A DNA stretch of 48,945 bases, the filler included, from Bipalium vagum (lineage: Eukaryota): NCBI GenBank assembly GCA_037834085.1. It is 2 parts of 2 records of this genome, joined end to end, with 100 filler letters (N's around TTAATTAATTAA, not from the genome) between each part and the next. Parts side by side here need not be neighbours in the genome. Positions count along the whole stretch, not along the records: positions 1 to 23,035 come from JBBMKC010213919.1; 1 more part is not named here. One strand, 5' to 3'. This document shows positions 1 through 48,945 of the stretch, one piece after another. The notes beneath the pieces are model-generated. The model did not search any database, had not been told where the DNA came from, and saw nothing but the letters and a program-made list of their open reading frames with translations. Made by a program: the position numbers and the translations under genes. How positions within the stretch are numbered: the first letter of the stretch is position 1; each line of letters starts with the position of its first letter.

Positions 1-143
1 CTTGAGTTTGACGATTTTTGTGTAAATGTTATCATTGTGATTTTGTGTTATAAATACAAGTTTTGCTTTACTGATTGCTATTATTTTTGCACCACCTAAG
101 AGTTGGAGTCTGGCTTAACGTTTGAAACCTTATTTAGTGAACA
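1..143 (+). mobile_element. 3' end of the 5' LTR of a Ty3/Gypsy element
   Basis: Ends in ...TAGTGAACA (CA terminus at 143), followed 7 nt later by a TGG-initiated PBS-like motif and then gag. Confidence 0.6.
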
Positions 144-150
144 TATTTAT

Positions 151-165
151 TGGTGAGCCCGAAAT
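151..165 (+). promoter_or_regulatory. Primer-binding site (PBS) of the LTR retrotransposon
   Basis: TGGTGAGCCCG... is complementary to a tRNA 3' end (...GGGCTCACCA). The primer tRNA identity (possibly Arg) is not established. Confidence 0.6.
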
Positions 166-565
166 CCGGAAATCAGTTGGCAATTGTGAAATTTGTTGCG
201 TGATTGTGTTTATTGGTTTTTGTTAAGAGTTTGCGTGATTATTTTTGATTTTGTAAACCCTGAGTAGCGTAAAAAACTACTGGAAAAAAAAACTACTGTA
301 AAAATTTTTGGAATTTTTAGTAAACCCCGAAGAGGTATAAAAGTTGTTGGTATATTAATAGTGTTTCAGGAAGAAATTAGTAAGCGTTCAGAAGACTAGC
401 CTGGCTAGTGGAAAGAAATCAGTCACAGACATTCGAGGAGTTATAACCAGAAGTTCGACAAAGATAGTTAAAGAGAGAGGGGTAGAAGAAAATCATTTAG
501 AAATAGAGAATAATCGAGAAGCAACAGTAGAAGATATTAATACAAGTGTTAAAGAGATAAAAGGA

Positions 566-1690
566 ATGGATTACGAATTAGTAAAATTACCGGTTAGGAC
601 ATTTAATGGACAACCAACAGAATTTAAGATTTCAGGCAAGTTGCAGAAGCGTTAGGATACGCAGAGGCAAGAATCGTAAGAAGATTACCGATTCATTTGA
701 GTGGAATGGCATGAAGTGTATATTATGACATAAACATAGCAAACAAAAGTTTGACGAAGAAGCTAATTCCAAGAGATATAGGTAGAGTGAATAGGCAAAT
801 GTTCCACAAGACGAAGCAAGGAGCAGAAGAGCCAGTAGGCGAATATGCGTATCAAGTAGAATTATTAGCACAGAGAGCATGCGAATCCAAGAACAGAAAC
901 AATTAAAAAGATAGTGGAAAATCAGTTTTTCATTGGCATGTTACAACTATTAAGAACAGCGTTAGAATTGGCAGATTATAAGGATTTCGAAGAGTTACTG
1001 CAAAAGGCACGAAAAGCGGAAATGAATATTAAAGGAAACCCAACGATGATTTGTGAAATAGGAGCAGTTAGAGGAGACAGCAGTAGGACAAGAAACGTGG
1101 AGTCTAAGAGAAATGAGATCAATGAGCAACTGGTAAAGAAATGTTTTAATTGTCAGAAGCCAGAACTAGGAAATCAGAACTTGGTCCAGGTCCAGGTAGG
1201 GGTCAGAGGCGGAATACAGATATTGTTTGTCGAAACTGTAACGAAACAGGTCATTTCGCAAAAGAGTGTAAAATAAAAATTTGTAGGCATTGCAACAAAA
1301 GAGGACATTTGGAAGAAACGTGTGGCAAAGAATTCACCCCAAAGAGATAATGTAAACATCGATGGGAAAGTACAATGCTTTAAATGTAAGCAGTATGGGC
1401 ACATGGCGAAATCTTGTCTTAGTGAAAAGACATCACCAAAAGTGGTTAAAAGGTTGGCATTCGGTAATTCGAAAATAAGCATGGTAAGAAATATTGAAGA
1501 CGATGATGAGACCAAGAAATTGAGGGCAGAAAACGAAGAATTAAGACGGCAGTTGTCCAGGGTAATTGGACACGAGACGATATCAATGATCAAATCACAA
1601 GAAAATGAAATTAAGATATTAACCAAAAACGATTCGCTAGAAGAGAAAATAGATGTTAACGGGAATGTAATAATGGCATTAGTGGATTTG
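566..1690 (+). pseudogene. gag: Degenerate Gypsy gag with four CCHC zinc knuckles, running into the start of the aspartic protease
   Basis: Reads MDYELVKLPVRTFNG..., with knuckles CFNCQKP (degenerate), CRNCNETGHFAKEC, CRHCNKRGHLEETC and CFKCKQYGHMAKSC spread over frameshifted ORFs 914/1150/1322. Followed by KIDVNGNVIMALVD, a protease ALVD(TG) motif that is cut short. Confidence 0.85.
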
Positions 1691-3096
1691 GATCAAGAAG
1701 AATACAATACACTTTCAGAGGTACTAAAACGGGAATTCGCAAGAACGCCAAGAAACAAAGACAGAATTATGAATTTGTTAAGTCAGGTAACGGAGATAGC
1801 GGTCACTCCAATGATGCTTGGAAGAATAGTTAAAGTAATAAAGCCACATATAGGAGAGTTTGGTGTTCAACAGGCAGAGATAAGATCCATGATCCGTAGA
1901 TACGGAAGATATATGAGGTTAAGAGGAATATATCAGCGACCAATAAAAATCAAATTGAAAATGGTTGGATGGGAAGAAACGGACATAGAATTTCATTATT
2001 GTGTAAGGGTTCGAGTAGTAAGGGAAAAAGCAACTCAAGTAATGGTTAGGGAATGGATCACATTAATTTTCTGGAATACATACCAGGTAGACGACGACTA
2101 ATACTTATTGGACTGTGGATGCAATGCAGAAGAGGAAACATTAATCGTTGCAGTTCAGGTAGATAGCAATGGACGGCCAGTATTAGCAGGAAACAGTTAT
2201 GAAGAATTAATCAACCAAACTGGCCAAGGAGGTTTGAGACCACCGGAAATGGCAACAGAAGCAGCACGATCCAAAAATCAGAAAGCAACACGATCCAAAG
2301 TTACAGATCCTGATTCAGTGGTTTTGGAAGAAATATCCGAGGAAGAAGAACTACAAAGACCAATAGAAATATCACCAGTAGAGCAAACTCGGGAAGAAAT
2401 TTCAGGACCGGGGGAACAACTATGACCACGACAATTAAGACCCGGAAGCAATCCAGTTGGGAGACCAAGGAAGGACCCAAATGCTCCACGTCCTCAAGGA
2501 ATAAATCGAGAAACTAAAAGAATTGTACGAAGAGAGTATTTACACAGATTAGCCGACCGATACAGGAAACAGTATGAGGAAGAAGCATACGACGAGGCCA
2601 CAAAGGAAGATCAGGAGCGATTACGAAGATTGATTGAACTAATTATCCATCAATGGAGGCAACCGGAGAACCAGATAATTTAACTATAGAAATATTTTTG
2701 GAAATGTCGAAAATTTTATCAGATATTGAAGATTTTGTGGAAGAACCAGACAGCATGAGCGATGAAGTATGGCTAGCACAATTATGTGAAGGAAGAATGG
2801 ACAAAGAAAAGGCAATGGTAAGTATCGCATTAATTTTAAAAAGAGCGGATAAAATGAATCGGGAGTCAGGGAGACGAAACACGGATATATTAATTCGAGG
2901 AGCTAATAAAATGATTGAAGATTATTTTGGACCTTGGATGCAGTTAAACCAATGATGGCGAAGTTTATTGGGAGCAAAGCAGACATCAGAATCAGAGACT
3001 GAATCAACCTCAGAAAAATCACCTGAATCTCCAAGAAGACAGTCAGAATTTAGGCAAAAAACAAGGCGGGAAGAGCAACAGGAAGAGCCGAGATGA
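1690..3096 (+). pseudogene. Orphan ORF inside the Gypsy element, in frame with gag, carrying an AT-hook-like GRPRK motif
   Basis: ORFs 1322-2101 and 2108-2425 and the readthrough to ~2685 share one frame, interrupted by TAA 2099 and TGA 2423. A frameshift leads to 2653-2955, with readthrough to TGA 3094. Contains PVGRPRKDPNAP. Confidence 0.6.
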
Positions 3097-3099
3097 TAG

Positions 3100-4219
3100 T
3101 CAACCCAAGGAATTTATTCGCTTGTAGACCTCGAAGAATGTCCAGACGCATATCCAATAATTATGATAACTTCCATAATCAACTACAATAATCTTTTGGT
3201 CCGTTCACTATACAGGAAAAAATAACAAAATTTGCAAATGGTCTCATTCAATGTCCAGCCATGAAAAAAATTACATAAAAAGGAAACAGCTTCTGTCAAT
3301 CTTTTATTTTACAAAATATTTCAAACTGTGCATTAATGGCAAACAGTTCACATAAGGCAGTTTACATAAAATTTATGATGACAAAAAAAAAGCCATTTAC
3401 TTCACAATTCCACTAGTGGATCAACTTTCCAAGTAGTTTGGATATGAAAATAGAATATAGAAAAGGAGTGAACATTAAAGTACAGATATAATATTAAAAA
3501 CAACTTGTAGTCAATGTTTACTATGTTTATTACAGCACGAAGTTGATAAAATTAAGAAAATAAAAACACTTACATCTAATATGATAGATTTAAAACAAGA
3601 GAATCATTGGAATCATTGACAGAGCAATAGCCTAGAGATATTACGTAAAAAAATAAAAGGAAATTTTACAAAATCGGAAGAACTTAACACTAAATGAAAA
3701 GTGTGGATAACAGAAGAGAAATCTAAAGACTTTCTTGAACAGGTGCACAAAAGTGGCTAGATAAGTAAACCTGAACTTTGAAATGAAGAAATTATGGGAA
3801 TATACGAGAAAAGTTGTAAAGCAATGTGATTATTGTCAGAGATCAAAGATATTGGATGCAATGAGACGGTGATGAAATTTCCAAAATTTGAAGTGTTTAG
3901 ACAGGTTATGATTGATATTTGTGGATCTTTTAGGAAACATTAAGTGAAAAAACACATATTTTGACCATCATTGACAGTAGATTTATTAGATTAATTTCGA
4001 TTTCAAGACCAAATGAGCGAATAATATTAAGTTCATTTTGGAATGCACGGGTTTTAATGTTTAGAACACCTCGAAAATTTTATGTGGATTGTGGAAAAGG
4101 CTTGACTTACGGGCAACAAAGATAAATTAGAAAATATAAATGCAAGTGTTTTCTCTAGTTCTTATCACCACCGGACAAACAGGTTGATCGAAAGACAGTT
4201 TCGGACTGTAAGGAAGCTA
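3100..4219 (+). pseudogene. pol: Degenerate Gypsy pol: RT/RNase H remnants and integrase N-terminal plus core region
   Basis: Fragments YSLVDL, CKWSHSMSSHEK, WINF..LDMKIEYRKG, the integrase zinc-finger QCDYCQ, IDICG, VDCGK and HHRTNRLIERQFRTVRK. Many stops and frameshifts. Confidence 0.8.
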
Positions 4220-6454
4220 TTTTTTCCAGTTTACACACCGGTCGTGGCCTAGACCCGCATGTACCTCGTATGCGCAGAACATACAACAAGGAAGTACATA
4301 TAAACTGCTAACAACACCAACTCAACCCATCACCAAACACCAAAGAGTAACAAAATAAAAACGAAGAACGAAAAGAAATAAAAGAAAATATAACTTACTT
4401 AACTTACCTGCCTTGGGGGTTCATCTTGACCAAGTCTCCTCTCCCAGATCATAAATGACCTCAGGTTCTTCCCAGTTCAACCGTTGGATACCCGTACACT
4501 TTTCCCTTTCTGCTGAGACAGTGATTCGAGCTCTAAGAATGGTTGTTACTTAGGGAGTCCTTACGGTCACTCACTCAACCCGTTGAACGTCAACCAGATC
4601 CAGATACGGCCTAAGCCGAATCATTGCAGCTGAGCCCTCCAAAGACCTCACAGTCATTACTTTCAGGTCCCCGAGCGTTAACCCGAGTTCCTTGAGTAAT
4701 AATCATGTGCTATAACACCAAGCCCCCATCCAATTGAGTGTTATATCTGCTACAACGGGTGCACTCGTCCCGCCCGGGTCTACATACCGATGTACCTCGC
4801 CTATATCATATTTACGACCCTTGATCTTATTAGCTTCCTCCAAGTTTACCAAACTTAAGTCGCTCACACTCTGGGCGTCTAAAACCAGAGGAGGAACACC
4901 TTTCTACGTTATCCGGCTTTTTAAAACTGCACTTTTAGGGAATTTTCGGTTCGACCTCGACCAGATAGCTTAAGGCTTTAAGCTGGGCCACCACATATCG
5001 ACTACACGATTATGTCTCCAGAGATGCAGATCTTTTACAACACCGATTTCCTGGAGTATATGGTTAAGGCTCTAAAGCTTGTCACCGCAGTCTTTATCAC
5101 AGTATGAGCTCCTTGAGCCAGCTCTACCTCTACTTGCTCTGGTCGCAGTTGTAATCAGGTTACCCTAATATAATCTCTTCCGGTCAAAAGTTTGGTACCA
5201 TCGTTGACTCACGAATGAACCCCTGGGAATCGATCCATCTCCGCCAATCCTTTTCCATACAACGTTCCATATAATCTAAATCCTGTAAGGCGATAGAAGT
5301 CGTTCATCAATCGCACTTCGTCAGGGTTCGTTCCACAATGCGACCTCCTTACCAAACCTCAGAATCTCACCTGCCGCACGCACAGCCGGGTCAGTGCTCT
5401 CAGCTAACTTTACCAGCCACCATACCTTTCCGAAATATACTGCAGCCAAGAGTGACGTCACCCCAATACCATCATCCGCCATCCTAGCATGGATATTCGC
5501 TGAAGTCGTATCACTTGGTAATTTCAGCCATCGCTAACTTTCCATCGCACATACTTATCAAGCGTTCTCAACTCAGTTGCGGTTACCAACCCCAATAACC
5601 CTACATGAAGGATCTTAGAAATAAGGAAGTCGTCGCGGAGGATACACACTCTCTGTTGAGGCTTCAGTGGAGATTTTGACACCCCACCTAGACCCCTCAA
5701 GAATAACCGACTAAAATCCTCTTTGACTGGATCCTTTGCCAAGAATCGAATACCCAAATACTTATTTGTGTCGGTATTACTCGACATGTTGGGCAACAGT
5801 TATCGCTAAGGGCAGCATCTTCCAAGTATGACCAACCGCTTGGATTCCATTGTCGTGCACTTCTTTGGTGTCAACTGAAGTCCGCTGAACCGAAGTTCAT
5901 AGACCAACCAACCAAGATTCCGCACCAGCTCACGTTCCAAACACCACGATATCATCCGCATAAGCCAAGATTGGAGTTACCTTCTTCATCCAGCAAAGGT
6001 CCTAACATGCGCTCTCTAACCTTACTAATTGAGGATTCCGACACGTTGTTAAACATGACTGGTGACAATGGGTCTCCCTGTTTCACCCCTCGGTTGATTG
6101 CTACGGTGACGCCGTTAATTATCGTTGTCGCATCACTGTAATTACAGGTAACATACTTAATTACCATTTCCGGGATTCCTCTTTCACTTGCCGCCCAGAT
6201 GAGCGACCCATGATTCACAGAACCGAATGCGTTCTTTATATGCAAAACGCCAAATAGAATCTTCCAGAGTCCATCTTAGCCTCTTCCATGATACCCTTCA
6301 GTTTTGAGATATTCTCAAGGCAACCGTACAGGGGTAAGAACCCCTTCTGCTCATTCCCCAGTTGAACCCCAGAAGAGATTCGCTTGGTGAGAATCTTATT
6401 GAGCAGGCGTGCAATAATGGAGCAGATCGATATGGCTCGGAAGTCACTTCACTT
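4220..6454 (-). mobile_element. 5'-truncated R2-like (RLE-type) non-LTR retrotransposon, degenerate
   Basis: Minus strand reads DFRAISICS..., EQKGF, KNAFGSVNH, RGVKQGDPLSPVMFN, YLG, then CDKDC..HILQ, RHN, KPD, VLDAQ and KGRKYD, i.e. RT + CCHC + restriction-like endonuclease motifs. Followed by a 3' UTR and a short A-tail (T6 at 4220-4225 on +). Markedly more GC-rich than its flanks. Confidence 0.9.
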
Positions 6455-6840
6455 GAAGAAACTCTTAATTAAGAAAAAGTTAGAAGTTGAGACACTGGAC
6501 TTCAAGAGGTTGAGTTTACTTTAAATGCAACTATTCAGAAGTTTTTAGGATGTTCTCCAACAGAAGAAGTTTTCGGAAAAAAGATATTTCATAAAAATAG
6601 TTTTCAGCAAATCACAAAAGGGAATTTACAGACAGGATCATGCAACCGATATTGGGGACTACGAGAAGACACTTCAAGATTGAAAAACAAGTGCATGTAA
6701 CATTGGAACAGGAATAGAAAAACCAAAATTTTTTTTAAGGTCCTTTTGAGATTTCTGGGAAAAATCATGACTTACGTTACCGACTCAGAGATAACAACCC
6801 TCCGGAATTTGAAAAAAAATGTCGAGAAGTTTTCATAATA
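6455..6840 (+). pseudogene. Gypsy integrase C-terminal part, resuming after the R2-like insertion
   Basis: LQEVEFTLNATIQKFLGCSPTEEVFGKK is the typical post-catalytic-core integrase segment. A degenerate GPF motif follows at ~6740. Confidence 0.8.
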
Positions 6841-7100
6841 GAGAGGGAAATAAGATAATTAAAATTAATATATATATTTGTTGGTATTTTAATTACATCA
6901 TAATTGAAGTTTTTTAAATTTTCGAAAAGTTTGGCAGATTGTTAATTAAATAATTGTTAAGAGAAGGCGATTTGTCTTCTCCAAAAGAGTTGAGTTCTAT
7001 TGAAGCTAACAGTTATAAAACAAGGGTTATAGAAAACTACTTAAATGAAATATATTTAAATTTAAATCAACAACAATTGAAGATAAAAATTATAAAAAAT
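6839..7100 (+). mobile_element. Polypurine tract and probable truncated 3' LTR
   Basis: AGAGAGGGAAA lies directly after the integrase remnant. The LTR 3' end seen at 1-143 does not recur, so this LTR is incomplete and its right boundary is a guess. Confidence 0.4.
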
Positions 7101-7537
7101 GATTCTTTGTTTCAAAAACTACAGAAAATATTAGATAGAATTATTTTGTTTTATGTATAGATGTTTCAACTTTTTAAAAAATTTTGATAGCACAAATCTT
7201 TTCAATGTTTAAACTGTTTTATGTTCTGTTTGGTCAATTAATGAATAAGAAAAATTTTTAATTAAATATTAATACGATAAGAATAGTTTCAAAATAACTG
7301 CTTCTTAAAGTTTTAAAAATTCAAGAATTATTATTGGTAATTATCATTTTTAACAACACTGCCTTTGGACATAAACTTGTTTTAATTTATCAATTACGCA
7401 ATATGTTTATGAAGTTACAATAATTTTAATTATTTGATCGAGACTAATCACGTTTAATAAAAATTGATATATTTTTGTAATTGATGTAATTTTTTTATTT
7501 AATAATGTATTTTGAAATATGAAAATGAAATTTACAG

Positions 7538-9487
7538 ATGGTGGATATGTATCCATTTATCCATGGTGGTGTAGCTTCTATCTTTGCCGAAATTTGTAAT
7601 TTAATTGTTTTATTTTGTAATATTTATTTTATAAACAGGTACTTATCCTATTGACACAACCAAAACACGACTTCAAATTCAAGGCGAATCGTCCTTCAAC
7701 AATATCATAAAGGAATTTAAAGGTGGACATTATAATGGGATGTTTCATGCATTTCGAATGATAATTAGACATGAAGGTATCTCAGCACTGTATAGAGGGT
7801 AAATATTGGTATTTGAAATGGTTATTAGAGAATTGAAATTTTTAGATGATTCCCCTTAATTTTTATCAATTTAATTTTCAATTAATGGTTCTTGTCTATT
7901 TATTTACTTTTTTATTTATTTATAAATTAATTAGACTGAGTGCGGCAATTATCCGACAAGCTTCCTATGGTACTATGAAGATTGGTATTTATGACAAACT
8001 GAAAAAAATGACAAATAAAACTAAAGGTTCTTTAGATTTATTTTATTAATCTTTTTAAAAGGAAAATTAAAAATATATCTATTTAAACAATTTTCAATAA
8101 ATGTATTGTTTTATACATAGACGAATCAGTCACCAATAATATTCTTTGTGCAGTTATAGCTGGTGTGCTTTCGAGCACTATCGCAAACCCTACCGATGTG
8201 ATTAAAGTAAGTTTTTAGTTTCGTTTTAGTCTGTTTCATATTTTAACATTTTTATTTAAAATATTTATAACTAAAATACTCTGAGAAATTTTAATTAAAA
8301 CCGTAATTTTTTAATTGATAAAAATCTGATTCCAATTTTTGCACCTCTTTGTCTATTAATAGATTAATGTTACTTAAATTAACAATTTCACAATTTTTCT
8401 TGTCTAGATATTTTAGTCTATTTTTTATATTTTTTTATTATATTATTATTATGAAAAAAAAATGATCTTTTTCAAAACGTTCTGTTGATCAATTTACAAT
8501 GTTAAATGAGCAAAATGCCACCATTTTTATGTAAGTGAAAGTTATGAGTAATTCTTTGGATGTACTTTACGATTTTATGTTGACAAAAAACTTATTAGGT
8601 TAATTATTTATGGTAAAGGAACAATAGCAAAGAGATGGCTTATTCGATTAAGATATGAATGATTTTATTGGTTGATAAGGTCAATTAAATTATGGAAAAT
8701 ATTAACAAAGATCGATTAAAAAGTATTGACAACATCGCCATAAAGTTAAACAAACTAAAATCTAATATTTAGTTTTTGAAAAAGGCTGGAAGATCGAAAT
8801 GTTTGGTCTTCAAAAATTATTTATATAGGATTCCCCTCACTAGAAGAAATCGAGTATTTATCAAATGTTAATAGAAATAGATTCGTAATAATAATAATGA
8901 CCGATTTCTTTTAAGGTGATTTTACCTTTTTGGTGAAATCGAAAAAAAGAAATAGTACACTATGCCTTTTGGAGTCTGATCAAACCAATTTTTCTGCTTA
9001 GAATATGAAATGACTATTAAAACGAAAAGAATTAATAGATAGGAAAGCAAGTCCAAACATACAAAAAACAAAGAACTTGAACTTAAAGTCTTAATGTGTC
9101 AAGTAATAAAACTTTCATTGTCTGTGATGAAATGATATAGGATTAGATAGAAAATAACCTGGAAAAAGATATTTTCCCTTTTCTTAATCAGATGATCACA
9201 GGAGTTTTCTAGAACATAATTATGGATTTACAGAAAAGATAAATGTGAATTTCTGATTTAAAATAGTAATTTTAGAAGTTAAAAAGAAATTTCAGCAATT
9301 TATTATTTCAGTCTATAATTCCAAACTAAATTCGACGTTAAACAAAACGAATGGATAAATATTTCTCCGACAATTTCGTTGACACTATCGTATTCTGAAA
9401 AAATAAAATAAATATTTGTGAAATTAGTCTTACCAGGACCACAATATAGTTTAAAATATTAAATGGACCTAATAGATAAAAATAGTA

Positions 9488-9564
<77 letters not shown>

Positions 9565-12251
9565 TAAAAAAATTGAATAAAATGATGTTAATTCCATCCA
9601 TAAAATTTTACTTTTTTTATATGTTCAGAGTGTATAATTATAATTTAAATATTTATTGATAATTTATCAATTTTTTTAATTTATTAAAAGTTTGTTTTTA
9701 ACTTAATTGATCATTAACATATTATTGATAATTTTTATAATACTAACTTATGAAATTTTGTTACTGTCATGAGGATTTCCTATTTATAGATTTTTGTCTA
9801 TTTTAATATTAAATATTAATTTGAACACACGCTTAATTAGGGTGTATATTTTGGAATTCGATAATAAATAATATCCGATAGCTTAATCAATTATAAGTAA
9901 TTTTTGTTAATGTCTAGTTTTTCGAAAATAAGACCCGTAGTTTTAGTTCTATAGTGTAAATCTATAGTGAACAATTTTCAATTCTTATATTTTTTTTAAT
10001 GGTTTTAACATTATTTAATATATAATGCAAAGTTGTAGTTTATTTTATTAAGCTTTTATTTATATTTTTATTTAAACTAAATGTTTGATAATTTTAATCA
10101 ATATCAATTATTATTTTATTTTAACTTAAGATATATAAAAGTGGACATTTCTATATGATGGGTCTATATAAAATAGAAATTGTGAATTTTGTGAGAAATA
10201 AAAATTTTCTTATAAGGCAACTCTCGTAAAGGCGCATTAATAAAAAGTTCGATAATGCATTCATTTTCCCTTATAAATATCGTCTTAATCATCGTATTAT
10301 TTTTGAATTTAAATGAAGTTAAATATTTTCAAAATAATTGTAAATAGTAAAAACACACATTAATAGTTTTTTGTTCTTTCTAAATTCTATTACACAATAC
10401 GGTTGAAATGAAATCTGGTCACTGGGATATTCCTGTTTTACAATATTGTGTTTTGTATAAGTATTTTCTAGTGTATATTGATAATTAAAAATTTCAAGTC
10501 TAACGTACGTAGTTTTATTTTCTAACAAGAAATAATAATCTTCAAACTAATAAAGTTATAATTTCATGGTAATTTCAAATCTTTATCATTATAAATAAGT
10601 ATGTGTAATTCAAATTACACATACTTATAATTTGATTTGGAAAATTTTAATTTACAATTTCTATCAATTATTTAAAATTATATTTTGGTCTATTAAAATA
10701 TTAAAATCTTTATAATTTATGTTACTTAGATTATGATTTCAAAATTAAAAATCACTAAATTAAAAATAATTTTCATGAGGTTCACAAGAGATGGATAAGA
10801 GTCCTATACTTAATTTAATCAATATGAAATTGTAAAATCTGAGGAAGATTCAATTAGAGTTGTTGAATTATTTTTAATAAAAAATGAAGATCGGGAAATA
10901 ACAATTAAACACTTTAAGAGGAAAGGATTTACATAAAAACGATCAAACATATTTTAAAACCTTATTTTGAAAATGGTTAAGTGAATTACTCAACAAAGTC
11001 TGGTTCAAAATCACCCGTGTTGACTAATATTCAATTAAATAAGATTATGGCCCGTTTTAAACACAACCCTAACACAAGTGTACGTCAAACATCGTTGTTA
11101 GTGAAAATTAATCGGAGATACCGGGATTCGAACTCGGACCTTCACATGCGCATGCACTGCTCTGACCGCTGAGCTACATCCCCCGACTAACTTTCAATTT
11201 ATTTCACAATCGTGTTAATGAAAAATTCCAAAGTCCACAATATCTACTGTAAAGAAAAGGTTGAATATTATAACTAGGAAGAAGATCTGTAATCCTAAAT
11301 AGATGAATAATGTCTTTGATTAATCTTTGCATGATATTGAATTACAGTAATCAAAATGCAAAGAGAAAAAATCAATTAAATTAAAAGGAAATAATTTTCA
11401 ACTAATATAAGTTTTTGATTTTTAAAATATTCCATTATAAATATCATTGAAATAGCCATATGATATTGACTAATGTATACCTGATTACATTCAAACACAT
11501 TTTTGAAACTGCATTTTTGATTTCTCTTAAAGTAAATTTATTGAAAAAAACTTGATAAAAAATATGATAAAATTAGTAAATTTTTAATCATTAATTATTT
11601 TGAAAAACAAATACACGGAAATCTTTAAAGCTATGAATTGACAAAAGGAAAAAAAATATCAAAATTGTTAAGTAGGTTAATTTATAATGGGTTTCATAGA
11701 TGGAAATTAATTTATATTCTATTTTTTGTCTTATAAAATTCAAAAATATTAAAAAATTTTTTAAAAATATAATTTTAAAATTACGTTCAAAATGAAGAAA
11801 TCTTTAAATCTTATAATAAATTATTTAAACTACATAAAAATATCAATAAAATAAATTGAAAATAATTAACAATTATTGATTATAAAGCACATTTTTATCA
11901 AATTTATTGAAATAAATAATAAATTTAATGTTAAAAATAAAATAAAAAAATTTTATGTCAAAATTATTGATAACAATTGATAAATAAACACATTTTGATA
12001 ATAAAATTAGAATGGGGACAAAAATGAAATCCTTTTTCCTAGTTAAAAAATTAAAAACATGTTTTATTAAAATTCAGGTTCGTTTGCAAGCCAAATCAAA
12101 TTATGTTCAAAATTCCAGTTTCTTTCAAGAATTTTTCAAAATAATGTCCAATGAAGGTTTTGGTGGATTATATAAGGTAAATAATTATCATTCTGCTGAC
12201 ATTTTAAACAAACTAAGTTTTATTATTTTTAATTATTTATTATTATTATCA

Positions 12252-12302
<51 letters not shown>

Positions 12303-15300
12303 TAAGTTAGTTTTCTGAAATATTATAATTTTAATATTATATTATTCTAATCTATAATACAAATTATACAAGTTAAAAAAATGATATCACATAAAATGTT
12401 AAATATATATAATCCAAGACTCATTTTCACTTCAATTTCTACTTCTTTGCAAATTTGAACATAATTTCACTGATTTTGAGTTTTATCAAAGTGTTAATTT
12501 ATTATTCTAAAAATTATTCCAAATAGTTTCTTTGGAATAATTATTATCGAAGTTTAACAATTACTCTAACCGTGTAATTTAACGACGTTTAACAGTTTTT
12601 AAAATAATTTCTTAAATTATTTTTCTTTTCAATTATTGGTTGATTTATTGATGAGTAATTAAACTTTTTATTCTCGGCTATAGATCTCAAGGTACCAATA
12701 AGTATTATTTCTAGGATCCATTTCACATAAGTTTTGAAAGTCAACACCTAATTTTCTTAACTCGGAAACATGCGGGAACCCGAAATATGTTAATACTGGT
12801 TTCTGAATAATTTCACAAGAAGTCATAGTTTTTCATTTTACGATCACACCAAAGATTTTTCATGTGTTTTATAAAACATTGATTTTTGATATACATTTTA
12901 AACTCTTAAATGTATACCGTGTTATGTAATTTATTTGTGTAATTTATTTGCATTAATGTGTATTTTTGACTATTTATTTTAACTAAATGACAAAATATTT
13001 TAGCAATTTTTAAAATTTTTGCTTTTTTGGAAACCATGAGGTATAAATATTTAATTCTTGATTAAAATCACATGATGATAAATCGAAAATAAACAAAATG
13101 TAATTTTTCAACGATCTTTTAAAATTATCCAATAATGATTTTCGATGTCCTTTTGAGACTTCAATTGTAAACTAAAAAAATATACTCATCATAAATCACA
13201 TATAGGTTGGCGAATTTAAAACGTTCGAAAGTAATGATTGATAACTTCATTCCAATGCAGGTATATTGGTAAATGGCTCCGAGTACAACAACCATTAAGC
13301 GTGTGATTAATCATTTCGAACGTGAGGGTAATGTTTATGTTATCCCAAGAAATAAAAATTGTCCCATACGAACTACTGACAACATCGCTGTAGTAGCCGC
13401 GGCAATTAAAATCAATCCGAGATTATCAACACGCAGACTGTCTTGTCAACTCAATATCAGCAGACGGGGTTTAAGTAAAACTTTATATTACAAGTCATGC
13501 AATTTTGATAAGGTCAATTAAAGAACAAACACTCTCGCATCATTGTGATAAACAAAAATTCTAATTAAAATTTATTGAAAAATTATAATTCGAAATTTGA
13601 TATATAAAATCCGCAACTTCGTACTGCACAATCTAACAACTAATAAAAGAAATATTGATTATCTATATATTATTATTTAGTAGGTAAAGACAGATTATTC
13701 TTTAAATGATTTGGTTTATATTTTCAAAATTCGGTTTAGTTAGTATTATAATTTTATTTTAGTTCGATATAGGTAGACTAACATTGACAGGAATGGATTG
13801 ACATATTAAGACCTGATTTCCAGTGATTTTTTGAAGGATCAAGTATATTTTAAGAGGTTGATTGGGATAATGAAATAATCATTATTGGTAAATCAATGAA
13901 TCCAAAATTATTAATATATTATTCACACAATTATAGATAAAAGTTCTATTATGGGCAATGAAAGCAAAGAAAATAATGTCAAATTAATATTGTTTTGAAA
14001 AATATATTTTCAAATTTGATCAAAAAAATCTTTAATGTTTGAAAAAGTCAATATTATTGATACATTATTAAGTGTTTCGTGGTCCACTAGGGGTGTTATT
14101 CATTATGATCTTTTGCAACAAGATAAAATAATAACAGTGGATGTGTATTGTGGCCAGTTAGACAGATTGAAGGAAAAACTTGAAAAGAAGTGGCCAGCTT
14201 TGACCAACACAAATAAAGTAATTCTTCATCATGATAACGCACGGCCGCACACCACAAAGAGAACCCTCCAGAAAATTAAGAACTTCGGCTGGGAACTGTT
14301 ATTTCATCCTCCTTATAATCCTGACATCGCGCTTTCTGTCTACCATATTTTCGGTGCAATGCAACATTTTTTGGTCTGAAAAAAATACGATTTCCATGAA
14401 GTTATAAATATAGCCATCCTAAACTTCTTCGATTCCAAACCACATGATTTTTATAAAGATGGCCTTATGAAATTAGTTTCTAAATGGAGTGACATCGTAG
14501 AAAACAATGGTGCTTATGTATTTAGTTAATATATCTGTTCTGCGACTTAAAAAAAAAATTTTTTTTTATAAAATCGACATTACTTATTTGTCGACTTAAT
14601 AATAACTTAATCCATAAATTGAATTTTTCTCAAAAATTGAATTCAAAAAAGTGAATTCGCACTTAAAAGTATTAAGAAAGAAAACATTTTTCATCACTTA
14701 TATTTTTATATTAATATCAAAAATGATTTTATTTATAAATGTATATTGGTTAATATTAATTTGACCAGATGTGTATTTATGAAGTTTATATATAATAGAT
14801 CATTAAAAATATCAATAATGTAAAAATTCACCAAGTATTAGAACTTTTAAAATTTAATTTTCATTGGAAATTTTACCGATAAAGTATACATATAAAAACT
14901 CCGTAAAAGTTTTAAGTTTGATCATTTAAATTTGAAAACTTTTCTTGAATTTTAATGTGTACACATATATTCAAACATAAAATGGATATTGATTTTGACC
15001 AAAAAAATTCTTTCAGTACTAGTAAAATGTTTTTGAAGTTGTTTGAAAATTGGTTTGTAAAAAATTTAATTTTTTTATATTTTCTCTATTAGTGATTTCG
15101 AAAATTTTTTTGGTTAATAATTTTATTTAAAGTACTTTAGGTTATTCTCTTCAAAGTTCGATAGTAAACTTTTAATCATGAACATTTGTTATCAAGAAAT
15201 TCTGCCAATTAAAATAATTACATGAAAAAATCAATAATAATTAGAATAATTGACGGTTGTGACTAAGAATTCGTTTATTTACTTTAAATATTATTTACCC

Positions 15301-18300
15301 AATTTTAATTCTCAAAATAAAAAAATGCTTTGTAGATGCTATAAAATAATATTTCGAAATAAAGTTAAGATGAACCAAACATCTGGCAAAATAAATTCTT
15401 TAGAAGTTTTAAACTGGATGTGGTAAAGAAAATAAATTTATGTATGTCGGTTTGTTTTATAATCTTTTCAGATAAGAGCACTAAATTCCGCTCGGTAGAA
15501 CAGTTTATTTAATATTTAAAAAATTCTTGATTGTGGCTGCCCTACCTTTGGAAAGAAAACCACTTCAAAACATTAATAAACGAATCTCAGTGAATATCAC
15601 TACCGATCACGGATTGATAATTTTGTAGTTTAAAGTGTTTTCTTGAATAAATTTCTTCAGTTAGGTTTATGAAATTGTCTCGTATATTACATAGATATCA
15701 CTGGAACCAATTACATATATACAAGAATAAAAGTATTGAAAAGGTAGGTAAATAATTTCACAATGTGAGCAAGAAAATTATTTTTAAAAATATTTTTAGT
15801 GCCGAAAAATGAACTTAAGAAAGTAGAAATGAATACGAAACTATAATATATTTTAAAAAGAAAAGGATAAGAAAATACAAGAAAAGCATTAAAATAACTG
15901 AAAATGAATTCAATAAAGAAAAAGTGAATATAAAAAGTATTATATATTTCATGAAGAAATTTTAAACTTACAAAATTATCCAAAGGTTCTTAATCATGAT
16001 AAAAGTTTTCTTAGTTTTTTTTATTATAACCGTTTTAATATATATTCGACCTTTTAAATACATTATTTTTCATTATTAACATAATTTTTTTGTCTAGTTT
16101 ATTCATAGTTTACTTTTTTCCTGTTTTTTATTTTTCATTATTTCAACCTTGAAATAGCGTCTGCATTCAGATGACTGACTCCCTGTCGGTATTCTAGTTC
16201 CATACCTAAGCCACTTAAATAATTTATCCAAGTCTGGAATTGTGGAGTGATCGGTTTTATTGACGTGATCATGAATGTAATGGTCTTGTGATCTGTCCTT
16301 CATATGAATCTTTTACCATAAAGATAGGGTTTGAAATGATAAGAGCTTCTTTCAGGTAATGCAGTGCACTCTATCGTGGTCGGAAATTGCATGGGATCCA
16401 TATGAAATAACTCTTTCCTTACCTTCATTGTCCTTCTGGGCCAGCACTGATCCAATCGTATCAAAGCTGGCGTCCGTATCTAGAATAAGTTCTCTTCGTA
16501 TGTTTGGGAAACTTAGCATTGGTGGATTGGTAAGGGCTTTTTTCATCTCTGAGAAGGCTGTACGACCTTTGTCCAAATTAGTTTCTCTGTTACGTCCACA
16601 AAGTTCTTCTAATGATCTAGCCTTGTTTGCATAACCCTTAATGAAACGCCGCTTATAGTTTCAATAGTCTAGAAAACTACGGAGAGTTTTCACATACTTA
16701 GGGCGTTCAAATTTGTTTATAACATCGAATTTCGTAGGGTTGGCTTTCACTTATCATTGCCCCAAAAATTTTATTTCTTTTTGTATAAATGAGCATTTGT
16801 CGCGTTTATTGGTAGTCCTGCTGATTTGACTCTCATCAGCACTTCATTTAAGCGTCTCACATCTCACACAGCTGCAATGAATTCTTCCAGATTTTCATTC
16901 TTCCTAAATGTCTCCGACATTAGTCTGCTTAATAGCAGATCCGATTTTGGTATGGTCGCCATGTCAGCTACAGCAATTTCATTTTTGATGTCTGGAATTA
17001 TAAAAAAAAACATGCTTTCAAAATGTATTAAAAAAAATTATCTGCCGACAACCGTATTATTTAAACAACAAATAATTTTGAATTGATTTTTTAATATTAT
17101 TAATAATCCTCACAAGATATATTCGACTTATTAAATACATTATTTTTCATTATTAGCATAATTTTTTTGTCTATTTTATTCAAGGTTTACTTTTTTCTGG
17201 TTTTGGAAGAATAAAAAACAGATGTTAAAACAATGAAACCTGACATTTTAATAGTAACCGTGCAGCTGATATTTTTGGCTGACTAAAATGTGATCAAATT
17301 TAAATAGAAAAAATCGAATTTTTTCCCTATATATTTCTGAATAATTTTCTATATATTTTTGCATAGAATTATATATATTTTGAATATTTTTCTATATATT
17401 TATGCATAAACCTGTAATATCAATTTATTGATATTATGTAATATTTCGATAAAAGAATTTGCTTAAATAATCATCTAACATGTCAACGATATTTCAAGAA
17501 TAACGATATTTCTGAATAATTTTCTATATATTTTGAATAGAATTATATGTATATTTGCATAGAATTACATATATTTTGAATATTTTTCTATATATTTCTG
17601 CATAAACCTGTATTACTCCAAACACCTATTTGGGAAGTTCCGTCTTTTTACAATATATTGAATTTAAAATAAAACTTAAAAAGCAATTGTAAGTTTTTTA
17701 CGGATTGCTTTTATATATAATTATTCATTTTGAGGTGTTATCGAAATGAAAACAAAAGAATATTCAATGGAAATAAGAAGTCACGTAATTCAACATTATA
17801 AATATGAAAATGAAACTTTTCTGAAAGAAAAATTACTCGACAAGAATCCAAAATCCATTGTTCATAGCATAATTGCAAAATATAGAATGTTAAAGCGAGT
17901 TGAAAATAGAAAAGGAAGAAGGATGGAAATTTTTACCGAGAGAGAAGATAAAAATAATAAGCGAACTAAAGTTAAATCCAAAATTAAGTGCTAAAAAATG
18001 TTTTCCGAAGTCTAAGATAAGATGATGAAGTCATCAAGTACCCATACAACTCGAAATGTGTTGCATCGAGTTGGATTTCTAAATGAATATTCGAAGAAGA
18101 AGCCATATTGTGAACAACAAGAAAAAGATTAAAATTTGTATGAGTGCATTTATTGAAAGATAATTCCTTTTGGAAATAAATTTTGTCAGATGAAAGTAGA
18201 TAAAGTGTTTTGGAAGGTTACAAGTATGTATAAAACCTAAAGAATCATTAAAATGAAAAAACTGAATCTTACTGTGAAACACGGTGGTGGCTGTTATGCT

Positions 18301-20887
18301 TTGGGGTTGTTTGAGTTCTTCAGGCGTTTGACAATTCGAGTTTATTGATGATATTATGAGCCAAGAACACTATCAATCTCTACTCCCAAGAAATTTGAGA
18401 CAATCAGCAAGACAACTTGGACTGAGTAAGCAATTTATTTTTCAACAGATCCAAAACACACAAATCAAAATCAACTTTGGAATACTTAAAGAAAAATGAA
18501 ATAAAAATATTCGAATGGCTTCTAATCTAATTGAGCATCTTATCGATCATGTGGAATTAGAGATAAGAAAATTTCATATTAAACTCTAAGAAATTAAAAG
18601 CATATTTTTATGCATACATAAGTATGGAAACACAGTGCATCAGAATCTTGTAAATTCTAAATAATAATAGTGTAATAAAAAGTTCTAGGTAAATCTAAAT
18701 TTTTATAATCATAGTGAATTAAAAGTCAACGTTTATAATGCAATTGGCAGGAAATTTAGTTAAGTATTTTAATTTAGAATGTGAGATATATATAATATTT
18801 TACTGCTCCATTAATTGTTTTACGTAGTGTGTATATTTTATATTTAAAGACAAATTAAGATGATAAACAGTTAATCTGAATAGCACTATTTTAAATATTT
18901 CAGACAGGAAAAATATGTGTGGAATTACACGAGATTAACAGAAGTAGGATCTGCAGATATAAAAAGGAATTTCAATAAAAAAAGCTTTAGATTGGCCTGC
19001 CAATAATTGTTGACACAATAAATAGTCATAATTAAAACACAAAATTTCATGTTATTATTGCTAATCGCTTAACTCTTTACTTTTATTAATATTTTGAAAA
19101 TATATAGATATATTTCAGCTCTGAAAAATATAAAATAAATCAACTTTTAAATACTGAAATTAATAGAATAATAATTAAATTAATTCTCAATTATTTCAAA
19201 GACTCGATCAATTTTAAACAGGAAACTGTAAAATAATAATAATATAAATAATAATAATAATATAAAAAGGCTAAATAAAATTAACTGTGGTATGTTTTTT
19301 TTGAAAAATAATTCATGAAATTCATGCCTGCTTAAATTTCTTTGTTTAGAAATAAATAATACGAAAGATTTAAGTAATGCAACAGTACCTGAAAAAATCA
19401 GCTCAAAATATTATGACAGGTGGTTGAATTATATTGTTTTAGGAATGTTATATTCTCAATCATTAAGAATTTAAAAATTATAAATAAATTATCAGATAAA
19501 TGTAAATATAAAAAAAATATGAACATTTTATATCTTTGTTTATAATTATTATAATAATTAATATTGTTGAATATATATATATATATATATTTGCATTTTT
19601 AAAAGTAGTTTAATAAATAAAAATATATTATTATTAAAATTTTATTATTATTAAATTGTAACTCTTCTAATATGCTAGGGAACCTAAAAAGTTTCCGCCA
19701 TTTTGACATAACTGCTTTAATTTGAATTACAGTTAAAATAAGTTTGAAATTCCTTATATACTTAGAATGAATAATTAAAAACAGTTATTAATATAATTTG
19801 CTTATCCGAATAAAAAGTTTCAAAAATTCAAAATAAAGAAATCTTCTGCGTTATGATTTTTTTCCTAAATGAAAAAATCCCACTTAAGTCGTCAAAAGAA
19901 CGTACACTTTCTAGGTCTGATACAATATCAGAAAAATTGGTGTGATAGGAGTTCTCACGATTTCTCCAATTAATTCTATTATATTTTTAGAAATTTGAAA
20001 GATGAAACAAAAGCGGTCTGAATTACTTTACAGAACAAGCGTTGTGTTTCATCATAAGAATGCTCGACAACTCAAATCTTTAATTTAATCGCAAAATTGA
20101 AAGAAGGTCTGATGCTTCCAGCGTATAGTCCACACTTAGCACCGTTAGACTATTATTTGTTTCAGTAGAATTTTTTTTATTGGAGTTCCAGTGGTTTCAA
20201 GAGAAGACTGAAATTTAAATTTTACATGTTTTTGATCAGTAAATCTAATTCTAATTAATTTACCAGATAACAAACGGCTATTGAACAAAATGGAACATAC
20301 TTGATTTAATAAAGTTCAAGTTTTTTTTGTTATATGAAAAAAAGTTGTTTGTCTTATTTTAAAAACGGCGAAAACTTTTAAGAACACCTAATAAATCAAT
20401 AATTTTTACTGTGTACCTTATTTGCCTATTGATTTTTCGAATTTATTTTGCAAATTTAAGATTTTTATCAGGCCGTCATTCCTACTGCTACTCGGTCTGC
20501 TGTTCTGGTTGGAGTTCTGTTGCCGACTTATGATTTCTCTAAGCGGGTATTGATTACTCAAGACTTTCTGTTGGATGACATTTCATGTCACTTAGTGTAT
20601 GTTTTCCTTTCTTTTCGTTATCATTTCTGAATGGAAAATATTTCTTAAAAATTCTCTTTTTCTCCATCCATTACAGATCCAGTCTTATAGCTGCTACTTT
20701 TGGAACATTTGTATCATGTCCCGTTGAAGTGGTACGGGTAAGTGTTTGAGTTTTTCATGTGTTCATCACAAATTTCATGTGAGATTAGATTCGAGTAATG
20801 AATGAGATAGCACCAAAAGAAAATCGGTCATTACTAGTGAATAATGCAAAATGTAAATACGAATCAGCAAGAGATTGTTTGAAACAG
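7538..20887 (+). CDS. SLC25A30: Mitochondrial carrier, SLC25A14/SLC25A30 (UCP5/BMCP1/KMCP1)-like. Exons 7538-7595, 7639-7798, 7935-8026, 8121-8206, 12078-12176, 20472-20596, 20677-20737, 20789-20887. 3'-partial.
   Basis: All introns are GT-AG and the 780-nt spliced frame is open. It reads [35 protein letters not shown]...[28 protein letters not shown]...[12 protein letters not shown]...EGFGGLYK...PVEVVRIRVMN...RDCLKQ. It has three Px[D/E]xx[K/R] carrier signatures, and RQASYGT.KIG.Y is typical of SLC25A14/30. The last ~35-40 aa were not found. Confidence 0.92.
9490..9563. repeat. (TAA)n microsatellite
   Basis: About 24 consecutive AAT units in carrier intron 4. Confidence 0.97.
10830..11290 (+). 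mobile_element. Tc1/mariner-superfamily transposase N-terminal (HTH) remnant, interrupted by a tRNA-like insertion
   Basis: TIKHFKRKG...[16 protein letters not shown] continues as [11 protein letters not shown] after the insertion. Resembles the minus-strand remnant at ~34000-34400. Confidence 0.6.
11114..11183 (-). tRNA. tRNA-Ala-derived pseudogene or SINE head
   Basis: Minus strand reads GGGGATGTAGCTCAGCGGTCAGAGC...GGTCCGAGTTCGAATCCCGGTATCTCC, with A box, B box and a G3:U70 Ala identity pair. The anticodon arm is distorted and the T-stem has a mismatch. Confidence 0.8.
12232..12302. repeat. (ATT)n microsatellite, imperfect at the left end
   Basis: Direct reading. Confidence 0.95.
13200..13560 (+). 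mobile_element. Tc1/mariner-superfamily transposase HTH remnant
   Basis: [20 protein letters not shown]...RTTDNIAVV...[17 protein letters not shown]. Confidence 0.7.
14060..14602 (+). mobile_element. Mariner (DD34D) 3' half with right TIR
   Basis: [39 protein letters not shown]. Ends ...TACTTATTTGTCGACTTAATA. Confidence 0.9.
16300..16870 (-). mobile_element. Gypsy pol fragment (RT C-terminus, connection, RNase H start)
   Basis: Minus strand reads [34 protein letters not shown], and [15 protein letters not shown]...[18 protein letters not shown]...VISYGSH. Confidence 0.88.
17333..17612. repeat. Local ~85-105 bp direct duplication made of short AT-rich subrepeats
   Basis: TATTTCTGAATAATTTTCTATATATTT...GCATAAACCTGTA occurs at ~17333-17416 and ~17507-17612. 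Confidence 0.8.
17615..18700 (+). mobile_element. Degenerate Tc1 (DD34E) transposon
   Basis: [21 protein letters not shown] start, SDES, TVKHGGG..MLWGC, FIFQQ.PKH, LIEHL. Boundaries approximate. Confidence 0.85.
19672..20393 (+). mobile_element. Internally deleted mariner with both TIRs, degenerate
   Basis: Left TAGGGAACCTAAAAAGTTTCCGCCATTTT matches the reverse complement of the right end, TAGGTGTTCTTAAAAGTTTTCGCCGTTTT. Internal FHHKNAR and [15 protein letters not shown]. Confidence 0.75.
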
Positions 20888-23035
20888 GTAATAATAAAGA
20901 TTTTATTTAAATTTATCTGAATTTAATGATCATAAAAATATTAGTCAATTTTTCTGTTGAAATTTTGATTTATCGATTTTAATTTTATTATCAATAATTT
21001 CTTATTTTTTAATTAATTTGATTATTTATTGTTTTATATAAATGTTTAAAAAAATGAAAAAATTAATAATTATAATTTATAATTAAAGAAAAATATTAAT
21101 AGATCAAAGAGATTAAAAATAATGATTATAACTATAAAAATAATCAATAAATTTAATTACAAAACAAAAAATGTTAATTAACGTCCACGACCACCAGTAA
21201 AATTTAAACTTCGTAGATGAATATTGACAAGAGGAGAGCAATCTTTATATTTTTTAGCATCATTGCATGAATTTATCTCACCACCGACAGAGTTTCACAT
21301 AGAAAATCTCAAAGACTTCACGGTCATATTTTGTAATATATTAGAAAATGAATAGGTCGTGATTTTTCATGACGGATTGAGCTGAACAAGTAAATTGAAA
21401 AATTGAAGTTTTTTGATCATCGAATTGAAACAGTAGAACTTCAACTGAACTTAACAATTATTGATTTATTATCATTGGTCTGCTTTAGTTCATAAAATTA
21501 CATATTTTAAAATTAACAAAATCTATTCAAAAATTTATTTTCTTAAAACATGTTATGAACTTTTCTTTTCACTTCTTCATCAGTTTTAATTAATCGCAGT
21601 AAACATTAATCATCCATTGATCTTTACCCTCTTCATGTTAATATTTGGTTGCCTTTGTTGGATTAATAATGATTCGCAGATCTTTCGTTCGTAATTGTTA
21701 TCAAAATTTCCAATAATTATATGAATTCGTCTTCTTTAATCTTGCTTTTTCTTTCGCGGTGATTCAGTATTTTGATAGTTCTTCTTGGTATATATTATTA
21801 TATCCATGAAATTTAAATTGGTACACGATATTAGCACTAGATTTGATTTTTAATAATTCTTAGTTTTTGATGTTAATGATATTATAATTCCCATGTTTTA
21901 GTTTTTTATTTTTTTGAAAGTTAAATCCCTTGGGAAATTGTATTTTACAACATTTTATATCTCATGTTTCTTATTTATTTTTAATATTTTATTTTATTTT
22001 TCAAGAATGTTTCACGTAATTAATTTCGTAACGTTGTCATTAATGATCCATTTCTATACTCGCTTCTTATTAATCTTTCTTTAATTATGTCTAATTATCT
22101 ATTCATTTGCTTATAATCGGATGTTAATGACCATACTCTATTGATTACTGGACCATTTTTATATTTTTCCTCCAGTATGTTTCTTTTCTATACATCCTAG
22201 TTGTCAATTTATTAACCTCTTTATCCTTTCTAATAATAACATTTAGGAATGTTATTTTTTAAAATTTTATTTATTGATTATCATTGTAATGATTATTGTT
22301 TTAATTTTAATTTTTCGTATTTACAACTTTTATAATTATTGATTTTTACTAATTTTATTATAGTGTATTAGGGCATTTGAAAGATTCTGATTTTTACTAG
22401 TTATTTAAATTTTTTTTCATTTAAAATAATGATTTTCAAAATTGATTCAAAAATTTAAAAGTTTGACAAAAATTCTTTTCTATGCATATTTATGGCCGCG
22501 AGTGCATTGACATTAAACTGAAATGGCGGTTTTATACAATTTATAGTGTGTCCTTTTGATAAGGTCACAAGTTTGTTTCACATGTCGATGACCTGGAAGT
22601 AGGACTGTTGTTAAAGTTGTTTTCTTCAGTATTTTATTGAAGTGTTTGCGGTCAATTTTTAAGGAAAGTAAGTTGGTAACGTTTTCAGAAATCAATTATA
22701 TGCTTTTTATGATTTTTTAAAAAATATTTTTCATTGCAAAAACTTTTTAAAATTTATTTTATCTTTTGAAAAACATGAATATAAATCAAATTATAATTTT
22801 TTGTATTAAAGACGCTTAATAAAATATTATTTTCCAAAAATACACATTTTATAATAAATTAAAATTTAATCTGCTTAAGAAGTTATTTTTATAACATGTC
22901 TCGAAGTTTTAATCAGCTCATCAATAAGTCAACAGTAATATTATTCATATCTTAATTAAAAATTTATTAAATTGTCATTGTTAAAACAGTCAATTAATTT
23001 TTGCATTCTTGTGATTGTATATTGATCTCATTATT

Positions 23036-23135
23036 NNNNNNNNNNNNNNNNNNNNNNNNNNNNNNNNNNNNNNNNNNNNTTAATTAATTAANNNNNNNNN
23101 NNNNNNNNNNNNNNNNNNNNNNNNNNNNNNNNNNN
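23036..23135. other. Artificial contig linker: N44-TTAATTAATTAA-N44
   Basis: Exactly 100 nt and symmetric. The 12-mer is palindromic and gives stops in all six frames. Confidence 0.9.
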
Positions 23136-23858
23136 AAAAACAAATGAGATATGATATCTACTCAAAACTGATTCAAAGAAATACCAATAATCCATTTTTC
23201 ACAGAATAATTACGTGTGATGAAAAATAGATCCTTTACGATAACCGTAAACGTCCATCTAAGTGGGTTCAGTTCCAAATTGTTCTCCAAATCAAAGTTTG
23301 AATCCAAAAAAGATGTTGATATCAGTTTGGTGGTGTCAGACGGGTTTGATTCATTATGAATTCCTAAAAAACGGTGAATAAATAACATCAGATGTATATT
23401 GCAAATCAATTGGAACGTATGCATTAAAAATTAAAAGTTTTGCATCCAACAATTGTCAACAGAAATATTCCAATTTTGCTGCATGACAATGCGAGGCCAC
23501 ATGTCGCAAAACAAACACTGTAGAAGGTAAATGAGCTTGGACATGAGATTCTTCCCCACCCGGCATACTCAGCGGACTTATCTCTTACGGATTATTATTT
23601 ATTTCAAGCATTACATTATTTCCTGTCTCGAAAGATTTTCAATACTTACGACACCGTAAAACAGGTATTTGAGGAATTCGTTGTGTCTCGTAAACATGAT
23701 TTCTATGAAAAAGGAATATTAAGTTTTCAATCACGTTGGGAACAATGTATTAAATGTAATGGAAATTATTTTTAATAAATAAATGTCTTAAGTCAAAAAT
23801 TATTTCATTTTCTTTTTCATTCGAAAAAACGCTAATTTATTTCCGAACAACCTGATAT
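23136..23858 (+). mobile_element. Mariner (DD34D) 3' two-thirds with right TIR, truncated by the gap
   Basis: ITCDEK*ILYDN, LLHDNARPH, HPAYSADLSLTDYYLF, RWEQCIKCNGNYF. Ends ...TTCCGAACAACCTGATA. Confidence 0.9.
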
Positions 23859-24289
23859 AAACAAATTTATAATTTTAAAATGAAGAATTTTTATTTTAAT
23901 TAAATATAAGGATCATACAGTTCTTGATTCTATTTAATGTTTCTGTTTGTCAATCTTAATCGAGAGACGTAACTAGTTTGTGTTATTATATATTTTCTTT
24001 TAAGAAAAGAATTGAAGATTAGTGAACATCATTTAACTCTGTTTATTATTACAAGGATTTTAAAAATAATTAAATATAATATTAAATGATTTTTATCATT
24101 TCTAAATAATAAATAATACTTTTACAAAGAAATCATTTAATCATCAAGCGATATATCAATCGTTTGCTGTTTATATTTTAAATAAATATGATTGGTTGAT
24201 AAATTAAACCAATTAAATTTTTACTTTATATTTGTTTTAAATTCGAATAGGAGTAAATAATCAATAACTGAAAAACGAATATTAAAAAA

Positions 24290-27200
24290 ATGTTGATGAA
24301 CAGTACAGAAATTCTGTCGAGAAATAAAGATTTCCGATTTATGTTTTTATCCGTTATACCAATATGGACTTTTTTCACAAATGGCATTGTCTTGGTTGCA
24401 TTTGTCCGGGAAAAGAACTTGAAAAATAATATGGCCAATATTACAATAGCTTCATTGACTTTGGCAGACTTTTTGTTAGCTCTTTTTGTGCTGCCTCTGG
24501 CAGTTTATTTTAAGGTAATTGCGTTCTTTTTTTTTTAATAAAATACTTCTGAAAAGAAAATTATAAAAAATAAATATTTTAGAATTAACTTAAAAATATT
24601 TAGCTCATTGAAAAACACCTCTTTTAATATTTTTATTATGATTATAATATACTGTTTTTTGGAAAAGGATTAAGAATCGCAATTTATTAATGAATAATAA
24701 TTTCTTATATAAGAAAAAAAATATAAATAAATAAATTTAAAATAGATGTTAAAACCTATGAAACATTTAGTTAAAAAAATATTCATTTAAACATTTTTTT
24801 AAAATAATATTAAAATTAATTAATACATTAATTAATTCGAAAACCCTTAATGATCTTAGATTCTATCTTAGTAAAGATTATAAATATTTTAACAATATTA
24901 GGTGTGTGAATTAATTCAGTCCGCTTTTATGTCAATGAATCATTGATTATTTTTTAAACATAAAACTTATTAATTTTTTTAGTTTTAAAATATTTTAATA
25001 ATATTTTCCTTATAAAAGTTTTGTATTGTAACAATAATATATTTTTAACTCAATTAAGTGTCAAGATTTGAATCGGATAAACATCATTGCTCATTTTTTG
25101 TTTCCATTTAATTCTCATGGAAGCTTATGGTTAAATTGCTCTGAAAGGTTATTCAGAATAATTGACGGTTGAAGTAATTGTTAAGTGTTTATAGAACAAT
25201 TTCTGTGTTTTGCAGCCATGGGAAAGATTTATAAAGAATGACAACGGATGTCATATAAACTGAAAGAAGACGCAGAAAAAATGTTTAAAATTTATCTTGA
25301 AAGGCGAAAAAGAAAAAGGTTTTGTATCACATGTGGATTGGAGACATAAATAGAATACGTGGTGTCACAATAAAGTTTTGAATTTTTTAAAAAAATCAAA
25401 GGTATTAAAAACAACAATAAATCATATTTCATAACTCAAAAGAGTCACCATTGACTTGAATGCACTTAGTACATCTTTTATTACAAAGCGCCAAAAAAAT
25501 TTTTAAGTCCACTTTTGGAATACCGTACGGTTCACTAATAACAATCATCTGAATATCCTCAATATATTAAAACATTATTTTCTTTAAGTATTGATGTCAG
25601 CTTGGAAATAGATTGAAATCTGCTGTACCTAATCCGGTTAATATTGTGAATAGCTGATTACCATACATCCTGTAAAATCCAACTTCCTTTAGTACTGTAA
25701 TGAGGTCTTATTTTGCGAATTCTTTTCAAAAGCCGAAAAATCACTTCTTTGTAATAAACAGGATTGACTGTTTTATCAGAAGGTAGAACTTCTTTGAGAA
25801 TGATTTCGTGGGAATCAAAAAATGTGATCAGGAGGATTTTAATCTTTGATTCTTGTAGCAATAACTTTTTTAGTTTTGTAGAGCTCTTTGAACCCCATTG
25901 TATATTCTGTCGTTTGATTTCAGGATCATATTGAAAACACCACTACTCATTACCGGTAACAAATCATAAAATTTGGGTCAATATCACAAGCCAAAATGAA
26001 ATTTCTGCAGCAATCAACCCTGAGTTGAGATAATTCAGCTGTCAACCTGTGAGGAACAAACCGTGAACATATTTTTTTCCTACCTAAATTCTCAATTAAC
26101 ATTTTCCGAATTGATTTTCTATTGAATCCAGTTTCATCTTTAAGCATCCTTATTGACTTCAATATTTTCTTTAATTTTGTACATGTCTTCATCATGTCTG
26201 GAGGTAGATGGACGGTTACTTCTCTCATTATCAAAAGGATCATTACGACCTTAACGTAAGATAGAATATTATTCAAAGACTGTAAATCTTGTCATTGTAT
26301 TGTTCCCAAACATAATTTTTAACATTAATAAGGTCTCAGTATGTGTTTTGCCTAACGTATAGTAAATTTTGATATTTACTCTGTAAAATTGTGTCAATAC
26401 TTAAAATGTTAGCAGATTAAGTTAGCAGATTACTTCAGATAAACAAATAAATAGTTGAAATCAAATAATCAGAAATTTCAGTGAAGTATCATGTGCTGCC
26501 ATCATAAACAAAATTCATTTTAAACTGTATAATTCGCGTTATAAAATCATTAATAATATTATTGGAACTTTATTGTCACACCATTTATTGAACGCTGAAA
26601 ATCGATATATGTCTCCGAAAAACTGTGGAAATCGAAACAAAAACGAAATATTTACTCCAAGGAAGTAAAATGCTTCACAAATTGTTAAAAGTAAATCAAA
26701 ACCTTAACTGTAGAGCGTTACAAACAACGATTGATAGATTAAAACAAAGCATGGAAAAATAAGCCACCAAAATAAGTAAAAAAAATATAACCAAAGTGTA
26801 TAAGTAAAGAAAAGACTTAAAAAAATAAAAAAGATAGTGAAATCAAAAAAATTAGGGAAAACAAAATGGAACTAAATTATAAAATAAAAATAGAAAAATT
26901 ATTATTATAATTTCTGCACTAATTCTGTTTTCCTGTGAAAGGTTTCCCAAAATATTCTAATTATGCTTATCCTACATTGTAATTAAATAGATAATAATTT
27001 CTATTATGATTTTGGCTCTTTCTGCCTTCCTTATTGCAGGAAATTCCCCATCAAAAATTTATAAATGAATAATCCCGAAGACAGATAGCACCGGGAGCTT
27101 CGGTGGGCGTATTAATGAAAAAATGTATAATCTAATACAACTGTGTTTACTGCAAATTAATGCTGAGCCTACTGACGAAGCTGTGAGCATATTTCTTGTG

Positions 27201-30200
27201 GATTAAATACAATGTCGATTAATGTTCCATATGAACTGAAATGTGGACGCTTTGCAGTACCAATTCTCTTTAGTCGTTGCTGTTTTCTATTGAGATTTTT
27301 CCCAAAGATCAAACGAGTCTTCCCTATCTTGCAATTGTACAAATCATCATTTTCGTCTGTCATCATTCTCGTTTACCATTTCTAGCAATAATATAAGCAG
27401 TTTTTATTCATTTTTAATTATTGCATTCAATTTNNNNNNNNNNNNNNNNNNNNNNNNNNNNNNNNNNNNNNNNNNNNNNNNNNNNNNNNNNNNNNNNNNN
27501 NNNNNNNNNNNNNNNNNNNNNNNNNNNNNNNNNNNNNNNNNNNNNNNNNNNNNNNNNNNNNNNNNNNNNNNNTCTTCATTTATCATTTCATTTATTATAC
27601 AAAATTAATTATTTATTACTATTATTTTTTTTTAATTTATTACTATAATTACAAAGTTAATTAATTATTTATTTGCATTCAATTTAAAGATATTTTTAGT
27701 AATAAAATAATAATAATTAATTAAAAATAAATAATTGATATAAATAATTAATAATAATTAATTAAAAATAATTAATTAAAAATAAATAAATAATATAAAT
27801 AATTAATAATAATTAACTAAAAATAAATAAATAATATAAATAATTAATAATAATTAATTAAAAATAAATAAATAATTAAAATTAATAAAAAATAACTTTT
27901 TTACATTTATAACTCCATTTATGATACAAAAAAGGAATATATTGTAATCCAGTTAAAAACTGGAAATAATTATGAAAATTAAGAATTCATCTTATTTTAT
28001 TTTATTTAATAATTATTTTTTTTATGTATTAATAAGTAATACTATTACCATGAGAGACTTTAAATTTAGCTCATAGTAAATAATTCCGACATATATCAGT
28101 CAATTCAAATAAGGCTATTTTAAGTTTTTATTAAAAATAATAATATATGACATTTGAAAACGAAAATTATGTTATGTACTGGGTGTTTTTACTCCTGATT
28201 ATTAACAAATTGGCTTCTCACTTATATTATTGTTGCGTCATTAAAATAAAAAATCACAATTACTATATATTTCTCTCTTAAAGTGAAAAACTGAAGAAAA
28301 ATTTCCAATTTTACAATTACTGTAAGACGATCCCATAAATTACATTGCAATTTTATGTCAATATCACAAGCAAATGGTGCCAGTAATCAAGTTGATAAAA
28401 ATATGAGAGAAATCAATAATTTATTTATAATAAACTAATTATTATGTACAGTCATGAAAATGAAAAGTATATACCTTTCAAATCTCTAGCATTTGGTAAA
28501 ATCATTTCTTATTTATTCGTTTCAACTATTTATGTAAAGTGAAAGGACAGCCAATGAAATTATATATAGCAATAGATATTTTTTCTAATTTTGTTTGAAC
28601 AAAATATTTATTTAAAATGCATGCTAGCAAAAATATGAAAAGAGATACAGAATTATCAGATTTTATTCGTGGAAGAATATATTTATTGAAAATTGATGTT
28701 CAATGGAGCTACCAGGATATTGTGGTTCATTTAAAGATGTCTTGAAACACAACTGCTAAATTTTGTCAGCAGTTATGCCCAAATCACTAAAAATCATGAA
28801 GAGGCTAAATCACAAGTGAGCAAGATGAACTTAATATCGTACGAAATTTTGAATCTAATCAGTTTAGAATTGCTGTAGAAATGCAAAAGGAATTTTGTGA
28901 AAATGGAATATGTACGTATACACCTGTGCGGAAACCGAAACTGAACCAAAGATTGAAAGATCAAAGAAGTGAGTAAGGTTTCAATCACTTACACTAGATG
29001 TTAGATGACTGATATCACATTGCGTTTAGTGATTAAAGTAGCTTGTCACTGATACTGCTCAGTATGCGCGCCGACGTTTAAAAGAAGGGTATAATGAACA
29101 AGATGTACTTACTGTGAGAGGCAATTATATGATTTGGGATACTTTCTCTGTGAATCACTTTACACTATTTTATCGAGTTAAAGGTGGGATGTTTGAATTC
29201 AGAAAGGTATCAACAACCTCTTAAAACCTGTTCACTGCCAATTATACACAAATTCTAATCAAACAGAAGTCAATTTGAACAGGACAATGACCTGCAACTA
29301 CGTACAGATAAAAAGAAATTGGTCAATGTCCTTCCATGGACTAGTATTAGTCCAGATATAAGCCCAATCGAAAATGTATGGGGTCGAATGAAGTGCGCTC
29401 TGAAACGAGATAGTGAGCTGCCAACTGACAGTGACCAGCTACTTCCTACGTTGGAGGAAATATAGATAGACTTAATGAGCAGCACACAATATCACCTTGT
29501 TTTAATTAAATCCACATTTTTAATGGTCTCAATTAAAATATTGAATGTGTTTTAAATATCTGTAAATACCTGGTTTGAATAAAGAGTCTTTAGACTTGTA
29601 TAGAATTAAAATTAAGAAGTCCATCAAATTTTCTGTATGAAACAGTGAATATATATAAAAGCAAATATCATGGAGTCTGTTTTAAACAATAGTCGTTATA
29701 TGGAATCATGTCAGTTAAATCAGAGATCGGATATATTTTAAAAGATCTTAATGGCTGAATACTATCTCTGTAAATTATATTTTTCTAATTTGAAATTTTC
29801 AACATTTTCCAAACCTAAATTTTTCCAAAAAATAATAAATTACAAAAATATACCAATTGACCAATGAAAATTAAGAAAAATAAAATTATTATTTTCAAAT
29901 AATAACATGGCTATTATAAGATAATTTCTAGAATAAACAAAGGCTGAAAAAGGAAATGAATAAGGAAACATTTCATAAAATACAAGCAGCACAAGAGGAA
30001 TTTTTAAACAGCTTTTTCACCAAATTGCATTAATTAAAACAATTAAATATTTAAAAATTAAACAATGTTTACACGATTTTAATTTTAATTGACATGTGAA
30101 TTTTGAGAAATGTGGTGATGTAAATATTTTACATTACTTGATATTTTTATTTATTAATATATCTAATGACCAAAGGGTATGTTAAAATTGTTTTTGCCAA

Positions 30201-33200
30201 GGTTGACGATGTTGTTAAGTTTAAAAATTGATTTAATATCTTTAAATATTCGTAAAGAGATGGTTTGATTAAAAGTTCTCGAGCTCGTACAGAAATAAAA
30301 TGAAGAAGTCCATAGTCTTTTTCGCGCGTTGTTTATGGGCTTTTAGTTACTTGAAGTCAGTCCACGTTTTTGGATTATATTCAAACCGATAACAATTGTT
30401 ACCAAATTTAACTATTTTATTTTTCATATCATTTTTCCTTAGTAGCATAAGTTAATATTTTTATTAAAATCTTGTTACTATTTTTAGCAACCTATTTTTT
30501 TTATCATTAATTATAAACATTATTAATTATTTTTTAAATTTTATTTATTATTTATTATTTTTACTAAAATGTTTCAATGAAATCACATAGTCAATCACGG
30601 GTTATATCCACTAATTGGCTTTGGTTCCTTTTCTTTGATTTTGGATTGATTTTTTTCATCTTTGAATTGGATTGTGTTGCCATTATACGTGACTCCGATC
30701 CAATGGTTGGGAGTCTCTACATAACTTACAATTTCATTGCCTTCTGCATCACAAATTTCGTTTGTAGCATCTCTTGTGACATATCCTGGATTCCACCAAT
30801 AACGAATTAAAATCCGAAGTTTAAAATGAATGAAAGTCATTTGCGGTATATCATTGAAATTTGTTATAATCCAATTTTACAAAAACATATAAATTGAATT
30901 CAATTGTTGAAGAATTTTTGGAACAACCTTATAATAATAAAAAATATAAATGAAATATTATTAGATTTTAAAAGAAAATAAATTATGAAAAATATTTATA
31001 ATTGAAAGTATGAAGAAAATAAAAAAAAGATTTTCAGACATTTTTTCATGAAAATTCAATAATCAACATGGAACATATTTTAATAAAAAATAATTAAATA
31101 TCACCTTAAATCCGAGTAAAGAAGAGAAAATATTTTAAAATCGTGGAAAATGTTTCTCAATAAATATCAATCATTTTGGTAACAAAAAAATTTTTTTGAA
31201 TTATTAATATAAATAATATAATAAATGAAATATTTCTAAATCATAAACAAAATTAATTTTTTTTAAAAAAATAAATGGAAAATAAAACTTTCATTTGTTA
31301 TTTATGCACATGAAGAATACATTATTAAATTAATGACTTAAATTAAAAACTAATTTTAAAGAATTTCTAATTAACGCATATCAAAATAATAATTTTTCTC
31401 CAGGTAGATACATACATTTGCCCAACATCGTAAATAAACGAAAAATGAATTCAGAAAGATTTGATTATAAAATAAAATTTTTCAACTATTTTTCCCGTTT
31501 AAGTTTATATTTGTTTAATTAAAGTTAATATTTTTTATTTATTTAACATTTTTCTTCTTGTTAAATAATATTGATTATATTATGTAAAATATAAAAATAA
31601 ATAAAAAATTATTTTACAATATTTTTTGATAATTTAATTCCAGTGTATATTAATAAATTTAATTAAATCTTGTTATCCTATTAAATTTTGTTGTTCTTTT
31701 TTTTCAATGTTCTGTACTACCTCCCTTCGATCAATGATAAAAATACCTTCACAGAGTTTATTAAAACTGCAATCATTATATTTTATTCAAGAAGGGAAAG
31801 GGAATAGATAATCAAGAGATAAAAAGACATCTGTTAATCTTTTGTTTAACAGAGAAGTTAATAAAACTTTGATTAATTAGTCTTGAAAGAATGTCCCTCC
31901 CTTCACTCAAAATATGCAGTTGGAATAAATTCACTATAATTAATTTGATTTTATCAGGCAGGCATCGTTTATCTCATCCTTATAAAAGGTAATTTTTAAA
32001 TTATGCATTCCAGTCCAAACAGACTCTATTATTGTCTATTACTTTTTTGTTTTAATCATCAATTTTCTTATAATCAATTAATTTCATCTTCTTTTAATTC
32101 ATTTAGTATTTTATTGAATAAAATTATTTTCTCTTCATTGGAGATCGCCTTATCTTATACTATGTGTATCGTTAAATGATGTCGATTTTTTCAATTTATT
32201 TTTTATGATATAGGAAAAAATATAATCTATTGATTATATATTGTATTTTTCTTAATATAGATTATTTAATAGGATAATCATTTAAATATTATTAATGTTT
32301 TAATATTTTAAATATTTCTAGGCATAGAAATGACAACATTTATTCCTGGTAAAAATTATTTGTTCGGGGTAATGATCCACTATTTTATTTTCGGATTAAA
32401 AATATCGCAGAAGCTAACCACATACTTTGCGAGGTTTGTGGGGAACATGCACCATATCATGTCAGCTGTGAAGATTGGTTAAAACTCTTCAAAAAAAAAA
32501 GTAAAAAAAATAGAACGTCCAGTATGTACTTTTGTATTTGAAAAATGGGCCAAAAGTCATGGTAAAGTAATTTTATTCCTTGACAACGCATCGTCACATA
32601 CTTCAAAAGTAGTCAAAACAATGTTAAAAGATTAAAAGTAAAAAGATAAACGTTTGATGGCTGAGTAGCTCTTCAAGACTTACGAAGATGTCTAAAATTT
32701 GCTTCTGAATGGTTCGCCTAGTAAAAAGAAAAAATTTTTTGGTCAATATCCACAAGTTGCCTGAAATATGGAAGACATGTGTAATTAATAAGTTAAATTT
32801 CTGAGTAAAATATTTCTTTGTATCTTTTGAAATTTTTGTGTTTTGTTTGTCTAAGGAATCCGCATTATTTACCGGTACACTTAATAATGAATATTCAATA
32901 TATATAACTCAGCGAAAAATGTTAAAATCCATATATATATATCCATAATATATCCATATACTTGATATTAAAGATGGAATAAAATTCAAGACAGGTGCAT
33001 TTGTCAATAGTAGGTAATATTTTTTAATCCAAAATTTATAAATTGGTGGTGAAGGGAAGATCCTAAGCTTTTATTTACTGAGATTTGATTTTGTTTTTAT
33101 AACCATTTAACTGTAAGAATATATTCAAGGATGACTCTTTTTTCATTTTGACATAAATGTTTAACGTTGATAATTTTGACTTAGAATTTTAAACTTGTTC

Positions 33201-35709
33201 TTAAAAAATTATCAGGTTAAAATTACCAAAAACAAAACTATATTGAAACACTTCTTTCAGCAAGGTTGTAAAAATTTTTATTTCATAACAGATAAGGAAG
33301 TCTTTCATTCAATTTACAAAATAGATTGCACACAGTTCTGAATTAATGTGGCTAGGCAAAAGGTGAAATGTTGACAAAGTTCTTTTCCAGATCTACAAGC
33401 GACTTGATTGGATATTCTTGTCTATCGTCTCTTGGACATTGAAATATTTGTAAATTCACTTGGAGGAGCCTTGCACTAAACTTTTCTAATGGCCTAGTGC
33501 TTTTCAATTGGTGTCAATTGCGGGAAAAGCCTATTTTCCACTTCTTAAGAGTGTCAATAACATATTCTTCATAATGAGCTTTTGCCAAACTTGGCTAAAC
33601 AGACCTTATCTGAACCACCAAACATGTCAGCAAACTTAAAGGGGCGAGGTAAAAAATCTTTTTTATATTCTGTTGACTTTATAGTAATAGTAGTATCTAA
33701 AGGTCACTGTGTTGACTAAGCACATCGAAATCAATTATTTCTTTGGGAACTTTGGTCTTCGGTTATTTTTTTTATTGTTGATACACTTTCCACGTCATTG
33801 TGATATTAATTGCCAATTATTTCATTTGAATTTATTAGCACATTTGACTCCTCTTACATATCAACAAATTTATTCTGTTTAATTAACAATATTCTTCGAT
33901 ACAATTTCCAAGCATTATTTTTACATCTTTCCGGTTGAACTTCTTCTTTCTTGTCTTGTTTTTCTCGTCTAAATAAATGCTTTAGAAATACCCTAAACAT
34001 TTACCATGTTTTTACCAATTTTATGGTTCCTCTATAAATATTGTATCTTTTTCATCGTTCGGTTGGTTAGCACTGACTTTTGGATCTTAATTCCCAATGT
34101 AATCAACTCGACCCTTTTCATTGTAACGTTTCAGCACCTTTTCGATAGTTCTCTTTTTAAGACCTTAATCAATAAAATGGATAATGGTTATCTTACGATC
34201 GTTTTGATGACACTTGTTACAATTGACAATCGCATTTCCCATTTCTTCACACGTTTTTTATTTCACTTTTGGTTTGAAATTTTTTTCTGTTTAATCAACT
34301 AATCAACGATTTAACTTTCGATTAAAAGTTTGGTTTGTATTCAACAGGTGTTTATAGCGTCACATCTGTCATATCAGTTTTTCGAACTTAAGTCTGAGGC
34401 ACCCTTTATTAGTACGAAGTTATTTTTAGTTGTTTTAAATTCCTTTATTTCGACATAAACGAGATGAAATCGATCTTGGATTATTGAATAACTCTTATAT
34501 GTCATGCAGAAATCAGTTGGTATCATTCCAAAACCAAAATATAAGAAAGAGAAATTCAAGCTACATTTTTTAAAAAATTAAGACAAAAATATCAATGATA
34601 AGAAAAAATAAGCAAAAAATATTTCTAATTTAACTTTATTTTTTGATATTATAAATAAAATATTGTTTATTTATTATCAATTACAGGTCAACGGCGGCTG
34701 GGACTTGGGTTTTCCTCTTCACTTGGCATGGTTTTGTACGGATGTCTTCTTTTCATCCAGCAGTATAATGAATCTCTGTGCTATTTCCGTTTATAGATAC
34801 CTGGCAATCGCATATCCATATCGGATCAGCTACACGTTATCTGTGAAACACATTGTATACCTTCTCTTAGTAGCATGGGGCCTTTCATTTCTAGTCAGCT
34901 TGGCCATGATGATTGAGGCGATCATTTATCAAAACTTCAATGATAAAACTCTAAATTTTAAGTCAATGGAGCACAGACCTTATAGAAATATATCAATAAA
35001 GTATATGATGGGAGATAAACCTTTCCTCATTTACGGAAGTATTTTGACTTTTTTCTTACCTCTTACCATCATGGTGTTCACGGTTTTTCGAAGCATACAA
35101 ATGTTGAAAAGACATAGTACCCTTTCTTTTGGACTTCATCAAGTGATGAATTGCGGAATGAATCCTCAACAGATTATCGGAAGGAAAAAACAGAAAAGTA
35201 AAGATTTAATCAAGGAACAAATAAATAATGACAGTTACTTGCCAATTTCTAATACTGTAGAACATTTAATAAATGTCACGTCCAAGACGGATAATCATCA
35301 AGTGGAACCTATTAGGGTTGCAAATAAAGATCGCTTAAGTTCCGGAGCAAATGTCTCACTGTTACCTTTTCCAATTGTCGTTCCACAACTTAAAGAGTGT
35401 CAGTCCCAAACAATATCAATGTTGAGAACTACCATCAGAAATGTTTACATTATTTCATCGAAAGAACGACGAGCAATTCGGACACTTCTTATTGTCTTGG
35501 TATTTTTCGTAGTCTGTTGGTTTCCTTTTTTCACTCTTCAGCTAATCATTGCTTTTACCTTCAATGATGATTTTGATCAGCAATTGCTATTCGACTTTGC
35601 ATGGCCCGGTTACGTTTCATCCGGCATAAATCCGGTTATCTATGCCATATTTCACCCAGAATACAATTTGGCCATGAAAAAATGGTTGTTGGAGTTATGT
35701 TCCAAATAA
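24290..35709 (+). CDS. Class A aminergic GPCR, most like serotonin 5-HT2-type receptors. Exons 24290-24514 and 34687-35709, ~415 aa.
   Basis: Phase-0 join AAG|GTAATT...TTACAG|GTC gives ...VLPLAVYFK-VNGGW.... Motifs: TM2 SLTLAD, TM3 D3.32 (TDVFFSSSSIMNLCAIS), TM5 FLIYGSILTFFLPLTIM, TM6 ERRA...CWFPFF, TM7 WPGYVSSGINPVIY. The subtype is inferred from motif resemblance only. Confidence 0.88.
24898..26780 (+). mobile_element. Old mariner remnant (outer element), split by a second mariner
   Basis: Left TIR-like TTAGGTGTGTGAATTAA. LERRKRKRFLYHMWIGD lies before the insert, and KRNIYSK..LLKVNQ..TVERYKQRL after it. Confidence 0.65.
25358..26585 (-). mobile_element. Near full-length degenerate mariner with both TIRs and TA target duplication
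   Basis: TA-CGTGGTGTCACAATAAAGTT at the left and AACTTTATTGTCACACCATT-TA at the right. Minus strand reads CSRFVPHRL, TGNE*WCFQYDPE, KILLITFFD. Confidence 0.9.
27434..27572. other. Assembly gap inside the GPCR intron
   Basis: Run of N. Confidence 0.99.
27700..27895. repeat. Low-complexity A/T tandem repeat
   Basis: Repeated AATAATTAATTAAAAATAAATAAATAATATA-type units next to the gap. Confidence 0.8.
28449..29600 (+). mobile_element. Degenerate Tc1 transposon
   Basis: TA-CAGTC start, MKRDTELSDFIRGRI, IMIWDTFS, FEQDND, PWTSISPDISPIENVWG. Right boundary approximate. Confidence 0.8.
32325..32886 (+). mobile_element. Internally deleted mariner remnant with right TIR
   Basis: CEVCGEHAP..SCEDWLKLFK and HGKVILFLDNASSHT. 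Ends ...TTACCGGTACACTTAATA. Confidence 0.75.
33950..34408 (-). mobile_element. Tc1/mariner-superfamily 5' fragment
   Basis: Minus strand starts TA-AAGGGTGCC and reads AIVNCNKCHQNDRKITIIHF..GLKKRTIEKVLKRYNEKGRVDY. Similar to the 10830-11290 remnant. Confidence 0.55.
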
Positions 35710-35934
35710 TCCAGATTGTCCAAAAGATTATTTTATCAATGTCACAATATTAAAATCGACGAAATATTTTATTTTAATGACTTCAATGAAACAAAGTTTT
35801 ATATTTTATGACTAAGTTGTGACATAATCCGAATATATAAATAATTTTGTAAAATAAATAATCTTTTGAGAGAAATTATCTTTACTCTATTTAAATTAAA
35901 TTTCAAATATTATTTTTTATTGTTTTTGTTACAT

Positions 35935-36761
35935 TCTCGTAATTGTGATGTCAAAGACTTAATCAATGAGAATCGTTACAAAACAACACATGCCATTGCA
36001 AGGAACCTCAGCGTATCACATGCAACCATCGAAAGCTATATTAAGCATATGGATTGGATGAAGAAAATCGATTTGTGTTCTTTACCAACTTAATGAAAGT
36101 TACGTTAGATAACGCTTTAAAATCTACGTTTTGCTTATTAAACTTGACAAAAATATTCCATTTTGTAACAATTGTTAACGGGCGATGAAAAATGGATTTT
36201 TCCCAAATATGTTTTTGAAAAGAATCATGGTACAAGTTAAAGGAAACAGTGCAGACGTCGTTCAATGCTGATAAACATCTAAAGAAATGAATAATAAGCA
36301 TCTAATCATTAATCATATACCTCGAAACTTTGTCAAACAGGTAAAAGATTAATTCTTATATTTACATTGATCAATGGATAAAAATGAACACGGAAATCAA
36401 AGTAAAACGCCAATAATTGGCAAATCAAAAAGGCACTGTTTTTATCATGACAATGTATAACTACATCACTTTTTGACTCCTTGGTAAAAATTATTGAACC
36501 TTGATTGGGACGTATTGTCATATCCCCCATATGGTCGATACCTGACCCATTCCGATTCTCGTTTAAATAATAAAACTTTTACAAATGATTTGAAATTTTG
36601 TAGAGAAACCCAAAAGGTTTTATGAACGAGAATTTTTTATGCATTGAAATGATGACAGGTCATTGATAATAATGCACAATTAAAATTTGATAAACATATA
36701 TCGTTTCATATAGTTTGTATTCTTACAAAAAATTGGTAATTCCTTTCTTCCCATTGCAATA
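35935..36761 (+). mobile_element. Highly degenerate mariner remnant just 3' of the GPCR
   Basis: LINENRYKTTHAIARNLSVSHATI, IVNGDEKWIF-like, LFLSHDN-like, and HIPHMVDT/HPPY..L-like segments. Confidence 0.7.
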
Positions 36762-36849
36762 TGTCAAAAATAATTAAAACAATATAAAAAATTATACCAA
36801 TTAAAAATCGTAGTAGCGATATAATTAATAAGAATTAATTAAAATATGT

Positions 36850-37036
36850 NNNNNNNNNNNNNNNNNNNNNNNNNNNNNNNNNNNNNNNNNNNNNNNNNNN
36901 NNNNNNNNNNNNNNNNNNNNNNNNNNNNNNNNNNNNNNNNNNNNNNNNNNNNNNNNNNNNNNNNNNNNNNNNNNNNNNNNNNNNNNNNNNNNNNNNNNNN
37001 NNNNNNNNNNNNNNNNNNNNNNNNNNNNNNNNNNNN
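36850..37036. other. Assembly gap
   Basis: Run of N. Confidence 0.99.
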
Positions 37037-37377
37037 TGAGCTCTGTTTGAAAATCTTGATTCTTATATGATTTAAATTATTATGATACCGGTACAATTTC
37101 CAGTTTTCTTATATTGGGTTTTTAAATGATTTTCATTTCACAAATAGATGAAAAGAATAATTAAAACAAGTCAATTTAATTAATTAAATTCACATTGTTA
37201 AATTCATCATTAATTAAAGTAGTCAATCAAAATAACGACTTTCCTGAAAAATATTTTCCATTTGTCTTTTAAAAGAGGATTTATACTATATTTATTATTA
37301 AAATTAATATTTTATTTATAATAATTATTATTATGATTACTATTAATATGACTAATATTATGCTTTTTATTATTTAT

Positions 37378-38117
37378 CGGGTGGCTCAAAATAAATTGGA
37401 CACGTTAAAACGTCGAATAATAAATTGAACATAAATAAAATATATAACAATGAACAACATTTGTTAAAGTTAAAAAATTAATCAATTAAAATATTTCCTT
37501 CATTTCGTTGTACTCTGAAACATCTTTTAGTCCATAAGTCCACACAACATTTGACAAGATCCTGTCTAATTTTCTTGTATCCTTCCAAAATTTCTGCTTT
37601 ATGTGTGTTTTTGTTTACAATTTTTCTCCAATCCATATTCCGACAAACTTTTCATCCATGGTTAATGTTTATTTGAAGAACCCCTCGCATAATTAGATTA
37701 TCAGACCACATAATACAAATTGAAAGTTACTTGTTAAATTGCACATCTGTTAACTGATATGGGAAACTTTGAAGAGCTCTTAATTTTTTGTGCTGAGCCG
37801 GAAAATGACAACAATATTTGATTTTGATTGACCTGTTTTAGTAACCAATCCAATAGTTGATTGAGACGGGTAAATTCTACACAGTGACTTCAGAGGCGGA
37901 CATCTTTTCCAGTAATGAAGAACAAAAAAAACTTTGTAAATTATTGTCATTTGAATATTGAGCTAAAATGAAAACAAGTAAATATCGAATTAATTTTAAT
38001 CTTTTTAATATTTTGTAAATCAAGGTGTGTACATTATCAATCAATAAATATTAAATATTAATAATTAAAAAAATCTTTACTACTACGAAAAATGGACATT
38101 TTTTATGAAACACGCTA
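37378..38117 (-). mobile_element. Probable non-autonomous Tc1/mariner-type remnant
   Basis: Weak inverted ends CGGGTGGCTCAAAATAAA and TTTTTATGAAACACGC. Minus strand has a transposase C-terminus-like QDLVKCCVDLWTKRCFRVQRNEG. Confidence 0.45.
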
Positions 38118-38135
38118 ATAAGAAATGCATTAATA

Positions 38136-39196
38136 TTAGGTTGATGCAATATAAATGCAGGTTTTTGATGTTGTTTATTTAGGTCAAGGTTAGATCAACA
38201 AATTAACACTTGATCTTTCGCCCACCGATTATGGTATAGTATCTCCCCAGTTTTTTCATTGGAGGAGATACTATTAGCGAATTTTCTCAGGTTATTTTAC
38301 TATACCGTTACCATCGTCATATGAGAAATCCCTAGTGAAGCCATACATGATCCTGTAGATCAAATGTAATGGCAGTTTGGTATCCTTAAACCAAGTCCCA
38401 TTGGTTAAGGATACTTCCACATCACCATGTGGTCTTTTTCGGCATCTGAATCTGCCATTTCCTTTTCCTTTTCTTTCCAAATCATCGGACCGTGGCTCTT
38501 GATTTTGCAAAAATTAAAGTTAAAATAATCTAAAAATAACCAGAGAAAATTGGCCAATCAGAGGTATAGTCCATCCATTTTCCATTGACCAGTTGATGGC
38601 CATCTCCTCTGATCCTAACAAACTATAAAATTTTGAGGCATTCCAAAAAGATTCGGCATTCACTTTGGCGCTGTTTATTTAGATATTATTTAAACAATAG
38701 CAGATCATTTAGCTTATATTTTTTGAGAAAATTGAGAAATTTTCTATAAAATATAGCTTAATTATTATAATTGCATATTTATTTAATTAAAATTAATTAA
38801 AAATATTAATTTACCACATAAAAATTGGTAAAATAATTTTGTTTGAATAAATCATTTTACTAAGTTTACATAAAAACTTGATATTTTAAAAAAAAATTTG
38901 TTTAGGTTATATCTTTTCATTAAATGATTAGATTTTAAAAATATTTTTATATTTAGATTCCACAAATATTGCCAAATGTAACGGTATAGTCAAAATTTTT
39001 ATAGCTCGCGGGGGAGTTACGAAACCGTTACCGATTTCTATACCACCGGTATAAATAAGTTTGTTTCACGTTGGCAAAAATGTTTTGATTCTAGTGATTT
39101 TAATGTCAATTAATAAACTTGTTTATACTCGTAAGCTCAGTTTTATTAATTTAAAGTTGAGATTTAAAAACCCGCATTTATATTGCACCAACCTAA
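38136..39196 (+). mobile_element. Mariner shell: both TIRs, TA flanks, only the transposase C-terminal tail retained
   Basis: TTAGGTTGATGCAATATAAATGCAGGTTTTT versus right-end reverse complement TTAGGTTGGTGCAATATAAATGCGGGTTTTT. DFYTTGINKFVSRWQKC at 39033-39083. Confidence 0.88.
38215..39032 (-). mobile_element. Merlin (ISXO2/IS1016-like) transposon 5' fragment inside the mariner shell
   Basis: Minus strand starts GGTAACGGTTTCGTAACTCC (GG terminus) and reads SEEMAINWSMENG and RFRCRKRPH..EVSLTNGTWFKDTKLPL, matching the Merlin N-terminal S...GT.F..SKL motif. Confidence 0.7.
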
Positions 39197-40195
39197 TAAG
39201 TTTATTTGATCAAACAAAATCCAATAAGTAACTATACCGATATTTTAGCAAATATAATTGAAATATTTAGTTTATTTGTTTTTACAGTTTTAGAAAAAAA
39301 TTATTTCTAATTAAATTCTGTCAGATAATTAAATGCCTTAAAGAATCATTTAAAATGTTACATTTAGCGCACTTTTTATAAAGCGAATAAAATTTGATAT
39401 GGCTGACTACTCCAAAATTTTGTAAGATATTTTTCTGAATAAAATTAAATTTAATAAAATTTTCAAATATTATATATTTATATTTAATATGTTTAATAAT
39501 TTGATTTTTGTAATTCTTTGAAAAAAATAAATAAATTATAAGACGAAATAACTCTACGTGTTTATATTTCTGGGTAATAGTTTAATAAATCAATTATTCA
39601 CAATTTATGTTTTTTTTCGGAATTATTTTATATTAAAACAATTTTTTATATATTTTTTGAAAGAAAAATATTTTCGTTTTCACCTATTTTCGCTATCTCA
39701 TAAAAAATCTGTCAAGATATTTTAGGATTATTTAATGTAAAAAAATTATAATTTAACATTAAAAAAATATTAATAATTTATGAAGCTACAGAAAAATCAA
39801 TTAAAAAAATATTTTTTTATTAAATATCTCTTTTATTATTCAAATGAAACAGCGAAAATTATTATGATGTATTACATTTAGTTTTTTATTTTTATTTACG
39901 TGTGGGGAGACTTCAAACTCTGTGATAAACAACTTTAAGACAATCCTATCAAAATCAATTTTGTACATTTTTTAATTGTGTTAAAATAAATTTATTTATT
40001 AGTTTATTTTGGTGGTTTTATTAATTACAAAGTGTGTAAATGGATATTGAACTGCGTGTTTATATCAAACTCAGCATAACAAAAAAAATTCAATTCACAA
40101 AGTTATTAACGATCATCAATATTCATTAATCCATCGTAAGCATTATTGGTTATTGTTATTATAATATAATAATAAAATATAATAATTATATATAA

Positions 40196-41340
40196 TGTTA
40201 AGTTTCACTAAAAGTGACTAAATTTAATTCACAAAAATCGATAAGGGCTTATAGGTTACTTAACGTATATGACTCTCAGAAGGACTTATGGAGTGTAATT
40301 CGGAATAAAATAGGACAAATGAAAACAACTAAAATCAAATACAAATATTTTTATTTGTAAAAATTTGAATTTACAAATGGATTTTAAACAAGAAGCCTTA
40401 AATCCTTACACAGTTATCCTGTAATTTGTGGTAAGGTCCTGAGATGATTTGCCAACCCTAACTGTTGTGCAAATCACAAACAAAAAGAGAAAAATGGAAA
40501 ATGGAAACACAAAATAAAGATTATCGTATAAAATAGTGATTATGGGAAGAGTGAATGAATTTATGATAAATTTAAATAGTCTGTGTAAACCGTAATAGTT
40601 TACCAGAGATAAAAATTTAAATAATAATAATAATTAAAATATTAATAATAAAAGTTACTGTTTGTAAAGGGCATAAACTGTGAATGAATTGAATGGAGAC
40701 TGAAATGGTGCTTTACTGTGAAAGATTTTGCAATTGAATTGTCTGGTAACGGACTGCTTGTTTTTGTAATGTCTGATTGTCTGAACTGTTTTTGTCACTC
40801 GCCTTTAAATATTCCAAAATTGTTGATAAGAATTGTTTTCGTTCCAAAGGTTTAATGTCTGTTGACGTCTTATGATAAGCGGTGTATTTGAATATTTATA
40901 TATATCCAAATATTTTGTTCGAATAATTTTGTGTTGTTTTTCGTATTGACCGTGTCTCATTTTTGTCGTCTTTATTTTTTGCGTCCTTATGTTTTTTGTG
41001 TCAACATTTTGGTTTTTGAATTGACCTTATATATTAGATTTCCTAGTGTTAATTTTATTTTTGTATTTAAATTATTTCTTTTTTTTTAATTTTCTGTTTT
41101 AAATTATTTCTATATTTAGATTTGTATAATATCTTTTTTGCTACGTTTCTATTTTTGTAGGCTGATTTCAGCCAAAAATTTCAGCCATTTTCTGAATTTT
41201 TGACATATTTTGTCAATTTCGATAAGTTCTCATATATTTTAAATATTCTTCTTCGTTTTACGCTGTTGTTCCCCAGTCTATATCGAGTTCTTTTATCATC
41301 CAATAATTTTTTATGGTATCCGAGTTCAATGTTCTTGTTT
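40196..41340 (-). mobile_element. Possible solo LTR
   Basis: Non-coding and strand-skewed. The minus strand ends ...TTTAGTGAAACTTAACA, loosely like the LTR end at 131-143, and has a TATA-like TATTTAAAGGC near 40810. The second terminus and a TSD were not identified. Confidence 0.3.
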
Positions 41341-41519
41341 TTTCAGTAAAAAAAATGCAAGCGTTTTATTTTATATTTTTTGCATAATTTATAATTATAA
41401 TTTTGGTTTTACTGCGATTTTCAACATTTTTTCAATCATTATCAACAATTTTTAATCAAATGCAACATTTTTTTATAAAAAGAAAATACAATACCTATTA
41501 ATATATATTTATAATACAA

Positions 41520-42420
41520 AATTCCTTATAATCATTTAAAATTTCATTGTTCATGGATCTGTGAACATATCGAAACATATTACTCCAATATCCTTTGCCA
41601 TTTTCTTTAGTAATCAAACTTGCTGCTTCAGATATCTGAATATTCAAATGATCTTCATTCTGACAATTAGCATTTTTGACTAAGCATTTCCATTTAGAAA
41701 AAAATTTTTCTATGGGGTTTAGAAATGGGAATACGGTGGAAGAAACATTAATTCATTTCCATATTCCAAAAACAGATACCTAACTTTTAAAGTCTTATGA
41801 ATTACAGCATTATCCATAACAAATACGCAATTTTTCAAGAATTGTTCTTGTAGCTGTTGAAACGTTGTCTCCATAAAATTGAAAAAAGATTCTCCATTAT
41901 AGGCTGTATTTCTTATCTTAAATGCAAAAATTCTTGTCTTATTAATCACGCTGCAAACTGATATATTTGTGGTCCTAATTGACCTAATTAGGTGATGTTC
42001 TAACTACAGCACGACCATATTTTTGTCTAATTGACACATAAAATTCAACTTCATCTAAAAAGAAAATCTTATGATCACTCACTTCAGAAATTAATTTTAA
42101 AAAATTTTCGGCATATTCACGCCGAACCTTTTAATTATGAGTTATTTCTACTTTCATCGGAATGCTGTTGAGTGAGAAATACTTTTGCCACAATTCCTGA
42201 ATTTTGTCACATATCTGTTGTAGAGTAATACATGGATTTTCATCAACCAATCCTCGTAGCGGACTCTTTTCGTCATCAGTAAGAGCAGATCGATGACTAC
42301 CACCTGTGGTAGACAAGTAATCCTATTTTCATTATTATAGACTTTGATTACCACCTAAATAGTTCCACGTGGAACCATTAAAAAATCGGAAATTTCTTTT
42401 ATATTAGAAATTTTTCTCAT
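41520..42420 (-). mobile_element. IS630/Tc1-like DD34E (DDE_3) transposase pseudogene
   Basis: LVDENPCITLQQI, FFLDEVEF, NISVCSVI, CVFVMDNAVIHK, LMFLPPYS.FLNPIE, FFSKWK. Confidence 0.88.
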
Positions 42421-43449
42421 TAATTAAAAATAATTAAATTCATTAAATCTTCATTCATAAATATTATTCATTAAATACATAAACTTACAGACCATTGTAA
42501 TAAAAATGTATATATGAATTTCAGGATTAAATTATACAAACGGCCTTGTATTTGATCGGCCTTGGTAGGTCTAGTGTTAAAAAAGTCATTATTCAACATG
42601 GATTCTCCTGTTTTAAATATTAATTTACCAAAACCATTCATTAACATCAACTCGCTCTGTAATTTTTAGGACAAGTACATTTCATCTGATGATATTTTAC
42701 GGGACGTCGATGGCTCACTTTCATAGATTGTCCCTTCTGACTCGATTGAATTCGGATATTCCACCTACTCTTATTGTTCTTCTGTGCTTTAATTCATAAG
42801 GTTTTCTCTGTGTCTACCAGTATTGCAAAATACTTTCATTTGCATTTTATCTTTGTCATTAATTTTAAAATTAACAAGACAGATTATATATAGAACGACA
42901 TTATGCAACAAGAATAATTAATGGTTAGGTGTTAAAAGACGAAACAGGTGTCTAAAAACTAAAAATAAACCGAAATGAACTGCAGAGCTGATTTTAACAA
43001 TATTTTAGAAGATTATTATAAAAACAACGTGCTTTATTTAAAAAAAGTCAAAATATGCCCTCTTGCCAACGCTGTCGCCAACTTCCGTTTTACTCCAATT
43101 TTCACAGAATTTTTCTGTGCCATTTTCATCAATTTTTCACATTCTGAGATTTGAACTTTGACAAAATGTGATTATAACTTCAATTGCAAACTTATTAAAG
43201 GTTACTGGGTATTTATTGTCATTACAAATCCTTAGAATTTTGTTTATATTTGTGTACTTCTAAACATTCAATGGTTTGAAAAGGTTTTCATATGTTGTTG
43301 GTTGTTTTATGATAATTGATTGTTTTATGATTTATGCAATATTAGTACACATAAAAATGGAAAACGAAAAACTTTTGAAATGATTAAAAAGATTTTAATG
43401 CTGCAAAAAAATTAATTTTTCAAAAAATTTTAAAATACAAGTTTTTTTG

Positions 43450-44030
43450 TGTATTGTAACCAAAAACAATGAAAAATTTCAAATCATTATTTAAAGGTCT
43501 TTTGATATTATTGAGAGGTCTGTATTTAATATATAAACATATTGTTACACAGAATAATATAAATAATAATAACTTTATTTCATACTCAAACCAATTATTT
43601 TGTCTCCATTTTTTTTGAATGGTACTTAGTAATATTGTAATTAGCAATTTGATCGCATAACTTTAATGCGTTGGGATCATTCATTGCATCTTCAAAGACC
43701 TTTTTTGATTTTATTATTCTATTTATAGTTGTTCTTGATATGGCAAAAATTTTTGTTAATTAATTTAAACTAATATTCTGGTCCACAAATTTAAGAATTT
43801 TTCTCTTTTTGTAGTGCTAGTTTGCATCGTTTAGATTTCTCAGAAGTCATTTAAATGTGTACTTAAAGATTTAATAATAATAATTTTAAACAATGTTTAA
43901 TCATTAATTTGACTTCATATGGCGGTAATTTTAAAATAAATGATATAAATTTTAAATTTATGACCTAAAAATTTGACGTAGAGAGGTGACGCTATGTGGG
44001 GGTGACTTTATAAAGAGGTGCAAATGTAGT
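43450..44030 (-). mobile_element. pogo/Tigger-like 5' remnant
   Basis: Minus strand starts TA-CATTTGCACCTCTTTATAAAGTCACC with a repeated GTCACC motif. CENP-B-type HTH LKFVDQNISLN*LTKIFAISRTTINRIIK. Confidence 0.55.
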
Positions 44031-45149
44031 TATAATAAAAATTAAGTAAAAAACAAAAAACCGTCCTCTATAAATATTGAAGAATGTTAAGTAACATAAT
44101 ACAGAGTTTTAATAAAATGAATAATAAAATAATTATATAAATATATTTTTAAAAACAGAATTGATAGCGTAATACTCAAATTTAAAAAATCAATGTCGGC
44201 ACTAATAAACCGAAAATGACCAATCCTTCACCACGACTCGAAAAAGACATTGCGAAAGTTTTACGAATTTGGGTTTGATATTTTCTCTGAATCTCTTTAC
44301 TCTACAAACTTTTTATTTAGAAATTATTATTTTTCAAACTATATCGTAATTTTCTGTTATGTTCATACTGCTTTCAACGATTTTGTATCCTCTAGAACTA
44401 ATATAATTTTATTTAAGGAATAACTATGTTTTTTGTTTAGAATAATACTACTCTATTTGTACAATAGAGTAGTACTTAATTAAAGGTAATAAAATATCCT
44501 TAGTTAACAGAACAAAAATCTCTTTCAGTCAAAAATCTCTTTTTTCTATCAAATATAATATTATACTTATATATAATATTATTATATATAAATATAATAT
44601 TATAAACACAAAGTAAAAAGACTACTTTTCCATATAGATATGCTTAAAATTATTTTTCTCTTTAAAAATTTAATATTAAAATCTTTCGTTTTATTGTTTA
44701 CGTTGATTTCCATTTATATTCTTAAATAATAATTCAATTGTTTTAATAAATTTATATTCAATAAGCACTTTACTCCACAGGAGAAGGGGTGACGGAAAGA
44801 ATAATGAACATGGAATGAAAAACGGAAAAATCGTAGCTTATATTGACAAAAATGAAAAATTATACTATTAATGATAAATTATTGATAATCGATTGAAACT
44901 AAACACTTGCAACTTTCTCTGTAATTGAGAACTATTAGAAATATGAAATAATTAGATAAATATGTATAATTATTAATATTGAAAGAAAAATAATTTTTCT
45001 GTTAAGGAAATATTATATAATGTAACAAAATTGTAAGAGATGGATGGAATAAAAGTGAAAATCATATTGATATACATTTGATTAAGAGCTATTATCAGTT
45101 ATAATAATATTATTCGAAATATTTAATACATATACCCAAAAAATATAAA

Positions 45150-45459
45150 TTATGGGACATCCTCCGCATAGTCCTGATTTGGCTAATAACAGTTTCTTTT
45201 TATTCCCATATGTGAAGAAAAAGTTGCATGGACAACGATTCTGTACACCAGACGATGCGGTTGATGCCTTTAAAGTTCATGTTTCTGAGATACTTAAATC
45301 ATGATGGGTAAAATGCTTTGAAAAATGTCTAAGCGCTTTTCAAAAATATATTGACCAAGAAGGAGAATATTTGTAAAACAATGACATAGCTTATTATAAT
45401 TAAATTATAGTTTTTGATTTTTTTTTGTGTTTTGCAATACATATTGAGCAACCCACGTA
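45150..45459 (+). mobile_element. Mariner 3' fragment with right TIR
   Basis: HPPHSPDLANNSFFLFPYVKKKLHGQRF...WVKCFE...IDQEGEYL. Ends ...AGCAACCCACGTA. Confidence 0.85.
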
Positions 45460-45559
45460 TACTACTTACAAATAGTCAAAACCTTTTGAAAAATGTTGAC
45501 TTTTTTTACAAATATTTCATTATAATATTAGTGTTTTTATGGAATTTTTTTCCATAAAA

Positions 45560-45870
45560 CACAATAAAGAGCATGATTTCATAAAAATGACCCGGTTGCC
45601 AGTACTAAGAACAAAACGCATATCCCGAACAAATGCATTGCAATTTTCGGGTGTTATAAAATTATTTATGTAAATAGTGGTATTGCATAAATCTTCATTA
45701 TCTGTACAGTTTAGGGCTTTTTTATTTGATTCTTCCATAAAGTGGAGGCCTATTCAATCGGATTAAATGGTGAACTATAAGGAGACAAGAAATGCAGACA
45801 GTGGTCATTGTTTTTAACTAAACTTTTAATATCTACTGGCTTATGAAACGCAACATTATCATCATTTCTA
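45560..45870 (-). mobile_element. IS630/Tc1-like transposase 3' fragment
   Basis: DNVAFHK...LHFLSPYSSPFNPIE*ASTLWK. Confidence 0.8.
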
Positions 45871-45940
45871 TCGAATTTTATTATCTTGGATTATTATTAA
45901 TCTCTCCATGTAATCAAAAATCTATTTGAATTATATAGTA

Positions 45941-46094
45941 TATCAATTAAATATTTATTAAAAATCTATTAAATATTTATTAAAAATCATTTAAATATTT
46001 ATTAAAAATCTATTAAATATTTATTAAAAATCTATTAAATATTTAATAAAAATCAATTAAATATTTATTAAAGATAAATTTAATATTTATAAAA
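45941..46094. repeat. 22-bp minisatellite, about 7 copies
   Basis: Unit ATCTATTAAATATTTATTAAAA with variants. Confidence 0.9.
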
Positions 46095-46769
46095 ATATTT
46101 TTAATTTTTTTGCAGAAAAAATTTTTTTAATTTACTCAAAGCCTGGTGCTAAAAACTGATAACCTTTTCTGGCCGGAATTTCCATCTTTGGAAACTTGAA
46201 GATTTAATTTTATTAAATGGAATTATTTATTAAAATATTAAAATTTTACTTGATTATTGATTAGAAAAGATTGAACTCCTTTCAGAAGACAATGCCAGAT
46301 ATATATGTGGCCACCGTTCATGTGGTCAGTGGTAATTGAAGGTAAAGGTGCCACATCGACTCCCAAAAATCCAAAATATAAAAATGTTTAATTCTTCATG
46401 TTTTTCTGGAAAATGATAAACCACGGATTCACACCTGTTCTTTTTATCAAATTTTATAATAAAACTTTTGACAGAGAGACAAAAAATTTATTAGTCTTTT
46501 GTCCATGTCTGAGCGCTGATAAAACCCAATTTTGAGAATTCAGCACCCTTGATCATTTTAGGTTAAAATAAAAACCTCTCATTTTCCTTGAATTTATTTT
46601 TCATTTTTTCATCCCATATTTTATTTCTCCACACCAAACCTCTCTGTCTTTAAATAAGTTGAATTATTTGTTACTTTTTGTTCAGTACAAAAATGAAATA
46701 TTTTCCTTTTATTAATATTTTTATTTTAATTAAATGATGCAGTAAAGAAATGAAGACCAGGTACTTGCT

Positions 46770-46935
46770 TATATTTAGTCATTTATTCACATTGGTCAAA
46801 CGTGGGTTTCAAAATGTTCAAAATTGGGTATCCGAATGGATTGATGGTAAAGTAAGATCATTATACCGTCACGGAAGACCCAGGTTGTTGAATATAAGAA
46901 GAAAAGTCATACTTAAAGGAGAATATTTTTAAAGA
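46770..46935 (+). mobile_element. Mariner C-terminal remnant
   Basis: FQNVQNWVSEWIDGK..LYRHG...RRKVILKGEYF. Confidence 0.65.
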
Positions 46936-48639
46936 TTTCTCCATATTTATTTATCTCGCTATGAATATTAAAATCTGTTAAAACAGTCCTCATTGTATTA
47001 CAATAAAAAGAACCTTTATTAATCAAAAATATTTAAGAATTAATTAATTAAAATTGCTTTACCTTGTTTATTTTACCATTTTTTGGAGTCAAAGAAATTG
47101 AAAAGAAAATTATCAAATATGTTGATAATATTTCTGAGGAATAAGTTTATTGCTGAAGGAAAGAAGATTAAAATTGTTATGGGAGTAAAATGGCGCTATC
47201 TCTTAAGAAAATGTCGCCATCCGTAACCCTGGTCATTAAAATAACGTTATTATGATTTCGAAAATCCTGGTTCTTTTCCACCCGTTTATTGTTAAGGGCT
47301 GCAGTCACAAAATTTTATTAAGCATTTGTTTTGATATATTCCAATGCGGAAAGATATTTTCTTTCAAATCTACGTTTGATTGTCCACATAAGTGTAGAAT
47401 AATGAATTACTTTAGAGCTTAATTAATGTTTTTATATTTATTTTTCATTTACATATTTTTTTATTTTAAATATATATATGAGATATGATTAGGGTTTTAA
47501 ACCAAACATTAATTATTTTTGTTTCTTATTAAAATAAATTTACCGTGATTGAAAAAATTCAAAATACTGATAAATTTAACATAAAATTCAGTTGTTTAAA
47601 TAATCGATTTTAGGAGGCTCGTAAAATGAATCAATCAAATATGTATTTATAAAAAAGGTATATTTGTTTAATATGGAATAATTGAAGTACATAAAATGCT
47701 TAGTCTGGTAAAATTTATTACAGCTTTACTTTAAGGAAAAAAAAGAATGAAAGAATAAATTATTTGAAAATGATTAATTTAAACAGCAAATTGTTATTAT
47801 TTAAGATCATGAATATAAGAATAATGATGTATAGAGATTGGAGGACTGCTATTACACTTTATAGGAATTTTAATGAGTTTAATTATATTTTTGCAATTTT
47901 ACTCTGAAACTATACGCTAATATAATAATAAATAATAATGATAAAATCATTATTTAAGTAGCTTAAGAATTTCTTTTTTTCTTTTTAAGAAAGTAATATT
48001 CACATATATTACATTATTCATATTATTAACTTATTCTATTTTATGATAATACACAATATGAAATCTTGTTGGGGGTACCTACTAAATTAATCAATAGACA
48101 AGTTGTAAAAGCACAGGAGTGAAACTCAGAATGGTAAGGATTGTCATAATGATATTCCGATTGTTATCAGAGACTTGGATCAAACAAAATAAATATTATG
48201 CATTGCATAAGTAGCATTGAAATGTTCGCAAAAGTTTGTTAGAAAGAAATCAAAAATTGACATTTACATAGTCTTTTCTGAGAAATAAACTAATAAAAGG
48301 GAAGTGTTAATATCATACATATTTCTTTTAGATAGATTTTGAAAATGTATTTTCTTCTTGTCTTGTTACCTAGTTTATTGATCATCTTTTTGTTTTTTCT
48401 AAACAATTTCTCTGAGTCAATTATATATAGATATAAAGCGCATCAGATGATGCCTACTTTTTGGTGGTGATGGTGGTGATGATTATAGTGGTAATAGTTA
48501 TCATATGGATATTACAGTAGTGGCCATTAAATTAAGGTCACTTTTTAAAAATAAAGATAAAGTATAAAGATATATATAAAACTCAGAGCAAGTAATACAA
48601 GGGGATTTATTTACAACTAAATTTTTACGTAATGTTATA

Positions 48640-48945
48640 TTTGATAAATGTCAGTATTTAGAAGGATAACCCTTATTATCAAGTACTTCTTGTATACGCC
48701 TAGGCACACTTTCAACCAAGTTTTTACAATAATTTGGTGTTATCTCCGTTCTCCACACTTGCTTCAAGATTTGTATTAGTTGCTGTTCAGAAGTTGGTTG
48801 ATGGGTAGCAACCTTTAGTTTCATAATACACCAGCAGTTTTCAATAACATTTAAGTCCGGTGAATTAAATGGCCAATTTGGAAGAACATTTACTATGTTA
48901 TTAGTTAATCATTTGCGGACAATCTTTGCAGTGTGACAAGGAGCT
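48640..48945 (-). mobile_element. Tc1 (DD34E) transposase 3' part, continuing beyond the window
   Basis: APCHTAK...NWPFNSPDLNVIENCW...VLDNKGYPSKY. Confidence 0.9.

Follow-up and report, generated by a model that had tools for sequence, protein, structure and literature searches.

The question raised by this locus of Bipalium vagum (assembly GCA_037834085.1) is what a reading frame unrelated to pol is doing directly behind the Gag of a Ty3/gypsy element. The first-pass annotation of the window, by which we mean the whole 48,945-nucleotide stretch analyzed, took it for an orphan AT-hook ORF of ca. 470 codons that had replaced the protease-reverse transcriptase (RT) module. Here, this ORF, which lies between Gag and the envelope gene (env), is called X. 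Our best reading of the whole, which we consider probable, is a dead copy of a cassette of host-protein-like domains, set in frame between gag and env, whose likely role in intact elements is to keep the producing cell alive during particle production. As to identity and layout, we can say with high confidence that the locus is a decayed, compact, Burro-like, enveloped retroelement of the Ty3/gypsy type with the order GAG-ENV-POL. The members of the cassette are, in order, a four-helix domain, a ubiquitin-like (Ubl) domain, an AT-hook-like motif (the hook), and likely a Bcl-2-like domain, as observed in the domain order of the relatives. The window copy itself is dead.

X is not an orphan. A full HMMER search (query, 1691 to 2650, with stops written as X; cutoff, E ≤ 0.001) gave eight relatives, and in three of these (P0007, P0010, and P0011) Gag is fused to domains that follow the zinc knuckles in the order seen in the window; a profile search added the relative P0012. 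The relatives are unnamed, single-member protein clusters (8/8 looked up), and two of them, P0004 and P0012, carry tandem repeats of the combined helical and Ubl module. P0011 reads Gag-helical-Ubl-hook, envelope, and then four tandem aspartyl proteases, all in a single 2296-residue frame and with no Bcl-2-like part. Word-index protein searches found nothing among 3005 candidates, only the query itself among 7989, and two matches among 7998, which is weak evidence of rarity, and an atlas search with residues 800 to 997 and 545 to 632 of P0007 gave no usable match. A metagenome scan recovered two loci, L001, the source of P0007, and L002; as a relative, the latter (a 53-residue match in a phage-like contig) was set aside as chance.

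The element, whose features lie on the plus strand unless stated, enters the window through the 3′ part of its 5′ LTR (1 to 149, cut by the window start). Copies were judged from the contigs of three runs (X1, X2, and X3) from three organisms, with the best-supported contigs listed, and the LTR was recognized by raised contig depth in X2 and X3 (in X3, among the contigs listed, 87.5 for contig 49 to 101 versus 14 for the internal region). It ends in ..ACA ahead of a primer-binding-site-like TGG, its exact end being presumed, and the putative primer binding site, TGGTGAGCCC.., called on its sequence, occupies 150 to 161. A blastn search with 1 to 480 found no 3′ LTR in the window. The Gag capsid (569 to 1081, with one stop and two frame changes) was located by tblastn with the capsids of P0007 and P0010 (E = 5e-9 and 1.5e-10, respectively), the former having a predicted fold that resembles the PEG10 CA-CTD (Z = 11.7). 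Zinc knuckles of the CCHC type follow at 1142 to 1417, with two frame changes (zf-CCHC, E = 3e-4 and 3e-7). Four had been counted, but only three are complete (1228, 1282, and 1376), and the remaining one is a truncated CxxC at 1142. The short, coiled-coil-like Gag tail (1490 to 1579) was called from the sequence, weak coiled-coil Pfam rows, and a similar helix at 370 to 398 in the P0007 model. Three-frame translation bore out that frame +2 leads from the final knuckle via VNGNVIMALVD, whose D ends at 1687, into DQEEY..., and translation also confirmed the lesions reported in X, i.e., TAA at 2099, TGA at 2423 and 2953, and a frame change near 2645 (reported near 2650). X had been described as having only a few lesions, but there are five breaks in its 1.41 kb versus five in 1.14 kb of gag, so that nothing marks X as specially kept; in the window copy it shows no sign of special preservation over gag.

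Between the Gag tail and X, at 1580 to 1687, there is a spacer and an N-terminal protease stub that ends at the would-be catalytic Asp. The protease-like start proposed for this junction is supported by scoring against the four protease N termini of P0011. The stub scores 27.25, the top value of 32,945 15-mers in the window (the next is 14.25), and was equaled by none of 300 shuffles. Moreover, the 36 residues of 1580 to 1687 give an ungapped alignment with the spacer and protease start of P0011 (E = 0.015); Pfam gave no protease match at the stub. It is missing from P0007, P0010, and P0011, and P0004 carries a matching stub ahead of the same helical domain. The P0004 stub is not proof of a protease origin, since its score (13.0) is near that of a Ubl hairpin in P0012 (11.8). 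One rather doubtful explanation is that the stub is the scar of an X-env cassette that landed in an ancestral protease gene just past the catalytic Asp, with a full protease retained downstream. The four-helix domain, Ubl domain, and hook would then make up a conserved module that can be repeated (as in the tandems of P0004 and P0012) and that has a separate function, either the nuclear targeting of Gag or its turnover. If this were true, the family would be a record of the steps leading to the GAG-ENV-POL order. The stub may mark the way in which env came to precede pol.

The absence of the stub from the three Gag fusions would also fit a one-off recombination or an assembly chimera at 1687, as would the X2 contigs, none of which, among those listed, bridges 1687 and which break near 1688 to 1703. 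However, diverged contigs from two organisms do bridge it (X1, 1517 to 1960, with 65 differences; X3, 121 to 1794, with 236 differences), and the matching stub of P0004 stands before the same helical domain. The junction is thus common to many copies, as had been supposed, and is neither single copy nor chimeric by this test. A one-off event at 1687 is largely refuted and very improbable. What holds is a non-pol module fused in frame to Gag right behind the protease-like stub, in a copy with neither protease nor RT.

X opens with the four-helix domain (1691 to 1924, given no family), aligned to residues 553 to 628 of P0007, and continues with the Ubl (beta-grasp) domain (1937 to 2161, containing the stop at 2099), homologous to residues 633 to 710. 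AlphaFold places in P0007, with the window as a row in the alignment, four helices at 553 to 628 (pLDDT 78 to 90) and a beta-grasp at 634 to 707, with pLDDT values of 78 to 92 over both. The predicted beta-grasp resembles SUMO, ISG15, and ubiquitin (Foldseek E = 3e-5; Z = 12.6, rmsd 1.5, 76 aligned), and P0012 matches Pfam ubiquitin with an E of 8.3e-6. The C-terminal Gly-Gly is missing in every row of the relatives' alignment, and to judge from these sequences, the Ubl is an integral domain rather than a conjugatable modifier. For the four-helix domain, a candidate likeness to TFIIS-N/LEDGF-IBD found no support in Pfam or PDB and was dropped. The profiles A1, A3, and A5 repeatedly matched RLP7, a protein of ribosome biogenesis, with a best E of 7e-5; this match crosses the boundary between helices and Ubl and conflicts with the predicted fold, and it was provisionally treated as chance.

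An acidic, Pro-rich linker (2162 to 2452, with the stop at 2423), seen in translation and corresponding to a low-pLDDT linker in P0007, leads to the hook at 2453 to 2473, which translates as PVGRPRK, so that the GRPRK reported earlier is indeed there. The core of an AT-hook is Arg-Gly-Arg-Pro. The window and P0008 have Val-Gly-Arg-Pro, with Val in place of the canonical Arg, and P0007, P0010, and P0011 have the full core. In the window, and likewise in all four relatives that extend that far, the GRP is found 124 to 199 residues beyond the Ubl motif. Of the chromatin-targeting idea, the presence of a hook stands; on the other side, the motif has only five residues, the first Arg of the core is missing, and Pfam AT_hook gave no row for the window or the relatives searched.

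The last domain of X is a helical one (2500 to 2979, with the frame change near 2645 and the stop at 2953) that aligns to residues 875 to 990 of P0007 and is likely Bcl-2-like in the window copy, as suggested by its relatives. Residues 820 to 990 of P0007 match Pfam Bcl-2 with an E of 0.019, short of the cutoff and third of five rows, and the sponge protein BHP2 with an E of 0.71. Modeled alone, this region reached pLDDT 66 and pTM 0.62 (pLDDT 41 to 51 in the other four models). All 45 rows listed by Foldseek belong to the Bcl-2 family, the best with an E of 0.013 and none reaching 0.001. By VIA, the top 28 of the 50 rows listed have the Bcl-2 fold; the best, a schistosome BCL-2, gave a Z of 8.3 (rmsd 3.4, 133 aligned), a modest score for a helical domain and within the chance range for helical bundles, and the first unrelated row gave a Z of 6.1. 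The link from P0007 to the window was assessed by shuffling. The likeness of 2647 to 2982 to P0007 875 to 990 was matched by 5 of 1000 shuffles locally and by none of 1000 globally, and its likeness to the tail of P0008 was better than 999 of 1000; the tails of P0008 and P0007 have no significant likeness to each other (151 of 1000). The C-terminal piece of the window (P0003) gave no Pfam or PDB match of its own, and when it was added to make a two-row profile, no Bcl-2 chain was found and the weak BHP2 match was lost. The Bcl-2-like part is dispensable, since P0011 has none.

The BH1 region of Bcl-2 proteins carries an NWGR-type motif, which is kept in neither P0007 nor the window, and P0007 retains the BH2-type Trp motif, as the window does in part. 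We lean, if modestly, toward an anti-death role for the cassette. The Bcl-2 fold has been repurposed as a scaffold in poxviral proteins of the A52/N1 type, and it is possible, although we expect it less, that with the layout unchanged the Bcl-2-like fold here is such a scaffold, or a spacer or anchor, in a cassette mainly serving particle assembly, Gag turnover, or the damping of immune signals rather than the control of apoptosis. The degenerate BH1 region would fit, as would the poxviral Bcl-2-fold proteins that fall in the same VIA score band, the lack of the domain in P0011, and the tandems of P0004 and P0012, which suggest that the Ubl module is the core. On the other hand, the top matches are cellular Bcl-2 proteins, the BH2-type Trp motif is retained as described, and Burro elements have BIR domains as well (PMC6431247), which fits selection directed at apoptosis.

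The helical domain is followed, at 2980 to 3110, by a Ser/Glu-rich tail and then a break, without the hydrophobic segment that precedes env in the relatives (mean hydropathy of 1.1 in L001 and 1.7 in P0011). Pol had been thought to resume at ca. 3100, but what begins at 3111 is the N-terminal stub (3111 to 3157) of a gB-type (Monjiviricetes-fusion-like) envelope, and RNase H (RH) appears only after ca. 3190. Positions 3115 to 3156 are identical in 9 of 14 residues to the envelope N terminus of L001 (pairwise E = 8e-6) and in 10 of 14 to that of P0011. The window keeps only these 14 matching residues, and the gB class is read from the relatives: the frame behind P0007 in L001 matches Monjiviricetes_fusion (PF24664) with an E of 7e-43, and P0011 matches it with an E of 1.7e-87, followed by its four proteases. 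P0011 has a transmembrane helix at 1444. L001, otherwise an open element, has an in-frame TGA between X and env (3058 to 3060), either a read-through site or a lesion. Our initial reading of 3100 to 3300 as RT was ruled out by the envelope match and the late start of RNase H.

The remnant of RNase H and integrase (IN) at 3190 to 4215 is heavily broken (Pfam RT_RNaseH_2, E = 0.004; Integrase_H2C2, E = 0.076; integrase after ca. 3600), and no RT or protease match was found in 3160 to 4230. As had been noted, pol is more decayed than X, the RH-IN remnant being more broken by eye; it is also far less like the family than gag-X. Env lies upstream of pol in the window, in that 3111 to 3157 precedes RH-IN, a remnant that may stem from an older related copy. 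X did not displace the protease and RT: it sits between gag and env, and the protease and RT were lost downstream, near 3157. The integrase is split by a nested non-LTR retrotransposon on the minus strand (4215 to 6452; RT and a restriction-like endonuclease type tail in translation; RVT_1, E = 8e-7), which the X1 contigs skip and for which no target duplication of at least 6 bases was found; the C-terminal remnant of the integrase, translated by eye, resumes at 6452 to 6700. A second gypsy fragment, RT-RNase H, is found at 16026 to 17204 (minus strand) between 102-nucleotide direct repeats that are 86% alike, and its RNase H tail resembles the 3403 to 3446 patch of the first.

Contigs of the three runs tell family features from those of the window copy. 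The stretch from LTR through gag and X to the env start is present at family depth in all three organisms. In X1, summed depth, which is not copy number, is 9,000 to 40,000 over 1 to 3042 versus 21 to 27 for single-locus contigs, and X2 and X3 have long contigs over the same span, about 86 to 90% alike. The env stub has depths of 43.8 and 42.2 in X2 (ca. 80 for X) and of 13.5 in X3 (14.9 for X), joined in all three runs to upstream sequence unlike that of the window, and the RNase H patch (3403 to 3446), within a 1166-nucleotide contig in X3, is at family-level depth in all three. The window arrangement of 3111 to 4312 is single locus in X1. Thus, the family is gag-X-env-pol, and the breaks near 3100 and 3157 are peculiar to the window copy, which lost the env body, protease, and RT via a copy-specific junction near 3157. 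The end of the ORF, placed at 3096, is a lesion of the window copy, as an X3 contig continues past 3093. It is improbable that this is instead a non-autonomous Gag-X lineage under selection, with env and pol decaying and the hook as a chromatin tether. The summed depth in X1 does drop to 130 to 290 over 3511 to 4212, RH-IN is more broken than gag-X, and the position of the hook is conserved. However, summed depth is not a copy count, all three runs cover the env stub and RNase H patch at family-level depth, 3157 to 4312 is single locus in X1 (depths of 26.6 and 21, no differences), and X is no less broken than gag. In view of the env start and RNase H patch, neither option of the first-pass annotation (a non-autonomous Gag-cargo lineage or a one-off recombination) is favored.

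For the gag-X-env-pol family, we propose that a single polyprotein is made, with Gag and X remaining in the cytosol. The hydrophobic pre-env segment would act both as signal sequence of Env and as membrane anchor for Gag-X, like the tail anchor of Bcl-2, and the Env membrane helix would bring the chain back to the cytosol for PR-RT-RH-IN, the protease (PR) and RT of the window family being deduced from P0011. The Bcl-2 fold would bind pro-death BH3 partners, damping apoptosis in the producing cell. The Ubl, having no Gly-Gly, would act as an adaptor and not as a conjugated tag, and the hook may bind nucleic acid or serve as a nuclear signal. The anti-death cargo of Burro1 reportedly, in a later account, benefits planarian stem cells.

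Such a layout is already published, and what the locus adds is mainly one more decayed, compact member. In the part of the 2019 paper considered here, the planarian Burro/GYPSM1 elements have a Gag with two or three knuckles, Smc, MATH, BIR, ankyrin, Ubi2/SUMO-like, and BCL2-like domains, an in-frame Env, and then PR (Arkhipova and Yushenova, PMC6431247). They include Burro1 to -4/GYPSM1 of Schmidtea mediterranea and a Burro-like element of Dugesia tigrina, with decayed copies bearing stops and frameshifts in D. japonica, and were suggested to interfere with apoptosis and ubiquitination (PMC6431247). Burro is abundant and expressed, according to the parts consulted of PMC12440569, PMC13238120, and PMC8532177. 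The window family shares with Burro the CCHC-knuckle Gag, the coiled coil, a Ubi/SUMO-like domain between Gag and BCL2 (in the window, via P0007), and a mononegavirus-like Env after X (a stub in the window; the full Env-then-protease order is that of P0011). The BCL2-like domain that Burro has before Env has a likely counterpart, recognized at modest scores in P0007 and indirectly for the window. In contrast, Burro has MATH, BIR, and ankyrin domains, an ORF1 of ca. 4,900 amino acids, and a size of >30 kb. In the window, it is 1.7 kb from the last knuckle to env, and the Gag-to-env region of ca. 850 codons is filled by domains other than MATH, BIR, and ankyrin. Having neither the size nor these domains, the family is not a Burro but is placed within the GAG-ENV-POL group as a compact element that resembles Burro. 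The dUTPase of Burro lies between PR and RT, a region deleted in the window copy. Conversely, the window family has a four-helix domain and a GRP hook, and its cassette is preceded by a protease stub. The four-helix domain and hook are not named in the consulted part of PMC6431247 ("AT-hook," 0 occurrences), nor, together with the stub, in the consulted parts of it or PMC13524379. A literature search for LTR retrotransposons with an additional AT-hook ORF at gag gave no matches. As the locus shows, the minimal gag-env cargo is helical, Ubl, and hook (plus Bcl-2-like), without the MATH/BIR/ankyrin load, a small natural domain set that makes the 2019 suggestion on apoptosis and ubiquitination easier to test.

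GAG-ENV-POL errantiviruses with gB-type env have also been described in nematodes, bryozoans, and flatworms, among them the Platyhelminthes HSV/gB-type Smed_errantivirus_1 to -6, with 45 and 215 copies for Smed_1 and -2, respectively (Chary and Hayashi, PMC13524379, in the part considered). The window family resembles them in gag-env-pol order, gB-type env, and multiple copies. By eye, env motifs present in P0011 and L001, relatives of the window family, recur in the env table of that paper only in Smed_errantivirus_1, -2, and -3. Ubiquitin, Bcl-2, and AT-hook have 0 occurrences each in its main text, as far as covered. The viral Bcl-2 homologues (BHRF1, KSHV Bcl-2, and poxviral ones) are likewise cases of a Bcl-2 fold in a mobile or viral genome, but in the window family the fold sits in a retroelement polyprotein, and its function is putative.

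The rest of the window holds other features. A palindrome around two N runs (23031 to 23140) is likely an assembly artifact. Mariner-type transposase remnants are found on the plus strand at 14020 to 14379 (Transposase_1, E = 6e-12) and, by eye, at 25950 to 26291. A mitochondrial carrier gene, judged UCP/SLC25-like by eye, has exons at 7540 to 8210 (plus strand) and onward, and a rhodopsin-family GPCR ORF is found at 34612 to 35709 (plus strand; 7tm_1, E = 3e-33).
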